64,000 bases of DNA from Chthonomonadaceae bacterium. Lineage in GTDB: Bacteria > Armatimonadota > Chthonomonadetes > Chthonomonadales > Chthonomonadaceae. Below, one piece after another: positions 1 to 64,000 of the stretch. The DNA lies in the NCBI GenBank assembly GCA_035650735.1, contig DASRGZ010000224.1, positions 1 to 64,000 on the forward strand, given 5' to 3'. Below the pieces are notes generated by a model. That model was not told where the DNA came from and did not search any database. It saw only the letters and a program-made list of their open reading frames with translations. Within the stretch, counting starts at the first letter, position 1. Each line of letters begins with the position of its first letter. A program made the translations under genes and the position numbers.

Positions 1-131
1 CTGGAGTTGAACCTGCCCAGTTACCGTATGGAGCAGGCGCAAAGCCAGCAGCAAGCAGCAGAAATCGCACCATCCTGAAAAAGAGGCAACGGGAAATCTA
101 ATTGTCGCCGACCAGGAAGGATATTTGTCGT

Positions 132-930
132 TCAACACTGGAGCTTATTGATGCCCGTGGCCGCGCTCTGGTCGGTATAGGCCGTGGCATAATAGCCGGT
201 GCCGTCGCTGAGCGCCTTTTGGTAGGTCGTGGCGGTAGTGGCGTGCGGGGTGCTGCCCGGAGGCGGAGGGCTAGGATAGTTGCTGAAGTCAAAGTTTTCG
301 GCGTTGGCCGTCAGTTGCACGGTATACGAGCAGGTGACCGACAGATAGCCCGTATTGCCGCTGGAGGTGGCGTCTGCGGAAATGCTGGGAAAGACGGAGA
401 GCACGACCTGCCCCGAACTGCTGTCGTGCATGGAGAGGCGCGTGCCCGAAGAGGTCCCGGAAAAAGTCCGTTGCTGGCCGGCTTATAGGGGTCACCGAGG
501 CCATCGCTGGCGGTTCCAGCGGCGCTGACGCCGCCCGTTCCCATCAGGGTAAAGCCCCAACTGGCGCTGGCTTTCTCCAGCACATAGATTTTGGCCGGAG
601 GATTGGGGCCAACTGTGCATCCCCGTCATTGAGCACCCAGCGCAGGGTGGCCGTGATCGTGCCGGAGGTCTCGCCATGGGCCGTATCGCCGTTTTGCAGG
701 TTGCCCGAACGGGTATAAGAAGGAGGGCTCTGGCTAAAGCCGGGATCGTAATTGGTAGGATACCACTGGGAGGAGCTTTGGCTCTTGATGGTTCCATCGG
801 AACCGGTGACTTGGCTGCTCTTGTTGCCGATGTAGGTGTAGGTAATCTGCCAGTGCGGTTTGGGCGGCGGGAGTTGCGCCCACAGAGGCAGGCAAGAGAG
901 CAAGAACAGGCAGAGGCTGCTAACGCGCAT
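132..930 (-). pseudogene. Secreted Ser/Thr/Gly-rich protein broken by at least two frameshifts (pseudogene or sequencing indels); may continue past the window start
   Basis: Signal peptide MRVSSLCLFLLSCLPLWA at ATG 930. Adding one base in the C-run near 606 and one in the T-run near 463 joins ORFs 544-930, 311-583 and 132-431. Confidence 0.6.
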
Positions 931-1024
931 AGCAGGGACAGGGAAGCAGGGTCGGGTGTTCACCGAACGTGTCCTCCTCTGGCATAATGTGCTCTGTTTT
1001 GTAGGTTGAAAGCGCTTTTGCCAG

Positions 1025-1053
1025 ATTATAAAGCAGGGCATACTGAATGTCAA
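1025..1053 (-). promoter_or_regulatory. Consensus sigma70 promoter TTGACA-N17-TATAAT
   Basis: Plus strand ATTATA at 1025-1030 and TGTCAA at 1048-1053, about 95 nt upstream of ATG 930. Confidence 0.7.
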
Positions 1054-1311
1054 GAGGTAAGGAAGCATTGATTGCTGCCCCGGCCATTCGGTGTGCTGTC
1101 GCCCCCAATACAAAAACATCGCCTGGAGAATTCCTGCATGTTTCTCCAGGCGATTTGCTTTGACCGCCGCCAAAACCGAGCTCGACCTGGAGAAGTAGCA
1201 GACAGAACCTGCCTTTCAGGCAGTCCAAGCGCAAACGGGTTAGGATGGGCAGGAAGCCTTGCGTTGAGAGTCGAATGGTTTCCCGGCAATATGGCCTTCC
1301 GAGGAGGAACG

Positions 1312-2751
1312 ATGAACGTCATTGTGGTTATCTCGGACACCCTGCGCCGGGACCATCTCGGCTGCTACGGCAATCCCTGGATTCAGACACCCAACCTGGA
1401 CGCCTTCGCCCAGGAGAGCCTGACGCTGGACCGGGCCTACATCAGCTCCTTTCCTACCGTCCCCTGCCGCAACGATGTGCTCACCGGACGCTATACGTTC
1501 ACCTATCGTCCCTGGGCGCCTCTGGAGGCGGGCCAGACCACGCTTCCGGAACTGCTGGGCCAGGCGGGGCGGATCACCGGGCTGGTGGCCGATACCCCCC
1601 ACCCCTTCACGCCCGGCTACAACTTCCAGCGAGGATTTCAGTCCTGGGAGATCATTCGGGGACAGGAGCACGATCCCTGGAAAGCTCACCCGCGCGAGGT
1701 CAGCCTGCCCTGCGCGCCGGAAAAGCTGCGCAGTCCCGACTCGACGGTAGCGCAATATCTGCGGAACGTGCACGAGCGGCGTTCGGAGGCCGACTATTTT
1801 CCTGCCCGCACCTTCACCGCCGCCGCCGAATGGCTGGAGCACAACCACCGCCATCCCTTTTTCCTCTATGTGGATACCTTCGATCCGCACGAGCCCTGGG
1901 ACCCGCCCCGCCACTACGTCGAGCGCTACGATCCCGGCTACGAGGGCGAGGAGGTTATCTATCCGCGCTACGATGTCAGCAGCTATCTCACGGACGCAGA
2001 GTTGAAGCACTGCCGCGCCCTGTACGCGGCGGAGGTCAGCCTGGTAGATACCTGGTTTGGCCACTTCATGAACCGGGTACGGTCGCTGGGGCTGCTCGCC
2101 AACACGGCGATTCTGTTCCTGGCCGATCACGGCTTTTACCTGGGCGAGCACGGCTTCATCGGCAAGTCCCTGATCACGCCGGAATATCAGCAAGCCCTGC
2201 CCCTCTACCCGGAAGTCGCCTGGATTCCCTTCCTAGCCTATCTGCCGGAGGGCTTGCATGGCGAGCGCAGGGAGGGGTTCGCCCAGCCGGTGGATATCCT
2301 GCCCACCGTGCTCGAACTCTGCGGCCTGCCCATGCCGGACGGGGTGCAGGGCCGCTCCCTGGCGCCGCTCCTGCGCGGCGAAGTGGAGGCCGTGCGCCCG
2401 GTCGCCATCTCCTCGCCCTGCCTGTCGGCCCCCACGTTCCAGGTGCCCCACCCCACCAACCGCGCCTCCATCACCGACGCCGAGTGGACGCTGATCTACG
2501 GCAGCCAGGTAGATCGCGTGCAGGAGCCGGAGGTGACGGCGATGGTGGACAGCCTGCTGCGCCAGGTACGAACGCTGGAACAAGGCCCGATCCGGCCGCA
2601 ACTGTTTCACCTGCCGGAGGACCCCTTCTGTAACCGCGACGTGCTGGAGGCGCATCCCGAGCAGGCGCAGCGGCTGCATGCCGCGTTTGTGCAATTTCTG
2701 GAGGAGGCGGGCGTACCGGAAACGCATTTGCGCTTCTTCCGCGCGCTATAG
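1312..2751 (+). CDS. Sulfatase-like hydrolase (alkaline phosphatase superfamily)
   Basis: VVISDTLRRDHLGCYG, TPNLD, TVPCR, DPHEPWDPP and ADHG motifs; RBS GAGGAGG at 1301. Confidence 0.9.
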   Translation: MNVIVVISDTLRRDHLGCYGNPWIQTPNLDAFAQESLTLDRAYISSFPTVPCRNDVLTGRYTFTYRPWAPLEAGQTTLPELLGQAGRITGLVADTPHPFTPGYNFQRGFQSWEIIRGQEHDPWKAHPREVSLPCAPEKLRSPDSTVAQYLRNVHERRSEADYFPARTFTAAAEWLEHNHRHPFFLYVDTFDPHEPWDPPRHYVERYDPGYEGEEVIYPRYDVSSYLTDAELKHCRALYAAEVSLVDTWFGHFMNRVRSLGLLANTAILFLADHGFYLGEHGFIGKSLITPEYQQALPLYPEVAWIPFLAYLPEGLHGERREGFAQPVDILPTVLELCGLPMPDGVQGRSLAPLLRGEVEAVRPVAISSPCLSAPTFQVPHPTNRASITDAEWTLIYGSQVDRVQEPEVTAMVDSLLRQVRTLEQGPIRPQLFHLPEDPFCNRDVLEAHPEQAQRLHAAFVQFLEEAGVPETHLRFFRAL

Positions 2752-2780
2752 AGCAGTCCACCCGTAAACGAGTGGGTTGT

Positions 2781-2856
2781 GTCGCAAGGCGGAGGCCCGA
2801 ACCGTTGAGGAAACGACCCTAGCGGAGCCCCACAGCGGCAGGGTTTAGCCTGCCGG
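2781..2856. repeat. Repeat cluster: a segment inverted relative to 3656-3750, plus a REP-like family B copy
   Basis: gtcgcaaggcggaggcccgaaccgttgag, followed by ccccacagcggcagggtttagcctgccgg, which recurs at 34103, 34267 and 61573. Confidence 0.65.
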
Positions 2857-2886
2857 CCCTGCCAAGTTAATCAGGAGGAAATCCCA

Positions 2887-3630
2887 TTGTCTCAGCTAGC
2901 CCCTATTCTCAGCCCCGATCAGGTGGCGCGCTACCGGGACGAAGGCTATCTAGTAGTGCCCGACCTGCTGACCGAGGAAGAAGTGAACGCCTTTCTGGAG
3001 CATGAAGCCCGGCGTCCCAAAGACGTAGCCTACAACCTGCACGGCCACATGCTAGATCCCCAGTACCGCTACCTGGCGACTCATCCCCGCGTTGTGGCCG
3101 TCGTCCGCCAACTGCTTGGCGGCGCGCCGCGCATCGTGCAGACTATGTTTCTCCACAAAGCGCCGGAGGGCGGCAAAGGCATTGCGCTGCACCAGGATAG
3201 CCACTACCTGCCCAATGAGCCCAATACCCTCATGGCCTGCTGGCTGGCCCTGACGGATACCGATGCCGACAACGGCGGCCTGTGCGTGGTGCCGGGCAGC
3301 CATAAGGAGGGATTGCGCTCGGCCCACAAGGCGCGGGACGCCTCCGAGCACGTCGTCTGGGAGACTATATACCAGATGCGGGACCGCCAGGGGCGGGAAT
3401 GGGAGCAGCCGATGGTCTCCTTTGAGATTGATGACCTGGACCCAAGCCGCCTCGTCTACCTGACGGTGCCGCGCGGGGCGGGCGTGTTTTTCACCGGAAT
3501 GACCATTCACGGCTCGTTTGCCAACCGCTCCTCCGCGCGCCCACGCCCGGCCTTCGCCACGCACTACGTCCACGAGTCCACCTGGGTCTTCCGCCAGGAC
3601 GTGCAGGATACCATGTCCTGCGGCGACTGA
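2887..3630 (+). CDS. PhyH-family Fe(II)/2-oxoglutarate dioxygenase
   Basis: YRDEGYLVV, HQD, DNGGLCVVPGSH and IHGS motifs; RBS AGGAGG; TTG start. Confidence 0.88.
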   Translation: MSQLAPILSPDQVARYRDEGYLVVPDLLTEEEVNAFLEHEARRPKDVAYNLHGHMLDPQYRYLATHPRVVAVVRQLLGGAPRIVQTMFLHKAPEGGKGIALHQDSHYLPNEPNTLMACWLALTDTDADNGGLCVVPGSHKEGLRSAHKARDASEHVVWETIYQMRDRQGREWEQPMVSFEIDDLDPSRLVYLTVPRGAGVFFTGMTIHGSFANRSSARPRPAFATHYVHESTWVFRQDVQDTMSCGD

Positions 3631-3932
3631 CCTAACCCCCCGTCCCCCACTGCCAGGGTCGGCGCTCAACGGTTCGGGCCACTGCCAGGGTCGGGCCTGC
3701 AATGGACTGCCAGGGTCGGCAGGGTTACGGCCCCTGCCTCCGCCTTGCGGCAGCCCTCCGCCTTGAGACACCTTGCGACCCTGCTTAGCCGCTAACGCGG
3801 CAGGGAAGGAGGAACCCGGCTTTCCCGTCTCCCCTCTCCCGCAGCGCCGGGAGAGGGGGATAGGGGGTGAGGGCCACCCCTCTCCCTCTCAAGGAGAGGG
3901 GTTGGGGGTGAGGTCGGTGGAGGGTGAGGGCC
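3631..3932. repeat. Intergenic repeat cluster: 3 x ACTGCCAGGGTCGG plus REP-like family A hairpins
   Basis: 14-mer at 3649, 3681 and 3706; CCCCTCTCCC...GGGAGAGGGG hairpins at about 3829-3932. Confidence 0.75.
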
Positions 3933-3961
3933 TTCCACCAGCCTACTTCAGGGTTGGGCGG

Positions 3962-6900
3962 CTACTCCACCGGCGCTGTGCGGACAGCGAAGCCGTACCC
4001 GGCAATGGTCGGGTCGTTGGTGAGCAGGATAAAGTCGGCGTGCAGGTCGTGATCCGGGCGGGCGCGCAGGGTCAGCGTGTGCGTCCCGCGCGTGAGCGGC
4101 ACCGCGCCGGCCAGTAGCGTCTGCCCGGCCTTTGCGTTGATGGGCGCGACCGGCTGGTTATCCACCAGCACCTCCACCGGCTCCAGCTTGCCGTTATGCA
4201 GGCAGCGCGTGTAGAGCGCATAGCGGCCCGGCTGATCGATCAGGAAGCGGGTCGTGATCGCCGTGCCGGGCGGCACGCGCACGCAGGTTATGCCTCTGCC
4301 GGGGCTGCATTCGGCGTCCCCAATCGGCTTGCCGGTCCCCAGATTGGTAAACTTCTCGCACTCGAACAGCAGCTCCTGCGGGGGCGGCGCCAGGTAGATC
4401 GCGGCCAGGCTGTGCGGCTCCAGCGTCAGCTTCCAGGTCGTCTCGGAGGGCACCGCCACCTGTCCGCGCCATGCCGCAAACGCCGCCGCCGGCAGGGTGA
4501 CGGTTTTCGTAACCGCCGTGTCCCGGGAATTATAATAGAGAATCTTATCGGTGAATAAGGTAGCATAGACGCCATCCCGGTCGGTATCTATGGGCAGGGC
4601 GTCACGGCGTCCGGGATCAATGGCGCTGAGGTGGTCCACGACGCGGCGCACGACCTCCGCATAGCCCTTGAGAAGCTGGCGGGTCGCCGGGAAGTAGACG
4701 GTCATGCCCTTGCCGTAGAGGCGTGCCCAGTCCTTGTTGAGCTGGCTGACATCCAGCTCGCGCCGGATCGTCCCGGGCGGCAGCACAGCCTCGGCAGCCT
4801 CGTCGGCGTCCGTAGCCACCAGCTTTACGTACTGCACCCGCAGGCCCAGACGCCGCTCGTCCTTAGAGTTGGTCTGGAGTTTTGCCGGCTGGAACGTCTC
4901 CGCCTGGAAGGTGAGCGTCGTCAGCGGATGGTCGGCCAGTAGGTCAGCGGGAACCCGGAAGCGATAGGTCACGTCGCCCGGCGACTCCAGCTCCCCGATG
5001 GGGCTGCCGTTGATAAGCAGCGTGCGCTTGAGTTGGGCGACCTCGGACGGCACGGAGGCGCGCACGACCAGAATATAGCTCCGGTCCGGGTCCACCGGCA
5101 GGCGCACGCTGGCATTGGCGCCCGTCCAGCGCCAGGCGCGGCCCTCCTGCGTTTCAGGCTCATACCACTCGCCGCCCAGATAGTCGGCGGCCTCCGGCTG
5201 GCCGACGGCGATGCGGTATTGCGCGGGGAGCCTGCCCACGTAGCGCTCCGTCACCCTCGCGGGCTTGAGTTCTCCGGCGTAGCCGAACATCTCGGAAAAC
5301 CAGCCGGTATCGCCCTCGACGTTCTTGACCTTGCCGAAGTCGTAGGCGACCAGCACGCCCCCATCCTGCACCCAGGCCCGGATCTTATCCAGCGTCGCCT
5401 GCTCGGCAATGTCCCCCTCCCACATCACCAGCACGCGATAGGGTGTCAGGCAGCCGTCCTGGATCATGCGCTCGTCCACAATATCAAAGTTCATCACATC
5501 GCGCAGATAGGCGCACGCCTGGGCAAAGATCGGGGCGTAGGGCCGTTCGGGATGCAGGCGCTGGTAGGTCGAAGGGTAGAACATGGCGACATCCACAATC
5601 GGCTTTTCCACCCGCAGATATTTGCCGTAGCGGTAGTAGACGTCGCGGAAGGCAACGGCGTTGCTGGTCCAATCGAAGTAGCCCTTTGCGCCCTGCGAGA
5701 CGGCCTCAAAGACGCGCTCGACCTCCTGCTCTGCCGTCAGGCTGCTGGGCGGCTCGATCCAGAAGGGAACGCCGTAGAAGCGGCAGGCGCTGCCCAGCCG
5801 GCCCAGCATGGTGGCGGCGTTTTCGGCAAAGGGCTTATAGGCGCCGTGCGTGGAGCGCACCTCGGCCTTATAGCGGGCGGCCATCTTGGGGATAAGGCTG
5901 TTGTCGTTGCCGCCGCGCAGGTCCTCGTCGCCGAACCCGGCAGGCAGCATGAGCAGCGTGTCCGGGAAGCGCTTGCGGGCCGCGCTCAAGTTTAACTCGA
6001 CGGCCCGGCCCACTGCGCCTTGATACCAGGCAATATAGTCCAGCCACTCGCGGCGGGCCTCCGGTCGGGGTCGCTCCGGGAAGGCGATCTCTTCGGGCGC
6101 TTTATAGTCGCGCTTCCAGGCAGCGTTGAGCGCCTCCAGGCTGCCGTACTTCTTAAGCATGGCGGCGCGGAAGCTGGCGCGGGCCTGCGGGTCCTGGCAC
6201 CACCAGCCGAGATGGTCGTGCAAGTTGCCGAAGCGCCGCTCCCAGTCCTCCCGCTGGCCGGGAACGGCCACGCGCGCGCCCATCAGCAGCCCGGCCTCGC
6301 CGTAATCGCCATGCACGCCCACATACAGCGCGGAAACTTTGGCCTTCGCGCCGCTTTTCCCGTCTCGCTTGCCTCCTTTCGCTCCTTCCGGGCCGTACTG
6401 CTTTGCCAGCGCCTCGTAGCCGTGGGCGATGAAGGTGGGCCAGGTCGGATCCCAGGGCGAGAAGGCTTCCACCGGCTGCTGATGCTCCCGACACTGAATG
6501 CGCGTGAAGGGGACGGATTTGCGGTACCAGGGCGGCGGGAAGGCATAGTGCGGGAAGTAGCACCAGTCCAATCCGAGCGCCCGGACGGCGCGGCGCTGGG
6601 CCTCCGCCGTGCGCCAGTCCCAGACGTTGGGCGCGCTCTCCTCGGTGGAAAGGTGGTCGGAGTCGGTCTGGAAGAGGGTGAACCCGGCTCCGGCGAGTAT
6701 CTGCATGTCGGAGGGGCTGGAGACGCTGGCGGAGAGGAGCATGCGGTCGCCTGGGCTGCGCGGGCGGGCATAGGGGTCTTCGCCGGCAGCGCCGCCGGCC
6801 TGGATGTCCCACAGGCGCACGATGCGCGAGGGATCGGGCCTGGGCGCGCCGCGCAATGGCCCCCAGACGCCGCCGTTGGCGGGCGCGAGCTCGTGGGCAT

Positions 6901-7393
6901 GGGGCCATCGGCTATCGTCCACCGTCAGGGCGCGCCAGGCGGGCGGCACACGGCGGTTGACGCGCACGCGCCCATCCGAGAAGACGCGCAGCGTCCTGCC
7001 GCCAGGCAGTCGGAGAACAAGCTTATAGAGGAGCCCGCCGGGGCCGCCCGTATTGGTCGCTTCGACGGCCAGCAGGTTCTGCCCGGCGTGCAGGAGGCGC
7101 GTGACATCGAACTCCTGCACGGTCGTCCAGTCGTGGCCCTGCGCCACCGGCTGCGCGCGCCCGTTCACGTAGGCGGCAAACTGGTCGTCGGCAGTAATAA
7201 GCAGCCTGGCGGAGAGGGGCGCTCTGGGCAGGCGGAACGTCTGGCGGAAGAAGACAGTTTCCGGGGGATGGGGTTGGTCGGTATCCCAGATCCACATCCA
7301 GTTGGTGGCGGGCGCGGCAGATGCGGGGCGGGGCACAGCCCCCAGGCAGCACAGCGTCCATAGAAGCGCGAGGCCGATGGGAACGCGGGGCAT
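3962..7393 (-). CDS. Large secreted multidomain glycoside hydrolase-like protein (beta-sandwich, GH42/GH14-like barrel, trimerisation-like domain)
   Basis: 1143-aa ORF with signal peptide; ITADDQFAAYVNG, KYGSLEALNAAW and DVAMFYP motifs. Confidence 0.7.
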   Translation of the reverse strand: MPRVPIGLALLWTLCCLGAVPRPASAAPATNWMWIWDTDQPHPPETVFFRQTFRLPRAPLSARLLITADDQFAAYVNGRAQPVAQGHDWTTVQEFDVTRLLHAGQNLLAVEATNTGGPGGLLYKLVLRLPGGRTLRVFSDGRVRVNRRVPPAWRALTVDDSRWPHAHELAPANGGVWGPLRGAPRPDPSRIVRLWDIQAGGAAGEDPYARPRSPGDRMLLSASVSSPSDMQILAGAGFTLFQTDSDHLSTEESAPNVWDWRTAEAQRRAVRALGLDWCYFPHYAFPPPWYRKSVPFTRIQCREHQQPVEAFSPWDPTWPTFIAHGYEALAKQYGPEGAKGGKRDGKSGAKAKVSALYVGVHGDYGEAGLLMGARVAVPGQREDWERRFGNLHDHLGWWCQDPQARASFRAAMLKKYGSLEALNAAWKRDYKAPEEIAFPERPRPEARREWLDYIAWYQGAVGRAVELNLSAARKRFPDTLLMLPAGFGDEDLRGGNDNSLIPKMAARYKAEVRSTHGAYKPFAENAATMLGRLGSACRFYGVPFWIEPPSSLTAEQEVERVFEAVSQGAKGYFDWTSNAVAFRDVYYRYGKYLRVEKPIVDVAMFYPSTYQRLHPERPYAPIFAQACAYLRDVMNFDIVDERMIQDGCLTPYRVLVMWEGDIAEQATLDKIRAWVQDGGVLVAYDFGKVKNVEGDTGWFSEMFGYAGELKPARVTERYVGRLPAQYRIAVGQPEAADYLGGEWYEPETQEGRAWRWTGANASVRLPVDPDRSYILVVRASVPSEVAQLKRTLLINGSPIGELESPGDVTYRFRVPADLLADHPLTTLTFQAETFQPAKLQTNSKDERRLGLRVQYVKLVATDADEAAEAVLPPGTIRRELDVSQLNKDWARLYGKGMTVYFPATRQLLKGYAEVVRRVVDHLSAIDPGRRDALPIDTDRDGVYATLFTDKILYYNSRDTAVTKTVTLPAAAFAAWRGQVAVPSETTWKLTLEPHSLAAIYLAPPPQELLFECEKFTNLGTGKPIGDAECSPGRGITCVRVPPGTAITTRFLIDQPGRYALYTRCLHNGKLEPVEVLVDNQPVAPINAKAGQTLLAGAVPLTRGTHTLTLRARPDHDLHADFILLTNDPTIAGYGFAVRTAPVE

Positions 7394-7492
7394 AAACTCC
7401 CTTTCCTTCGTTCTCTATTCTCAGGTCGGCGATGGGTTCCAGGGCCGATTTCGCGCAAACAGGCCCAGAATCCTGCCAAAGCCCCCATCAAC

Positions 7493-8869
7493 TCAGAGCG
7501 TCCAGCCTGCGCGGAACTCCGGGTGGATGTAAGGTGCCGCTTCGGGATTGCCGCGGGCGCGCATCCTTGCCCCGTCCCACTCGACCTTCCCACCGCTGCG
7601 CAGCGCCACATTGCCGAGGAGCAATGCCTCCGTGAGCATGGCCGAGTAACCGAAGTTCGCAAGGGCCTTTCCCTCGCCGCGACAGGCGTTCACCCACTCG
7701 ATCTGGTGGCTCGGCGTGCGCGGCAGCGTGGGTGAAGGCGGCTGGTAGCCTTCGAACTGCTTGCGCGGGAGAAGCACGAACATATCCGCCGCGGTCTCGC
7801 CACCGCTCCAGGTGCGGGTGAAGAGAGTCCCCTTGCTGCCGATGATGAGCGACCCGCCGTCGTTGCTGATCCGCGGCTCGCCCTGGAACAGCTCCTCCGG
7901 CGGCAGCTTCCCGCCATCATACCAGGTCACCGTGACCGGCGGCTGAGTTCCCCGCGCCGGGAAGCGAAGCTCAAGGATGCTCCAGAGCGGCCCGGTTTCC
8001 TTCATCGCGGCAGAGCCCATCGCAGGCGAGCAATCCTTAACCTCGATAAGAGTGGGAAGGCCCAACTCCAGCGCCCAGTAGGCGGTGTCCAGGTTGTGGA
8101 TGCCCATGTCGCCAATCGCGCCGGTGCCGAAGTCCCAGAAGCCGCGCCAGGCGAACGGTACGTAAGCAGGATTGTAGGGACGCCAGGGCGCAGGGCCCAG
8201 CCAGACATCCCAATCGAGCCCCTGGGGGACGGGTGGCGTCTCCTTCGGGCGCTCGATTCCCTGCGCCCACCAGCCGGCCGGGCGGTCGGTCCAGACGTGG
8301 ACCTCCTTCACTTCGCCGATAGCGCCAGCGCGAATGACTTCCACGGCGCGCCGGGTGCCCTCAAAGGCATGGCCCTGGATTCCCATCTGCGTCACCACGC
8401 CGGACTGCTTTGCGATCCGGGTCATCTGCCGGGCTTCCCATATAGAATGCGCCAATGGCTTCTCGCAGTAAACGTGCTTGCCCAGCTTCATCGCGGCAAT
8501 CGAGATAATGGCGTGGTTGTGGTCCGGTGTGGCGATGGCGACCGCGTCCATTCCTTTCTCCGCATCCAGCATCTTCCGCCAGTCGGTGTATTTCTTCGCG
8601 TCCGGATAGCGCCCGAACATAGTTGCGGCCCGCCGCTCGTCGCAATCGCACAGAGCCACGAAGTTCACTCCGGCTTTGCTCAGCTCCTCGATGTCTTCCT
8701 CGCCGCGCCCGCCGGCGCCGACTACGGCGAGGTTGAGCTTCTCGTTGGGCGAAACGCGCTTGGGTGTGCGCGCCTCCGCCTTTAGCGCGCCCGCAGCCAT
8801 ACCGCCGGCCAGTGCGGCTGTTTCGGTCAGGAAAGCGCGCCGAGTCATCTGGATTGGCCTGCGATCCAT
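7493..8869 (-). CDS. Tat-exported Gfo/Idh/MocA oxidoreductase
   Basis: TRRAFL twin-arginine motif; ATPDHNH, YCEKP and GDMGIH motifs. Confidence 0.9.
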   Translation of the reverse strand: MDRRPIQMTRRAFLTETAALAGGMAAGALKAEARTPKRVSPNEKLNLAVVGAGGRGEEDIEELSKAGVNFVALCDCDERRAATMFGRYPDAKKYTDWRKMLDAEKGMDAVAIATPDHNHAIISIAAMKLGKHVYCEKPLAHSIWEARQMTRIAKQSGVVTQMGIQGHAFEGTRRAVEVIRAGAIGEVKEVHVWTDRPAGWWAQGIERPKETPPVPQGLDWDVWLGPAPWRPYNPAYVPFAWRGFWDFGTGAIGDMGIHNLDTAYWALELGLPTLIEVKDCSPAMGSAAMKETGPLWSILELRFPARGTQPPVTVTWYDGGKLPPEELFQGEPRISNDGGSLIIGSKGTLFTRTWSGGETAADMFVLLPRKQFEGYQPPSPTLPRTPSHQIEWVNACRGEGKALANFGYSAMLTEALLLGNVALRSGGKVEWDGARMRARGNPEAAPYIHPEFRAGWTL

Positions 8870-8998
8870 AAATACCTCCGTGCGAGTGCTATATCCTGAA
8901 TACTCTATGCGAAGCGATCACCCGCTCCCACCTCTTCAGCAACCTCAGGGAAGTGAATGATCGTCCGGTAGCCAGGCAGAGTGCCCAACCTGGTCCGG

Positions 8999-9937
8999 CT
9001 ACTTTGCGGGCGTGATAGTGATATTGCGAAAGTCAATGGCGCCATGATCGCCCTGGATCATGATGGGGCCAGGGCTGCCCTCGTCGGCATCCAGCGCGCC
9101 GCCCGTGATGCCGGGGATGGTCTGCCGGTCGATCACGGTCTCTCCGTTAAAAATGACGGTCACGACTCGCCCCACCAGCGTGATATCATAGGTCTGCCAC
9201 TCTCCTGGCTTCCGTGATACATCCACGCACGGCGCAAAGAAGCCGTAGATGCTGCCATTGGTGTACCGGCTAGGTCTCTCCCCTTCGTCATCCTCGATCT
9301 GGACTTCATAACGGCCGCGCAGATAGAGGCCGCTGTTGCTGTCGGGCGGATAGCGGAACTCCACATGCAGTTTGAAATCCTCGAACTTGTCGGTTGAGAC
9401 CAGGTTGGCGCCGCCCTGGGTATTGGCAAGCACGCCATTCTTCACCATCCAGTGGCTCTCTCTGCCCTGCGTTTTCCAGCCATTCAGGTCCCGGCCATTG
9501 AAAAGCGCTATCGGCTTGCCCCACATGGGCGGGTGTGAGCGCTTGAGGGCCGGGGCGCGCTTGGCCACCCATGAACAGGGAGCGGCGTCATAACCGGTCA
9601 CGGTTCCTGTCATGCCATCTGCCTGGAGCCTACCCTCAAACTGCAAATCGTGGTCCTCATACTGTGGCGGTACGGTGAAACGCAGGGTTCCCTGTGAGTA
9701 CTCAATTTTGGAGATCGGGCGAACGCTGCCGACCGTGCCGACGAACCGACCAACGAGCGTCGCCCCCGAACGCTCCACCTCCAGCCAGGAGTATGCCAGG
9801 CCGCTGGGCGTGCGCGCCGTGATGTCCCACGCCCCCACAGGTTCCAGGCCCCCCTGCATGATAGTGCCGGGCTTTGCCGCCGGAGCCGCTACCGGCCAGA
9901 GTCCACATACCAACGCCAGAACATACAACGCCCGCAT
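8999..9937 (-). CDS. DUF1080 (3-keto-disaccharide hydrolase family) secreted protein
   Basis: Signal peptide; LFNGRDLNGW, NSGLYLRG, YEVQI, GEWQTY and IQGDH motifs. Confidence 0.88.
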   Translation of the reverse strand: MRALYVLALVCGLWPVAAPAAKPGTIMQGGLEPVGAWDITARTPSGLAYSWLEVERSGATLVGRFVGTVGSVRPISKIEYSQGTLRFTVPPQYEDHDLQFEGRLQADGMTGTVTGYDAAPCSWVAKRAPALKRSHPPMWGKPIALFNGRDLNGWKTQGRESHWMVKNGVLANTQGGANLVSTDKFEDFKLHVEFRYPPDSNSGLYLRGRYEVQIEDDEGERPSRYTNGSIYGFFAPCVDVSRKPGEWQTYDITLVGRVVTVIFNGETVIDRQTIPGITGGALDADEGSPGPIMIQGDHGAIDFRNITITPAK

Positions 9938-10071
9938 TCGATGCTTGCCTCCCCTTCGAGCTTTCGCTCTTCTAACGTAAATCCGCCCTTGTTCAGGTCT
10001 ACGTTTCGCGGGTCCTTCTAGGAATCCTCTCGGCCCAAAGCGCGGGGAAGGGATATGTTGTACAATAGAGT

Positions 10072-11268
10072 ATGCAAGAAGAGAAGGCTCTAACAGAACA
10101 GAACCGCCCACTCGCCATCTACGTCCACGTCCCCTTTTGTAAGAAGCACTGCGCCTATTGTGACTTCAATACCTACGTGGAGAAGGCGCAGAGCGCCCTT
10201 GTAGACCAGACGGTGGAGGCTATCTGCCGCGACATCGAGCGCGCAGCGGCGGAGATGGATGGCAGGACGCCGCTCGGTACGCGCCCGGTGCCGACCGTCT
10301 TCTTCGGGGGCGGGACGCCGACCTTCCTGAGCGGGGAGCAGTTGGCGCATATCTTGGACGTTATCCGCGCCAATTTTGCGGTTGCGCCGGACGCCGAGAT
10401 CTCCAGCGAGGCCAATCCCGGCTCGTCGGACGCGGAGAAGTTCGCCGCCATGCGCGCCGCCGGGTTCAACCGCCTGAGCATCGGCGTGCAGTCGTTCGAC
10501 GACGCGCTACTGATGGCGCTGGATCGATTCCACACGGCGGGCGAGGCCGAGCGCGCCCTACAGGCAGCCCGTGAGGCTGGGTTTGCCAATATTAACCTGG
10601 ACCTGATGTTCGGCCTGCCCCAACAGACGCTTCCGCTCTGGGAGGCGACTCTGGAGCGCGCCCTGGCTCTGCGCCCCGCACACCTCTCGCTCTACGCCCT
10701 CACCCTGGAGCCCGGCACGCGCTTTGAGCGGCTGCACGCGGGCGGCAAGCTGGACCTGCCCGACGAGGAGACCGAGCTTGCCATGTACGAGCGGTGCATC
10801 GCAGCGCTGACGGCAGCCGGCTACGCGCACTACGAGGTGAGCAACTTCGCGCAGCCCGGCTTCCGCTGCCAGCATAACCAGGTCTACTGGCGCAACGAGG
10901 AGTATCTGGGAGTCGGGCCAGGGGCCGTGTCGTATATTGCCGGGCGCCGCTGGAAGCGGGAGCGCCTGCCCCTCCGCTATGTGCAGAAGGTCAATGCCGG
11001 GGCCGATTTGAGCGTGGAGTCGGAGTGCCTGGACATCGCGGGCGCGCTTGGTGAGACGATGATGCTGGGCCTGCGGATGCGCGAGGGACTGCCGTTGCAG
11101 CGCCTTCGCGACCGCTTCGGCATCGAGCCGCGAACATACTTCGCCGCGCAAATCGAGAAGCTTACCGCACGCGGCCTGCTCGTGCTGGAGGAGGATACCC
11201 TCCGCCTGACGCATCGGGGCCTGCTGCTGGCTAACGACGTGCTGGGCGAATTCCTCCCGGAGACCTAA
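10072..11268 (+). CDS. hemW: Radical SAM heme chaperone HemW
   Basis: YVHVPFCKKHCAYCDF, FFGGGTP, RLSIGVQSF and YEVSNF..HNQVYW motifs. Confidence 0.9.
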   Translation: MQEEKALTEQNRPLAIYVHVPFCKKHCAYCDFNTYVEKAQSALVDQTVEAICRDIERAAAEMDGRTPLGTRPVPTVFFGGGTPTFLSGEQLAHILDVIRANFAVAPDAEISSEANPGSSDAEKFAAMRAAGFNRLSIGVQSFDDALLMALDRFHTAGEAERALQAAREAGFANINLDLMFGLPQQTLPLWEATLERALALRPAHLSLYALTLEPGTRFERLHAGGKLDLPDEETELAMYERCIAALTAAGYAHYEVSNFAQPGFRCQHNQVYWRNEEYLGVGPGAVSYIAGRRWKRERLPLRYVQKVNAGADLSVESECLDIAGALGETMMLGLRMREGLPLQRLRDRFGIEPRTYFAAQIEKLTARGLLVLEEDTLRLTHRGLLLANDVLGEFLPET

Positions 11269-11444
11269 GAATCCACCGATTACACCGATTGATAAAGATT
11301 TCAAAAACCTAAACACGGATGGGATGGATTAAACGGATAACACGGATTGGCAAGCCCTTTTTCCCTTTATCCGTGTCATCCGTTCCATTCGTGTTTCTCT
11401 TTGTCTTTTAATCGGTGTTAATCGGTGTAATCGGTGGATTCTTA
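11266..11444. repeat. Nested inverted-repeat (MITE/REP-like) element between convergent genes
   Basis: Perfect 25-bp IR TAAGAATCCACCGATTACACCGATT (11266-11290 / 11420-11444) enclosing a second imperfect IR. Confidence 0.8.
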
Positions 11445-11821
11445 TTTGCCGCTCTCTCGGCGTCGTTAAGGGCCTTGACGGCGGTGGAGAGGCGCATCGC
11501 CACGACTTCGGCATCCCGCTGCGATTGGCCGCTTAGCTGCGCCGACTGCGGCGTGCCGTCACCGCCCTGCCATTGCAGCAGCACCCCGCTCTGCTTGTGA
11601 TGACTCAGGAACGCCATCAGTTGGTGGCAGAGGTCGCGGGCCGCCGTCGGAGAGGAGATGGTCAGCCGCAGCCAGTCGGTATAGGCGCCGGTGTCCTCTG
11701 CGTCCGGCGCAGGCGTATCCTCGGTAACGACGCGACAGCCGGGCAGCTTCGGCAGCAACTTCTCGGCAAAGTCGCGCCGGTTGTTCTCGTTGGTAAACCC
11801 TAACCGTGCTTCAAACGGCAT
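11408..11821 (-). CDS. Hypothetical protein downstream of hisS
   Basis: 137-aa ORF with RBS AGGAG; the C-terminus runs into the repeat element. Confidence 0.7.
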   Translation of the reverse strand: MPFEARLGFTNENNRRDFAEKLLPKLPGCRVVTEDTPAPDAEDTGAYTDWLRLTISSPTAARDLCHQLMAFLSHHKQSGVLLQWQGGDGTPQSAQLSGQSQRDAEVVAMRLSTAVKALNDAERAANKNPPITPINTD

Positions 11822-11853
11822 AGCCTCTCCTCCTTGAATGATAGAACTGCCGA

Positions 11854-13152
11854 CTACCCGTTGGAAAGCCGGACCAGTTCCGTGACGATGTCGGCGAGGG
11901 GCGCTTCGCGCTGCTCCTTCGTCGTCTGGTCGCGCAGGCCCACGACACCCCGCTCCACCTCGTTCTCGCCCAGGATGAGCGCATAGCGCGCGCCCAGGTC
12001 GTCGGCGCGTTTGATCTGCGCCCCGAACTTGCGGCTGCGGTAATCCATATCGGCCGGAATGCCGGCGTGACGGATCTCGGCCAGCAGCTTCACGGCGGCA
12101 GGCCGCACTCGCGCCTCCTCGCCCAGCGTGACAATGAAGGCAAAGGGCCGCTCGTCCGGAATGGGTAGCTCAATACCAAGCGCATCAAGGGTAATCAGGC
12201 AGCGCTCTATGCCCAGCCCGAAGCCGATGCCCGGCAGAGGCGGCCCGCCGCACTCCTCCACCAGCCCGTTATAGCGCCCGCCGCCGCCCAGCGCGTTCTG
12301 CGCGCCCAGTTCCGTGCCGATGATCTCAAAGGCCGTCTTGGTGTAGTAGTCGAAGCCGCGCACCAGCCGGGGATCAATGACGTAGGGTACGCCTGCTGCT
12401 CGCAGATAGGATTGCAGCTTCTCGAAATGCTCGCGGCTCTCGTCGTCCAGGTAGTCCAGCAGGCGCGGGGCGTCGGCGAGCAGGCGCAGGTCCTTCTCGT
12501 CTTTGGTGTCGAGCATCCGCAGCGGGTTGACCTCAAAGCGGTGCTGTCCCTCCGCGCTCATCTGGGAGAGGAACGGGCGAACGTAGTCGCGCAGGGCCTC
12601 GCGGTAGCGCGCGCGCGACTCCGGCGTGCCCACCGAATTGATATGCAGCTCCTGCCCCGTGATACCCAGCGCTCGGTAAAACTCCATCGCCAACAGGATC
12701 ACCTCGGCATCCAGGGCCGGGTCGTCGGAGCCGAAGACCTCCACGCCCAACTGCTCGTGCTGCCGGTAACGCCCGCGCTGCCCGCGCTCGTAGCGGAAGT
12801 TCTGCCCGACATAGTAGAGCTTGAGCAGCGGATGCTCGGCGAAGAGATTGTGCTCGATGCAGGCGCGCACCGCCCCCGCCGTACCCTCCGGCTTCAAGGT
12901 CAGGCTGCGCCCGCCCCGGTCGGTAAAGGTGAACATCTCCTTGCTGACGATGTCGGTCGCCTCGCCGATGCTGCGGGTGAACAGCTCGGTCTGCTCCAAG
13001 ATGGGCGTGCGGATCTCGCGGTAGTCATAGCGGCGGCAGACCTCGCGGAAGACGTTCTCCACGTAGCGCCAGCGGGCGGCGTGCAGCCAGGAGTCTTTGG
13101 TCGGCGGGAACGGCAGAACATCATACATATAGGGTGGAGCGGTATATTTCAT
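11854..13152 (-). CDS. hisS: Histidine--tRNA ligase
   Basis: EIRTP, DIVSKEMF, LKPEGTA, FRYER, LVRGFDYY and GGGRY motifs. Confidence 0.97.
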   Translation of the reverse strand: MKYTAPPYMYDVLPFPPTKDSWLHAARWRYVENVFREVCRRYDYREIRTPILEQTELFTRSIGEATDIVSKEMFTFTDRGGRSLTLKPEGTAGAVRACIEHNLFAEHPLLKLYYVGQNFRYERGQRGRYRQHEQLGVEVFGSDDPALDAEVILLAMEFYRALGITGQELHINSVGTPESRARYREALRDYVRPFLSQMSAEGQHRFEVNPLRMLDTKDEKDLRLLADAPRLLDYLDDESREHFEKLQSYLRAAGVPYVIDPRLVRGFDYYTKTAFEIIGTELGAQNALGGGGRYNGLVEECGGPPLPGIGFGLGIERCLITLDALGIELPIPDERPFAFIVTLGEEARVRPAAVKLLAEIRHAGIPADMDYRSRKFGAQIKRADDLGARYALILGENEVERGVVGLRDQTTKEQREAPLADIVTELVRLSNG

Positions 13153-13249
13153 GGCAGAGTTGGTTCCTCATCCCGGATTAAGCGTCTACTTATGAACAAC
13201 CCAGAGCGCGTTATGACGGATCCGTCATAAACCGGAGTAAACGGCTACT

Positions 13250-13279
13250 ATTGTACGTCACGAACCGCCGCCAAGTCAA
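13250..13279 (-). promoter_or_regulatory. Probable hisS promoter TTGACT-N18-TACAAT
   Basis: Plus strand ATTGTA at 13250-13255 and AGTCAA at 13274-13279. Confidence 0.5.
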
Positions 13280-13387
13280 ATCCGTGCGGAAAACGCGGGG
13301 TCAATGGCGAATAAAAGAGCATAATGAGGAGATGGCCAGTATTTCCTTTCCTCGTTTCCCTATTTCCGTGCTTCTGGAGGAGGCTGG

Positions 13388-14356
13388 ATGCCGACAGCGG
13401 AACGTTTACAGGGCTCCTGGATAGATTTTCAGCACCAGAACCCGCACGACGGCGATTATTGGAACGTCACGACGCGCCAATTCACCGCCGAGCAGTGGCG
13501 CGGCAAGGTTGCCGAGATGGCCGCGCTCGGCCTGCAATATATCGTAATTATGTCCTCGGCGCTGGACGATAAGGCGTTCTATCCGTCCGCATGGATGCCG
13601 TGCTGGGACCTGGCCTGCGAAGACCCGATTGCGGCGGTGCTGGAAGAAGCGGCGGCACGGGGCCTGCGCGTCTTCGTCAGCGCCGGCTTCTACGGCCACA
13701 CGACCGAGGAGACTAGCGGCGCAGACGACTACCTGGACTGGCATCGGCGCCTGGTTTCCGAGCTCTGGGAGCGTTACGGCCACTCTCCCGCCTTCTACGG
13801 TTGGTACGTGCCCAACGAGGCGTCCATCGAGGGCCACTTCAGCGCGGGCTATATGGAGTTTATGCGGGAGTTCACGCCGTCGCTTAAGGCGCTGGCGCCG
13901 GACAGGCGCGTCCTCATCGCGCCCTATGGAACCAACAAGGTCATCGAAGATGACCGATTTGTGCAGCGGTTACGCGCTTTGGGAACGGCGGGCGTGGATT
14001 TCATCGCTTACCAGGATGAGGTCGGCGTCCGCAAGACGCGGGTGGATCAGTTGCCAGCGATCTACGCGCGCCTGCGCCGCCTGCACGACCGGGCCGCCGA
14101 GGGCGGTCACGCCGCGCCCGCGCTCTGGGCCGATACGGAGATTTTCGAGTTTGAGGGCGCGACCTATGCCAGCGCGCTCGTGCCGGCTTCACTCCAGCGC
14201 ATCCGGCAGCAGTTGGCGGCCCTCGCGCCCTACGTGGATACCATGCTCTGCTACCAGACGCACGGCCTGATGAATCCGCCGGACAGTCCCCAGTTCTGCG
14301 GCCACCCCGACAGCGCCCGCCTCTGGACAGAGTATATGAACTGGATAACGCGGTAG
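13388..14356 (+). CDS. DUF4434-like putative glycoside hydrolase (TIM barrel)
   Basis: AFYPS, HSPAFYGWYVPNE, VDFIAYQDEVG and LWADTEIF motifs; RBS GGAGG. Confidence 0.75.
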   Translation: MPTAERLQGSWIDFQHQNPHDGDYWNVTTRQFTAEQWRGKVAEMAALGLQYIVIMSSALDDKAFYPSAWMPCWDLACEDPIAAVLEEAAARGLRVFVSAGFYGHTTEETSGADDYLDWHRRLVSELWERYGHSPAFYGWYVPNEASIEGHFSAGYMEFMREFTPSLKALAPDRRVLIAPYGTNKVIEDDRFVQRLRALGTAGVDFIAYQDEVGVRKTRVDQLPAIYARLRRLHDRAAEGGHAAPALWADTEIFEFEGATYASALVPASLQRIRQQLAALAPYVDTMLCYQTHGLMNPPDSPQFCGHPDSARLWTEYMNWITR

Positions 14357-14439
14357 CGTCCTGCTGGAACTAACGCCTGAGGGGTCAAGCGTTCCGTTGC
14401 TGAGTACATGAGCTGGATAACGCGGTAGCGTCCTGTTGG
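14330..14439 (+). repeat. 38-bp imperfect direct repeat duplicating the 3' end of the upstream gene
   Basis: 14330-14367 versus 14402-14439, 35/38 identical, separated by 34 bp. Confidence 0.8.
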
Positions 14440-14590
14440 GAAGGCGCCGTTTCTTGCAGAAATATCCCTCTGTGGCGATGTTTCTGCGCCGCCAGACGTA
14501 AAAAAAGAAGCCCTCGCCATCCCGGCTTTTCCGCTTTTTGCCGGACGCCCGCAGTACCTATTCCAAAGCGCACGACTCTGGCTGCCTATC

Positions 14591-16597
14591 ATGCACATTC
14601 CCGATTCCGTTCTCAGCCCCGCAACCTCCGCCGTCACCGGCGCTGCCATGCTGCCCGTATGGGCATTGGCCGGGCGGCGCGTGCGCCAGAACCTGGGCGC
14701 GCGGCAGGCACCCCTGCTGGCGCTGGGCGCGGCCTTCTGCTTCACCATCATGCTGTTCAATATCCCGGCGCTGGGCGGCACCACCGCCCATCCGGTGGCG
14801 GGAACGCTGCTGGCGGTGATGATCGGGCCGTGGGCGGCGACTATCGGCATGTCGGTGACGCTGGCGATACAGGCCCTTTTCTTTGGCGATGGCGGCCTGC
14901 TGACCTACGGCGCCAATTGCTTTACGATGGCGTTCGTGCTGCCGTTCGTCGGCTACAGCATCTACCGGTTGGCGGCGGGTCGCAGCGCGCCCAACGCGCC
15001 TGCCCGCGCCCTATGCGCCGCCCTCGGCGCCTACGTGGGCCTCAACGCGGCGGCAGCAGTGGTCGCCGTGCTGCTGGGCGTCCAGCCGGCGCTGTTCCAT
15101 AAGCCCAACGGCGAGGCGCTCTACTTTCCTTTCGGCCTGAAGGTGACGCTGCCGGCGATGCTGGGCACGCACCTGCTCATCGCCGGGCCGGCGGAGGCGG
15201 TAGTTACCGGACTCGTCGTGCGCTACTTGCAGGCGGCAGGCATCCCACTCTATGGCACGGCCAGCCTGGCGGCGGGGCCGCGCAGGCGGCGCGAGGCGCT
15301 CTGGATCGGGCTGCTGGCCCTGCTCGCGCTCTCCCCCCTCGGCCTGCTCGCCAGAGGCGAGGCCTGGGGCGAGTGGGACGTGCAGGGTTTGGCTGCCCAG
15401 ATTGAGAAGACAGAGGGCAAAGTCTACGTGCCGGAGGGCGCGGAACGGGCGGAGCGGCACGGCTACAAGGGCCTGCGCGGCCTGGAAGACTACGCCAGCG
15501 ACGACGGCAAGAACAGATGGGGCTACGTCGGCGCGGCGCTCCTGGGCGTCGGCGCCATCGTCGTCCTCACCCTCCTGGGCGGGCGCTTCCTTGCCCGGCG
15601 TGCGGAGGAGAGCAATGGAGGCGGCGCTGCGGGCGGAAATGGCGAGATGGAGCCAGGGCAGCCTGCGCTCACAAGCCGTGCGTCCCCTTCCCCGCTCCCG
15701 GATTGGCTGCAGCGTCCCTCCGAGGAAACCGCGCCCTCGCTGGAACTTTCCGGGCGACCGCCCAACCGGTTCCTGGAGCGCACGCTGGGCGAGCTTTCCG
15801 CCAGCGCCGCCACCACGCTCTACGGCGAACGCTGGGCGCGGCAGCCCGGCTATTTGCAGCGGCGGGACGCCCGCGCCAAAGTCGTGGCGTTCCTGGGCCT
15901 GATCGGCGTCGTTGCCTGCGTTCATAACGCCGTGACGCTGCTTTGCCTATATGCTTTAACGGTTGGGCTGGCGGCGGCCTCGCGCCTGCCCGTCCGCCTG
16001 CTGGCGCAGCGCGTGTGGCTGTCGGTGCCGCTCTTTATCGGGGCGGTGGCCCTGCCCGTTGCGCTCAACGTGGTCACGCCGGGCCGCGCGCTGCTTGTGC
16101 TCTGGTCCCGGCCCTATCTGGCCTTGACGGCTCCAGGCCTGCAATTGGCGGCCATGCTGCTGCTGCGCGTGGGCGTGGCCGTTACGTTCGCCACGCTGCT
16201 GACGCTGACGACGCCCTGGAACGACCTCCTGCGCGCCCTGCGGGCGCTCTTTGTGCCGCGCCTGTTCGTCGGCGTGTTGGCGATGACCTATCGCTACGCG
16301 GCGGTGCTTCTGCACACGGCGGCGGAGATGTTTGTGGCGCGGCGCAGCCGGACGGTCGGGCGCGCGACCAACGCGCAGGGACGGGGATTTCTCGGCGCGG
16401 CCATCGGCGCGCTGTTCGGCAAGGCGCTGGCGCTCTCGGAAGAGGTGCACGCGGCCATGATCGCCCGAGGCTTTCAGGGGGAGATGCGGACGCTGAGCGT
16501 GCCGCGCTGGAAGCGGGCGGACTCGGTCTGGATACTGGCAATGGCGCTGGCGGCGGTGCTGGCGCTGGGAGGCGAATATGTTCCCTTCTTCCGTTGA
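14591..16597 (+). CDS. cbiM: Co/Ni ECF transporter, fused CbiM/NikM + PDGLE(NikN)-like + CbiQ/NikQ
   Basis: N-terminal MHIPD; GTTAH, QALFFGDGG and AWGEW motifs, then DARAK, MTYRY and AMIARGF of the T component, all in one 668-aa ORF. Confidence 0.88.
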   Translation: MHIPDSVLSPATSAVTGAAMLPVWALAGRRVRQNLGARQAPLLALGAAFCFTIMLFNIPALGGTTAHPVAGTLLAVMIGPWAATIGMSVTLAIQALFFGDGGLLTYGANCFTMAFVLPFVGYSIYRLAAGRSAPNAPARALCAALGAYVGLNAAAAVVAVLLGVQPALFHKPNGEALYFPFGLKVTLPAMLGTHLLIAGPAEAVVTGLVVRYLQAAGIPLYGTASLAAGPRRRREALWIGLLALLALSPLGLLARGEAWGEWDVQGLAAQIEKTEGKVYVPEGAERAERHGYKGLRGLEDYASDDGKNRWGYVGAALLGVGAIVVLTLLGGRFLARRAEESNGGGAAGGNGEMEPGQPALTSRASPSPLPDWLQRPSEETAPSLELSGRPPNRFLERTLGELSASAATTLYGERWARQPGYLQRRDARAKVVAFLGLIGVVACVHNAVTLLCLYALTVGLAAASRLPVRLLAQRVWLSVPLFIGAVALPVALNVVTPGRALLVLWSRPYLALTAPGLQLAAMLLLRVGVAVTFATLLTLTTPWNDLLRALRALFVPRLFVGVLAMTYRYAAVLLHTAAEMFVARRSRTVGRATNAQGRGFLGAAIGALFGKALALSEEVHAAMIARGFQGEMRTLSVPRWKRADSVWILAMALAAVLALGGEYVPFFR

Positions 16598-17498
16598 TCC
16601 CCCCCGCGCCGCGCAGACGGCAGCGAAGGCGCGCTGGGCCTCCCCACAGGAGGCGGCAGCCCCGGCGTTTGTCCTCTCCGGCGTCTGCTACGCCTATGGG
16701 CCGGGCGTTGTCGCGCTGCGCGACGTCTCGCTCACCATCGGGCAGGGCGAAAAGGTGGCGATCCTGGGGGCCAACGGCTGCGGCAAAAGCACGCTGATCA
16801 AGCTGCTCGGCGGCCTGATCCACCCGCAGAGCGGGGTCATCACGGCCTGCGGCGAGCCGCTGACGGAGGTGGCCCTGCGCGGCGAGGCGTTCGCCTATCG
16901 CTTCCGCCGCCGGGTCGGGTTCATCTTCCAGAACTCCGACGCGCAGCTTTTCTCGCCGACCGTGCGCGAAGAGATCGCCTTTGGGCCTCTCCAGATGGGC
17001 CTGCCCCGTGTCGAGATAGAGCGCCGGATCGCCGATCTCTGTACCCTGCTCGATCTAAATTCGCTGCTGGATCGCCCTCCCTTCCAGCTTTCCGGCGGCG
17101 AAAAGAAGAAGGTCGCCATCGCCAGCGTGCTCGTCACCAATCCCGACGTGCTCCTGCTGGACGAGCCGACTAACGGCCTCGACCCGCGCTCCCAGCACTG
17201 GCTGGTGGATCTATTGGTGAAATTGCACGCGGCGGGCAAAACCTTGATCACGGCCACGCACGATCTGAGCATCGTGCCGGAGATCGCCGACCGCGTTCTG
17301 GTCTTGGGCGAGGATCACACGCTGGCCGCCGAGGGGCCGACCCACGCGATCCTCTCCGATACCGACCTGCTGCTGCGCGTCAATCTCATCCACGAACACT
17401 GGCACTGGCACGGCAGTCTCTACCACTCACACCCGCATCACCACGACGCTGCCCACGACCATACCCACGATGGCGCCGACTCTCAGCCCCATCCTTAA
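16578..17498 (+). CDS. cbiO: ECF transporter ATPase CbiO with His-rich tail
   Basis: GANGCGKS, LSGGEKKK and LLLDEP motifs; C-terminal His cluster. Confidence 0.9.
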   Translation: MFPSSVDPPRAAQTAAKARWASPQEAAAPAFVLSGVCYAYGPGVVALRDVSLTIGQGEKVAILGANGCGKSTLIKLLGGLIHPQSGVITACGEPLTEVALRGEAFAYRFRRRVGFIFQNSDAQLFSPTVREEIAFGPLQMGLPRVEIERRIADLCTLLDLNSLLDRPPFQLSGGEKKKVAIASVLVTNPDVLLLDEPTNGLDPRSQHWLVDLLVKLHAAGKTLITATHDLSIVPEIADRVLVLGEDHTLAAEGPTHAILSDTDLLLRVNLIHEHWHWHGSLYHSHPHHHDAAHDHTHDGADSQPHP

Positions 17499-17509
17499 AG
17501 CGCCAGCCA

Positions 17510-17548
17510 AATCGAGAGCCGGGTCGATCAACGGCCCGGCTCTCGATT
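17510..17548. terminator. Hairpin between convergent genes, probable terminator
   Basis: AATCGAGAGCCGGG / CCCGGCTCTCGATT 14-bp stem. Confidence 0.65.
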
Positions 17549-17569
17549 CAAGAAGCGTCTTGTTTCGCT

Positions 17570-17968
17570 TTACGACGTCACTCCAGCCTGGCTCTCAAGG
17601 GTCAGGATGCCGCCGTCGAAGAAGGCGCGCACGTAGGCGAACCGCTCGTCCAGCACATCGCGCACGGGCGCGCGCCAATTGATTTCCTCCCGCAGGATCG
17701 CCTCGCCGTCGGCACCACACTCGGCACGGTAGGCGATTTCCTGGTAGTCTGCCAGCTCACTCTCAACTGCCCGGCATATCTCACCCAGACGGCGCAGTGC
17801 CTGATACTGCCGGGTCAGCGCCTGCAGGCTATCTGCCGGAGCGCAAACCTGCGCCTCCAGAGCGGCAAGCTGCCGGGCGCCCCCGGCATAGTGGGCTAAT
17901 CTTTCCTCAATTCGATCCAGATAGCATGGATCGTAGCGCGCGATGCGCGCGCTGAGCATTCCGTTCAT
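17570..17968 (-). CDS. Hypothetical helical protein
   Basis: 132-aa ORF with RBS GGAGG; weak resemblance to the release factor N-domain. Confidence 0.6.
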   Translation of the reverse strand: MNGMLSARIARYDPCYLDRIEERLAHYAGGARQLAALEAQVCAPADSLQALTRQYQALRRLGEICRAVESELADYQEIAYRAECGADGEAILREEINWRAPVRDVLDERFAYVRAFFDGGILTLESQAGVTS

Positions 17969-18357
17969 GGTACTGCCCTCCCTGTGCCAGGCAGTTCTCC
18001 GAGCTCACTCCTTCATTTCGCTCTCCTCAAGGCTTACTTCATCGCCTTACGATAATATCGTATGAACCAAAGCAAGAACCGGCTGCATCCGTCAATAGCG
18101 GTGCATTGCTGCTGTACCGACAGCGCCGCTCCTAGGAAGGGCTATATCTTCAGTATATAGCAGCGTCGGATAATTCGGATAGTACATTTGGCACAGGCGC
18201 TCTGTTAAATTGTATGCTGCCCGTTACACGGCTGTCCTACCGACAGGTACGTTCCGCGCTCGGCAAAATCCAGTTGTGTACGTTACCTACTTTAATGACG
18301 TTGGACCGAGGCGAGAAGTTGCCCTACTTTAGCATTCTCGCCAATCTGCGCTCTTTA

Positions 18358-18864
18358 CTAGCGGTCCTCGTACTGGGGCGCAATGGTTTTCTGCATGAAT
18401 CGGTGCTCGATATTGGCGTCCAGGAAAATCTCTCCCTCCGCCACATAGCCCAGCTGTTCGTAGAAGGGAATGGCCTGGAGTTGAGCGTCCAGGACGAGGC
18501 GGTGAAAGCCTTGCGCGCGGGCCGTCTCCTCAATAAAGCGCATCAGCAGCGCGCCAACGCCCTTGCCTCGATGCGCGCGCAGCACGGCGACGCGCCCGAC
18601 CTTGCCCACGCCGCCGCCCTTATCTACCAGTCGCGCGGTGGCGACGATGTCGGTAGGATCACCGACGGGCAAGGCCATATGGCGGACAAGGAAATGCGTC
18701 GCGACTACATCCAGCGCATCCAGTTCTTCCTCTGGCGGCACGCCCTGCTCCTCCACAAAGACGACCATACGTATAGCAAAGACGGCGGCGCGCTCTTCCG
18801 GCGTGGCGACCAGCGCTGCCCGGTACTCTTTCTTGGCATCCATAGGTTCTGGAGTAGGTTCCAT
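18358..18864 (-). CDS. GNAT N-acetyltransferase (YjcF/ElaA-like)
   Basis: IRMVVFVEEQGVP, GRVAV..HRGKGVG and FYEQLGY motifs. Confidence 0.9.
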   Translation of the reverse strand: MEPTPEPMDAKKEYRAALVATPEERAAVFAIRMVVFVEEQGVPPEEELDALDVVATHFLVRHMALPVGDPTDIVATARLVDKGGGVGKVGRVAVLRAHRGKGVGALLMRFIEETARAQGFHRLVLDAQLQAIPFYEQLGYVAEGEIFLDANIEHRFMQKTIAPQYEDR

Positions 18865-18995
18865 GCCTCTCTAGTTCGCCGGGAATCGGCGGGCTTCCTA
18901 TTGGTTTTGGCCGAAAAAGGCGCGCAGGGAAGCACCAGATGCATCGCGAATCGTAGTGTAGAAAAAAACGATGGGAAGGGTAGGCCCGACAGGGC

Positions 18996-19964
18996 ATGGC
19001 TGAGACGATGGGCGAGACGTTATTCCAGACAGAGGAAACGGCGGCAGCCGAGGCGCAGGCCGCTGAGACCAGCGCAGCCCAGGCACTCGCCGAAGCGCGC
19101 TCGCGGTTGCCGGTCTCCGCCGCGCTGCAGAGTCCCGACGCGCATATCCGCGTGGAGGCTAGAGCCTCAGCAAAGCATCTGCTGGCGACGCTGCAGGAGG
19201 TCAAACGCAAGAAGGAGAGCGTCGAGGCGATGATGGCGTTGCTGCTGCAGGAGACGCGCGCGGCACGCCGCCGGCGCTATCTGCGGACGGCCACGGGCAC
19301 CGGGGCGGCGCTGCTGCTGATCTGGTTGATCTATATCACGCGGGGCGAAATCTTCCAGCATTTCTGGTGGATCATAAAAATCGGGGCCGGCGCCTGGGTA
19401 GCCGATAAGGCAGTCAACAAGCGGCGCGAGGCGGCCTCTGCCCTGAGTAAGGCGGGCGATCCGCGCGCGGTCGGCGTGCTGGCGCTGGCGCTGCGCGACG
19501 GCGACTCGTTTGTGCGGAATATAGCCGGCAGCGCGCTGCGCACGCTGCTGCCGCGCGTGCGCGCCAGCGACACTTCCTATATCACGCCCGACCAGATGAA
19601 CGCGCTGCTCAGCCTCGCCTACGATGAGGAGGACCGGCTGCGCCTCAAAATTCCGCTGCTTCTGGCCCTCCAACAGATCGGCGACGAGCGCGCCCTGCCT
19701 GCCGTCGAGCACCTCCTCTACGATCCGTCGCGGGATGTGCGGCGGGCGGCGAAAGAGTGCCTGCCCTTTGTCACCGAGCGCGTGCGCCGCGCACGGGAGA
19801 GCGCGACCCTGCTGCGCGCCTCCAGCGCCACCTCCATCGCTGCCATGCCCGACCAGCTGCTCCGCCCCGCCTCCGGCGCACCGCCCACGCAGACCCCGGC
19901 GGATCAACTGCTGCGGCCCATGGAACCGCAGCCGGATACGCAGGCGGCGGGCCGCACGGATTGA
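18996..19964 (+). CDS. Membrane-anchored HEAT-repeat protein
   Basis: Hydrophobic segments followed by GDPRAVGVL and GDERALPAV..DVRRAA repeats. Confidence 0.75.
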   Translation: MAETMGETLFQTEETAAAEAQAAETSAAQALAEARSRLPVSAALQSPDAHIRVEARASAKHLLATLQEVKRKKESVEAMMALLLQETRAARRRRYLRTATGTGAALLLIWLIYITRGEIFQHFWWIIKIGAGAWVADKAVNKRREAASALSKAGDPRAVGVLALALRDGDSFVRNIAGSALRTLLPRVRASDTSYITPDQMNALLSLAYDEEDRLRLKIPLLLALQQIGDERALPAVEHLLYDPSRDVRRAAKECLPFVTERVRRARESATLLRASSATSIAAMPDQLLRPASGAPPTQTPADQLLRPMEPQPDTQAAGRTD

Positions 19965-19992
19965 GATGCGAGGCGCACCCCTCGCATGAGAC

Positions 19993-20082
19993 CACCTCTC
20001 CCCTCTCCTTCTAAAGGAGAGGGGCCGGGGGTGAGGTCTCTCCCCTCTCCCGCAGCGTCGGGAGAGGGGGAGGGGTGAGGGC
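19993..20082. repeat. REP-like family A cluster
   Basis: Two CCCCTCTCC...GGAGAGGGG hairpins; near-identical in reverse complement to 52124-52208. Confidence 0.8.
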
Positions 20083-20115
20083 TCTTTTCACTTCGGCACG
20101 GGAGAAAATTGAACG

Positions 20116-21405
20116 ATGGGGCTCTTTCCTCAGAGTGGGATAAGGCTGTTCCTGCTTCTGTCTGGCTGCTTGCTGCAGGGCCTATGCGCCGCGCAGGGGA
20201 TCGGCGGGGTGGCCCGCCGCTTCCCGGATACACGCGCGCGCATCCTGATCTTTGCCGACCAACTGCCCGCGCAGATGACCGACGCGCAGTGGCGCTTCGC
20301 TGCCACCCACTATGTCGGCTGCCAGAAGGAGATGCGCTCCTGGACGCGCCGAATGCGCCAGCTCAACCCTGGCTTCCTGGTGCTGCACTACCAGCTTGCG
20401 GTCGGCACCGGGCCGGCGGCGTTCGTGCATGGCGACGAATGGACCAACGACTTCGCGCAGGTAACCCGCCATGAGGACTGGTTCCTCCACGATACGCAGG
20501 GGCGCCGCCTGTTGCAGCCGGACTGGAACTGGTACGTAATGGACATTCGCTTCGCCGATAATAGGCCGGCGACCGGCTTTCCGGATTACTGGCTGGCGAC
20601 GGCCCTGCAGCGTATGCGCGACAACGAAGACGATGGCTGCTTCGCCGACAGCTACACGCAGGACATCCTGATAAACCAGCTTAAGCCGCCGTTTGTCTGG
20701 TTTACCGATCCGGAAGCCAACAAACGCTTCTGGCTGCCCAATCTCAACCGCTACGGCGCCTTCTGCGCGCAAGGGTTCCACCGGCAGCCGGAACGGTTCT
20801 ACTATCTGCCCAACCTCGGCGGCATGGTCACCACCTGGGACACCGTTACCAACCTCGCGGTCGGCGATGGCGGCATGAACGAGGGCTTCTGCGCTTCCGG
20901 GCCCGGCCACTACTACTCCGAGGACGACTGGAGACTGCAAATGAGCCGGGTGCTGGCGCTGGCATCCCGCAATAAGATCCTCCTCTGTCAAACCGGAACC
21001 GATCCCGCCAACGCCGACCATCGCTGGTTTATCGTCGGCTCCTATCTGCTGACCAAAGGCCATCGCTCTTACCTGAATATGTTCCAGAAGAGCACCCTGG
21101 AGTGGTATCCCGAATATACGCTTGACCTCGGCCCCTACCTACAGGAACCGCAGCCCGACGTCGCCGCATACTGGAAGCCGGAGTGGAAGGTCTACCGCCG
21201 CGACTACGCGAAGGGCATGGTGCTGGTCAATCCCACAAGTGAGCCGGTCACCATTCCCGATCTGGGCGGGACGTACCGGCTGGTGGCGGCGCAGGGCGGC
21301 GGAATCGTGAGCGCGGATGGCCAGGCTCCGGGCACGCTGACAACGCAGTCCGTCCGCTCGGTCACGATCCCGGCCCACAGCGCCCGCGTCCTGCTCAACA
21401 GGTGA
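20116..21405 (+). CDS. Secreted putative glycoside hydrolase (GHL15-like)
   Basis: Signal peptide; HEDWFLH, DGCFADS and VYRRDYAKGMVLVNP motifs. Confidence 0.65.
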   Translation: MGLFPQSGIRLFLLLSGCLLQGLCAAQGIGGVARRFPDTRARILIFADQLPAQMTDAQWRFAATHYVGCQKEMRSWTRRMRQLNPGFLVLHYQLAVGTGPAAFVHGDEWTNDFAQVTRHEDWFLHDTQGRRLLQPDWNWYVMDIRFADNRPATGFPDYWLATALQRMRDNEDDGCFADSYTQDILINQLKPPFVWFTDPEANKRFWLPNLNRYGAFCAQGFHRQPERFYYLPNLGGMVTTWDTVTNLAVGDGGMNEGFCASGPGHYYSEDDWRLQMSRVLALASRNKILLCQTGTDPANADHRWFIVGSYLLTKGHRSYLNMFQKSTLEWYPEYTLDLGPYLQEPQPDVAAYWKPEWKVYRRDYAKGMVLVNPTSEPVTIPDLGGTYRLVAAQGGGIVSADGQAPGTLTTQSVRSVTIPAHSARVLLNR

Positions 21406-21483
21406 TGGGGAAAGAGAACGGCACAGGCAAAGGAAGTCACGATAGCGCTTTCTTTTGTCCCGGAGAGAAGACAGGGAAAGAGA

Positions 21484-23391
21484 ATGGCAAAGTCCGAGGC
21501 GCCGACCGGCGCCGATATAAAGAGCAAATTCAAGCCGCTGACGGAGGAAGCGGTGCAGGAGAGCACCGATGGCGGCAGTTTCAGCCGAGGCAAGAGCTAC
21601 TACCGCAGCGGCCACATCTTCGACGCCGTCGTGCGCGGCAACACGATATCGGCCCGGTGCGAGGGATCGGATGTGCGGCCCTATACGGTGCGGGCCACGC
21701 TGCCGACGGCGGATCAGAAGGACGCGCGTGCGGTGATCTCCTACGAGTGCGACTGCCCGCGCGGCGGCTTCTGCAAGCACGTCGTCGCCCTGCTGCTGAC
21801 CTGGATTCATAAGCCGGAGACGTTCGAGGTACGCCCGGAGATCGCCGCGCTGCTGAAGGACAAAAGCCGCGAGGAGTTGCTGGCCCTGGTGCTGCGCATG
21901 GTAGAGCAGAATCCGGAACTGGAATCCCTGCTCGACCTGCCGTTTCCCACCGCCGCGCACGAGCCGGGGGCGGCAGGTCGGCCCACCATCCTCGCGGGCA
22001 CCATTCGCAAGCAGACGGCGGCAGCCTTCCGACGCAACGGCTATGAGTGGGGCGCGGCCAGCGCTATCGCCTCCGACCTGGAGAAGGTCTACCGGCTCGG
22101 CGAAGACTACGCGCGGGCCGGACAGTGGGCCAATGCGCTGGTTGTCTATTCCACGCTCACCGAAGAGATCGGTCAGAACTATGGGCAGGTGGACGACGAA
22201 GAGGGCGATCTGGCCGAGGTCGCGCAGCGATGCTGCGATGGACTGGCGCAGTGCTTAGAGATTCAAAAGGATCTGCCGGAGGGCGAGCGGCTGGAGCCGG
22301 ACCTGCGGGCGCAGCTTGTCAAAAGCCTGTACGACCTCTGGAACTCGGACACGGAACTGGGCGGCATAGACCTGGCAGCAGACGTGCCGGAGGTGCTCGC
22401 CTGCAATGTGACGGATGCGGAGCGGGCGCAGGTCGAGGAGTGGGTGCGCCGGCAGATGCGCCCTGGCAGAGACTTCTCCGCCAACTGGCACAACCGGGCG
22501 CTGGCCGAGTTCCTGATGACGCTCAAGGAGCACGCCGGACTGGACGATGAGGCGCGGCTGGCCGAGTATCGCAACTTCCGGCTGTATGAGGATATGGCAG
22601 CGTTTCTGGCCGAACGTGGGCGCGTAGACGAGGCCCTCGGCATCGCGGAAGATCATCTCACCGATTGGACGGAGGTGCTGGGCTTTGCCCGGACGCTGGC
22701 GGAACAGGGAAAGGAGAGCGCGCAGCGGGCCTGCGCCTTCGTCGAGGCCCGGCTCAAGCAGGCGGAAAAAGCGAAGCAGCAGGAGCACGCCGTTCGGGGC
22801 TACCTGGACTGGCTGGGCGCGCAATATACCAGGCTGGGCATGACGGGCGAGGCGCTTGCCATTCAGTTGCGCCGTTTCCAGGCCGATCCCAGCCCGGATA
22901 CCTATCAGGACGCTAGAGCGGCGGCGCTGCTGCCCGGCCAGCCCCCCGAACTCTGGGCCGAGCTGCGCCCAAACCTGATCGCCACCCTGGAGCAGAAAAA
23001 GGCCTGGAGCGCCCTGGTGTCCATCTATCTGGAGGAGAAGCAGGTTCGGGACGCCCTGGATGCCCTGGCCCGGTTCGAGATGCAAAAATCCCACGACTCC
23101 TTCGGCCTTTATTGGGGCGTCAACGACCTGCGCCTCCGGTGCGCGCAGGCCGCCGAAAAGGAGTATCCCGACGAGGCGCGCACGATCTACCAGAACATGG
23201 CGGAGGACCTGATCGAGCAGCGTGGGCGCGGAAACTACCAGGAGGCCGCGAAGTTCCTCCGCCGCGTTCGCGACCTCTATCAAAAACAGGGGCGCGGTTC
23301 GGAATGGCAGACCTATATCGCGTCCCTGCGGGAGCGCAACAAGAGCCTGCGCGCCTTCAAAGAAGAGCTTGACGCGCTGAAGCTGGCCTGA
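21484..23391 (+). CDS. SWIM zinc-finger protein with helical C-terminal region
   Basis: FSRGKSY and CDCPRGGFCKHVVA motifs. Confidence 0.88.
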   Translation: MAKSEAPTGADIKSKFKPLTEEAVQESTDGGSFSRGKSYYRSGHIFDAVVRGNTISARCEGSDVRPYTVRATLPTADQKDARAVISYECDCPRGGFCKHVVALLLTWIHKPETFEVRPEIAALLKDKSREELLALVLRMVEQNPELESLLDLPFPTAAHEPGAAGRPTILAGTIRKQTAAAFRRNGYEWGAASAIASDLEKVYRLGEDYARAGQWANALVVYSTLTEEIGQNYGQVDDEEGDLAEVAQRCCDGLAQCLEIQKDLPEGERLEPDLRAQLVKSLYDLWNSDTELGGIDLAADVPEVLACNVTDAERAQVEEWVRRQMRPGRDFSANWHNRALAEFLMTLKEHAGLDDEARLAEYRNFRLYEDMAAFLAERGRVDEALGIAEDHLTDWTEVLGFARTLAEQGKESAQRACAFVEARLKQAEKAKQQEHAVRGYLDWLGAQYTRLGMTGEALAIQLRRFQADPSPDTYQDARAAALLPGQPPELWAELRPNLIATLEQKKAWSALVSIYLEEKQVRDALDALARFEMQKSHDSFGLYWGVNDLRLRCAQAAEKEYPDEARTIYQNMAEDLIEQRGRGNYQEAAKFLRRVRDLYQKQGRGSEWQTYIASLRERNKSLRAFKEELDALKLA

Positions 23392-23755
23392 GTGCGCGCG
23401 GCTTGCGCTTGATGCAGCCATACCAGGCAGAGCGGCCAGGCCAGGGTCAGCGTGATAGCCGCCATCAGCAGGAAGATAAGCCGGTCCAGCAACCGGTTCA
23501 GGGAGTTCTGCAGGCGGGCGCGCGCTGCCGCTCCCCTCTCAGCCGGCACGTCGGTCTGCGGGGTCGGGCGCGCGCTCCCACGCGCCGTTAACTTGAATCG
23601 TTGCATGCTGGGTTGTTCCGCAACCGGGCCAACTCTCTTCCCCGTGTTTTCGCCGGTTCCGGAACCGGTTCCGACAGAAATTCCAGGCTTTCGTGCTCGT
23701 TCCCTCAACCTATGCTCTTCTTTTCTTTTCTCTTTTGGCGTGGAGGTATTCCAAG

Positions 23756-27133
<3,378 letters not shown>

Positions 27134-27232
27134 GAACGCGCAAATTGCTCCCTATGCGTCTAAAGTTCGGTTCCTGACGGGCAAGAGAGGAAAAATGGTG
27201 ACGCAGTGCCCCCAAGCATGCGCGACAAACGC

Positions 27233-27683
27233 TTAGGGGGAAGCTAAGATCTCTTTAGGAGTAAGTACGGCGATCTCTTTAGCGGATAAAGTCGCTCCGG
27301 TCAAACGTCAGAATGGTGGGACTACCGTGCACGAGCATGGCTGCCACGAGCCGGGCATCATGGTTCTACTTGCCTTCGGCCCCGCAGCTATCTACCAGGC
27401 GTTCCCATTCAGGCAGAATAGCCGGGCTTTCCGGCAACAGACGAAACAGGCTCTTGAGCCGCGCTATCTCGGTCTTGACTTGGGCCTGGCTCATCCCTAA
27501 CCCGTTATTCCCAAGAGGACGGGTACACACAGCCCGAAACTCCACCAGGTTCTGCGAAGTCAGACAAAGCTCTTCTCCCTGAGCACGCAGGGCATTTATG
27601 GCATCCGCCGCCTCCCGGTACATCGGGTGAGAGGGCTGCACGCTGCGCAGGAGGATATTGGTATCCAGAAGCACCCAGGCCAC
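27233..27683 (-). pseudogene. vapC: VapC/PIN toxin pseudogene
   Basis: LLDTNIL..QNLVEF; premature TAG at 27366-27368 precedes NHDARLVAAM..ILTFD..DF, with a further frameshift near 27280. Confidence 0.82.
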
Positions 27684-27690
27684 TTAAGAG

Positions 27691-27981
27691 CTAACCCCTC
27701 CCCTCATAAATGCTGTCGCGACTGATAGCCTCGTCCGAGAGGGGGGGCGTAGTCGGGTCATGGCTGGCTGCCCATTCTCGAAAGGCTTTCGCCCACTCCT
27801 CAGGCGTAGCAGTCTTATAGAAAGGTCTTTCGGCAGAAGAGCGATCCTCACTCTCTTGGCCTTCCAGGAGAGTAAGGCGGAACTGCTGCTTGGGCATCTG
27901 CTTTAAGATCGGCTCTAGCTCCTCGCCGGTGCCAATATACTCTTTTGGTTGTGCCCTCTGCTTTTCTCCCTCTAGTTGCAT
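27691..27981 (-). CDS. Putative antitoxin
   Basis: 96 aa, directly upstream of the PIN gene; C-terminal LSDEAISRDSIY; extended -10 TGTTATAAT at 27991-27999. Confidence 0.75.
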   Translation of the reverse strand: MQLEGEKQRAQPKEYIGTGEELEPILKQMPKQQFRLTLLEGQESEDRSSAERPFYKTATPEEWAKAFREWAASHDPTTPPLSDEAISRDSIYEGRG

Positions 27982-28078
27982 ACTCTTCCCATTATAACAC
28001 AGTAGTCTCCACGCCCGATAGGCAGGGGAGGATGCAGGCCGCGCCCCGGTCAAATGATGCTGGAAGGGGACAGAGGGC

Positions 28079-29602
28079 TTAGACTTGCTCGCGAGTGACG
28101 CCTTTCTCGTGCACGGTAAAGAGCGCCAGGAGGAAGGAGATCAGCAGCAGAACCCCACAGCCGAGGAAGGGAACGCCGTGCGGTGGGATGCTAACGGGAC
28201 CTAAATGGATTGTGGGAAGCTTATAGAGGAAGCTGCTGGCTGCCAGACCTACGATTGCGCCGAGCCCCTGCGCCGTTCCCACCGCGCCCATGACCGCGCC
28301 GCGCTGCCTGGGATCGCAGGTAGCGCTTACCAACGCCATCCAGGCCGGGAACGCGATCACAAAGCCCATGCCAATCAGTGAGCCCAGTCCAATTAACGTC
28401 CACACGGTCGGGAAGAGGACCAGCAGCCAGTAGGCCGTCACGCACAGCCCGATGCCCAAACGCACCGCCTTGGCCTTGCCGATGCGGTCGCCCAGCGTGC
28501 CCAGCGGCACCGACGCGATGGCAATCGCCAGCGCCGGGATAATGAGCATGTTGCCGAACTCCGCCTCGGTCAGATGGAACGGCCCATCCTTCGCCATCGC
28601 AAAGAGCTTGGTGTAGGCCATCACCAGGCCGATGCCCAGGAAGGTGATAAAGGTCATCAGAAGCATCGAGGGCATGCGCCCAAGCATTATCAGAAAATCT
28701 TTGAAGTCGAAACCGGTCTCCACGCCGGGTACATGCTCGTGGTGGACGGGGCGGACATGCGGGATCAGGAACGTGGCCGCCAGAGAAGTCACGGCAAAGA
28801 GCACTGCCGCCACGTAGAACGAGGCCGATTTGGAAGCGACCAGACCTACATGCAGATGCTGAAGCGCCCACTCGTTGACGTTGCCGCCGATGGCCGGGCC
28901 GAGCGCGATGCCTAGCAGATACGCCAGATTGAACAGGCTCATAGCGGTAGCGCGCTTTTTCTCCGGCACATGGTCGCCGATGAGGCTGAAGGCGGAAGGC
29001 CACAGCGCCGCCGCGCCGATGCCGTCCAGCAGACGCAGGAAAACTAGCACATAAGGGTTGTGGATGTGGGGCGTCAGCGCAGCCGTAAAGATGGAGACCA
29101 GCGGGCCGGCCAGAATCAGCGCCTTGCGCCCGATGCGGTCGCCCAGCACGCCAAACGGCGATTTGAGAATGCCCTCGACCAGGACAAAGGCCGTCGCCGC
29201 AATGCCGACCCAACGCGGATGCAGCCCGTTGGCGACGATATAGACGGGCATCGCCGAGATGTTGACCACCGTATAGGCCAACTCCGCGCAGCCAGATACC
29301 AGGACAATCGCCAGCAGCAGATGCCGAACATTGATCCGCTGCGTCAGAAGATTCTGGACTGCCTGTCCGTTCTGCGCAGGCTCTACCGTTGGCGCCGACG
29401 TGGCGCTGTCGGCGGTGGAAACCGGGTTGTGCTCTGGCTGCCGTGATTGCGGCGAAACGTCCAAAGAAGGCTCCTCGCTTCCGAAGCAACCGCCGATGGG
29501 CGCCGATAAACGCCGGGCGCACGAAAACTCCCTGCTTTTATCCGGCTCCATCGGCGGTTGGGTAGCCTCGCCATCCAGCATGGCTATCCCTCGAAGGCGC
29601 AA
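28079..29602 (-). CDS. MFS transporter (start uncertain)
   Basis: GVLGDRIGRK and GTLGDRIGK motif A; about 12 hydrophobic segments. Confidence 0.88.
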   Translation of the reverse strand: MRLRGIAMLDGEATQPPMEPDKSREFSCARRLSAPIGGCFGSEEPSLDVSPQSRQPEHNPVSTADSATSAPTVEPAQNGQAVQNLLTQRINVRHLLLAIVLVSGCAELAYTVVNISAMPVYIVANGLHPRWVGIAATAFVLVEGILKSPFGVLGDRIGRKALILAGPLVSIFTAALTPHIHNPYVLVFLRLLDGIGAAALWPSAFSLIGDHVPEKKRATAMSLFNLAYLLGIALGPAIGGNVNEWALQHLHVGLVASKSASFYVAAVLFAVTSLAATFLIPHVRPVHHEHVPGVETGFDFKDFLIMLGRMPSMLLMTFITFLGIGLVMAYTKLFAMAKDGPFHLTEAEFGNMLIIPALAIAIASVPLGTLGDRIGKAKAVRLGIGLCVTAYWLLVLFPTVWTLIGLGSLIGMGFVIAFPAWMALVSATCDPRQRGAVMGAVGTAQGLGAIVGLAASSFLYKLPTIHLGPVSIPPHGVPFLGCGVLLLISFLLALFTVHEKGVTREQV

Positions 29603-29654
29603 TCTCCAGCCACGAGGGAAGGGGTGGCGCTACCGGCGGTTGTAATGCCTCCGG

Positions 29655-30707
29655 TTAGCCGGCAAGCGCAACTTCGTGCCCGACTTCGGCGGACTTGTAG
29701 ATCGCGTCCATGATCTGAGCGACCATCAGGCCGTGCTCGCCGGTAACCAGCGGCTCTTTTTTGTCCCGGACGCACTCCACGAACGCCTTCATCTCGGCAT
29801 AGTGGGTGTTGATATTGGCGTTGGGGACCTTGGGCTCTAAAGTAAAGACGCTGCGATGCCGCTCCTGCGTGATGGTTAGCGGATGGGTCGTCGCTCCGCC
29901 CTCGGTGCCCAACAGCGTCGAGTTGAATACGTCCTCTTTCAGGTTGGCGGCGAAACTGGATTCCAGATTGATGGTCGCGCCGTTCTCCAGGCGGATGATC
30001 GCCGCCGCGAAATCCTCGACGGTGAAATTTTTATAATCCCACTGGCCCATAAAGCCGACGATGTCGCTGCGCTTGCCGAACTTCTGGTAGGTCACGCCGC
30101 TGGCATGGGTGGGCTTGGGATGGCCCATCAGCCAGAGGGTCAGATCCAGGATATGGACGCCGATGTCAATGAGCGGGCCGCCGCCTTGCTTGCTCTTATC
30201 AATGAAGACGCCCCAGCCGGGAATGCCGCGCACGCGCAGCGCCTGGGCGCGAGCATAGTAGATATCGCCAAGCTCGCCGGCATCAATGAACCTCTTGAGC
30301 GTCTGGTTGCTGGGCGCAAAGCGGCTGTTGTAGCCGATCTGGAGGATTTTGCCCTCCTTGCGCGCCGTCTTGACCATCTCCGCCGCCTCTGTGGCGTTCA
30401 TGGCGATGGGCTTCTCACAGAGGACGTGCTTGCCGGCCTTGAGCGCCGCTATCGTCGGTCCATGATGGACGTAGTTGGGGGTGCAGACGGAGACGGCATC
30501 AATTTCCGGCATCTCCAGCAGCTTATTATAGTCCTCGAACTTATGCTGAACCGGGTACTTCTCCGCTGTCTTGTTGAGGGCGACGGGATCGATGTCGCAG
30601 AGCGCGAAGATCTCGCACTCGTCCGGAATCTGGGAATAACCGGGCAGATGCGCCGCGTTGGCAATGCCGCCCGTGCCGATCACTCCGATGCGAACCTTCT
30701 TTGCCAA
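29655..30707 (-). CDS. Gfo/Idh/MocA oxidoreductase (cytoplasmic)
   Basis: IGVIGTGGIA, CTPN, CEKP and GGGPLIDIGVH motifs; TTG start with RBS AAGGAG. Confidence 0.9.
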   Translation of the reverse strand: MAKKVRIGVIGTGGIANAAHLPGYSQIPDECEIFALCDIDPVALNKTAEKYPVQHKFEDYNKLLEMPEIDAVSVCTPNYVHHGPTIAALKAGKHVLCEKPIAMNATEAAEMVKTARKEGKILQIGYNSRFAPSNQTLKRFIDAGELGDIYYARAQALRVRGIPGWGVFIDKSKQGGGPLIDIGVHILDLTLWLMGHPKPTHASGVTYQKFGKRSDIVGFMGQWDYKNFTVEDFAAAIIRLENGATINLESSFAANLKEDVFNSTLLGTEGGATTHPLTITQERHRSVFTLEPKVPNANINTHYAEMKAFVECVRDKKEPLVTGEHGLMVAQIMDAIYKSAEVGHEVALAG

Positions 30708-30927
30708 TTCCGTTGGCTCCTTTCGCTTGATTTCGCGGCTCACCGTCCTGACGTGCACGGGAACGTATGAGCGCCGATGTCTATTGGATATCGGTGGCCC
30801 GGATTCCTGCGGCATCGCGCCTGCGGCGATTGCTGACTATTCTACCAGCCCACCCCCCGCCCTGTAAATGCGCTGAAAGTCCCAAATTTGCCGCGAAACG
30901 GACCTGAAGAATCGGGACTTATCCGTT

Positions 30928-31587
30928 TTACTCACTGCCCCAGAGGGCGGGCAAATCCGGCAGGGCCAGCGTCTCCGGCTCCAGCCCGTGCTGCGCGGCC
31001 AGATCGGCGATGCTCTCCAGTGGCGCGGGATCGGGCGCTGCGAAGTGCAGGTCGTAGTGGTGGCAGGCGAGGATGGTCAGGCGACGCCCGACGGGGCTCA
31101 AAGCGGCAAACAGGACATCGCCGCCGCCCGCGAACGTGTTGGCGGCCAGGACAGGCAAGACGGCGCTGAATCGCGCCCGGCGCACGCAAAAGCCGCCCTG
31201 AAAGCGATCCGTCAGGCCGCGTCGGCGCAGGAACTGGCAAACATAACGGGCATCCGCCACCTTCGCCAGATAGGCCGCCTGCGCCTTGTTGTTGAGCCAG
31301 AAGGTTCCCTCCGCCACGACAGCAAGCACAGCCTCAACCTCCAGAGCCGTAAACGCCGCCGCCACAAACGCCGACAGCGCCGGGCGGTCCGCCACCGGGA
31401 TCGGCCCCTCCATGCGCCCATCCGGGTAGACGATCTTGCGGTGCGGCCCCCGGATATGGGGCCGCGGCTCCCGCTCGCGCACGGTCAGGCGATGCACCGC
31501 CGGGACATCGGGGAACTCGCGGGTATGCGGGTCGAGCCCGGCAGCGCGCAGCAGGCGCGGCAGTTCACGACGGGGGATAATCTGCAT
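30928..31587 (-). CDS. Hypothetical protein
   Basis: ORF with host-like codon use, co-oriented with its neighbours. Confidence 0.6.
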   Translation of the reverse strand: MQIIPRRELPRLLRAAGLDPHTREFPDVPAVHRLTVREREPRPHIRGPHRKIVYPDGRMEGPIPVADRPALSAFVAAAFTALEVEAVLAVVAEGTFWLNNKAQAAYLAKVADARYVCQFLRRRGLTDRFQGGFCVRRARFSAVLPVLAANTFAGGGDVLFAALSPVGRRLTILACHHYDLHFAAPDPAPLESIADLAAQHGLEPETLALPDLPALWGSE

Positions 31588-31751
31588 TCTGCCTGTCCCT
31601 TGAGCCTCCTTCCTAACGGAAACCACGGCGTATCAAAGAGCCTATGGTTCAATGGATATACGCGGCCCGGCCTCACGTGGCTTCATGGCTTCCTAACTCT
31701 CCTCACGCAGCCGGGCGAATACCAGGAGCGCGTCTGCGTCACAGGAGGTTC

Positions 31752-33200
31752 TTATTCCTTTCCCGCGTGCAGGTCGTTCAACAGGCCAACGCACGCCTCC
31801 ACGAACACGCGCCCAACGTTGGGCGCATAGGGAAAGAGGTCAAGCATATAGGGAACGGTGTCGGCAGCATAGCCGCGCCGGGCAAACTCGGCCTCGTTGG
31901 GGATGTAGCCGAGAAAGTCGTTGGCGTAGCCGACGATAAACGTACGCGGGAAGGGCGAGCGCCGCTTGATCTCTAGGCCGAACTCGGCAAACAGTTCCGT
32001 CGGGTGGGCCAGCAGCACGATGTCGCCTATCTGAACAGCCTGAAGCTCGCAGGCGAGCGTTTGCGGGACACTATGGCTGGCAGCCTCGTGCTCCTGCTGC
32101 AAGCGCAGCAGTTTCAGCACCGCGTCCGGCGGCAAGTCCAGCGCTTCGGCGAGTTCATTGAGGAGGGCTTCGCGGCCCATGCGCTCGGCAATGGTTTGCT
32201 GGGCGTCGCGCAGGATCTCCAGCCAGGGGTCGGGCTCACCCGTAAGCTGGGCCAGCAGGCTCTCGGTCGCCTCCACCCAGAACCGGGCCGTTCGCGCTTC
32301 GGGCGAGTCGGGCGGTCGTTGGGCAAGCAGGGCGCGATTGTCGTCCCGTCGGCGCTGCAACGCCTCGCGCGTCGGCACGGCCAGCGGCAATTCGATGATG
32401 CGCCGGACGCACCGCAGCGGGTGGGTGTTCTCTACCCTGGTGGATTGACCCACCGCCATCAGTATTGCTCCTGCCAGCATCTTCCCGGTACGCGCAGATG
32501 CTTCTTTATGCGCATTGAACGGATTAATATCGCCACAAGAACCCTGCAAGAACAACGCCTCATCGTATAAATCCAATTCCAGCAGCCTGCGGGCATCCCC
32601 TGGAAAATCAGAATCAATCATCGCATCTGATGGCAGCGAAGAGACAGGATGACAGCCAAATGAAAACAGAAGTACGTTTCTGTCCTCACCGAGAATCTCT
32701 AATGCCTGCACCTCATTGTCTACGGCGCCATTGCGATCAACCCGATTTACCGCCATTCCCGGCAGTGTAGACTGCGCCGCATAGCATACTACTGGCTCCA
32801 GAGCATATCTGGCTTCTACCACTGCCGTTGTTAACTGGCGGGGCAGCAGAGAGACATAAGGAGTGTCAACCTCCCCACACCCACGCAAGAAAATCGTTGC
32901 TGGGCCGGAATGGGTATGCGAACAGGCGATAAGCACGTTCTCTTCTGGAATACCGGTCGCCGAGGATATGGCGGCGCGCGTTCTGGCAGTGATTTCGGCA
33001 GATACGGCCAGCAGGTCGGCGGTAACTAGGGCAATATATGTATCCTCTTGTGCCAAAACGAGCGCCGTAGCATAAAGATGCCGACGGATACTGCGGGATA
33101 CTCTGTTTAAAAAGAATCCATACCCGCTCAGTTCTCCACCAAAAGGCGGCGTTATAGAAATAGAGGCCGCGCCCGCCTGTAAATTCCATTCCTCGCCCAT
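31752..33200 (-). CDS. Neutral/alkaline ceramidase-like hydrolase
   Basis: SITPP, SHTHSGP, GCHP, FLQGSCGDINP and GYANDFLGYIP motifs. Confidence 0.82.
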   Translation of the reverse strand: MGEEWNLQAGAASISITPPFGGELSGYGFFLNRVSRSIRRHLYATALVLAQEDTYIALVTADLLAVSAEITARTRAAISSATGIPEENVLIACSHTHSGPATIFLRGCGEVDTPYVSLLPRQLTTAVVEARYALEPVVCYAAQSTLPGMAVNRVDRNGAVDNEVQALEILGEDRNVLLFSFGCHPVSSLPSDAMIDSDFPGDARRLLELDLYDEALFLQGSCGDINPFNAHKEASARTGKMLAGAILMAVGQSTRVENTHPLRCVRRIIELPLAVPTREALQRRRDDNRALLAQRPPDSPEARTARFWVEATESLLAQLTGEPDPWLEILRDAQQTIAERMGREALLNELAEALDLPPDAVLKLLRLQQEHEAASHSVPQTLACELQAVQIGDIVLLAHPTELFAEFGLEIKRRSPFPRTFIVGYANDFLGYIPNEAEFARRGYAADTVPYMLDLFPYAPNVGRVFVEACVGLLNDLHAGKE

Positions 33201-34099
33201 CACTCCGCGCTCTCTTTCTCTCCGAACTTCGACCCTGCATCTATCTCAGGAAACATCTCCAATTGCGTTCCGTCGTGCGCTTCCTCGCCGGTGGCTGTCT
33301 GGCTGCCATTTTTGACCTGGGAGCCGTGGCCGCTGTTCTTGCCGTGCGCAGCCGCCTGGGAGCGCAGACGGCGGGACGGCGTCGGCTGCGTTTCCGGCTC
33401 CGGCTCCCTCTGCGTCGGTTTCTCCGCCGAGCGCGGGGGCAGAAGCCACTGGTAGTCGCGGGGCACGTTGCGAACGCGATGACAGCGGCGGCAGCGGGCC
33501 TCATAGGTGTCATCCGCGCCGATCAGGATGGTCGGCTCGTCCCATGCGGCGGGGCGTCCGTCTACCAACCGCTGCGTGCGGCTGGCCTCGCCTCCGCAAA
33601 CCTTGCAGATGGCGTGCAGCTTCAAAACGTTATCTGCCAGAGCCATCAGAGTCGGCATGATGCCGAAGGGCAGGCCGCGAAAGTCCTGGTCGAGTCCGGC
33701 GGCTATAACCTGAATGCCCCTATCCGCAAGGCGCTGGCACAGCGGCACGATGGCGGCGTCAAAGAACTGGACTTCCTCAATGCCGATGACCTGCACGCCC
33801 GGTTCCAGCAGGCTTTCAAGCGTGCGCGCGTCCGGCACCGCGAGGGCATTGAAGCAGATGCCGTCGTGCGTGCGGATAATGGTGGTATCGGAGCGCGTTT
33901 CCAGGGCCGATTTGAAGACCTGCACCCGCTTGCGCGCGTGCATGGCCCGCCGCAGGAGCCGGATCAGCTCCTCCGTCTTGCCGGAAAACATGCTGCCGCA
34001 GATAACAGTGATGGAGCCAGACGGCCCTTTGGGAACGGACACGCTAGCAGACCTCACAGTATGGCCCTTGCCCCCGACCCTTCTTGACCTAACCCCCAT
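33200..34099 (-). CDS. tdk: Thymidine kinase with C-terminal extension (start uncertain)
   Basis: GSMFSGKTEEL, EEVQF, AGLDQDFRG, C..CG and YEARCRRC motifs. Confidence 0.93.
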   Translation of the reverse strand: MGVRSRRVGGKGHTVRSASVSVPKGPSGSITVICGSMFSGKTEELIRLLRRAMHARKRVQVFKSALETRSDTTIIRTHDGICFNALAVPDARTLESLLEPGVQVIGIEEVQFFDAAIVPLCQRLADRGIQVIAAGLDQDFRGLPFGIMPTLMALADNVLKLHAICKVCGGEASRTQRLVDGRPAAWDEPTILIGADDTYEARCRRCHRVRNVPRDYQWLLPPRSAEKPTQREPEPETQPTPSRRLRSQAAAHGKNSGHGSQVKNGSQTATGEEAHDGTQLEMFPEIDAGSKFGEKESAE

Positions 34100-34102
34100 C
34101 GC

Positions 34103-34296
34103 GGCAGGCTAAACCCTGCCGCTGTGGGGCCTACGGCCTGCTGCCTGCCTGCGCAGGCAGAGGATTCGGTAAGATGCTAGGATCGCCGCCCTCCCTCTCT
34201 GTGGACGACCTTGCTGCCTACGCAGGCAGAGAGTCTCGCCCACGCAGGTGGGCGACGGGCGCTTTGCGCCCCACAGCGGCAGGGTTTAGCCTGCCG
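34103..34296. repeat. REP-like family B inverted pair (REPIN-like)
   Basis: GGCAGGCTAAACCCTGCCGCTGTGGGGC and its reverse complement enclose CTGCCT-N4-AGGCAG hairpins. Confidence 0.8.
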
Positions 34297-34323
34297 GAAG
34301 AGGTAAGGAGAAAAGACAGGGTG

Positions 34324-35292
34324 CTAGGATTTCAAATGCCGGGCAAAGAAGGCCGTGACGCGGCGGGCATACTCGTCCGGCGCATCGGCCAGGCAGCGGG
34401 CGTGGCCCGACTTGGGAAGCAGCCAGAGCTCGCGGGGCTCCCGCGCGTTCTGGTACATGGCGACCGCCTCCTGCCAGCGCACCTGTGGATCGCGCTGCCC
34501 CTGAATAATCATCACCGCACGCGGGCTGATATGGCGGATCGCCTCTTTGGGAGCCACGTCACAGGGCTCGATGGGCACCCAGCGTTTGGCCCACCGGCAC
34601 ACGGATTGGGCAACGGGCGGGCCGAGCGGCCCCAGCATGGCGCGGCAGCGCGTATCAATGGCTTCCTGCAGCGTGGGATAGGAGGCTTCGGCGACAACCG
34701 CACGCAGCCGCGCATCCTGCGCCGCCGTCATGATCGCGACCGCGCCGCCCAGCGAATGGCCCAGCGCGCCGACCGGTAGGCTGGCCGTATCGGGCCGGGA
34801 AGCAAGGTAGTCCAGCGCGCCGCGCATATCCTCGACCTCATGGTGCCCGACGCTGCAAAGATCGCCCTCGCTCTCGCCCAGCGCACGGAAATCGAACAGC
34901 AGCGTGGTGTACCCGGCGGCGTGGAGCATGGCGGCGTGCGGCAGCATCTCCTGCCGGTTCATCGGGTAGCCGTGGCAGACGATCACGACCGCCCCGGCGT
35001 CCTTTTCCGGCGGCGCGGGGATCAGCCAGCTCGACAGCCGCAGCCCATCCGGGGTAAGAAAGGTAATGTTCTCGTAAGGCAGGCCCACCGCCGCCGGCGT
35101 GCGGCGGACGCGGAAGCGCAGCGGATGCGTGGCGAAATAGGCGTAGGCCAGCGTGCCCAGGTTCCATGCTGCGCCCGCCAGCAGCGCGCCCGCGCCGAGA
35201 AGCACAGGCCAGGACAGGCGTCTTTCGCCATGCGCTGCCCGCAAAGGGGAGGATGGATTGCTATGCGACGGCAACTCCGGTTTCCTTCTCAT
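34324..35292 (-). CDS. Alpha/beta hydrolase, membrane-anchored
   Basis: CHG, FDFRALGES, GHSLG, QRD and SGH motifs. Confidence 0.88.
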   Translation of the reverse strand: MRRKPELPSHSNPSSPLRAAHGERRLSWPVLLGAGALLAGAAWNLGTLAYAYFATHPLRFRVRRTPAAVGLPYENITFLTPDGLRLSSWLIPAPPEKDAGAVVIVCHGYPMNRQEMLPHAAMLHAAGYTTLLFDFRALGESEGDLCSVGHHEVEDMRGALDYLASRPDTASLPVGALGHSLGGAVAIMTAAQDARLRAVVAEASYPTLQEAIDTRCRAMLGPLGPPVAQSVCRWAKRWVPIEPCDVAPKEAIRHISPRAVMIIQGQRDPQVRWQEAVAMYQNAREPRELWLLPKSGHARCLADAPDEYARRVTAFFARHLKS

Positions 35293-35309
35293 CAACTGAC
35301 GTGAACAGA

Positions 35310-35350
35310 GACCTCACCCCCTTCCCCTCTCCTTGTGAAGGAGAGGGGCG
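35310..35350. repeat. REP-like family A copy
   Basis: gacctcacccccttcccctctccttgtgaaggagagggg. Confidence 0.7.
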
Positions 35351-35392
35351 GGGCGGTTTCGTGCTCGGTGGGGCATCCCCGCGCATGAAAGG

Positions 35393-36406
35393 CTAGAGGC
35401 CCGCGCGCACCAGGTCATGGACGCGCACCATGCCTACGCACCGCTCCTCCGTATCCACCACCGGCGCCACCGAGATCGGGCGCGGGCGGTCCTCCATTCG
35501 GCGCAGGGCCTCGTAGGCCAGTTGATCGGGATGGAGCACGACGGCGGGCCGGCGCGTCATGATCGCCTCCGCTGTGCAGGCAAACGAATCGGAGCCAAAG
35601 CGCTGGAACGCGCGCCGCACATCAAAATCGGTGATGAGTCCCAGCAGTTTGCCGTCTGTTCCAGCCACGCACGTTGCGCCTAGGGCCTTCTGGCTGATCT
35701 CGCAGAGGACATCCATCAGCGGCGCCTCCGGCCTGACCAGCGGCAGGGCGTCGGGGCCGCTCAGCATCACATCGCGCACGCGCAGGGTCAGGCGGCGTCC
35801 GAGCCGCCCGCCGGGGTGGTTGAGCGCGTAGTCTTCCGGGCGGAAGCCCCGCCGCTTTTGCAGGGTCATCGCCAGCGCGTCGCCCAGGGCCATCGCCACC
35901 ACCACGCTCGTCGTCGGCGCGAGATTCAGCGGGCACGCCTCGCGCTCCACGGACGCATCCAGAACGACCGCCGCCTTCTGCGCCAGAGTCGAGGCCCGAT
36001 TGCCGACGATGGCGATAAGCGGCACGCCGCGCGCCAGCAGGGCCGGCAGGATTGCCAGCAGTTCCTCGCTCCCGCCGCTGTTGCTCAGCGCGATGACCAC
36101 ATCTTCGCCCGCCACAATGCCCAGGTCGCCGTGCATGGCTTCGGACGGGTGCAGGAACACCGCCGGACACCCCGTCGAGGTCAACGTCGCCGCCAGCTTG
36201 CGCGCCGCCATGCCGGACTTGCCCACGCCCGTCGTCACCACCTTACCCGCGCAGCCATCCAGCAAGTCGAGCGCCCGGCAAAAGGCGGCATCCAGCCGCT
36301 CCGCCGCGCGCCGGATCGCCGCTGCCTCGATCTCCAGCGTCTCCCGCGCAAAAGCCGTCCAATCCGCCCCCGTTCCGGGGCCATCACCTCCTTGCATTCT
36401 CACCAT
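35393..36406 (-). CDS. KpsF/GutQ arabinose-5-phosphate isomerase (SIS + CBS)
   Basis: GVGKSG, EAMHGDLG, EACPLNLAPTTS and HPGGRLG motifs; CBS pair. Confidence 0.92.
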   Translation of the reverse strand: MVRMQGGDGPGTGADWTAFARETLEIEAAAIRRAAERLDAAFCRALDLLDGCAGKVVTTGVGKSGMAARKLAATLTSTGCPAVFLHPSEAMHGDLGIVAGEDVVIALSNSGGSEELLAILPALLARGVPLIAIVGNRASTLAQKAAVVLDASVEREACPLNLAPTTSVVVAMALGDALAMTLQKRRGFRPEDYALNHPGGRLGRRLTLRVRDVMLSGPDALPLVRPEAPLMDVLCEISQKALGATCVAGTDGKLLGLITDFDVRRAFQRFGSDSFACTAEAIMTRRPAVVLHPDQLAYEALRRMEDRPRPISVAPVVDTEERCVGMVRVHDLVRAGL

Positions 36407-36426
36407 CCTGCCTGCCACAAAACTTC

Positions 36427-37248
36427 CTATCCGCCCGCTGGCGCCAGACGCCAGTGGGCCAGCAGGTGCGCCTCCACCAGCTTCATCGGCAGATCGCGCA
36501 CTCTCTCGACGGCGGCCGGCGTGAAACCGGCCAGCGCAATGAGATAGGCACATTGCGCGCCCGCTGCCTGCCGCCAGGCCTCTAGCTCCCGCACGTCCAC
36601 CGCGCCCGCCACCCGCCGCACCGGAACACAGCGGGCGACAGCCACCGTCTCTCCTGTCTCCGCAACGAGCTGCCAATCCCCAGGCGCTTCCGTATCCGCC
36701 CGCACCGGGCGCAGGCCGCGCCGGGCAAACAGCGCCTCCACCTCTGCGGCCAGCTCATCATCGGAGAGGGTCTGCAAGCGCGCTACCTCCGCCTCAATGG
36801 CCGTCTCCCAGGCCGCACGCCGGGCCGCCTCCTGTCGCGCCTGTTGCTGCGCGGCGCTCTGCTGTTGGGCGCGCGCCTCTGCCAGCCGGGCCACGGCGGC
36901 AGCCTTCGCGGCCCGTCGCGCCTGTCGGCGAGCGCGTTCCCGGGCGTCGCGCTCCCGGCGAGAGGCACGTAGGGCCGCACGGCGCGCTCTGGCCGCCTCG
37001 ACCGCCTGCTGCTCCTGCCAGAAACGCCAGGCTTTCCAGAGCCAGCCTGCCAGGCCGACGATCCCCAGACTCATCGCCGCCCATCCGAGCCCGCGCCCGA
37101 CCGCGCTTCCGCCCAGACGCGCCGCCAGCCCCAGCATAAACACCGCCGCCCACAAACAGGCCCGCCGCACATCCGGCGGTGCGGTCGCCCTGCCCAGCAA
37201 TTGCAGAAATCTGCTTTCGCGGCGTGTCATGTTAGGATTCACTGGCAT
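36427..37248 (-). CDS. Membrane protein with coiled coil and Mrr-like endonuclease domain
   Basis: Two TM segments, then LFARRG..GD..VGA-like DVREL and GFTPAA motifs. Confidence 0.65.
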   Translation of the reverse strand: MPVNPNMTRRESRFLQLLGRATAPPDVRRACLWAAVFMLGLAARLGGSAVGRGLGWAAMSLGIVGLAGWLWKAWRFWQEQQAVEAARARRAALRASRRERDARERARRQARRAAKAAAVARLAEARAQQQSAAQQQARQEAARRAAWETAIEAEVARLQTLSDDELAAEVEALFARRGLRPVRADTEAPGDWQLVAETGETVAVARCVPVRRVAGAVDVRELEAWRQAAGAQCAYLIALAGFTPAAVERVRDLPMKLVEAHLLAHWRLAPAGG

Positions 37249-37650
37249 AAAGTCCGTTCACTCCGCCTGCCATTGCCTGCGCTCTTGTAGCCTCCCTGCC
37301 TCCTACCCCGAGACGGACTAGGACGCGGAAGTACAGGGTAAGCCCCTCTATCATCTAGAATACCCGCAGCTTGCATCGGCCACGCCATTTACCGCTAGAT
37401 TTTATTTTTGGCCGCTCCATTTCCTGCCTGTTTCTCGTTCTGCCGCCATGCCGCGTGTGGATAGATTGCATACAAGCCAGCGCGCAAAAGTAATCTGACG
37501 GCGAGAAGGAACTTGTCTGCGCGCCGCGAAATTAAGAGCCAATTTCGGCCTGGTAGTGTACCCATAGAGAGTTGATACTTCGTCGCCGATGACCTTATCA
37601 ACTCTGTAGAGGGACACTACCTTCGGCCTTGTGAAGGGAGTAGGCAAGTT

Positions 37651-38703
37651 GTGAGGAGCGAGGGATCGGCTAGCGCCTTCGCTGGCGGCGTCAGCATTTC
37701 TATCCGGATCATTGGCGCGCTGGCGGGAGTGTCGCTCGGCATCGGGCTGGGCTGCGGGCATCGCAGGAGCGCAGAGATTGCCTGGCAAGCCCAGGCAACT
37801 GCGCCCGTCGTCATCGCCCGAGGTCTGACCTATCGCTACTTCCCGGAGGGCGATCCACTGGTCGTCGGTTCACGCTCAGATGCGCTGACGCTGGATGTGG
37901 ATCTGCGCGCTCCCGGCCTGCACGTCGGCGTGGCTGCGGAGAGCCCGATCCAGGGGCAGACGGGGAAGGCGTTCGGAAACGCCTACACCGTGCGCGATTG
38001 GTGCGTCCGCCGGAACGCTCTGGCGGGCATCAACGGCGGCTTTTTCGGGCAGACCAGCGGCCAGCGCAAGCAGATCATCGGGCTGCTCGTCACCGGTAGC
38101 GCCGTTCGCAGTCCGGGCCGCAAGATACGCTCGCCCAGCCACCCCGACCGCCGATTCGTGCGCTGCACGCTGGGCTTCACGCGGGAAGGACTGCCCCGCA
38201 TCGGCTGGGTGACTTCAGAGGGGGCTTCCGTCCTGCGCGCCCACGAGCGTCCCCTCAACCCGATTGCATCCCAGCCCTGGCAGGTGGATTCCGCCGTCGC
38301 CTGCGGCCCACGTCTGATCGCCGGGGGACAGCTTGCCATCACGGATCGGGAGGAGCGGCTAGGCAGCCCGCTGGCCCTTCCCCGCACCTTCGTCGCCTAT
38401 GATGTAGAGGGGATCGGCGCGCAAGCGCGCCCACGCCACCTGCTATTGGGCATCGCCATGCAGATGACCTTTGCCGATGTGGCCGCCTTCGTACAGCGCT
38501 ACTTCCGCCAGATCCATCACACCGCCTGTGCGGAGGCTATGTGCCTGGACGGCGGCTCCTCCTCTCAGTTGGTCTACCGGGCCCCGGCAGGACACCTGGC
38601 CGCCACCGGCGCCCACGCGCAGGACTACGTAGATACGCGCCCGTCTTTCGTCACCGTGCCGACCGCCATCCTGGTCGAAACCACGTCCGGCCTTGCGCCG
38701 TGA
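37651..38703 (+). CDS. Phosphodiester glycosidase (NAGPA-like) family protein, possible lipoprotein
   Basis: INGGFF, GPRL, PRT and LDGGSSS motifs. Confidence 0.8.
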   Translation: MRSEGSASAFAGGVSISIRIIGALAGVSLGIGLGCGHRRSAEIAWQAQATAPVVIARGLTYRYFPEGDPLVVGSRSDALTLDVDLRAPGLHVGVAAESPIQGQTGKAFGNAYTVRDWCVRRNALAGINGGFFGQTSGQRKQIIGLLVTGSAVRSPGRKIRSPSHPDRRFVRCTLGFTREGLPRIGWVTSEGASVLRAHERPLNPIASQPWQVDSAVACGPRLIAGGQLAITDREERLGSPLALPRTFVAYDVEGIGAQARPRHLLLGIAMQMTFADVAAFVQRYFRQIHHTACAEAMCLDGGSSSQLVYRAPAGHLAATGAHAQDYVDTRPSFVTVPTAILVETTSGLAP

Positions 38704-38714
38704 GGAGTACACAG

Positions 38715-39473
38715 ATGCAGCTTACCTGGAATGGAACCGGTTCCGCCTGGTCGCGACTCTTCGGCAACGCTTCGGCGGTGCTGGAAGCCGACGGGCAGCG
38801 CCTGCTGATAGACTGCGGACATACCGTTCCAGGGCGGCTCCAGCAGATGGGCCTATCGCTGCGGGACATGGACGCCGTCTTTATCAGCCACCTGCACGGC
38901 GATCACATTTACGGATTGGAAGAGTGGGGCTTCCGCAGCTATCTGCAATGGAAGATCAAGCCCCGCCTGCTGATAGCTGAGAACCTGCTTCACCCGATCT
39001 GGCGTAACGTCTTCTCCGGCACGATGGCCCAGGTTTGCGACCAATCCTGCCATTTGCGCGACTACTTCACCGTCCTCCCGCTCCAGATCGACCAGCCTCT
39101 GACCTTAGGCCCCTGGACCCTGGCGGCCCATCCGGTCCGCCACGTTCCCCATGCGCCCTGCTATGGCCTGAAAGTGCGCGCCGAAGGCGTGTCCCTGGGC
39201 TTTACCTGCGACTCGCTGGCCGACGCCGATCCCTGGTTCTACGAGGACACCGAACTTGTATTCCACGATTGCAGCTTCGCCCCCTACTTTCCCGAAACTA
39301 TTCACGCCCATTTTGAGCAGCTCCTGACCTACCCGGAAGCCTTTCGCGCCAAGACTTATCTCGTCCACTACGACGACGACCTCGCGGAGAAGCGCCAGGA
39401 TCCCACCTGGCAGGCCACCCTGGCCGCCTCCCGTATGCGCCTGACCGAGCCTTTCGTCCCCTTTGTCTTCTGA
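38715..39473 (+). CDS. MBL-fold metallohydrolase (RNase Z-like)
   Basis: GTGSA, LIDCG, SHLHGDH, FHDC, HAH and LVHY motifs; RBS GAGGAG. Confidence 0.88.
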   Translation: MQLTWNGTGSAWSRLFGNASAVLEADGQRLLIDCGHTVPGRLQQMGLSLRDMDAVFISHLHGDHIYGLEEWGFRSYLQWKIKPRLLIAENLLHPIWRNVFSGTMAQVCDQSCHLRDYFTVLPLQIDQPLTLGPWTLAAHPVRHVPHAPCYGLKVRAEGVSLGFTCDSLADADPWFYEDTELVFHDCSFAPYFPETIHAHFEQLLTYPEAFRAKTYLVHYDDDLAEKRQDPTWQATLAASRMRLTEPFVPFVF

Positions 39474-39657
39474 ACGCGCGTAATGCGAAATCTCCGGGGC
39501 GAGCCTGGTGATACGCCGCCGAAAAAGCCGTTAGACCTGTTGCCTCCATTCTCAGGGACAACCCGAAATCCTGCCGCCGAGCCTACTCAGGCAAGAGGTT
39601 GATTAACCCCTCTGGAAAGCCTTGCAGAAGGGTACGCCGGTGCCGTATACTGGAGGC

Positions 39658-41067
39658 ATGAGCACCGCGAATGCCGTCGAACGCGCCATAGCCCGCCTGC
39701 GGGAAGCCACCCGCAACAGTCCGTATGAAGGCCGCCTCTATCTTGTGGGCGGCCTGCTGCGGGATCGCGCCCTCGGCCTGCCCATCCCCAACGACCTGGA
39801 TCTGGTGCTGGAAGGCGATGCCGTTGCGCTTGCGAAGTTCCTCTACGAGCGTGGGATCTCGCAGCATTACCCGGTGCTCTACCCGCGCTTCGGCACGGCG
39901 ATGATTCACGTGGGGGACGAAGAGGACGCGGGCACGCTCGTGGAGCTGGTTTCTGCCCGCGCCGAGAGCTACCGGCCCGACTCGCGCAAGCCCGACGTGC
40001 GACAGGGCACCCTGCGCGATGATGCTTACCGCCGCGACTTCACCATCAACACGCTGATGGAGAACCTGCATACCGGCCAGGTGCTCGACCTGACGGGCCG
40101 CGCCTGGGAGGACCTGCGCGCCGGGATCATCCGCACGCCTCTCGATCCGCGCGTCACCTTCTTCGACGACCCACTGCGCATGCTGCGCGCCATCCGATTT
40201 GCGGCCCGCCTGGGCTTTCACATCGCGCCGGAGACATGGGAGGCCATCCGCGCGGAGGCCGAGCGGCTGCGCCCGCCCGCCATCTCCAGCGAGCGCATTC
40301 GGGAGGAGTTCGTCAAGCTCGCTCGCCTGCCGGGACCGAAGGCGCGGCGCGGGCTGGAGCTGCTGCTGGAGTCGCGCCTGCTCACGCAGTTCCTGCCGGA
40401 AATGCTGCCGATGGTCGGCTGCGGGCAGAACGAGTGGCACCTCTACGACGTCTGGACGCATACGCTCGTGGCTATGGAGCGCCTGCCCGACGACGCGCGC
40501 CTGGAGGTGCGCCTGGGCCTGCTCTGGCATGATGTCGCCAAGCCGCAAACGCGCACGGTGGACGAGCGCGGTGTCCACTTCTACGGGCATCCCGCGCTGG
40601 GGGCCGAGATGGCGCGCGAGATGATGAACCGCCTGAAGTTCTCCAACGACGAGATAGACGACGTGACCGCGCTGGTGGCGCTGCACATGCGCCTGGGGGA
40701 ATACCGGCCCTGCTGGACTGATGCCGCCGTCAAGCGGCTGATCCGCGACTGCGGCCCCTACCTGAACGATCTCTTTATCATCGCCCGCTGCGACATCGCC
40801 GCTTCCAACCCCGCCGTGGCCGAGACGGTAGACCTGGAGGGGTTGCGCGCCCGCATAGATGCCCTCAACGCCATCTCCAACATCGCCCGGATCGCAAGCC
40901 CGCTCGACGGCAACGAGATCATGGAGACGCTGGGCGTGGGGCCGGGGCCGCATCTGCGCGAGGCCAAAGAGTTCCTGATCAACGAAATCATCGAGGGTCG
41001 CCTGGCCGAAGGGGATAAAGAGCGTGCGCGGCAACTCCTGCGCGCCTGGTGGACCAACCGCTCCTGA
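39658..41067 (+). CDS. cca: CCA tRNA nucleotidyltransferase / polyA polymerase family with HD domain
   Basis: LVGGLLRD, DLD, RRDFTIN, DDPLRMLRA, ERIREE and HD motifs. Confidence 0.9.
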   Translation: MSTANAVERAIARLREATRNSPYEGRLYLVGGLLRDRALGLPIPNDLDLVLEGDAVALAKFLYERGISQHYPVLYPRFGTAMIHVGDEEDAGTLVELVSARAESYRPDSRKPDVRQGTLRDDAYRRDFTINTLMENLHTGQVLDLTGRAWEDLRAGIIRTPLDPRVTFFDDPLRMLRAIRFAARLGFHIAPETWEAIRAEAERLRPPAISSERIREEFVKLARLPGPKARRGLELLLESRLLTQFLPEMLPMVGCGQNEWHLYDVWTHTLVAMERLPDDARLEVRLGLLWHDVAKPQTRTVDERGVHFYGHPALGAEMAREMMNRLKFSNDEIDDVTALVALHMRLGEYRPCWTDAAVKRLIRDCGPYLNDLFIIARCDIAASNPAVAETVDLEGLRARIDALNAISNIARIASPLDGNEIMETLGVGPGPHLREAKEFLINEIIEGRLAEGDKERARQLLRAWWTNRS

Positions 41068-41069
41068 CG

Positions 41070-41984
41070 TTAGTTCTTGCCGGGCCAGACGGTCTGGGAG
41101 AAGAGGTCTACGTAGACGCGGCCCGGCAGCGCCACGCTCACGCGGGCCGCGAGGTTACGCCGGGCGCAGCCTGCCCGCACGGCACGAAGGATCTCCTCGT
41201 CGGCGTAGCGCTTGGAGATGTGGTAAAGGGCCAGGCGCTCCACACCTGCCGCCTCCGCTAGATCGAGCACTTCGCTCAGGCAGGAGTGCTCGTGGCCGCG
41301 CTCCCGCGCCTCCGCGCAGCGCGCTTCGTCGCTGTCCAGGAAGGTGCACTCGTGCAGCAGGAAGCGCGTGCCCCTTAAAGTTTCCGGCGGCAGCGTGGTC
41401 GTATCGCCGGAGACGGTCAGGATTATCTCCTCTTCCGGGGCGGTGATGGCCGCGCGGCCTCCCTCCAGGCGCAGGCGGTCGAGCTCCGCCTGCGGTAATC
41501 CCCGCAATTCCGGCTTGAGCCGCTCCACCACGCGCCCGATCTGGTAGCCCAGGCTGCGGAACCGGGTCGGGTCGGGGCTGGGCACGTGCCGCGTGGCATA
41601 GGCGCGCAGGAACCGGCCATCTTCCAGATCCATCTGCTCTCCGGGCCGCCACGCCTGCCAGATCACCCGCCCCGAGGTCGCCTGGTCAAAATGGGCCAGA
41701 AACCGCCCCAGCGCCAGAAAGGAGCCGCTGCCGTCCGGGTGGAGGACGCAAAGGGGCTCGCCGCTGGCTGCCGCCACGCCGCCGCGCAGGTTGAGTAGTT
41801 GCGGCAGGCCGGCGATGTGGTCACGGTGGGCGTGCGTCAGGGCGATAAGGTTGACCCGGTGAATCTTACCGTCCAGCATGGCGCACGCGCCATCGCCGAC
41901 ATCAAACATCAGCCGGTGCGTTTCATCCAGCACCCAGGTCGAGACAAGCGGTATGGAAAAGACGATCAGTCGCGGCGGGTCCAT
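41070..41984 (-). CDS. Thermotoga-type ribonuclease Z
   Basis: FSIPLVSTW..FDVGDG, THAHRDH, LKPELRGLP arm, SGDT, HECTF and HISKRY motifs. Confidence 0.8.
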   Translation of the reverse strand: MDPPRLIVFSIPLVSTWVLDETHRLMFDVGDGACAMLDGKIHRVNLIALTHAHRDHIAGLPQLLNLRGGVAAASGEPLCVLHPDGSGSFLALGRFLAHFDQATSGRVIWQAWRPGEQMDLEDGRFLRAYATRHVPSPDPTRFRSLGYQIGRVVERLKPELRGLPQAELDRLRLEGGRAAITAPEEEIILTVSGDTTTLPPETLRGTRFLLHECTFLDSDEARCAEARERGHEHSCLSEVLDLAEAAGVERLALYHISKRYADEEILRAVRAGCARRNLAARVSVALPGRVYVDLFSQTVWPGKN

Positions 41985-42206
41985 CAGAACAAAATTCTCT
42001 CTGGCCGTTCAGAAATAGCTTTGAAAAAGACCAACGTATTGTACCACGAATGCCCCGCGCGACGGCGTGGGAAATCACTTCCCAGAGGATTACTGCACCC
42101 GCCCGGCAGCACAATCGCCGGAACCTGCAGCCTCCGTGCCGTTCCAGCAGGAAAGTCTGTCCCATCGTGCGAAGAAGGAGGTATTCCCCGCACGTGGAGG
42201 CATCTC

Positions 42207-43547
42207 ATGAAAACAGAAACCCTGTTTCTCAGCGCCCTGCTAACCGGCGCGGTCCTCGCCGGGCCGTGCGCAAACGCGGCGCAGAGCGAAACGCCGGAAG
42301 CGCTGAAGCAGAAGATCGAGGCTATGCGCCCCGCCCGGCACGTCTGGCGCGAAATTCAGTGGAAGACCTGCCTGCTGGAAGGGCTGCAAGAGGCGCGCGC
42401 ACGGAATAAGCCCGTGCTGCTGTGGGTCTTCATCCATCACCCGAACGACGAGCGGTGCTGAGTGTTCGCCGGGGCCGTCCGTGAGACGGTCTTTGCGAAC
42501 CCGGAGGTCATCCGTCGGGTCAGGGCCGCTTTCGTGCCTGTCGCCGTGCGGGCGGCAGATATGGAGCAGCCGCGCAGCGATGCAGAAGGGCGGCTCTTTC
42601 AATCCATCCGGCGTTCCCGGCTCGTCCCGCAGGGCCTCGCGATACTGAACAAGGATGGCCAAGTCTTGCAGTGGACCTTGATGTACGACGATAACAAGGC
42701 CGTCCTTGATGCGCTCGACCATGCTTTACAGCGCTTCCGACAGTTCCCGGATGCGAAACAGCCTGTCGTGACAGAACGGTACATGCGCTACCCGTCCCAG
42801 CGCGCGCCCGATTTCAACGAGGAAGCCCGGCCCTCTCCCCAATTGGCCCTCCACACGCCGGATAGTCCCTGCATCAGCAGCCCTCGCCTCCCGGAAGGAA
42901 TACTTGCGGCGCAGGTCATTGGCCGCGCGCTCGACAAGAACGGCCAGTACTCTCCCGATACACGGGCACAGGAACACTACATCGAGGACCAGTTCTCTCT
43001 TCCCCCGGATTTACAGGCGGAGTTGCTGCGCAGATGCGCGCAGGCGGGAACTGAGCGTGTCGAGTTGCCCGAAGGGTTCGCCTGGTTGGTGGCGACTCAC
43101 GCCTACCTAGGGCATCTTGACGTGCAGCCGCTGGATAATCCTCTCGGCGGGCACGAAACCAGGCCGGCGCAGATCAAGTTCTGGGCGCAGCCGATACGTG
43201 CCGACGGCCAACGCAAGACGCTGCGCGTGGAGGGAACTTCGGAGGTCGAAAGCCAGCTAGACCGCCCGGACAGCGGCTTCCTCTACAGCCACAACGTGCG
43301 CCTCGCCTGGGAGGGGTTCATCGAGTTGGACGGCCCCCGAATCCGACGCCTTCTGCTCTCCGCTGAGGGGACGGAAAGGCTCCGGTGGGGTTCTGAGCCG
43401 TTCTTGATGATGGCCCGCACCCAGAGTCCGACAGCCTACCTGCCCGCCGGGCATCCGATCTCTCTGGAGACTGCGGTTCGGTACGGCATCCTCATGGAGC
43501 CGGTCGCCTCAAGCAAGACGCCGCGCGGCCTACCCATTAAGCAGTAA
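42207..43547 (+). CDS. Probable exported selenoprotein with SelN-like Cys-Sec motif (UGA 42459-42461 = Sec85; 446 aa)
   Basis: RBS GGAGG and signal peptide. Both ORFs are in one frame, separated only by TGA. Context NKPVLLW..DERC*VFAGAVRETV, with a SECIS-like hairpin directly downstream. Confidence 0.75.
42464..42500 (+). promoter_or_regulatory. Bacterial SECIS-like stem-loop
   Basis: 16-position stem with one C:U mismatch and three G-U pairs; apical loop CGUGA lies 18 nt after the UGA. Confidence 0.7.
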
Positions 43548-43762
43548 ACGACAGGAAACGGGGTCGGAAATATACGCTTGTCCAGACTCGTCTATCAATA
43601 CTGCGTCCATTGCCAACGACAGGAAACGGGGTCGGAAATATACTTGCCGCAATAGTCGATCCCGGCGCAGGCCCGGACGCAACGACAGGAAACGGGGTCG
43701 GAAATATACCCCTACAAGCACGCCTGCTTGATAGCGTCCCCAATACACGATAGGCAACAGGG
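43547..43762. CRISPR. Orphan CRISPR-like mini-array
   Basis: AACGACAGGAAACGGGGTCGGAAATATAC identical at 43547, 43615 and 43681; degenerate copy at 43746; unique spacers of 39, 37 and 36 nt; no cas genes in the window. Confidence 0.65.
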
Positions 43763-43787
43763 CGCCTACGGTGTATAATATTTGGCT

Positions 43788-44894
43788 ATGCTCAGCGCCC
43801 GACTACGCAAAAATCTGGACGTGCCGCTGCTGGCCCTGACCTACCTGATCGCCGCGCTAGGGGTTATCGTCATCTTTAGCGCCACGCGCGGTGATCCCAC
43901 CCCGTTTTATAAAAAGCAGATCCTCTGGATGGCTGTCGGGACGGTGGGGTTGGCGGCGGCAGCCTTCATAGACTATCACCACTATGCCCGCTTCTCCCGG
44001 CATCTCTACGCGCTGAACCTGCTGCTGCTGGCGCTGGTGAGCAGCGGCAAGTTGAGCCACGCGGCCAAGGGCGCGGCGCGCTGGATCAACATCGGCGGAT
44101 TCCAGCTACAGCCCTCGGAGTTCGCCAAGCTCTTCCTGATTATCACGCTGGCGGTCTTCCTGGCGAAGCGGCACGAGAGCATCAAGCAGGGTAAAACGCT
44201 GCTGCTCTCCTTCCTCTACATTGCCGTTCCCGTCGCCCTCATCTTCAAGCAGCCGGACCTGGGCACGGCGCTGGTCATCCTTGCCATCTGGTTCGGCATG
44301 ATCTATATGGCCGGCGCACGCATCCTCCACCTCATCGCCATTCTGCTGGCCGGTGTACTGCTCTTTACGGGCCTGTGGTATTCGGGCAAGCTGAAGGACT
44401 ACCAGAAAAACCGGCTGATCTCGTTTGTCAACCCGGAGGCCGACCCGAAAGAGACCGGCTATCACGTTCTTCAGGCGCGGATCGCCATCGGCTCCGGCGG
44501 AATGTGGGGCAAAGGGCTGGGCCACAGCACGCAGGTGCGCGGCGGCTACGTCCCCGAAAAGCAGACCGACTTTATCTTTACCGACGTCGGCGAGGAGCTG
44601 GGGTTTGTTGGCTCGGTAACGGTAACGCTGCTCTATGCGGCTCTGCTCCTGCGGGGCGTGTTCATCATCGCCGCCGCCGACGAGGATATCCTGGGCAAGC
44701 TCATGGCGACGGGCGTCGTCACGATGTTTGCCTTTCACGTGATCGTCAATATCGGCATGAATATCGGCATCATGCCGGTCGCCGGCGTGCCGCTGCTGTT
44801 TTTCTCCTATGGCGGCAGTAACATGATCGTGGCCCTGGCCTCTATCGGCCTCCTGCAAAGCATCGCCATGCACCGGCACCAGTTGCTATTTTAA
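43788..44894 (+). CDS. rodA: Rod shape-determining protein RodA (SEDS)
   Basis: GAARWI, QPSEFAK, QPDLGT, IAIGSGG, PEKQTDFIF and SYGGS motifs. Confidence 0.93.
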   Translation: MLSARLRKNLDVPLLALTYLIAALGVIVIFSATRGDPTPFYKKQILWMAVGTVGLAAAAFIDYHHYARFSRHLYALNLLLLALVSSGKLSHAAKGAARWINIGGFQLQPSEFAKLFLIITLAVFLAKRHESIKQGKTLLLSFLYIAVPVALIFKQPDLGTALVILAIWFGMIYMAGARILHLIAILLAGVLLFTGLWYSGKLKDYQKNRLISFVNPEADPKETGYHVLQARIAIGSGGMWGKGLGHSTQVRGGYVPEKQTDFIFTDVGEELGFVGSVTVTLLYAALLLRGVFIIAAADEDILGKLMATGVVTMFAFHVIVNIGMNIGIMPVAGVPLLFFSYGGSNMIVALASIGLLQSIAMHRHQLLF

Positions 44895-44950
44895 TTGCCC
44901 GTCCCTATCCTTACTTCCACTCCAGGTCTAGGGGCGGACAAATCGGTTTT

Positions 44951-45092
44951 AGCGACGGAATAGAATTCCTTCGCTGTAGGGCGCTACGCGCCGCGTGTCC
45001 CTGCGGGACACGTGCCGGCTGCCGATAGGAAGGGTGTCCCGGAGGGACACACAGCCATCGGCTCTATAGCGAAGGGTTTCTAACCCGTCGCT
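44951..45092. repeat. REPIN-like nested palindrome
   Basis: 29-bp imperfect IR (44951 / 45064) enclosing two GTGTCCC-N3-GGGACAC hairpins. Confidence 0.75.
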
Positions 45093-45154
45093 GTCCTCCC
45101 TTGAACCGTTTAGGGAAGGGATTTCCCAAATCTGTTATTGAAAGGGTTTCACGT

Positions 45155-47179
45155 TTGGCAGTTCGACTTCAAAAATGGGCGCAAGAGCCGGAGACGCCGA
45201 CCGAGACCGCCTCCATTCGCGCCCGGCCTGCCGGCATCACCCCCCGCGCGCTCCTCATCGGCCTGCTGCTTATTCCCTTGATGTGCTACTGGAACGAGTA
45301 CACGGAAATTGTGGCCGAGGCGACCGACCTGGCGGCGATGTCGCTGATCATCGCGGTGGTGTTCGCCCTGTTCGTGCTGGTGATGCTGAACCTGTTCCTG
45401 AAAAAGTTCTTCCCGCGCTGGGCCTTCACGCAGGCCGAGCTGATGTATATCTATATCATGCAGACCGTCTCGATAGGCATATCGGGCATCGGCATGATCC
45501 AGTTTTTGAATACCTTCCTCGGCAACATCTTCTACTACGGAACCCCCGAAAATCGCTGGAAAGAGACCTTCCTGCCGGCGATACGCGGCTGGCTGCTGCC
45601 CGATGAGTCCGTCATGAAAGCCTACTACATCGGACAGAGCACCTTCTGGAGGTGGGACCATGTTCTCGGCTGGCTCTCGCCCATCCTGGTCTGGTCGGCC
45701 TATATCGTGGTGCTGCTGTGGGTGATGCTCTGCCTGAACGCGCTCATCCGCAAGCAGTGGATGGACCAGGAGCGGCTGAGCTTTCCCATCGTGCAGCTGC
45801 CCCTGGAGATCACGCGCGAGGGCGGCTCGGTGGAGATGTTCACCAGCCGGCAGATGTGGATCGGGTTTTTGATTCCGGTGGTGCTGGAGTCGCTGGCGAG
45901 CCTGAACTATCTGTATCCCTCCATTCCCTTCCTGCCCATCAAGCCGAGCGATCCGCGCCTGAACCTGACTCCCTTCTTCGCCAACAACCCGCCCTGGAGC
46001 GGCGTCGGCGAGCTGGTGCTCGGATTCTATCCGCTGGTTATCGGGCTGACCTACTTCCTGCCTCTGGATGTGGCCTTCTCGCTCTGGTTCTTCTACCTGT
46101 TCGCCAAATTTCAGAACGTGGCGGCGACAGCGCTGGGCTACCACGATCCGGGGGCGAGCCTGGCGATGTCGCGCATCCCGTATGTGGGCGAGCAGTCGGC
46201 GGGGGCGTTCCTGGGCGTGGCCATCTTTGCGTTCTGGGGGATGCGCCGCCATCTCAAGGCAGCGTTTCGGCAGGCCCTCCACCTGGCACGCACCCGCGAG
46301 ATAGACGACGCCAACGAGCCGATGTCCTACCGGCTGGCACTCTTCGGCGGGATGGCCGGGTTCGCGGCGCTGGTCGCCTTCGGCATCGCCATCGGCATGA
46401 GCTGGTACGTGCCGATTGTCTTCTTCTGCCTCTACTACCTCTACGTCATCACGTTCACGCGGATTCGGGCGGAGGCGGGCCTGCCCTGGGGCTTCGGACC
46501 GGACATGAACGTACACGGGCTGATGAAGGCGGGCGTGGGAACGCGGGCGTTTAGCTTCGCGGATCAGGTGGGCCTGCACATGATCCTCTGGCACGATCTG
46601 GATTACCGCTGCACGGAGATGCCCAACCAGTTGGAGGCGATGAAGATCGGAGAGTCGTCGCGGATGAACCTGCGGCATGTGGCCGCCGTGATTGTGCTGG
46701 CGACCATCGTCGGCGCGCTCTCCTCCTGGGCGGCGGTGCTGACCTGCTACTACCAGAACGGCGCGGCGACGGCGAAGGTCAATAGCTGGCGCACCGACAT
46801 GGGCAAGGTGCCCTGGCAGACCCTCAAGGACTGGGTAGACAATCCGACCAAGCCGGACCTGGCCCGCATGGAGGGCGTGGGCATCGGGCTGCTCGCAACG
46901 GCGTTCCTGATGGCGATGCGCTCGCGGTTCACCTGGTGGCCGTTCCATCCCATCGGCTACGCGGTCGCCGGGACGTTTACGATGCACTGGCTCTGGAGCG
47001 CCACCTTGATCGGCTGGCTGATCAAGCTGCTCATCATCCGCTACGGCGGCATGAAGTCCTACCGCCGCTATATCCCGTTCTTCATCGGCCTGATCCTGGG
47101 CGACTACATGACGGGCAGCGTGTGGGCCATTTACGGCTCGATCTTCGGCGTTCGCACCTACCGCGCCTTCCCGATCTGA
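45155..47179 (+). CDS. DUF6785/DUF6784-like polytopic membrane protein (putative transporter)
   Basis: RKQWMDQERLSFP, RIRAEAG, WWPFHPIGY and PFFIGLILG motifs. Confidence 0.75.
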   Translation: MAVRLQKWAQEPETPTETASIRARPAGITPRALLIGLLLIPLMCYWNEYTEIVAEATDLAAMSLIIAVVFALFVLVMLNLFLKKFFPRWAFTQAELMYIYIMQTVSIGISGIGMIQFLNTFLGNIFYYGTPENRWKETFLPAIRGWLLPDESVMKAYYIGQSTFWRWDHVLGWLSPILVWSAYIVVLLWVMLCLNALIRKQWMDQERLSFPIVQLPLEITREGGSVEMFTSRQMWIGFLIPVVLESLASLNYLYPSIPFLPIKPSDPRLNLTPFFANNPPWSGVGELVLGFYPLVIGLTYFLPLDVAFSLWFFYLFAKFQNVAATALGYHDPGASLAMSRIPYVGEQSAGAFLGVAIFAFWGMRRHLKAAFRQALHLARTREIDDANEPMSYRLALFGGMAGFAALVAFGIAIGMSWYVPIVFFCLYYLYVITFTRIRAEAGLPWGFGPDMNVHGLMKAGVGTRAFSFADQVGLHMILWHDLDYRCTEMPNQLEAMKIGESSRMNLRHVAAVIVLATIVGALSSWAAVLTCYYQNGAATAKVNSWRTDMGKVPWQTLKDWVDNPTKPDLARMEGVGIGLLATAFLMAMRSRFTWWPFHPIGYAVAGTFTMHWLWSATLIGWLIKLLIIRYGGMKSYRRYIPFFIGLILGDYMTGSVWAIYGSIFGVRTYRAFPI

Positions 47180-47185
47180 TCGGGC

Positions 47186-47251
47186 ACCTAACCCCACGGC
47201 CTGTGGCCCTCACCCCCTGTCCCCCTCTCCCGCAACGTCGGGAGAGGGGGA
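47186..47251. repeat. REP-like family A copy
   Basis: ccctcaccccctgtccccctctcccgcaacgtcgggagaggggg. Confidence 0.75.
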
Positions 47252-47334
47252 CCTAGCTTTTCCTCAAACCAGGCAGCGAGAAAGTGGCCCATTTCGGGTA
47301 TCCTGAACGTAGCTTCCGTTTCCATTTTCAAACG

Positions 47335-48732
47335 ATGACCCAGAAGACCACCAACAGGCTCTCGCGTTCCGATAAGCCGGGCAGGCGCCTCCACGCCCCA
47401 GGGCCGGCGCAGGAAGAGATAGCGCCAGACCTTGCTATGGCAGATAGCGCGGACGGGCGCGACCCGCGCATGGTGCGCTGGAATCTGGGCGCGCTGATGC
47501 TGGACGTGACCTGCTTCTCCGTCGGGATGGCGTTCCTGGATCTGAGCGCCGTGCTGCCGCTGCTGCTGGAGCGCCTGGGCGCTACAGGAGTGCTCATTGG
47601 GGCCTTTGCGGCGCTGCGCACCCTCTCGTTTAATGCCGTGCAGGTGTTTGTCGCCTATGCCGCGCACGGCCTGCCGCGCCAGAAACCGATCCTGGCCTGG
47701 ATCGCCGGCCTCACCCGCCTGCCCTTGCTGATACTGCCCTTCTTTCTCTGGCACGCCGCCGACTCGGAACTGTCCCGCCTGTTCGCGCTGCTGGCAACCT
47801 TCCTGATACTTTCCGTCTGGGCGCTTGGCGACGGCCTGGGCTATGTTCCCTGGATGGAGATCGTCGCACGGGCCTTCCCGGCGCGCACGCGCGGGCGCTT
47901 CTTCGCCGCCACGCAACTGGCTTCCGGGCTGGCCGGCATCGGCATTGCCGCGCTGATCGTGCGCAACATCCTAGCTTCGCCTCGCCTGCCCTACCCGCAC
48001 AACTACGCGTTGCTGGCCGGCATTTTTGCGCTGATGATGCAGATTTCGATGGTCGGCGTACTCTTGATCCGGGAGCCGCCCGCGCCGGATCTTGCCCCTC
48101 CGAGGCGGCCACCGCTCAGCGACTATTTCCGTCGCCTGCCCGCCCTGATTCGCGCCAACCCTACCTTCATGCGGCTGGCCCTGATTCAACTGCTGGTCGG
48201 GTTCGGCTCGGCCTCTGCGCCCTTCTACGTCCTCTACGCCCTCAGCCGCTTCCGCCTGGACGACGCGTGGGGCGGCACCTATCAGGTGATGCAGGCCGTC
48301 GGGATCGTCGCGCTGATGCCCGTCTGGACCTATCTGAGCGAGAAGCGCAGCCCGGCGGCTGCCGTGCGCGGCCTGGCGCTGGCCTGCCTGCTGTCTCCTG
48401 TTCTGGCGATGACCGTCGGCACGCTCCACCCCCTCCTGTTCGGCCTCGTGTTTCTGCTGATGGGCGGCAGCCTGGGCTGGGGCATGTGGATCGTGATGAA
48501 CCACTTCCTGCTCTCGCATATTACCGAAGACGAGCGGCCCATTTTTGTCGCGCTGCTCAACCTGCTGTTTGCGCCCTCCGCGCTCTACCCGTTCTTCGGC
48601 GGCCTGCTTGTCCAGCAGAAGCAGTTTCTGAGCGTGTCCGGCGTTCCCGTCCTTTTCCTGCTGACGAGCCTGGTCATTGCCGTTGGCTTTGCGCTGGCCC
48701 TGCGCCTGCCCGCACCGGACGCTCAAACGTGA
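47335..48732 (+). CDS. MFS transporter
   Basis: About 12 hydrophobic segments; PWMEIVARAFPARTRGRFF motif. Confidence 0.82.
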   Translation: MTQKTTNRLSRSDKPGRRLHAPGPAQEEIAPDLAMADSADGRDPRMVRWNLGALMLDVTCFSVGMAFLDLSAVLPLLLERLGATGVLIGAFAALRTLSFNAVQVFVAYAAHGLPRQKPILAWIAGLTRLPLLILPFFLWHAADSELSRLFALLATFLILSVWALGDGLGYVPWMEIVARAFPARTRGRFFAATQLASGLAGIGIAALIVRNILASPRLPYPHNYALLAGIFALMMQISMVGVLLIREPPAPDLAPPRRPPLSDYFRRLPALIRANPTFMRLALIQLLVGFGSASAPFYVLYALSRFRLDDAWGGTYQVMQAVGIVALMPVWTYLSEKRSPAAAVRGLALACLLSPVLAMTVGTLHPLLFGLVFLLMGGSLGWGMWIVMNHFLLSHITEDERPIFVALLNLLFAPSALYPFFGGLLVQQKQFLSVSGVPVLFLLTSLVIAVGFALALRLPAPDAQT

Positions 48733-48741
48733 TATAATGAA

Positions 48742-48979
48742 ACCACCCGCTACGCTGGAGCCGCAGAGACACGGAGGAAAAGCCACATGGAGAAAGACAA
48801 CAACCTTTTTGACAGGATGAACGGGATGAACCGGATTTCAACAACACAGACAAGCCGGGCTTCTCTCTTGATGTAATCCTGTACATCCGGTTAATCCTGT
48901 CTCAAACTCTGGTCTTTTCTCTGTCTTTCTCTTTGCCTTTCTCCGTGTATTCTCCGTGCCTCTAGCGTTAGCGGGTGGT
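48742..48979. repeat. Nested inverted-repeat (MITE/REP-like) element
   Basis: ACCACCCGCTA/TAGCGGGTGGT outer arms, CACGGAG/CTCCGTG middle arms, GACAGGAT/ATCCTGTC inner arms. Confidence 0.75.
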
Positions 48980-49004
48980 GAAATCTGCATTAGGAAGGAA
49001 GTGT

Positions 49005-50060
49005 ATGTCACTGCATGCGGAACTGCACCGGCATCTGGGGGGCGCCATCGTGCCGCGCATCTTCTGGCGCTTCCTCCACCGCACGGGCCATCCCCTGGCC
49101 GAGGTCTACCCGCAGTACGAGGCTTTTGAGGCGTTCATCACGCGCCCGCGCGCCAGTCTCACCGAATTCCTGGAGCTGCACACGCTCGTTGAGCAGGTAC
49201 AGCGCCTGGAGACGCTGCCCTACTTCGTCTCCAAGCTCGTGCGCGGCGCCTATATTTTTGAGGGTATTCTCTATCTAGAGCTACGGCACACGCCCTACTA
49301 TCGCACCGACACCCATCTCAGCCCGGCGGATCGGATGCGGCAGATGCGGGAGGTGGTGCGCGTCATCGGCGAGGCGGGCTACCAGCCGGATTATCCGCTG
49401 CGCATGCGGCAGATACTCTGCATGCACAGCCGTCTGCCCGTCGAGATTAACCGCGCCATTATCGAGCTGGCCGCCAGCGAGCCGGACCTGGTCTGCGGGG
49501 TAGATCTGGCCGGGCCGGATACGCTCTATGCGTCCCGGCTCGAGGATCTGGAGGACCTGTTCCGTTATGCGCGCTCCTTCGGCCTCAAGACCACATGCCA
49601 CCTGTTTGAGACGGCCAACGGGTTCTACCCGCAGCTTCTGCCCTATCTGGATCGCGTCGGGCACGGCCTGCAAATACCGCTAGAGCGGCCCGACCTGCTG
49701 CCTCTAGTCGCGGCGCGGGGGCAATGCCTGGAGATCTGCCCGACCTCCTACCTCAAGACCGGAACCCTGTCCGACCTGAGCGTCCTGCGCACGGTCTTTA
49801 CTCGCTGCGAGGAGGCCGGGGTGGATGTCGCCATCTGTACCGATAATCCGGGCCTGCATAACGTCCGGCTGCCCTTTGAGTACGAAAACCTGCTGACCCT
49901 GGATGTGATTGACTTCGGTCAACTGCGCCGCTGCCAGGAGGCGGCGTTCCGCCATGCCTTCGCCTGGCCGCACGGCGAGTCGCCCAACGCCCTCCTGCAC
50001 TCGCTGGCCGCGCCGGGTTCGGAGCCGATGACGCCTCCGGCTGCCCCTACCGGCAGGTAA
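49005..50060 (+). CDS. Adenosine deaminase family protein
   Basis: AELHRHLGG, YLELR, GVDLAG, RVGHG, LEICPTS and TDNP motifs. Confidence 0.88.
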   Translation: MSLHAELHRHLGGAIVPRIFWRFLHRTGHPLAEVYPQYEAFEAFITRPRASLTEFLELHTLVEQVQRLETLPYFVSKLVRGAYIFEGILYLELRHTPYYRTDTHLSPADRMRQMREVVRVIGEAGYQPDYPLRMRQILCMHSRLPVEINRAIIELAASEPDLVCGVDLAGPDTLYASRLEDLEDLFRYARSFGLKTTCHLFETANGFYPQLLPYLDRVGHGLQIPLERPDLLPLVAARGQCLEICPTSYLKTGTLSDLSVLRTVFTRCEEAGVDVAICTDNPGLHNVRLPFEYENLLTLDVIDFGQLRRCQEAAFRHAFAWPHGESPNALLHSLAAPGSEPMTPPAAPTGR

Positions 50061-50118
50061 TGCCGGCTTGCATAGCGACGTTCTGGCCGAATTCCCCTAT
50101 AAGGAGAAGAAAAATAGA

Positions 50119-51207
50119 ATGCGCCTACGACAAAGGCCCCTTTGGACCCCACTAAGCAGAAAGACCTTCCTGGCGGCGCTCGCCGCCGCGCTGGCGCTGG
50201 CGGCCTTCGGCTGCGGACGCGCCAACGAGAACGCGACCGCAGCCCCCACCTCCGGCGGGAAAGCTGCCAGCGTCGGCACAGGTAGCGGCGGCAATTTCCG
50301 GGTTGCGCTGGTGATGTCCGGCCCGACCAGCGATAACGGCTGGAACGCGGGCGCCTACAATGCGCTGCTGGCCGTGCGCAAGGAACTCAACCTGAGCGAG
50401 CAGGACTCGCCCTCCGTTGACAGCCAGAGCACGCCGGAAAAGCGGGACGAGAGCCTGCGCGCCTTCGCCAGCAAAGGCTTCAATATCGTCTATGGGCACG
50501 GCAACGAGTACGAGGAACCCGCGCTTAAGATGGAGAGCGAGTTTCCGCAGACGCTGTTTGTCATCTCGTCGGGCCGCAAGGTCGGCCACAACACCACGCC
50601 CATCATTATTGAGCTGGAAGACGGAGCCTACCTGGAGGGAATGCTGGCGGCCAGCATGAGCAAGGCCAATAAACTCGGACTGGTAGGCGCCCAGGAGATT
50701 CCGCCCGTGCAGAGCGTCTTCCAGGCGTTTGAGGCAGGGGCAAAGGCGGTCAAACCCACTATCCAGGTGCTCAAGCCGCTCTATACCGGCAGTTGGGATG
50801 ACGTCGGCAAAGCCAAGCAGGCCACGCTGGCCATCATTGACCAGGGCGCAGACGTCATCATGCAGGACGTGGACGCGGCGGCACAGGGGGTCTTTAACGC
50901 CGTGCAGGAGCGCAAGGATAGAGGCGTCTGGGCGCTTGGCACCAACAGCGACCAGAACAAGGCCGCGCCCGATGTGATCCTGGCGAGCGCGCCCATCTAC
51001 TACGACAAAGCCTTTATCTCCATCGCCAAAGAGGTCAAGGCCGGTACGTTCCAGCCCAACAACAGGCCATTCGGGATGAAAGAGGGCGTGGTCGGCTTCG
51101 TGCTTAACCCGGCGCTAGCGGATAAAATCCCCGCCGACCTCAAGGCTAGGCTGGAGGAGACCCAGAAGAAGATCACGGAGGGCTTACTGGCCGTGCCGAA
51201 AGGATAG
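50119..51207 (+). CDS. BMP-family nucleoside ABC substrate-binding lipoprotein
   Basis: Lipobox AFGC; SDNGWN, AYLEGMLAA and YTGSWDD motifs. Confidence 0.9.
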   Translation: MRLRQRPLWTPLSRKTFLAALAAALALAAFGCGRANENATAAPTSGGKAASVGTGSGGNFRVALVMSGPTSDNGWNAGAYNALLAVRKELNLSEQDSPSVDSQSTPEKRDESLRAFASKGFNIVYGHGNEYEEPALKMESEFPQTLFVISSGRKVGHNTTPIIIELEDGAYLEGMLAASMSKANKLGLVGAQEIPPVQSVFQAFEAGAKAVKPTIQVLKPLYTGSWDDVGKAKQATLAIIDQGADVIMQDVDAAAQGVFNAVQERKDRGVWALGTNSDQNKAAPDVILASAPIYYDKAFISIAKEVKAGTFQPNNRPFGMKEGVVGFVLNPALADKIPADLKARLEETQKKITEGLLAVPKG

Positions 51208-51213
51208 CTCCGC

Positions 51214-53112
51214 ATGAGGTCCGCGCGTGAGGCGGCGACCACTGACGGGCCGCCGCAAGCGCAACCGAATAACGGCGTTCCGCTGCTGGAGATGGTCGGC
51301 ATCGTCAAGCGCTACGGCCCCACTCTGGCCCTCAACGGCGTGGATTTGGCCGTGCGTGCCGGAGAGATACACGCCCTGCTGGGCGAAAACGGCGCGGGCA
51401 AGTCCACGCTAATGCACGTCCTCTCCGGCCTGACGCACGCCGACGCGGGCGAAATCCGCCTGTGGGGGCATCCTGTGCGCATCCCTTCGCCGCGCGCGGC
51501 CCGCGCGCTCGGGATCGCGATGGTGCATCAGCATTTCACGCTGGCGCCCGCCTTCACCGTCGCTGAGAACCTGGCGCTCGATTCGGCGCGCGGCCCCGGC
51601 AGCGGCCTGCCCCTCGGCACGTTTGCGGCACGGGAGGCGGCGGCTCCGGCGCTGGAGCGCGCCGCCGCGCTCGGCTGGCAGCTTGATCCCGATGCTCGCA
51701 TCGCTGACCTCTCGGTGGGCACGCAGCAGCGCGTCGAGATCGTCAAAGCGCTGGCTACGCAGGCGCGGCTGCTGATCTTCGACGAGCCGACGGCGGTGCT
51801 CTCCGGCGACGAGGTCGAGGAACTGTTTCAGGTGCTGCGCCGCCTGCGGGAGGAGGGCCACGCGGTCATCCTCATCGCCCATAAGCTGGCGGAAATCCTG
51901 GCGGTAGCCGATACCGTGACCGTCCTGCGGCGCGGCAACCGTGTGGCCTCCTGCCCGGTCGCAGAGACGGACGCCCGTCAACTGGCCACCTGGATGATCG
52001 GCGTCTCGCCGGATAGCCCTCACCCCCTGTCCCCCTCTTCCGGTGGACCTCACCCCCCAGCCCCCTTCCCTACTCGCTCGTCCCTCGCTAGGGAAGGGAG
52101 GGACCCGACCTGGGATGATTGTGGCCCTCACCCCCGGCCCCTCTCCCGCAGCGTGGGAGAGGGGAGAGACCTCACCCCCGCCCCCTCTCCATCGCAAGGA
52201 GAGGGGAGAAGACAAGCCGGGTCACCCCCTTCCCTTATAGGGAGGGGGGCCGGGGGGTTAGGTGCAACACCAGGGAAGGGGGCCGGGGGGTTAGGTCAAA
52301 CACAAGCGAAGGAGGCTGAAGAGCCAGGCGCCGCAGCAGCCTTCGCCGCTAGAGACATCCTCGTTCGTGGTGACCGGGGCGAGGTGGCCATACGGGGCCT
52401 CTCGCTGGAGGTGGCGCGCGGGGAAATCCTCGGCATCGGCGGCGTAGACGGCAACGGACAGACGGAGCTGGCGGAGGCGCTGATCGGGCTGCGGCCCATC
52501 GAGGCGGGCACGCTTTCCTGGGAAGGCGGGCCATTTCGCGCCGGCGTCTCGCCGACCACAGGCTATATCCCTCAAGACCGCCGCCGCGTTGGGCTGGCCG
52601 TCGGCATGACCGTCGAGGACAATCTGCTCTTTGAGGCAGTGCGCGCCCCGCAGTTCCGGCGCGGCCCGTTCCTGCGGCGCAAAGCCCTCCAGCGACTGGC
52701 GTCCGACCTGATACGCGCGTTCGACGTTCGCACGCCGAGCCGAACGCTGCCGGTCTCGGCGCTCTCCGGCGGCAACCAGCAGAAGGTGGTCGTCGCCCGC
52801 GCCCTCCACGCCAACCCCCATTGGATTGTCGCGGTCAACCCGACGCGCGGCCTCGACATCGGCGCAACACGCTTTGTGCATGAGCAGCTACGGCAGGCGC
52901 GGGCGCGCGGTGCCGCCATCGTCCTCATCTCCACCGACCTGGACGAGATCGCGGCCCTGGCCGACCGCGCGGCGATCCTCTCGGGCGGGCGGCTGCATCC
53001 GTACCAGGTGAGCGAGGTAGACCAGACACAGCTTGGCTTGCTGCTCGGCGGCCTGGGCGCGGAGCAGGCTGCGCCTCCCGATAAGCCTAGCGCCGCCGGA
53101 GAGACGGCATGA
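51214..53112 (+). CDS. Nucleoside ABC transporter tandem ATPase with in-frame repeat insertion
   Basis: GENGAGKS, DEPT, GGVDGNGQ, LSGGNQQK and NPTRGLD motifs. Confidence 0.9.
   Translation: MRSAREAATTDGPPQAQPNNGVPLLEMVGIVKRYGPTLALNGVDLAVRAGEIHALLGENGAGKSTLMHVLSGLTHADAGEIRLWGHPVRIPSPRAARALGIAMVHQHFTLAPAFTVAENLALDSARGPGSGLPLGTFAAREAAAPALERAAALGWQLDPDARIADLSVGTQQRVEIVKALATQARLLIFDEPTAVLSGDEVEELFQVLRRLREEGHAVILIAHKLAEILAVADTVTVLRRGNRVASCPVAETDARQLATWMIGVSPDSPHPLSPSSGGPHPPAPFPTRSSLAREGRDPTWDDCGPHPRPLSRSVGEGRDLTPAPSPSQGEGRRQAGSPPSLIGRGAGGLGATPGKGAGGLGQTQAKEAEEPGAAAAFAARDILVRGDRGEVAIRGLSLEVARGEILGIGGVDGNGQTELAEALIGLRPIEAGTLSWEGGPFRAGVSPTTGYIPQDRRRVGLAVGMTVEDNLLFEAVRAPQFRRGPFLRRKALQRLASDLIRAFDVRTPSRTLPVSALSGGNQQKVVVARALHANPHWIVAVNPTRGLDIGATRFVHEQLRQARARGAAIVLISTDLDEIAALADRAAILSGGRLHPYQVSEVDQTQLGLLLGGLGAEQAAPPDKPSAAGETA
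52016..52296. repeat. REP-like family A cluster within coding sequence
   Basis: Several cctcacccc...ccctctcc...ggagagggg units matching intergenic copies. Confidence 0.85.
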
Positions 53113-54266
53113 GCGTGCGCTCGGAGACGCCCGGCGTGCCGGAGATTCCTGCGCCGCTTGCGGGACAGCCGCCTGGGGAGACCACGCCGCCGGCCTGGCC
53201 CCTCCGCGCCCTGCGGGCGCTTGCGCAGGGACTCGGCTACGCCGCAGGCCTCCTGGCCCTCATGTCGCTGACCTTCCTGGCGCTACGGATCAACCCTATC
53301 ACGGCGCTCATGGCGCTCTGGGAGGGCGCGTTCGGCAATGCGTCCAGCGGCCACCTGTATCCCCTCTCGGAGACGCTGGTAAAAACCTCGCCGCTGCTGC
53401 TGACCGGGCTTGGCATCGTGGTTGCCTGGCGTGCCGGGCTGTTTAGCATCGGCGCCGAGGGCCAACTGCTGATGGGCGCGCTCTCCGCCGCGGCCCTCGC
53501 GCGCTTTGCGTCCAGCTTGCCCGGCCCCCTCCTGACTCTGCTCATGATCCTGGCTGCGATGGCGGCAGGCGCGCTCTGGGGGGCCATTGCCGGCTGGCTG
53601 CGCGTGCGCCGTAACGTCCAGGAAGTCATCAGCACGATCATGCTCAACTATATCGCCCTGGCGCTGGTGGGCTGGATGGTGCGCGGCCCATTGCAGGAAC
53701 GGGCACGAATAAGCCCGCAGTCGGAGCCGGTGCCGGACGCCGCGCTCTTTGCCCGCATCATCCCCCCGGCGTGGTCGGGCGGCATTCCGACGCGGCTGCA
53801 TAGCGGCGTGCTGCTGGCCTTCCTGGCCGCCATCGTCGTCTATCTCTACCTCTACTACACGGCGGCGGGCTTTGGTCTGCGCGTCGTGGGCCAGAACCCG
53901 GAGGCGGCGCGTGCGGCGCGCTTTCCGGTCCCTAAATTACGGATGCAGGCGATGGCGATCTCCGGGGCTCTGTGTGGGCTGGCCGGCGGCGTGGAGCTGC
54001 TGGGCATTGCCATCCGCCTCTACGATAATTTTTCGCCCGGCTGGGGCTATACGGCCATCCCGGTCGCGCTGCTTGGGGGACTGCATCCCCTGGGAACCGT
54101 CCTCTCGGCCCTCTTCTTCGGGGCGCTGACCGCCGGCAGCGGCAACCTGGAACGCTTCTCCGGCGTGCCCTCCGTCGTGATCAACATCATCCAGGCGGCG
54201 GCGGTGCTGGCGGTCGTGGGGGTGCGGGCGTGGCGGGCGCGGCGTGCCGGCAGCGCCGAGGACTAA
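53109..54266 (+). CDS. Nucleoside ABC permease 1
   Basis: FSIGAEGQ, EVISTIMLNYI and GQNPEAA motifs. Confidence 0.9.
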   Translation: MSVRSETPGVPEIPAPLAGQPPGETTPPAWPLRALRALAQGLGYAAGLLALMSLTFLALRINPITALMALWEGAFGNASSGHLYPLSETLVKTSPLLLTGLGIVVAWRAGLFSIGAEGQLLMGALSAAALARFASSLPGPLLTLLMILAAMAAGALWGAIAGWLRVRRNVQEVISTIMLNYIALALVGWMVRGPLQERARISPQSEPVPDAALFARIIPPAWSGGIPTRLHSGVLLAFLAAIVVYLYLYYTAAGFGLRVVGQNPEAARAARFPVPKLRMQAMAISGALCGLAGGVELLGIAIRLYDNFSPGWGYTAIPVALLGGLHPLGTVLSALFFGALTAGSGNLERFSGVPSVVINIIQAAAVLAVVGVRAWRARRAGSAED

Positions 54267-54325
54267 AACCATTGAAAGCCCCGCGGAGCGGGTGGTTCCC
54301 AATTTCGTTTTTGAGGTAGTAGGCG

Positions 54326-55201
54326 ATGAGTGTGGTGGAAGGAACGCTGACGGGGACTCTGACGATGGCGACGCCGCTGCTGCTTGGGGCGCTGGGCGAA
54401 AACATCGTGGAGCGGGCCGGCGTGGTCAACGTCGGGTTGGAGGGCATGATGCTTTTGGGCGCGTTCGCGGCGACGATGGGCGCGCGCCAGAGCGGCAATC
54501 CCTATCTGGGCGTGGCGGTGGCCGCCGGGATCGGCGTTCTGACTGCGCTGCTCTTTGCGGCGTTTGCCATTAAGCTGACGGCCAATCAGGTGGTCATCGG
54601 CGTGGTGATGAACCTGCTGGCGCTGGGCGTGACGGGCACGGCCTATCGCGCGCTCTTCGGCACAACCGGCTCGTTCGTCGAGACCGCCGCCCTGCCCCGC
54701 CTCCTCTGGGATCAAACCCTGCTGACGCCGCTGGCCCTGCTGGCCGTCCCGGCGGTCTGGTGGGGCCTGTTTCGCACCCGGCTGGGCCTGGAGCTGCGCG
54801 CCTGCGGCGAACAGCCCGTCGCTGCGGAGGCAGCCGGCGTCAACGTGGCCCGGCTGCGCACGGCGGCGCTGGCCTTCGGCGGCGCGATGGCCGGGATCGC
54901 GGGCGCCTTCCTCTCGGTTGGAGAGACGAACACCTTCAAGGAAGATATGACGGCGGGACGCGGCTTCATTGCGCTGGCTATCGTCACCGCCGGGCGCTGG
55001 AACCCCTATGGCTGCCTGGCGGCGGCGTTGATCTTCGGCTTTGCCGATGCGCTCCAGATTCGCTGGCAGGCGCTGGGCTGGAACCTGCCCTACCAGCTCT
55101 TTCTCGCGCTGCCCTACATCGTCACCCTCGCCATTCTTGCGCTAGGCGGCAGGGCCAGCCAGGCGCCTGCCGCTCTGGGCCAGCCCTATCGCCGCGCTTA
55201 G
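54326..55201 (+). CDS. Nucleoside ABC permease 2
   Basis: ERAGVVNVGLEG, GRGFIALA and PAALGQPY motifs. Confidence 0.9.
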   Translation: MSVVEGTLTGTLTMATPLLLGALGENIVERAGVVNVGLEGMMLLGAFAATMGARQSGNPYLGVAVAAGIGVLTALLFAAFAIKLTANQVVIGVVMNLLALGVTGTAYRALFGTTGSFVETAALPRLLWDQTLLTPLALLAVPAVWWGLFRTRLGLELRACGEQPVAAEAAGVNVARLRTAALAFGGAMAGIAGAFLSVGETNTFKEDMTAGRGFIALAIVTAGRWNPYGCLAAALIFGFADALQIRWQALGWNLPYQLFLALPYIVTLAILALGGRASQAPAALGQPYRRA

Positions 55202-55340
55202 ACAAATTTTGCCCCTGAAAGGGAACTTGCAGCCGCGAATGACGATACAAAAGAAGGGAGATTTCCGACAGAGCGAGGGCCGGGCGCAGATGGCGGGGCA
55301 CGGGCTCTCTCTTTAAGCTAGGCAGACAGGACGCACGACC

Positions 55341-56201
55341 ATGTTGCAAATGACTCGCCGGGTGACATTCTCGGCGGCGCATGCCGATTGGCTGTTCTCG
55401 CGTACGGCGGCAGAGAACCGGGCGCTGTTCGGCCTCAGCGCCAGCCCGGAGCCGCACGGCCATAATTATACGCTGGATGTGATCGTCGCGGGCGAGGTCG
55501 ATCCGAAAACGGGCATCATCGTCAACATTAAGGAGATTGATCGCATCGTTAAGGAGCAAGTTGTTCAACTTTTGGACAAGAAGTTTATCAATCGGCAGAT
55601 TCCCGCCTTCTATGAGCGGCCGCCGACCGTCGAGAATCTGGCCGCCTTCATCGCCGACGCGCTTGCGCCCTACCTGCCGCCGATGGCGAAGCTTGTCCGG
55701 CTGCGGCTGGAGGAGACTCCACTGCATTGGGCGGAATGGCACGCGCAGCCGGAAAGCGGCCCCCATAAGGAACCAGGAACGATGCTCTTGACGCGCACCT
55801 ATGAGTTTGCCGCCTCGCACCGCCTGCACAGCCCGCATCTTTCCGAGAAGGAGAACCAAGAACTCTTCGGCAAGTGCAACTATCCGCACGGGCACGGGCA
55901 TAACTATATTCTGGAGGTGACCGTAGGCGGCCCGACAGATACGCGCACCGGGCGCGTGATAGACCCGGACGCGCTGGATGCTATCGTCCATCGCGAGGTC
56001 GTTGACCGCTATGACCACCGGCATTTCAACTATGACATCCCGGAATTTGAGGGCTTGATCCCTTCCTCAGAAATTGTCACCAAAGTGATCTGGCAGAGGT
56101 TGCGCGACCACATTCCAGCCCCCGCCCGCCTGTACCGTGTGGTCCTGCGCGAAACGGCCCGCAACTTTTTCGAGTACCAGGGGGAGGATGGGAATAGTTA
56201 A
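55341..56201 (+). CDS. Tandem-domain PTPS/QueD-family protein
   Basis: Two T-fold domains: FSAAH..HGHNY..PTVENLA and [18 protein letters not shown]. Confidence 0.88.
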
Positions 56202-56767
56202 TGAAAAACCGATTGGAAGAAATATATTACGGATTGCTCGAAGAGGTCGGGGAGAACCCAGAACGCGAAGGACTGGTGAAGACGCCCCATCGCGCCGCCG
56301 AGGCCATGCGTTTCCTCACGGGCGGCTATAAACAAAGCCTGGAAAAGATCGTCAACGGCGCTATCTTTCACGAGGACTCCGATAATATGGTGATCGTGCG
56401 GGATATCGAATTCTTTTCCCTCTGTGAGCACCATCTGATCCCATTCTTCGGTCGCGCCAACATCGCCTATATTCCCGATGGCAAGATCATCGGCCTGTCC
56501 AAGCTGGCGCGCATCACGGATATGTACGCGCGCCGCCTTCAGGTGCAGGAGCGCCTGACCGTCCAGATCGCCGAGGCAATACAGCAGGTTCTGGAGCCGA
56601 AGGGGGTTGCGGTCGTCCTGCAAGCCAAGCACCTGTGCATGATGGCCCGCGGCGTGGAGAAGCAGAGCAGCGACATGGTGACCAGCCACGTCCTCGGCGT
56701 CTTCCGCACGGATAGATCTACCCGCGCCGAGTTCATGAATCTGCTCACCGACCACAAAAGCTACTGA
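56201..56767 (+). CDS. folE: GTP cyclohydrolase I
   Basis: [23 protein letters not shown] and HLCMMARGV motifs. Confidence 0.97.
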
Positions 56768-56782
56768 TAACGCATCAGACCC

Positions 56783-56839
56783 CTTGCCTCAGTTCTCCGG
56801 GACAATCCGGATCCTATCTCCTCGAATCCGCTGAGGCAA
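56783..56839. terminator. Inverted repeat between convergent genes
   Basis: CTTGCCTCAG / CTGAGGCAAG with a long loop. Confidence 0.4.
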
Positions 56840-56844
56840 GAAGT

Positions 56845-58701
56845 CTATTCGACCCTCAAGAGATTCTTAAGCAGCAGAGCAGGCACGGGAGCCGCGCCGT
56901 AGACCACGCTCGTCCAGATCTCAAAGCGGCGCACGGAGAAGGCCGTCTTCCCGGCCGTATTGGCGCCGAGGCGCATCGCCGACTTATCCGGGATGGTGAC
57001 GGTGGGCGCAAGGGGGCGGTCGAGGCCAAAGGGCGTGCCGATGTTAATTCCCCGCGTCAGGGCATCGCCGGAGTTGACGACGCGCAAACGCAGGTTCGTC
57101 ATCTGGCCCTCGATGCGCAGGCGCTGCCCGCAGAGCCGCTGCCCCAACTCCGCCTCAATGCCCTCCTCACCGATCACTCCTGGCGCCCATAGCCACGCTG
57201 CCGTCTGGTCGCTGCGCTTGACGCGGGCATCTACCCGACGCCGCTCCGCCTCCGATAAGTAGAGGGAATTCAAGAAAACATAGACTTTATAATCCTGGAA
57301 GCGTGCATGGAACAGGTCGGCGAGCAGATAAAGATCGAAAGGAGCGCCGACTCGAATTAGCTCTCGCATCTGCCCGTTGAGGAGGGCTTCGTTCAGCCAG
57401 CCAGTGGACGAGGAAGCCGGCGCAGCGTAGAGGATGCTCGCGGGGTCCACGATCACCGCTACCTGTGCGGCCCGTCGGGATCTGCCGCCATTGGTGGGAT
57501 GCAGCGCGCTTCTGGCCGCGCCCAGAAGCTCTGTTAGCGTTTCGGGAGGCGTTGCCGCCGACAGAATCAGGCCGGCGTGGTGTGCCTCTGCCAGCGCCAG
57601 GGCCTCTTGAGGGGACTGATTCCCGCGCGGAATATGGAACAGGAACTTTTCGCGCAGAGCCAGGCTGCCCGTTGGCGCGCAGAGATAACGGCTGCCGTCG
57701 GCGGGTCCGGCGTTGGCCAGGAAATCTACCTCCGCAGAATCGAGGACACGCTCGGGAAACCAGTGGCCGCCCTCCTGGAGCACGGGCCGGCCAAAGATCG
57801 GCGCGTAAGAGAGGCCGACGAGCATCCTGCCCGCGGAAGCGCGCTTGATGATGGAGCAGAAGTGCAGCGCCGCTGCGTTCTGGGCCTCATAGAAGCACTC
57901 GTAATAGTCCAGCAGACGGCGGGAGCGCGCGGGATTGCGCAGCGCCCCGAAGTCGGTGGCGCGGCGGGCGTCGGCGTCGGGACAGGCGATCTCGCTAAAC
58001 TCGGCCTTCGGGTCAGCCCAGGCCCGGCGCAGCAGCCCCGTATTGCGGCGATACTTGTCCAGCGCGAAGGCGCGGAAGCGCTCCGTCATGCGCGGGCCGA
58101 TGTCCGGCAGGCGGTCCGCTTCCGGGTATCGCCACTCGCCGTCGGGGCCGGAGCCAATCTGGCAGCCCAGACAGTGCGCCTCCCATTCCGCCCGGCGCGC
58201 GTGCGCCACCAGCCGCGCCAGCGCCTCCCCCGCTTCGTTCAGCCAGCGGCGTGAGGCCCAGGACTGCATCGGCGGCGCGGTCTGCCCTGTTTGGGCCGGG
58301 AGGCAGTAGGCGACGCACTCGCCGGGATGGGCCTGGCGCCACGCTTCGGGCGCATCCACGGACACGAACAGGAGAAAGCGCGCCTCCGGGTCGGCGGCAA
58401 GCAGCGCTCCGATCCGCGCATCCAGAGCCGTGAAGTCCGATTGTTCATTGCCCGTCCAGCCGAGAGCCGTATCTACCAGTCGGTAGAGATGTACATTCGC
58501 TGCTGCGCAGGCCTGGATCTGTTCGGCGGAGGTGTCCGGCGCGACGTCTATCAGCAGCGCGGGCCGCGGCCTGCCCTCCACAAAGAGCGCCAATGCGCCG
58601 TGATGCAGCTTAAACTCGGCTGTGCGCGCCGGAGCCGTCGGCCTGCGCGGGCTCTGTTCTTCAGGACGCGCGGAGCGTGAAGGTCGCCTGGATGGGGCCA
58701 T
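56845..58701 (-). CDS. GH42-like glycoside hydrolase homologue
   Basis: SWASRRW, GPDGEW, KYRRNTGLLRRAW and IGAPFD-like motifs. Confidence 0.6.
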   Translation of the reverse strand: MAPSRRPSRSARPEEQSPRRPTAPARTAEFKLHHGALALFVEGRPRPALLIDVAPDTSAEQIQACAAANVHLYRLVDTALGWTGNEQSDFTALDARIGALLAADPEARFLLFVSVDAPEAWRQAHPGECVAYCLPAQTGQTAPPMQSWASRRWLNEAGEALARLVAHARRAEWEAHCLGCQIGSGPDGEWRYPEADRLPDIGPRMTERFRAFALDKYRRNTGLLRRAWADPKAEFSEIACPDADARRATDFGALRNPARSRRLLDYYECFYEAQNAAALHFCSIIKRASAGRMLVGLSYAPIFGRPVLQEGGHWFPERVLDSAEVDFLANAGPADGSRYLCAPTGSLALREKFLFHIPRGNQSPQEALALAEAHHAGLILSAATPPETLTELLGAARSALHPTNGGRSRRAAQVAVIVDPASILYAAPASSSTGWLNEALLNGQMRELIRVGAPFDLYLLADLFHARFQDYKVYVFLNSLYLSEAERRRVDARVKRSDQTAAWLWAPGVIGEEGIEAELGQRLCGQRLRIEGQMTNLRLRVVNSGDALTRGINIGTPFGLDRPLAPTVTIPDKSAMRLGANTAGKTAFSVRRFEIWTSVVYGAAPVPALLLKNLLRVE

Positions 58702-58880
58702 ACCGTCGTTCGTTTCCTCGTGTGGATTTGGGAGCTTTGCCGGGCACGGAACGTATCTAGTGAGAAACCACAAAGCCTTCGTTCAGACGCATGCGGCGCG
58801 TTCCGGGTTCCGGCGTCTCCTCGGATACAGCCGTTCTTCCGGCGCTTTCAATAGTACCTACGAGCAAAAGGAGGCAGATC

Positions 58881-59648
58881 ATGCGATTGGCAAACAAAGT
58901 GGCCCTGGTGACGGGCGCGAGCAGCGGCATTGGCAAGGCGATTGCAGAGCGCTTCGCCGCCGAAGGCGCCCACGTCGCCGTCAACTACCTGCCCGGCGGC
59001 ACGCGCGGCGAAGAGGCGGAGGCTCTCGTTGCCGGCTTTACCACCAAAGGCATCGCCGTCGGCGGCGACGTGAGCAAGCGCGAAGATGTAGAGCGGATGG
59101 TTGCCGAGACCGTCAATGCCCTGGGTCGGCTGGACATTGCCGTCAATAATGCGGGCATTGAGATCAAGAGGCCGTTCCTGGAGGTCACCGACGAGGAGTG
59201 GAATAAGGTTATCGCCGTCAACCTTTACGGCACCTTCCTCGTCAGCCAGGCGGCGGCGCGGCAGATGGTTAAGCAGGGCCAGAGCGGCAAGCTCATCAAT
59301 ATCTCCTCCGTCCATGAGGACATTCCCTTCCCCCAGTATACGGCTTACTGCGCCTCCAAGGGCGGCATTCGCATGATGACCCGCAACCTGGCCGTCGAGC
59401 TAGCTCCCAATAAGATCAATGTCAACAATATTGCCCCGGGAGCCATCGCCACGCCCATCAACCAGGCCGTCTTGAACGACCCACAGGCCTATCAGAACGC
59501 GCTGAGCGAGATTCCCTGGGGGCGCTTCGGCAAGCCGGAAGAGGTCGCCGCCGTCGCCGTTTTCCTGGCCAGCGACGAGTCGGACTACGTTACCGGCAGT
59601 ACCTACTATATTGACGGTGGTCTAACCCAGCAGGTGACTCTCTACTGA
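58881..59648 (+). CDS. SDR oxidoreductase, glucose 1-dehydrogenase-like
   Basis: TGASSGIG, NNAG, SSVHE, YCASK and PGAIATPIN motifs. Confidence 0.9.
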   Translation: MRLANKVALVTGASSGIGKAIAERFAAEGAHVAVNYLPGGTRGEEAEALVAGFTTKGIAVGGDVSKREDVERMVAETVNALGRLDIAVNNAGIEIKRPFLEVTDEEWNKVIAVNLYGTFLVSQAAARQMVKQGQSGKLINISSVHEDIPFPQYTAYCASKGGIRMMTRNLAVELAPNKINVNNIAPGAIATPINQAVLNDPQAYQNALSEIPWGRFGKPEEVAAVAVFLASDESDYVTGSTYYIDGGLTQQVTLY

Positions 59649-59709
59649 GCTTCCAGGAATACGCGCTGCGGCCCAGGACTTTAGCGCTAACGCATCGAAA
59701 AACGAAAAA

Positions 59710-59791
59710 GATAAGGAGGAAGGATGAAGCGAGCGTTGATAGGTGCTTTATTTCATCCTTCCGTCTTCATCCTTGAGCCTTTATCCTTATC
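59710..59791. repeat. Palindromic element built of (A)AGGATGA units
   Basis: GATAAGGA/TCCTTATC and GGAAGGATGAA/TTCATCCTTCC arms. Confidence 0.6.
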
Positions 59792-59803
59792 GGGAGAAGC
59801 GGC

Positions 59804-60244
59804 ATGGCAAAGAAGCATCAGGAGGAAGCATCCTGCGAATTCGACCTAGAGCGTTTTCTGACCGACATCCAATCGCCGGACGAGAGCGTGCGCGCCAAAG
59901 CCGTGCGGCGGGTCTGTCCCTGCCGCATGGGCTGGGAGGTTTTTGAGCAGTACATGCGGGTCGTAACGCAGATGCAGAAAGACCCTAGCCCGCTGGTGCG
60001 GAAGGCAGCGCTGCATGTGTTCGAGGACTCGTATGAGATGCAAAGCAGCGCGATGCCGACGACTCCGCAGCAGTTTAAGAACGATATAGTGGCGACCCGA
60101 CGCCGCCTGCGCGGCCGCGCGGATGGCGAGCAGGAGAACGCGCCGATGGAGTTTAAGGGCAAGGCGGAGAGGCAAGAGCGCCAACGCAGCCGCCAGAATA
60201 AGCGGGCGATGGCCGCCGCCTTCCGTCGGGGAGGGAAGCGCTGA
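59804..60244 (+). CDS. Small HEAT-repeat protein
   Basis: SPDESVRAKAV, CPC and DPSPLVRKAA motifs. Confidence 0.75.
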   Translation: MAKKHQEEASCEFDLERFLTDIQSPDESVRAKAVRRVCPCRMGWEVFEQYMRVVTQMQKDPSPLVRKAALHVFEDSYEMQSSAMPTTPQQFKNDIVATRRRLRGRADGEQENAPMEFKGKAERQERQRSRQNKRAMAAAFRRGGKR

Positions 60245-60262
60245 TTCGAGAGGCCGCGCCGT

Positions 60263-61537
60263 TTAGAAGGGCTGGACGGGGACGCCGTTGTGCCGTACCT
60301 CGAAATGCAGGTGCGGGCCGGTGGACATTCCCGTAGAGCCAACACGGGCGATGACCTGCCCCTGCCGCACCGTCTGATCCGTCGAGACGAGCAACTCCGA
60401 GCAGTGGCCATAGAGGGTGGTAACGCCGCCGCCGTGGTCTATGATGACGCAGTTGCCGTAGCCGCGCGTGTAGCCCGCGAAAATGACGGTGCCGCCGCCC
60501 GCCGCGTGGATAGGCGCGCCGTAGCCCGCCCCGAAATCAATCCCCGTATGCATCCGGCGGTAATGGAGGATGGGGTGATAGCGGTAGCCGAAGCCGGAGG
60601 TAATGGGGCCGCTCGCCGGACGGATGAACCCACCGTGCCATTCCGTCGGCGCTTCGTCGGGCACATAGCGGTGCCGCCCACCCCAGAAGCCCTGCACGCG
60701 CCGCATGACCTCGCGCCGCACGCGCAGCGCTGCGGAGAGCGCGCGGATACGCTCGGTCATCTCCTGCGACTCGGCCTCTAGCTCATCCAGCTCCTCCTGG
60801 GCTTCGGCGCGAGCCTCCCGCACGTTCTGCAACAGTTCGCGCTTGCGCTCGCGATCCGCCTCGTATTGCTGCTTCTCGGCCTCAAATTGCGCGGCCAGCG
60901 CGCGCTGTTCCCGCTCCTGCGCCTCTAATTGCCGCTTGTCCGCCTCGATCTGACGGATATCCTCGCGCACCCCCTGGATCAGTTCGGTATCGCTATGGAC
61001 GATCTGGCGCACATAGTAGCCGCGCGAGAGCAGCTCATACGTTGAGCGCGACGCCAGCAGCACATCGGTGTAGGCGGTCCGCCCGCGCTGATAATTATAG
61101 CGGATGCGCTGTGCAAGCAGCTGCCGCCTCTGGGCCAGCCGCTGCTGCGCCTCTTTCAGGTGGCGCTGGGTCTGTTGGTGCCGGGTATCCAGAAGCTCCA
61201 GGCGGGCGTCGGTGCGGGCCAGGCTGCGCCGTGCCTGCTCCAGCCGGACTACCACGGCCTGCAAATTTTCCTTGAGCACATGCTCCTGTACTTTGGTCTC
61301 ATGGATTTTGGCGCGCACTTGATGGATATGGCTGTGGATGCCGTGTAGCTTCTGCCGCAACTGCGCCTTTTTGGCCAGAGCGGCCCGCCGCGCCCTCCCG
61401 ACGAGCGCATGTCTCGCCGTGTGCCTGGAAGGCTTATGGTGTTTATGGGGTGCGGCAGCGACGTCGCTTAGCAGCAGCACGAGCAACACGCCGCCAAGCG
61501 CCATTCGCTTTCCGATGGTTCGCAGCGTCCAGGGCAT
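60263..61537 (-). CDS. EnvC-like coiled-coil M23 peptidase
   Basis: Coiled coil; HTGID, YGH and STGPHLH motifs; downstream of ftsEX. Confidence 0.9.
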   Translation of the reverse strand: MPWTLRTIGKRMALGGVLLVLLLSDVAAAPHKHHKPSRHTARHALVGRARRAALAKKAQLRQKLHGIHSHIHQVRAKIHETKVQEHVLKENLQAVVVRLEQARRSLARTDARLELLDTRHQQTQRHLKEAQQRLAQRRQLLAQRIRYNYQRGRTAYTDVLLASRSTYELLSRGYYVRQIVHSDTELIQGVREDIRQIEADKRQLEAQEREQRALAAQFEAEKQQYEADRERKRELLQNVREARAEAQEELDELEAESQEMTERIRALSAALRVRREVMRRVQGFWGGRHRYVPDEAPTEWHGGFIRPASGPITSGFGYRYHPILHYRRMHTGIDFGAGYGAPIHAAGGGTVIFAGYTRGYGNCVIIDHGGGVTTLYGHCSELLVSTDQTVRQGQVIARVGSTGMSTGPHLHFEVRHNGVPVQPF

Positions 61538-61572
61538 AAGCGCATGTCCTCATCTTACCTAAGCCCCCGTCC

Positions 61573-61757
61573 CGGCAGGCTAAACCCTGCCGCTGTAGAG
61601 CCTGCGGCCCGCTGCCCACCTACGTGGGCAGAGGTAGTGCTGGCTTATCTTCCCCTTCTCCCTGCAAGGGAGAAGGGCCGGGGAGGAGGGTAGAACCAAG
61701 CTTCTCTTCCCCCCTCTGCTTAAGAAGGAGAGGGGTGGCCGCAGGCCGGGGTGAGGT
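61573..61757. repeat. REP-like family B and family A copies
   Basis: cggcaggctaaaccctgccgctgt, then ccccttctccctgcaagggagaaggg. Confidence 0.75.
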
Positions 61758-62650
61758 CAAACCTGCTTCAAGAAGCGGCGGATGGAGAGATAGCTGCCGG
61801 TCAGGCCGATGAGAGCTCCGGCAGCGACCAGCCCGGCCACCACCTCGACAGGACGAACCAGAGAGGGCACGTTCCCCACGAGCGGTGATTGCAGCTCTGC
61901 GATAAAGCGCGAGACCTCGTGCCCGCAAAAAAGGACGACGCCCCCGGCGATGGCCGCGCCGGCGACGCCGTGAAACAGCCCCTCCAGCAGCAGCGGCAAC
62001 CGGATAAAGCCGGAGGTCGCGCCGACCAGCTGCATGATGCGTATCTCGCGCCGCCGCGCGAAGACGGTCAGCCGGATGGTGTTGTGAACGATGAACAGGG
62101 TGGCGATAAAGAGTCCCAACGCCGCACAGCCGCCGATGACTTTGACCACACGCGCGAAACCCAACATCGTCTTGACGGCCTGCCCGGCGGCGTTGACCGC
62201 CTCGACCTCCGGGAAGCGCGCCTGATCCCGGAACGCCTGGGTCAGCGCGCCCACCTCGGAAGGGCTGGCCGGTTCCACCTCCAGAACGTCCGGCAACGGA
62301 TTATCCGGCAGGGCCTCGGTCAGAGACGGCTCATTGGACTGCATCTGCTTCCAGGCCAATTCCTTTGTGATCAGGTGCACCGCCCGAATGCCGGGCAATT
62401 GGCGAATGCGATCCCGCACCGCCAGCGTCTGCGGGCGCTCCACTTCTGTCTTCAGGAACACATCAATGCGGTCGAGCTTCAGCGGCTGCTGCTGGGCGAT
62501 CTCGTTAATGCGATAGGCCGTCCAGACCGCCGCGCCCAGCACGGTCAGCGCCACCGTCACCGTGCCCAGCGCCGCCAGCGACATCAGGCCGTTGCGCCGG
62601 ATATTGAGAAACGCTTCATGGATGAGAAAGCCCAGGCTGCTTAACGCCAC
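61757..62650 (-). CDS. ftsX: Cell division permease FtsX
   Basis: NIRRNGLMS, NPLP and NTIRLTVFARRREIRIMQLVGAT motifs. Confidence 0.93.
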   Translation of the reverse strand: MALSSLGFLIHEAFLNIRRNGLMSLAALGTVTVALTVLGAAVWTAYRINEIAQQQPLKLDRIDVFLKTEVERPQTLAVRDRIRQLPGIRAVHLITKELAWKQMQSNEPSLTEALPDNPLPDVLEVEPASPSEVGALTQAFRDQARFPEVEAVNAAGQAVKTMLGFARVVKVIGGCAALGLFIATLFIVHNTIRLTVFARRREIRIMQLVGATSGFIRLPLLLEGLFHGVAGAAIAGGVVLFCGHEVSRFIAELQSPLVGNVPSLVRPVEVVAGLVAAGALIGLTGSYLSIRRFLKQV

Positions 62651-63375
62651 GCGCTCACCTCCCGATGGAAGACGACCGCCTCATCCTGCCGATAGGCGCC
62701 GTGGGCCTCGTCGCGTACCAGCCGTCCCTGCGCGAACGCGATCACACGCCGCTGCATCTGATCCACAATCGCCGAGTCGTGGGTGGCGACCAGCACCGTC
62801 GTGCCGCGCACGTTGATATGGTTGAGCAAGTGGACGATGCCCAGCGAGGTGTCGGGGTCAAGGTTGCCGGTCGGCTCGTCGGCCAGAAGCAGGGGCGGAT
62901 CGTTGACGAGGGCGCGGGCGATGGCGACGCGCTGCTGCTCACCGCCGGAGAGCTGATGCGGAAAGGCATCCGGGCGGTGCGCCATGCCCACCATTTCCAG
63001 CGCCGCCGGAACCTGCCTGCGAATCGTCTGCCTGTTCGCGCCGATGGCCCGCAGCGCGAACGCCACGTTCTCATAGACGGTCTTGTTAGGAAGAAGGCCA
63101 AAATCCTGAAAGACGATGCCGAGCTTGCGGCGGAAGTGGGGTATCTCGCGGGGGCGCATGGCGGTCAGATCGTGCCCGGCGACCTGGATTCGGCCCTGGG
63201 TAGGTCTCTCTTCCCGGTAGAGGAGCTTGAGCAGCGTGGATTTTCCCGCTCCGGTCGGCCCCACAATGAAGACAAATTCTCCCTTGCCCACACGCAGGTT
63301 GACCTGCGCGAGCGCGGCGACTTCATTGCGATAGGCTACGCTGACGTCCTGGAGCTCGATCATAGGCGTGCTCAC
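62641..63375 (-). CDS. ftsE: Cell division ATPase FtsE
   Basis: [21 protein letters not shown] and ADEPTGNLD motifs. Confidence 0.95.
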
Positions 63376-63435
63376 GGCGCGGAAGTTGGGACTTATCCCA
63401 GATGCAAAATCACCGCCTGCCCCTCACTGCCCCCT

Positions 63436-63465
63436 ATTAAAACATTTTTGCATGTCTCCTGTCAA
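63436..63465 (-). promoter_or_regulatory. Possible ftsEX promoter TTGACA-N18-TTTAAT
   Basis: Plus strand ATTAAA at 63436-63441 and TGTCAA at 63460-63465. Confidence 0.45.
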
Positions 63466-63859
63466 GTCTTCGGGGCTATTGGAAGTGAATAAGAATTTCC
63501 TAAGCTGCCGTTCACCCTTCTGCATAAAAATGACTCTCCTCTCTCCTTGCGCAGAAGAGTGGTTTGGGGTGAGCTCTCTCAGGGTCCTTCCATTTTCCCG
63601 CCCTGCAGCCGGGCACGGAAAGTACCCGGCTATGGGGCCTAACGGCCAAGGCGTCCTCGCGGACGCCAAAAACGCAAAAACACCGAGAACGCAAGGACCC
63701 TGGAGGTCTCTTTTCCTGGCAGGTATCCTGCGTCTGACCGGAGAAAATACCGATACTTATAGGCAGGAGCGACCAACCCGCAAAGGGCAGAGTTTCGCAA
63801 CGTTCTCCCCTGCCTCCACCGTACTGAAAGAAAAAAGAGTCACGAAAGGATCCCCCTTT

Positions 63860-64000
63860 ATGAAAGGCGCAAAACCGGCTATCGTGGCACTTCTTTTCGT
63901 AGCCGCATTTTTGCTTGGATGCAGGTTAGGAGCCCCCGGGGCCGCTGCGGTGAGAGCGGCTAGTCCGGAACCGCCGGATCAGTTGGAGTCCGAGAATTGG
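63860..64000 (+). CDS. N-terminus of an exported protein (truncated by the window end)
   Basis: RBS AAAGGA; MKGAKPAIVALLFVAAFLLGC; open to the window end. Confidence 0.6.
   Translation, partial: MKGAKPAIVALLFVAAFLLGCRLGAPGAAAVRAASPEPPDQLESENW

Follow-up and report, generated by a model that had tools for sequence, protein, structure and literature searches.

A leaderless mini-array 5' of rodA in a Chthonomonadaceae genome as a probable by-product of off-target spacer integration

We analyzed a window of 64,000 nucleotides (positions 1 to 64,000 of contig DASRGZ010000224.1, forward strand) from a Chthonomonadaceae bacterium. A small array of direct repeats was found in it between two genes, encoding a secreted thioredoxin-like protein and a protein of the RodA/FtsW family (Table 1). 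The first-pass annotation had labeled the upstream gene as a selenoprotein gene, and this label held: the in-frame TGA comes after the residues ERC; the RC-TGA-VFAGA junction (RC-U-VFAGA), together with the upstream signal peptide and domain, was conserved in 3/3 sister-family homologues; a hairpin was found 3' of the TGA; and a tRNA-Sec gene was present on contig C198 of the genome. The gene product had a weak match to Thioredoxin_7 (E 6.8e-4, below the cut-off), and 61 homologues of it were found. None of the 41 genomes of the family had the gene, and among 24 genomes of the sister family, three had it. Truncation of this reading frame by the array was considered and rejected, as the frame stops within a variable tail, where short-form homologues end. 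RodA was 79% identical to its counterpart in a genome of the same genus; rodA alone was common to the two loci, within an 11-kb contig, and neither flank was syntenic.

Table 1. Features of the mini-array and its flanking genes (positions within the window).
Feature	Position	Strand	Remarks
Upstream gene, secreted thioredoxin-like selenoprotein	42207..43547	+	In-frame TGA 42459-42461; TAA 43545-43547 overlaps copy 1
Repeat copy 1 (X)	43546..43575	+	97% in repeat search; 29 bases from 43547 identical to copies 2 and 3; 43546 is A, not C
Insert S1	43576..43613	+	38 nt with 30-nt X, 39 nt with 29-nt X
Repeat copy 2 (X)	43614..43643	+	100% in repeat search
Insert S2	43644..43679	+	36-37 nt
Repeat copy 3 (X)	43680..43709	+	100% in repeat search
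Third, older insert (S3) or native sequence 3' of the original target	43710..43744	+	
Candidate decayed fourth copy	43745..43774	+	13/16 match over 43747-43762; distal half unrelated to repeat
Sigma-70-like promoter match, TAGGCA-17-TATAAT	43751..43779	+	Overlaps decayed copy; ends 9 nt 5' of rodA ATG; consensus match only
Downstream gene rodA/ftsW	43788..44894	+	FTSW_RODA_SPOVE family, E 1.2e-98

Repeat search returned a 30-nt unit in three copies, spaced 68 and 66 nt apart. The strictly identical stretch was 29 bases long and started at 43547, 43615, and 43681, exactly as first described; its 28-nt core had three exact matches, on the plus strand only, and none in 100 shuffles. The inserts showed no relationship to one another or to other parts of the genome, where the best match was 16 nt. 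The locus has the shape of an array: three direct copies of 29–30 nt, periods of 68 and 66, and mutually unrelated inserts of 36–39 nt. Tandem Repeats Finder returned nothing, as the units do not follow one another head-to-tail. The overlap of the first copy with the upstream gene was also borne out: base 43547 is the final A of the TAA closing ORF 42462-43547. No leader was found, copy 1 beginning within the stop codon, and the G+C content was 0.58–0.63 on both sides.

A decayed fourth copy had also been proposed and is modestly supported. The sequence ACGATAGGCAACAGGG at 43747-43762 matched repeat positions 3–18 at 13 of 16 bases; among 3000 shuffled versions of the 81-nt flank, 1.5% reached the local-alignment score of 17, and a start in register at 43745 gives the period of 65. 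No decayed copy was detected in the left flank, where 81% of shuffles scored as well. A decayed end copy in register is a classic sign that an array is ordinary and older; simple duplication does not predict it.

Folding of the repeat gave only the 4-bp CGAC/GUCG stem noted before, with −3.5 kcal/mol on the plus strand and −2.3 on the minus strand; with z values of −2.5 for the repeat and of −0.8 and −1.1 for the whole array, neither was above shuffles to a convincing degree. Genes with cas domains were not found among the 22 neighboring proteins (31.7–55.2 kb), in agreement with the earlier statement, nor were mobile-element genes found beside the array among the neighboring proteins examined. 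At an E limit of 10, Rfam had three matches to positions 42000-45000; all were noise, with scores far below the gathering thresholds. Each repeat contained a weak promoter-like pattern, ACGACA-17-TATAC(N). Terminator-like sites were absent between the stop codon and the array, and one weak site was present at 43762-43774. A minus-strand protein repeat (ORFs 43530-43757 and 43537-43743) was also considered and rejected: the copies fall in different frames because the periods are 68 and 66.

The repeat proved to be unique, and its description as unfamiliar stands for all the collections scanned. Beyond the three copies, the 6.52-Mb genome contained no copy with up to 9 mismatches on either strand, and no copy with up to 3 mismatches was found in 41 genomes of the family or 400 genomes of the phylum. 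Exact-pattern scans of GTDB species genomes gave no homologous repeat, IMG/VR viral contigs gave no match, and the only match in JGI metagenome contigs was the identical locus; these scans used exact words of 12–22 nt, so that diverged relatives could escape them. Comparison with the genome's two other types of repeat gave no significant similarity (p 0.055–0.33). The inserts had no better a counterpart: their best hit to phages and plasmids had an E value of 0.8, exact 20–22-mer matches in IMG/VR were absent, and none of them was common to or overlapped with the 79 spacers of the resident CRISPR array (best match 9 nt). In any array, however, spacers with a known match are the minority, about 10% according to a review (PMC8616872).

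The first-pass annotation had named, as observations that would speak against its reading, a match of the repeat to a cas-linked array elsewhere (an ordinary orphan array) and invariant spacers with no processed RNA. The second of these was found in part: the mini-array was spanned by contigs of four runs from three studies, and the inserts did not differ in any of them. The first was not; no family of this repeat next to cas genes was found in the genome's own cas-linked array or in the family, phylum, genome, metagenome, and viral scans.

The sole cas locus of the genome is situated on contig C93 and is of type I-B + III, with Cas1, Cas2, and Cas4. All matches to Cas1, Cas2, Cas6, RAMP, Cas3-HD, and Cas10 were on this contig; its Cas1/Cas2/Cas4 adaptation module was the only one in the genome, and only one Cas6 gene was found. 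The C93 array consists of 80 perfect 29-nt repeats with 36–38-nt spacers, and its periods are 65 (34 intervals), 66 (24), and 67 (14), i.e., 65–67 in 72 of 79 intervals. None of the 79 spacers matched the genome itself. The geometry of the mini-array, with copies of 29–30 nt and periods of 66 and 68, is that of the C93 array.

The repeats of the two arrays match at 13 of 29 positions. These matches cover all six consensus positions (11, 13, 17, 18, 28, and 29), and both repeats have an AC 3' end and a GGAA..A.AC 3' region. At least 13 of 29 matches to the C93 repeat were reached by 12% of random 30-mers (both strands, 7 offsets), and the local alignment between the two repeats was not significant; taken alone, this likeness is weak. 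The plus-strand polarity deduced earlier from the decay on the right is mildly favored: on the plus strand, the repeat runs collinear with the C93 repeat in the reading that ends ATTGAAAC, and 1.2% of random 30-mers from the genome and 4.3% of shuffled sequences reached the global alignment score, versus 20% and 14%, respectively, for the other strand.

Two other small cas-less arrays were found in the genome. In the relic at C126:9840-10050, a recognizable palindromic repeat is present in four copies, all mutated, at a period of 61, and the array at C109:6231-6470 carries palindromic repeats of the same family. Such relics lend some weight to the view that the mini-array is also an ordinary orphan, i.e., the tail of a CRISPR-Cas locus, foreign or since lost, with a repeat family as yet unsampled, either acquired horizontally, perhaps with the patchy selenoprotein gene, or left behind after the loss of cas genes. 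The CRISPR-typical architecture and the half-decayed in-register copy at the presumed trailer end fit this view; the distribution of the upstream gene in the family and sister family implies a history of transfer or loss; and both cas loss and mobile-element transfer are listed as routes to isolated arrays in PMC13142298. We nevertheless regard this origin as unlikely. The repeat has no homologue in any collection scanned, its three copies are perfect while those of the real relic on C126 are mutated, the array has no leader and abuts a stop codon, and no mobile-element genes flank it. Moreover, its unit sizes are those of the resident system and of 52 single-insert units found elsewhere in the genome.

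These units were identified in a genome-wide search for X-S-X structures, in which class A was defined as an exact duplicate of 28–33 nt with an insert of 33–42 nt and a period of 64–70. Class A comprised 54 units: the two of the mini-array and 52 at other sites on 45 other contigs; independent read sets were compared at the mini-array only, and the other 52 units come from one metagenome-assembled genome. Duplicates were 29 (9 units), 30 (25), 31 (12), and 32 nt (6) long, and duplicates of class A lengths at other spacings numbered 0–1 per 3-nt bin. When mismatches were allowed in a 29-nt window, periods of 64–70 gave 56 perfect units, 25 units with 1–2 mismatches, and 22 with 3–4; periods of 40–60 and 79–110 gave three perfect units in total. 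Control DNA of 1.08 Mb (199 kb same-genus, 400 kb same-family, and 481 kb of unrelated loci) contained no class A units, about 8.6 being expected at this genome's 8 per Mb. The mean period of the ectopic units was ~67.3, about 1.5 nt longer than in the C93 array (~65.7; means calculated by hand). Dispersed REP-like families hold 11 of the 54 duplicated targets, and their own structure could mimic some of the units.

Some of the inserts had an evident source. Five of the 54 were full-length exact copies (36–39 nt) of other loci of the genome, and a sixth matched at 35 of 36 positions. The 5' flank of the protospacer was CCG for three of the five self-derived inserts, or for four if a 1-nt slip is allowed; by a hand estimate with a CCG frequency of ~0.03, the chance of three in five is ~3e-4. 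The presence of self inserts in ectopic units and their absence among the 79 C93 spacers fit the idea that a spacer against the cell's own DNA is tolerated only at places where it goes unused. The duplicated targets were biased towards the C93 repeat: their mean best match was 12.0/29, compared with 10.76 for 5000 random genomic 30-mers (Mann–Whitney p 1.5e-8). AAC ends were found in 7 of 53 targets versus 2.1% expected (p 1e-4), and AC ends in 15 of 53 versus 8.6% expected (p 3e-5).

Several further observations concern these units. For the unit at C59:66548, a paralogous element without the insert and without one of the copies was found on contig C111. The units fall into three size classes: ~30 nt duplicated with ~37 nt inserted (the resident ruler), units with a period of 61, and units with duplicates of 35–40 nt. 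The period-61 class matches the cas-less relic arrays of the same genome, and one of its three protospacers had an AAG flank; AAG is the flank for type I-E. A 43-kb region, contig C15, was the source of three class A inserts and of one insert of the period-61 class. Its identification as a plasmid or phage was rejected: it encodes ordinary chromosomal genes, one restriction-modification pair, and an ISL3 transposase.

Taken with the geometry and the exact local duplication, these data point to the mini-array being a neo-CRISPR, formed as a by-product when the CRISPR adaptation enzymes of this genome integrated spacers off target, which we consider probable. We infer both the enzyme and the order of events. 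The integrase would be the Cas1-Cas2 that the type I-B/III locus on C93 encodes together with Cas4, and the original target a 29–30-bp sequence directly 3' of the selenoprotein stop codon. Sharing the terminal AC and the central A.C...GT positions of the C93 repeat, this target may have been taken for a repeat; the integrase would strike both of its borders and join in a fragment of ~37 bp, and gap repair would duplicate the target, converting X to X-S-X. A second strike at the same site would yield X-S1-X-S2-X, and the best reading is that the mini-array is the only site of this kind hit twice. The half-decayed copy at 43745 would then be either the worn distal copy of an older first strike or a chance resemblance. 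Off-target integration accounts for three identical copies of a repeat found nowhere else, for the lack of a leader and cas genes, and for unit sizes equal to those of the C93 array. Against it, the mini-array's own two or three inserts have no source match in the genome, phages, plasmids, or IMG/VR. We failed to find an empty site (a single copy without an insert) at the locus, the relatives compared being too distant.

On this reading, the array is, most likely, no working guide array but a passenger, reached by read-through from the upstream gene. The opposite possibility is that it is a working cas-distal array, or one serving an undescribed effector: transcribed from the upstream gene or the in-repeat promoter-like elements, it would be processed by a housekeeping RNase or the resident Cas6, and the I-B or type III effectors would employ it in trans, as in the case of Listeria RliB. 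Three perfect copies beside a decayed end copy could mean selection on copies still needed, transcription from upstream would meet no terminator-like site before the array, the GGAA..A.AC region is common to both repeats, and a cas-less array using trans-encoded Cas proteins is documented (PMC3886909). We consider this very improbable, however: the cognate repeat of the sole Cas6 differs at 16 of 29 aligned positions, the array is conserved in no relative, the inserts are invariant and have no target match in any database searched, folding is not convincingly above shuffles, and neither of the neighbors, RodA and a periplasmic redox protein, is a nuclease. Similarly, we give very little credence to a broader version, according to which the scattered X-S-X units and the multi-insert site are transcribed and at least partly processed by Cas6 or a housekeeping RNase as a second, cas-distal memory bank, whose self-derived members could guide type III or I-B complexes in tuning host genes rather than killing. 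The suggestion made in the first-pass annotation, of a regulatory array or of a system as yet undescribed, is not supported by the data; the repeat looks like a local sequence duplicated once-off, with 52 like sites elsewhere. Arrays beside homologues of the upstream gene, which it had proposed looking for, were absent from all three loci, which contained no direct repeats.

The position of the array 5' of rodA also allows a non-CRISPR reading, namely tandem protein-binding sites, promoter modules, or some other local repeat. The promoter-like pattern in each repeat and the better sigma-70-like match in the decayed copy before rodA agree with it, and small arrays with no more than three spacers are commonly taken as low-confidence CRISPR calls. 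On the other hand, no further copy or near-copy marks a regulon in the genome, nothing similar or array-like was found upstream of rodA in the eight loci of relatives read, and Rfam gave no match above noise. Binding sites would also leave unexplained why the inserts are unique and have exactly the length of the resident spacers, as well as the 52 like units with inserts copied from other loci. This reading seems to us the least credible.

The mini-array alone is a minor item and not a new RNA-guided system. Of more consequence is that one natural genome appears to hold ~50 perfect and ~47 worn footprints of wrong-site spacer integration; evidence for natural off-target integration outside E. 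coli was called circumstantial in the passages describing Nivala et al. 2018. If the units are real, they show in vivo which sequences a type I-B-like integrase takes as a repeat, and they represent a sample of captured DNA that escaped interference selection, including self-derived inserts with their flanking motif, which are missing from the real array. They would also provide, in the mini-array, a concrete case of the start of a new array, with one site struck at least twice. As a caution, calls of an orphan array with an unknown repeat in genomes from metagenomes can be integration scars.

Most isolated arrays reportedly have repeats identical or close to those of cas-adjacent arrays in the same or related genomes. 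The mini-array resembles isolated arrays in being far from the cas locus of a cas-bearing genome and differs from them in its repeat, matching the resident one at 13/29 only; off-target acquisition is one of three origins proposed for such arrays (Shmakov et al. 2020, as cited in PMC13142298). Like the RliB-CRISPR of Listeria monocytogenes, it is a small cas-less array that could act only via Cas proteins encoded elsewhere. RliB is found at one and the same locus in all of Listeria; it is expressed, PNPase processes it, and its spacers match phages (PMC3886909), whereas the mini-array lacks conservation, its repeat being found in 0/41 family genomes and no array in the 8 rodA upstream regions. 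The relics on C126 and C109 are likewise cas-less and small; their repeats, however, are palindromic, belong to a family, and are mutated on C126, while the copies of the mini-array are perfect and unique in sequence.

A further parallel is provided by Cas1-Cas2 of Pyrococcus furiosus, for which full-site integration 30 bp apart into non-CRISPR sites only 43% identical to the repeat is reported (PMC6698737). Common to both cases, on the reading favored here, would be paired attacks one repeat length apart at low-identity sites that keep border and central positions, without the need for a leader. Unlike the units described here, the P. furiosus events come from an in vitro plasmid assay without fixed genomic products, and the preferences (border G/C and an A-rich center) belong to another repeat.

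Another counterpart is the neo-CRISPR of E. coli, in which off-target integration spawns new arrays (Nivala et al. 2018, as described in 10.1101/148544). The citing sources (10.1101/148544, PMC6698737) describe the elements proposed here: a non-CRISPR pseudo-repeat, a spacer-sized insert, and a duplicated target, forming a leaderless repeat-spacer-repeat away from cas genes that repeated strikes can grow into an array. The E. coli machinery, according to these descriptions, is not naturally active. In contrast, the units reported here, ~50 perfect and ~47 imperfect, belong to a natural population, from soil or a mine, in which they are fixed; the mini-array carries two or three inserts; and the enzyme is presumed to be type I-B-like, with a 29–30-bp ruler.

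The intergenic spacer between a selenoprotein gene (42207–43547, plus strand) and rodA (ATG at 43788) was 240 nt in length and contained a mini-array of three repeat copies with two mutually unrelated inserts of 38 and 36 nt (39 and 37 nt with a 29-nt unit). The first C of the repeat was replaced by A in copy 1, because positions 43545–43547 are the TAA stop codon of the upstream gene. The 28-nt repeat core had exactly 3 matches in the window and none in 100 shuffles, which confirmed the regular identical repeats with unrelated inserts described in the first-pass annotation. A fourth, half-decayed copy at the right end is plausible from the alignment: positions 43747–43762 matched repeat positions 3–18 at 13 of 16 bases, in register with a period of 65, and this score was met by 1.5% of flank shuffles; no comparable copy was found on the left flank in the flank shuffle test. 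A promoter-like TAGGCA-17-TATAAT coincided with the distal half of this fourth copy, ending 9 nt before the rodA start. The repeat formed a 4-bp stem only, the whole mini-array folded no better than shuffles (z −0.8 and −1.1), and an Rfam search at the locus gave no match. Since no terminator-like site was found between the upstream stop codon and the mini-array, the latter is likely transcribed by read-through from the upstream gene. Cas domains were absent from the 22 proteins encoded at 31.7–55.2 kb, all of them housekeeping, in agreement with the earlier remark on missing cas genes. Among BLAST side-hits, another 29–30-nt sequence occurred in the window as three copies, of which two (34.1–34.3 kb) formed an inverted pair 137 nt apart.

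The upstream gene contained an in-frame TGA after ..ERC; the RC-TGA-VFAGA junction, together with a conserved N-terminal part upstream of it, was present in 3 of 3 sister-family homologues, a hairpin was located 3′ of the TGA, and the genome encoded tRNA-Sec. The label "selenoprotein", already proposed in the first-pass annotation, is thus sound. The gene and its 61 homologues (P0003–P0063) encoded a thioredoxin-like protein with a Cys-Sec pair; long-form homologues (~550 aa) had an additional C-terminal coiled region. Most database homologues were called from GTG or ATG just past the TGA (~340–370 aa) and named hypothetical; judging from these calls, systematic mis-annotation as truncated proteins seems to affect the family. 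The gene was absent from all 41 family genomes, and neither repeats nor arrays, which had been thought worth looking for beside its homologues, were found at 3 sister-family loci.

The assembly (6.52 Mb, 224 contigs, 97.6% completeness) contained no further copies of the repeat at ≤9 mismatches on either strand, and at ≤3 mismatches none of 41 family genomes and none of 400 phylum genomes contained it. Among the GTDB species genomes, its exact 22-mer had no matches, and the 26 loci with two occurrences of a 12-mer core included no homologue (the best 21/30 with 12 positions forced). In JGI metagenomes, two occurrences of a 14-mer core were present at 4 loci: three were unrelated, and the fourth was the mini-array locus itself, with 100% identity to the window across 20,082 nt and hence not independent. 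A repeat 20-mer had no matches in IMG/VR. Thus, apart from the same locus, no homologue of this initially unrecognized repeat was found by exact words, the only matches such collection scans make, so that a diverged relative could be missed. The search for the inserts in phage, plasmid and self DNA, also suggested at the outset, gave nothing better than E 0.8 (BLAST against phages and plasmids) and a best match of 16 nt in the own genome; 20–22-mers of the inserts had no matches in IMG/VR. No arrays were present upstream of rodA in 8 relatives, where the regions differed and only rodA was conserved; in a same-genus contig, rodA was the only part in common with the window. All sampled words of the locus were present in six DNA runs from three studies, and contigs of four runs crossed the mini-array with zero differences, with the reservation that the source sample may be among these runs and that rare variants are masked in contigs. 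Therefore, the mini-array is real and static on the scale of the runs examined.

The mini-array had the unit sizes of the genome's resident array and a unique repeat; the resident integrase was therefore considered as its possible maker. All matches to Cas1, Cas2, Cas6, RAMP, Cas3-HD, and Cas10 were on contig C93 (contigs of this genome are designated by C and a number), which carried the only cas locus of the genome (C93:2501–27700), a hybrid in which type I-B genes (Cas6, Cas7, Cas5, Cas3, Cas4) precede a type III set (Cas10-like, Csm2, RAMP, Csx1-like), Cas1, and Cas2. A WYL-domain protein and an integrase fragment were also encoded in this locus. The resident array, located next to the cas genes, consisted of 80 perfect 29-nt repeats including the undecayed terminal one, with periods of 65 (34), 66 (24), and 67 (14) among 79 intervals. 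Read from the cas2 side towards the array, its repeat was CTTTAATCGAACCAGCGTGGAATTGAAAC, and the ATTGAAAC end is what we take to be the usual tag-forming end of such repeats. Neither Cas9 nor Cas12a had a match in the genome, a blank that says little because the Cas12a control likewise matched nowhere; two TnpB-like matches were on contigs other than C93.

A whole-genome scan was made for exact direct repeats with a short stretch of unique DNA between them. Outside C93, 29–32-nt repeats concentrated at inserts of 33–41 nt. Units with a duplicate of 28–33 nt, an insert of 33–42 nt, and a period of 64–70 (class A) made up 54 rows: 52 sites on 45 other contigs and the two mini-array units. Duplicate lengths were 29 (9 rows), 30 (25), 31 (12), and 32 nt (6), and periods were 65 (5), 66 (9), 67 (14), 68 (16), and 69 (7), while the same duplicate lengths at other spacings up to 216 nt occurred 0–1 times per 3-nt bin. 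A 29-nt window with mismatches allowed gave, at periods 64–70, 56 perfect units, 25 with 1–2, and 22 with 3–4 mismatches (~47 imperfect), and at periods 40–60 and 79–110 together 3 perfect units. Three control sets, drawn from a same-genus genome (199 kb), a same-family genome (400 kb), and unrelated loci chosen for other reasons (481 kb), contained no class A units, with ~8.6 expected at this genome's density. With 52 like units elsewhere in the genome, the guide array of an undescribed system, considered in the first-pass annotation, is not supported.

Coordinates of the mini-array, its neighbours, and related units
Feature	Location	Strand	Remarks
Mini-array repeat CAACGACAGGAAACGGGGTCGGAAATATAC	43546, 43614, 43680	+	three copies
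Neighbour proteins	31.7–55.2 kb		CCA-adding enzyme, metallo-beta-lactamase-fold proteins, RodA, DUF6785/6784, MFS transporter, adenosine deaminase, ABC transporter among them
Other 29–30-nt sequence in the window	2827–2856, 34102–34130 (−), 34268–34296		BLAST side-hits
Cas proteins	C93		Cas6, Cas7 (DevR), Cas5, Cas3, Cas4, Cas10-like, Csm2, RAMP protein, Csx1-like, Cas1 (Pfam)
Class A sites	C13:17206, C31:3766, C57:1424, C68:4604, C135:1594, C204:643/4511/39445/44370		examples
REP-like family	C28:62651, C59:66548, C38:32120, C120:27850, C224:65064		examples; C224 (contig of the window) site beyond the window
Period-61 class	C1:10060, C65:114, C65:6648, C67:9736, C135:1248, C174:14153		
Third class	C10:6485, C17:92631, C38:40468, C133:24591, C161:26022, C166:3393, C198:74393, C206:60055		and others

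The duplicated sequence had no further genome copy in 43 of the 54 class A rows and belonged to dispersed REP-like families in 11. Members of one such family, with GGGTCGG(C/G)CCT(G/A)CAATGG, each gave ~70–190 BLAST matches. Equivalent positions of different copies were occupied by at least two ectopic units (those outside C93), so that this REP-like family may be a preferred off-target. For one REP-family unit a paralogous element without the insert and with one copy was found, in an internally repetitive element whose alignment is not clean. The mini-array locus was the only class A site hit more than once. The mean period was ~67.3 in ectopic units versus ~65.7 in the resident array (hand means); the difference of ~1.5 nt is a loose end.

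Twelve of the 54 class A inserts had another genome match at E ≤ 0.01. Five were full-length exact copies (36–39 nt) of loci on C35, C15 (three), and C109, with implied duplications of 29–31 bp; one was a 35/36 copy of a C93 locus, two derived from a dispersed repeat, and four had short partial matches. The 5′ flanks of the five protospacers were CCG, (G)CC|G, GA(C), CCG, and CCG, i.e., CCG in 3 of 5 (chance ~3e-4 by hand estimate) or 4 of 5 with a 1-nt slip. By these matches, class A inserts appear to behave like spacers. None of the 79 spacers of the resident array matched the genome, as expected if self-derived spacers are lethal where used and harmless where not. Spacer capture may have a hot spot on C15, the source of 4 of 9 self-derived inserts (three of class A, one of a period-61 class). 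This contig (43.5 kb) was ordinary chromosome, not plasmid or phage, and encoded a BsoBI-type restriction-modification pair and an ISL3 transposase.

The class A targets also leaned towards the resident repeat. Scored ungapped over both strands and 7 offsets, their mean best match was 12.0/29 versus 10.76 in 5000 random genomic 30-mers (Mann–Whitney p 1.5e-8). AAC ends occurred in 7 of 53 targets versus 2.1% expected (p 1e-4) and AC ends in 15 of 53 versus 8.6% (p 3e-5); A11, C13, G17, T18, A28, and C29 of the resident repeat were shared by the 14 targets orientable by the AC end. The mini-array repeat (plus strand) had all six consensus positions and a 13/29 match, a score reached by 12% of random 30-mers, so its likeness alone is weak; its global alignment to the resident repeat, equalled by 1.2% of genomic 30-mers and 4.3% of shuffles, gives mild support.

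Two further classes of units were found. Duplicates of 25–29 nt with a period of 61–62 formed the first, and three of its inserts were exact copies of C91:1275, C15:2024, and C175:34922. Its geometry matched the cas-less palindromic-repeat arrays on C109 and C126, while the assembly had one Cas1 only, which suggests a second, now lost, adaptation system. In the C109 array (6200–6480), a ~24-nt inverted repeat (GGTTTCTTTAGGGTTCTAAGGGTG and its complement) enclosed the three copies; next came a fourth repeat, different in sequence and resembling those of C126. The C109 array might be a small mobile cassette. The other class comprised exact duplicates of 35–40 nt with inserts of 33–40 nt and a period of 70–78 (16 perfect and ~50 imperfect units); 12 of 16 duplicated sequences were unique, the inserts had no full-length source in the genome, and no resident array of this geometry was found. 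A control locus, L023:14460–15000 (OZ241847.1, a Gammaproteobacteria genome from a metagenome), carried a regular array of 36-nt repeats with inserts of 26–28 nt; the repeat end, AATTTCTACTCTTGTAGAT, is presumably typical of Cas12a arrays.

Off-target spacer integration is the simplest account of the mini-array and the class A units. The integrase would attack both borders of a repeat-like 29–30-bp target, a fragment of ~37 bp would be joined in, and gap repair would duplicate the target; this explains why the copies are perfect and the repeat is unique, why a leader and cas genes are absent, and why the mini-array has its position at the stop codon and its unit sizes. The decayed fourth copy is outside its prediction; of all observations, it speaks most strongly for the rival view, an older orphan array of the ordinary sort. 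Other three-copy sites outside C93 were the two cas-less arrays on C109 and C126, both with a period of 61, whose palindromic repeats form one family; the C126 copies were mutated from copy to copy, which is the look of a true relic. Under off-target integration, an older first hit may have left the fourth copy as its distal one, since worn down or deleted in part and possibly remodelled in the overlap with the promoter-like site of rodA; alternatively, the resemblance may be due to chance (roughly 0.2% by hand, from the 1.5% score and the in-register position).

The mini-array could also act in trans in the manner of RliB, a small cas-less Listeria array relying on Cas proteins encoded elsewhere. 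We consider such a role very improbable: the cognate repeat of the single Cas6 differs at 16 of 29 aligned positions from the mini-array repeat, searches for a target of the inserts gave none, and the mini-array is not conserved. Given these three points, we treat it as a probable passenger rather than a working guide array.

The mini-array is thus most likely a neo-CRISPR, a repeat-spacer-repeat structure from off-target integration, of a kind already known; the interest is mainly in the apparent genome-wide record of units behind it, which comes from one metagenome-assembled genome. In the literature searched, which took in few subscription papers, no natural genome was found to be reported with units of this kind by the dozen; priority is not claimed. 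RliB is described as a cas-less array acting in trans (PMC3886909). For arrays away from cas genes, off-target spacer acquisition is one of three published origins, the others being mobile-element transfer and cas operon loss (PMC13142298, citing Shmakov et al. 2020). In E. coli, off-target integration is described as giving rise to new arrays, and evidence called circumstantial came from two other species (10.1101/148544, describing Nivala et al. 2018). For Pyrococcus furiosus Cas1-Cas2, full-site integrations spaced 30 bp apart are described at non-CRISPR sites with 43% identity to the repeat of that system; border and central positions were the guide, and no leader was needed (PMC6698737). 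The low identity of the mini-array to the resident repeat is in line with this measurement, made in another system with 30-bp repeats.

Follow-up and report, generated by a model that had tools for sequence, protein, structure and literature searches.

A TGA-split gene pair in a Chthonomonadaceae bacterium very likely encodes one exported thioredoxin-fold selenoprotein with a vicinal Cys-Sec pair

The DNA analyzed here is a stretch of 64,000 nucleotides from a Chthonomonadaceae bacterium, referred to below as the window, and all positions are counted from its first letter. At 42207-43547, two open reading frames separated by a TGA codon lie in the same frame, and this gene pair very likely represents one gene for a secreted, selenium-containing redox protein. 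Its neighbors in the window encode a poly(A) polymerase/CCA-type enzyme, a metallo-beta-lactamase-fold protein, RodA, and a DUF6785 membrane protein. An Rfam scan of the entire 64-kb window returned no matches at the gathering score. The features of the locus are as follows.

42196..42200, forward strand: Shine-Dalgarno-like GGAGG, 6 nt 5′ of the ATG at 42207-42209 (direct sequence reading)
42207..43547, forward strand: whole coding sequence of 446 codons, including UGA-Sec as codon 85, with a TAA stop at 43545-43547 (translation with TGA as U)
42207..42278, forward strand: predicted Sec-type signal peptide, residues 1-24, with the hydrophobic core LFLSALLTGAVLAG and A-N-A before the cleavage site
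42336..42761, forward strand: Thioredoxin_7/DsbH-like thioredoxin-fold domain, residues ~44-185 (predicted fold)
42456..42461, forward strand: putative active-site dyad Cys84 (TGC) and Sec85 (TGA) (column conservation, structure model)
42464..42500, forward strand: candidate bacterial SECIS hairpin within the coding sequence (folds, covariation, published bSECIS criteria)
42627..42635, forward strand: Pro141-Gln142-Gly143, the likely cis-proline loop facing the active site, placed there from its position before strand 143-147
42762..43514, forward strand: predicted beta-rich C-terminal domain, residues ~186-436, with long antiparallel strands and two helices

The first part of the frame ends in NDERC and is followed by TGA at 42459-42461 and GTG at 42462, after which the frame stays open up to the TAA. 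The original prediction had described a signal-peptide ORF ending in DERC-TGA with an in-frame continuation, and every element of that description was re-found by translation. It had also stated that codon 42462 has no clear ribosome-binding site of its own; sequence reading found no Shine-Dalgarno-like GGAGG in the 15 nt preceding it. Furthermore, gene callers do split the gene as had been anticipated. All 61 protein-database matches, namely an identical 361-aa protein (P0002) and 60 homologues, cover the part after the TGA alone, and 16 of the 17 records retrieved start at the residue directly after it. Database copies cut in this way have lost the signal peptide and the active-site half of the protein.

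Such annotations describe two genes, in which an exported peptide of 84 residues would truly end at the TGA and an independent 361-residue protein would start from the GTG at 42462. The GTG is indeed found directly after the TGA in 47 homologous loci. Comparison of these loci makes the two-gene arrangement highly improbable. Among 83 loci examined, one of which (L034) is the window's own DNA and which include two pairs of duplicates, three stop short of the column in question, and all of the remaining 80 carry TGA there, down to 38% protein identity; the tblastn matches in these 80 metagenome loci cross the TGA in one frame. The codon 5′ of the TGA is TGC in 67 loci and TGT in 12, with one lost at a contig end, so that a Cys codon precedes it in 79/79 readable cases. 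The codon 3′ of the TGA is GTG in 47, GGG in 15, GTC in 14, GTA in three, and GTT in one; in 33 of the 80 loci, therefore, the next codon cannot initiate translation. A stop at one exact column with an invariant cysteine before it is unlike a gene boundary. Nor does a Shine-Dalgarno sequence precede 42462. In addition, a stop at this site would fall between strand 1 and helix 1 of what is predicted to be one thioredoxin fold, and the 361-aa piece would have no signal peptide, yet the domain is extracytoplasmic in fused relatives. Finally, one homologue, the 515-aa protein P0091, is uninterrupted: it aligns over residues 9-439 (27% identity, E 1e-43) and has a cysteine opposite the TGA.

A check of this column for Trp, Arg, or Gly in homologues had been proposed at the outset, and it returned TGA in every locus reaching the column and Cys in one distant full-length homologue. 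Close Cys forms were found in none of the 61 database matches and none of the 80 loci, P0091 being the single distant one, and a database search with P0091 as the query matched only P0091 itself. Relatives of the 446-residue protein are encoded on at least 155 metagenome stretches, and the family is widespread among soil bacteria. In the alignment that crosses the TGA, mean column identity of the N-terminal domain is 77%, and W47, R48, W52, C55, P69, W73, R83, C84, U85, A88, and R92 are invariant in 33 full-length sequences.

The same data bear on whether the TGA stems from faulty sequencing or from a recent nonsense mutation, the locus then being an assembly error or a pseudogene. The bare in-frame stop would fit such an origin, and nothing further does. 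Positions 42150-42750 are identical in four assemblies from three studies, at a depth of 11-15, which answers the earlier concern about the soundness of the TGA; the TGA is common to all 80 loci, and both halves of the protein are strongly conserved at the protein level. An error or a decayed gene is thus extremely improbable. Collectively, the comparative evidence indicates that the TGA at 42459-42461 is not a stop codon but is recoded.

Recoding could in principle insert a standard amino acid (Trp, Gly, Cys, or Arg), through a reassigned code or near-cognate read-through. Two database proteins of the wider superfamily, P0100 and P0130, carry Trp at the Sec column, which indicates that some pipelines translate TGA in this way. 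However, TGA terminates 15 of the 37 long ORFs in the window, which argues that the code is not reassigned, and the genome contains a complete selenocysteine system. The earlier suggestion to look for this machinery was borne out by selA (535.7 bits), selB (368.8 bits), selD (374.5 bits), and tRNA-Sec (71.7 bits), all above the curated cut-offs; the selD gene has an in-frame TGA of its own, and the tRNA-Sec gene adjoins it. Moreover, the codon occupies the redox-active position beside an invariant Cys, P0091 has Cys opposite it, and Cys is the commonest residue at the column among superfamily matches that span it (30/77). With the hairpin described below, which covaries and fits the bSECIS model, these observations make insertion of a standard amino acid very unlikely, and selenocysteine is the preferred reading of the codon.

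The original prediction had placed a hairpin at 42464-42500, its CGUGA loop 18 nt 3′ of the UGA, and refolding reproduced it. The UGA plus 49 nt gives a stem of 6+9 base pairs, each arm with one bulge, at a minimum free energy of -23.1 kcal/mol; the conserved upper stem pairs 42471-42479 with 42485-42493 (9 pairs), and the apical loop occupies 42480-42484. The single-sequence fold by itself is mildly unusual, as a 66-nt stretch gave z = -2.19 and was equaled by 5 of 200 shuffles. Among homologues, compensatory changes point to conservation of the hairpin. In 73 distinct sequences, 89.2% of cells are paired, compared to 43-65% after sliding the partner strand, and both-side changes occur in six of the nine pairs (35 cells). 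The covariation score was 0.212 vs 0.130 for shuffles and was matched by none of 500 shuffles, and RNAalifold recovered the apical 5 pairs unaided, with compensatory changes at each. Some of these changes alter amino acids (Ala-Ala to Val-Thr or Leu-Thr...Val-Ile). Conservation is confined to the upper nine pairs, the apical five most of all; the lower stem is unconserved, its 4-6 pairs being specific to the window copy. Given these comparative data, the hairpin goes beyond what chance would produce. The published bSECIS model specifies an apical loop of 3-9 nt with G in position 1 or 2 followed by G/U, an upper stem of 4-16 bp, a distance of 16-37 nt from the UGA, and a minimum free energy of at most -7.5 kcal/mol (PMC13188914, Fig. 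2A legend). The window hairpin agrees on every count, with a 5-nt loop, G at position 2 followed by U, a 9-bp upper stem, a distance of 18 nt, and -23.1 kcal/mol.

The protein itself begins with a predicted signal peptide, as judged by reading the sequence; the structure model gives residues 1-24 a pLDDT below 50, and homologue N-termini are equivalent and end in AWA-Q. A lipoprotein reading was rejected, as L-A-G-P-C is no lipobox and its Cys is absent in homologues. The N-terminal half is predicted to adopt a thioredoxin fold closest to DsbH, DsbD-gamma, and AGR structures. Pfam PF13899 (Thioredoxin_7) and PF03190 (Thioredox_DsbH) gave 20.8 and 17.0 bits, below the cut-off of 27, and the CxxC/CxxS motif of these families is absent. 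In the model, the dyad sits after strand 70-75 and just ahead of helix 86-94, at the site of the first CxxC cysteine in thioredoxins. The active site reads C84-U85-V-F-A88, with an invariant Ala at the second CxxC position if Sec is taken as the first. In the homologue alignment, the putative cis-proline loop has Q142 and G143 without exception and P141 almost always. The C-terminal domain has H216, C222, D305, H362, and W368 as invariants in 33 full-length sequences, and structure searches with it gave no informative match. The window gene's family is absent from Pfam, from NCBIfam, and from a 119-family selenoprotein inventory. Catalogues that rely on Cys/Sec pairs would tend to miss families whose close members are all Sec forms, which may explain this absence.

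The family, here called family A and marked by its own motif C-U-VFAGAAREAVFS, has sister families with RC-U-GGA, LERC-U-GYAA, GCT-U-NNG, and ALC-U-TNA motifs. They share the two-domain plan and an N-terminal W..I.W...KP.LL.. motif, and Sec falls in the same column in 28/28 aligned Sec-encoding sequences. One member of the RC-U-GGA family is a paralogue in the same genome (G000, contig C204), and its hairpin loop likewise starts with CGUG. A scan of the genome's contigs with a single protein gave one weak locus (L033, residues 50-82, 37% identity). The C-domains of family A and its sisters align co-linearly (hhalign E 7.4e-4), N-domain identity is only 19-34%, and the window protein's C-terminal domain matched a sister family's C-domain with an hhalign probability of only 25.7%. 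The sister families also differ in having numerous members without Sec that are fused to ECF sigma factors, FecR domains, or kinases, whereas fusions to LTXXQ and Metal_resist domains belong to family A. Source names of the superfamily matches (20 clusters) were sigma-70 family, FecR domain, Ser/Thr kinase, and hypothetical; the non-Sec relatives make up the outer domain in sigma/anti-sigma fusions, in FecR proteins, and in Ser/Thr kinases.

Within family A, tblastn matches of at least 130 residues indicated an LTXXQ-type C-terminal extension in about 45 of the 83 loci, and Pfam LTXXQ was found in six of eight homologues tested, one of them above the cut-off. An N-terminal Metal_resist domain was present in three of three homologues tested (32.1, 43, and 46.5 bits vs a cut-off of 29.2); against the PDB, the homologue N-extension matched CpxP alone, at a non-significant E of 0.12-0.16. 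An ECF sigma gene lies upstream in seven loci, followed in one of them (L038) by a single-pass membrane ORF, and the subgroup with the Metal_resist domain is the one behind this ECF sigma gene and membrane ORF. The window copy has neither of the helical domains of CpxP/Spy/ZraP-type envelope-stress proteins, LTXXQ (PF07813) and Metal_resist (PF13801), as no Pfam match to the protein and no tblastn match in the window was obtained; a CpxP-like extension and a nearby sigma gene are both absent from it. An all-against-all comparison of flanking ORFs in loci of at least 3.5 kb found no neighbor common to the short forms. Most of the recurring flanking clusters in that comparison were alternative-frame ORFs of the gene itself.

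Taken together, the results support the earlier reading of a 446-aa secreted thioredoxin-fold selenoprotein with a long uncharacterized C-terminal domain, and each outcome that the original prediction had named as able to refute it was checked and went in its favor. With a probability of close to nine in ten, the locus encodes a 446-residue exported Cys-Sec thioredoxin-fold protein whose UGA is read as selenocysteine through the SECIS hairpin and which probably acts in envelope stress. According to this proposal, the hairpin at 42464-42500 would recruit SelB and Sec-tRNA to the UGA at 42459-42461. After the predicted cleavage of its signal peptide, the protein would reside in the cell envelope. 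At the start of helix 1, the adjacent Cys84 and Sec85 would take the place of the usual CxxC, with the invariant Ala at the second CxxC position. The pair would presumably cycle between a selenol/thiol and a selenenylsulfide form, a cycle of the kind proposed for the GCUG terminus of thioredoxin reductase and for the SCUG motif of selenoprotein N. An oxidized or metal-loaded partner, bound by the beta-rich C-terminal domain, would thereby be reduced or sensed. We infer this chemistry and the physiological role of the protein from the data at hand. For the latter, the CpxP/Spy-type and Metal_resist domains, the operon of ECF sigma and putative anti-sigma genes, and the sigma/anti-sigma, FecR, and kinase fusions seen in homologues and their neighborhoods lead us to infer an envelope redox or metal-stress role.

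The same selenoprotein might instead use the Cys-Sec pair mainly as a soft-metal or metalloid ligand (e.g., for Cu(I), Hg, Cd, or As), sensing or sequestering the metal in the envelope with the His/Cys/Asp residues of the C-terminal domain as a second site, and not act as an oxidoreductase. The Metal_resist subgroup behind the ECF sigma gene and membrane ORF favors such a function, and this layout resembles cnr-type metal-sensing systems. So do the invariance of H216, C222, D305, and H362 and the replacement of the second CxxC cysteine by an invariant Ala, which implies that classic dithiol chemistry is absent. Both metal binding and redox catalysis would be compatible with the invariant His, Cys, and Asp residues of the C-domain taken together with the Metal_resist fusions. 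On the other hand, the fold class of DsbH, DsbD-gamma, and AGR2/3 comprises redox or chaperone-like proteins, LTXXQ/CpxP-type domains are general envelope-stress chaperones that are not metal-specific, and the window copy adjoins no metal-resistance gene. A ligand function is therefore a possible but minority reading, and the Cys-Sec redox protein remains the preferred one.

The predicted arrangement, with adjacent Cys and Sec where a thioredoxin fold has its CxxC, is also the one under discussion for selenoprotein N, the substrate chemistry of which is unsolved; the bacterial protein, predicted to be soluble and exported, shares that dyad and is amenable to bench study. Furthermore, the fusions and neighbors suggest that selenium is tied to envelope-stress signaling in soil Armatimonadota and Planctomycetota, a connection as yet unexplored. 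A broader and more doubtful proposition, which we would on balance not expect to hold as a whole, is that the protein founds an obligate-Sec branch of a very large unnamed superfamily, combining an extracytoplasmic Cys-Sec/Cys-Cys thioredoxin fold with a new beta-rich domain, whose members are switches, responding to redox state or metal, that feed into ECF sigma factors and Ser/Thr kinases and are bacterial kin of animal selenoprotein N. If that kinship were true, these proteins would offer soluble models for a human disease protein of unknown chemistry.

Compared to selenoprotein N (SELENON), which had served as the label in the original prediction, the window protein shows a partial resemblance. 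The vicinal Cys-Sec pair and the Thioredoxin_7/UAS-class fold uphold the label only as a likeness, and the EF-hand and the membrane anchor are missing. SELENON has the motif S-C-U-G (PMC8584023); the dyad is invariant in the family, but Arg precedes it in place of Ser, and the residue after it is Val in the window copy, whereas 15 of 80 homologues have Gly there. SELENON is described as having an EF-hand calcium-binding domain and an N-terminal membrane anchor (PMC10650576), and a Pfam scan of the window protein at E up to 1 gave no EF-hand family. SELENON is a type II membrane protein held by that anchor, whereas the N-terminus of the window protein looks, on reading the sequence, like a cleavable signal peptide whose processing site is A-N-A; in addition, the SECIS of the window gene is bacterial and lies inside the coding sequence, and the thioredoxin domain comes first in the window protein. 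A literature search found no paper on bacterial SELENON relatives, none of the 20 superfamily match clusters is called selenoprotein N by source name, PDB sequence searches, run with profiles of both the family and the superfamily, gave no SELENON entry, and with the own-genome paralogue as the query none of the matches listed (120 of 459) was named SelN.

Compared to DsbH/DUF255, DsbD-gamma-like, and AGR2/AGR3 proteins (PDB 3ira, 3f9u, 2ju5, and 3ph9), the window protein belongs to the same predicted fold class, but those proteins are without selenocysteine, a vicinal dyad, or the C-terminal beta-rich domain. Known bacterial thioredoxin-fold selenoproteins include Sec-thioredoxin, the thiol:disulfide interchange protein, Trx7/PDZ NF041199, and VPGUxxT NF041383 (PMC13188914, Table 1). 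The NCBIfam model NF041383 (VPGUxxT type 2) gave 16.2 bits against a cut-off of 275. Unlike these proteins, which carry UxxC or CxxU, the window protein has adjacent C and U residues and an Ala in place of the second CxxC cysteine, adds a 250-residue beta-rich domain, and lacks close Cys forms. Like them, it has a UGA at the redox position, a bSECIS just 3′ of it, SelA, SelB, SelD, and tRNA-Sec in the genome, and a split annotation.

Four concordant lines of evidence, namely codon conservation, an RNA hairpin, the selenocysteine (Sec) machinery and a Cys/Sec pair, argue that the in-frame UGA of the window gene at 42207–43547 is decoded, and comparison of sequences shows a single gene whose UGA is recoded at a SECIS element. 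The relevant features are:

42196–42200 (+): Shine-Dalgarno-like GGAGG upstream of the ATG, read from the sequence
42207 (+): start ATG of an ORF that begins MKTETLFLSALLTGAVLAGPCANAAQSE
42459–42461 (+): in-frame TGA after ...HHPNDERC; the next codon is GTG 42462
42464–42500 (+): hairpin of 6 + 9 pairs with one bulge in each arm; loop CGUGA at 42480–42484, 18 nt past the UGA

The start of the ORF has a charged N-terminus, a hydrophobic core and an A-N-A site, and reads as a signal peptide. After the TGA, 361 further codons are open in the same frame up to TAA 43545–43547, giving a readthrough product of 446 residues in which residue 85 is Sec. The original prediction had described a signal-peptide ORF ending in Cys-TGA with an in-frame continuation that gene callers would split, and the sequence and the ORF listing bear this out: the second half is listed as a separate 361-aa ORF, and the database protein P0002 is exactly this post-TGA piece. 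A sequencing error at the TGA had also been considered. The stretch 42150–42750 is identical in four assemblies from three studies, possibly including the source sample, and the DNA here is therefore sound; the runs in which it occurs are annotated as soil and mine metagenomes.

Metagenome contigs, scanned with an alignment built from the first protein hits, gave 222 matching stretches; 155 of these code for a relative, and the top 80 were retained. Three further full-length loci came from a profile search over 401 genomes belonging to the same phylum, which brings the total to 83; three begin 3′ of the TGA column, leaving 80 that reach it (among them L034, which is the DNA of the window itself, and two duplicate pairs). 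TGA occupies the column in 80/80 of these. It comes after TGC in 67 and TGT in 12 (one is lost at a contig end) and is itself followed by GTG in 47, GGG in 15, GTC in 14, GTA in three and GTT in one; in 33 of the 80, therefore, translation could not begin directly after the TGA. The protein is strongly conserved on both flanks, as in VAWREIAWKSCLLEGLKESRAKNKPVLLWVFIDRPxDDARC-U-VFAGAAREAVFSNPDVIRRVNADFVPVALK. Elsewhere in the window TGA is an ordinary stop (15 of 37 long ORFs end in it). When the N-terminal-domain profile was searched against 1.84 billion representatives, its hits included P0091, an uninterrupted 515-aa protein that aligns to residues 9–439 of the readthrough product (27% identity, E 1e-43) and has QC-C-VFTGA opposite RC-U-VFAGA, that is, a Cys/Sec pair. 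The check among homologues thus found both a kept TGA and, in this distant protein, an aligned Cys. Of the 401 phylum genomes, 11 matched, and full-length family members turned up in only four, the window's genome counted. One locus, L043, has an additional in-frame stop at about 100–154, 5′ of the Sec codon in strand 1 of the thioredoxin domain (KPALL*VFIDRP), which may be a sequencing error or mark a decayed copy.

The 52 nt counted from the UGA fold at −23.1 kcal/mol, and the window hairpin by itself is only moderately unusual (z = −2.19; 5 of 200 shuffles fold equally well). It falls within all bacterial SECIS criteria published in PMC13188914: a loop of 3–9 nt, an upper stem of 4–16 bp, a distance of 16–37 nt from the UGA, a G at loop position 1 or 2 with G or U next after it, and a minimum free energy of at most −7.5 kcal/mol. 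Among 73 distinct sequences of 72 nt, 89.2% of cells are paired at the nine upper pairs, a share that drops to 43–65% once the 3′ arm is slid by one to three columns; both partners vary in six of the nine (35 cells), and the covariation score was reached by none of 500 shuffles. RNAalifold found the apical five pairs unaided, with compensatory changes in each; the lower stem of the window hairpin is not conserved across homologues. Some compensatory changes also alter amino acids, with GCC-GCC...GCG-GTC (Ala-Ala...Ala-Val) becoming CTC-ACC...GTG-ATC (Leu-Thr...Val-Ile) or GCC-GTC...ACG (Ala-Val...Thr), so that the RNA structure constrains the coding sequence. The proposed hairpin, with its CGUGA loop 18 nt past the UGA, is thus confirmed, and its upper stem covaries.

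The machinery that the original prediction called for is present in the window's own genome (6.5-Mb assembly, 97.6% complete): selB (368.8 bits), selA (535.7 bits), selD (374.5 bits) and tRNA-Sec (71.7 bits) all score above curated cut-offs.

Own-genome (G000) contig C198:18925–21512 (loci L011, L014): selD with one in-frame TGA, and tRNA-Sec about 1.5 kb away

An AlphaFold2 model on a 33-sequence full-length alignment (pLDDT 81, pTM 0.78) predicts a thioredoxin fold for residues ~44–185 of the window protein. Pfam Thioredoxin_7 and Thioredox_DsbH match it under their cut-offs, and the superfamily profile matched PDB entry 3ira (E 1.4e-4) and AGR2/3 (E ~2e-3). In the model, Cys84-Sec85 lies in the loop joining strand 70–75 to helix 86–94, where thioredoxins have the first Cys of CxxC, and their second Cys corresponds to an invariant Ala88; the cis-proline loop site is taken by Pro141-Gln142-Gly143. 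The redox centre would thus be the vicinal Cys-Sec pair. Export and placement of the dyad at the active site are predicted, and the description as a 446-aa secreted thioredoxin-fold selenoprotein was judged right. The pair would alternate between selenol/thiol and selenenylsulfide, and could act on a partner bound by the C-domain or report its state. The family may belong to envelope-stress physiology, oxidative or metal.

The window copy is a minimal form of two domains. Most homologues have 640–660 residues owing to a C-terminal helical extension, present in about 45 of 83 loci (tblastn rows aligning 130 residues or more), which Pfam calls LTXXQ (CpxP/Spy type) in six of eight tested, one above cut-off. 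A 10-locus subgroup has instead an N-terminal Metal_resist domain, above cut-off in 3/3 tested. An ECF sigma-factor gene lies directly upstream on the same strand in seven loci; in L038 a 129-residue ORF comes next, which has a single membrane helix and looks like an anti-sigma factor. In a serious, if rather unlikely, rival reading the dyad is a metal ligand. It draws on the Metal_resist fusions, on the His, Cys and Asp residues that are invariant and on the sigma/anti-sigma/sensor gene order, which resembles that of cnr-type systems. The neighbours of the window copy favour neither this nor a redox role: they are a poly(A) polymerase/CCA-type enzyme, a metallo-beta-lactamase-fold protein, RodA and a DUF6785 membrane protein.

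45101–47179: large membrane protein, DUF6785 (E 1e-157) and DUF6784 (E 1e-36), directly downstream of rodA

At 43546–43709 a 30-nt repeat occurs in three direct copies, the first starting within the TAA stop of the selenoprotein gene (start-to-start 68 and 66 nt, spacers 38 and 36 nt). The spacing is CRISPR-like in geometry, but this would be a tiny, orphan array, and the whole 6.5-Mb assembly has no copies beyond these three.

Relatives in the same order encode further exported proteins on the same plan, each with a single in-frame TGA, in the motifs RC-U-GGAFALRAGSLS, LERC-U-GYAAGLRAG, GCT-U-NNGVxGRALVFS and ALC-U-TNARTLRA. The first of these sister families includes a paralogue in the window's own genome, and four weaker matches to the thioredoxin-domain profile there (E 6e-6 to 6e-3), with one in-frame TGA each, may be additional thioredoxin-fold selenoproteins:

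G000 C204:12337–12915 (L032:1459–2607): paralogue, exported selenoprotein of 383 codons, motif GRC-U-GGAFAMRA
G000 C170:23964–24158; C64:40365–40565; C72:6855–7214; C48:19070–19279: weak profile matches

The paralogue's hairpin loop starts CGUG, and its database copies are likewise truncated at the TGA; in P0213, an NCBI homologue, the Sec column is occupied by Ser. Among the matches listed, its closest homologues carry the source names Chthonomonadaceae, Armatimonadetes or Armatimonadota. In a joint alignment with the sister families, TGA fills the Sec column in 28/28 sequences. The C-domains of the window family and the paralogue's are co-linear over 180 columns, with modest support (hhalign E 7.4e-4, probability 25.7%).

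The superfamily is very large, with 4862 proteins at E ≤ 0.001 in the representative library and 653 at E ≤ 1e-10. Among the 143 of 150 listed matches that were aligned to the profile, 62 start right after the Sec column, three stop right before it and one is ambiguous; those beginning or ending there are split gene calls. The 77 that span it have Cys (30), Gly (13), Ser (10), Asp (7) or others (17). Two database proteins, P0100 and P0130, have Trp exactly at the column (GRC-W-G; CT-W-NNG), most likely a TGA translated by the gene caller under another genetic code. By their source names, some spanning hits are long proteins that carry the module behind a FecR domain, a Ser/Thr kinase, or an ECF sigma factor plus membrane segment; P0066, P0075, P0082, P0139, P0063, P0153 and P0184 are non-Sec fusions of such kinds, with Cys, Gly, Ser or Asp at the column. 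The module is therefore often the outward-facing part of signalling proteins, in versions that are redox-capable (C-C, C-U) or redox-dead (S-G, T-D), and the fusions point to an extracytoplasmic sensor module that is widespread and lacks a Pfam family.

Searches of Pfam and NCBIfam gave no match above cut-off for the window protein. Table 1 of PMC13188914 (May 2026) has 119 families, and none of its six C-U entries (2Fe-2S protein, SaoL, HgcA, SaoC, MbdU and KCU-star) is an exported thioredoxin-fold protein. BSepDB, according to PMC13326102, was assembled from families reported earlier, and a literature search for bacterial relatives of selenoprotein N (SELENON) found nothing relevant; the supplements of these papers could list further candidates. 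The Cys/Sec-pair-based discovery methods described in PMC13188914 would tend to miss the family, since its close members are all Sec forms.

The SelN-like label of the original prediction stands as resemblance only, with membership not established. Against membership, the EF-hand and type II membrane anchor described for SELENON in PMC10650576 are absent from the window protein, and the gene's SECIS is of the bacterial type. The likeness lies in the C-U dyad (the next residue is Gly in 15 of 80 homologues as well as in sister families), which recalls the vicinal SCUG arrangement of selenoprotein N, likened to thioredoxin reductase in PMC8584023; in an oxidising extracytoplasmic compartment; in near-exclusive Sec use (PMC7539508); and in a fold class that takes in UAS domains. 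Overall, the original finding is real and its reading right: bacterial thioredoxin-fold selenoproteins are a well-known kind, and this is a new, uncatalogued family of them, whose active-site arrangement is uncommon and whose signalling context is of interest.
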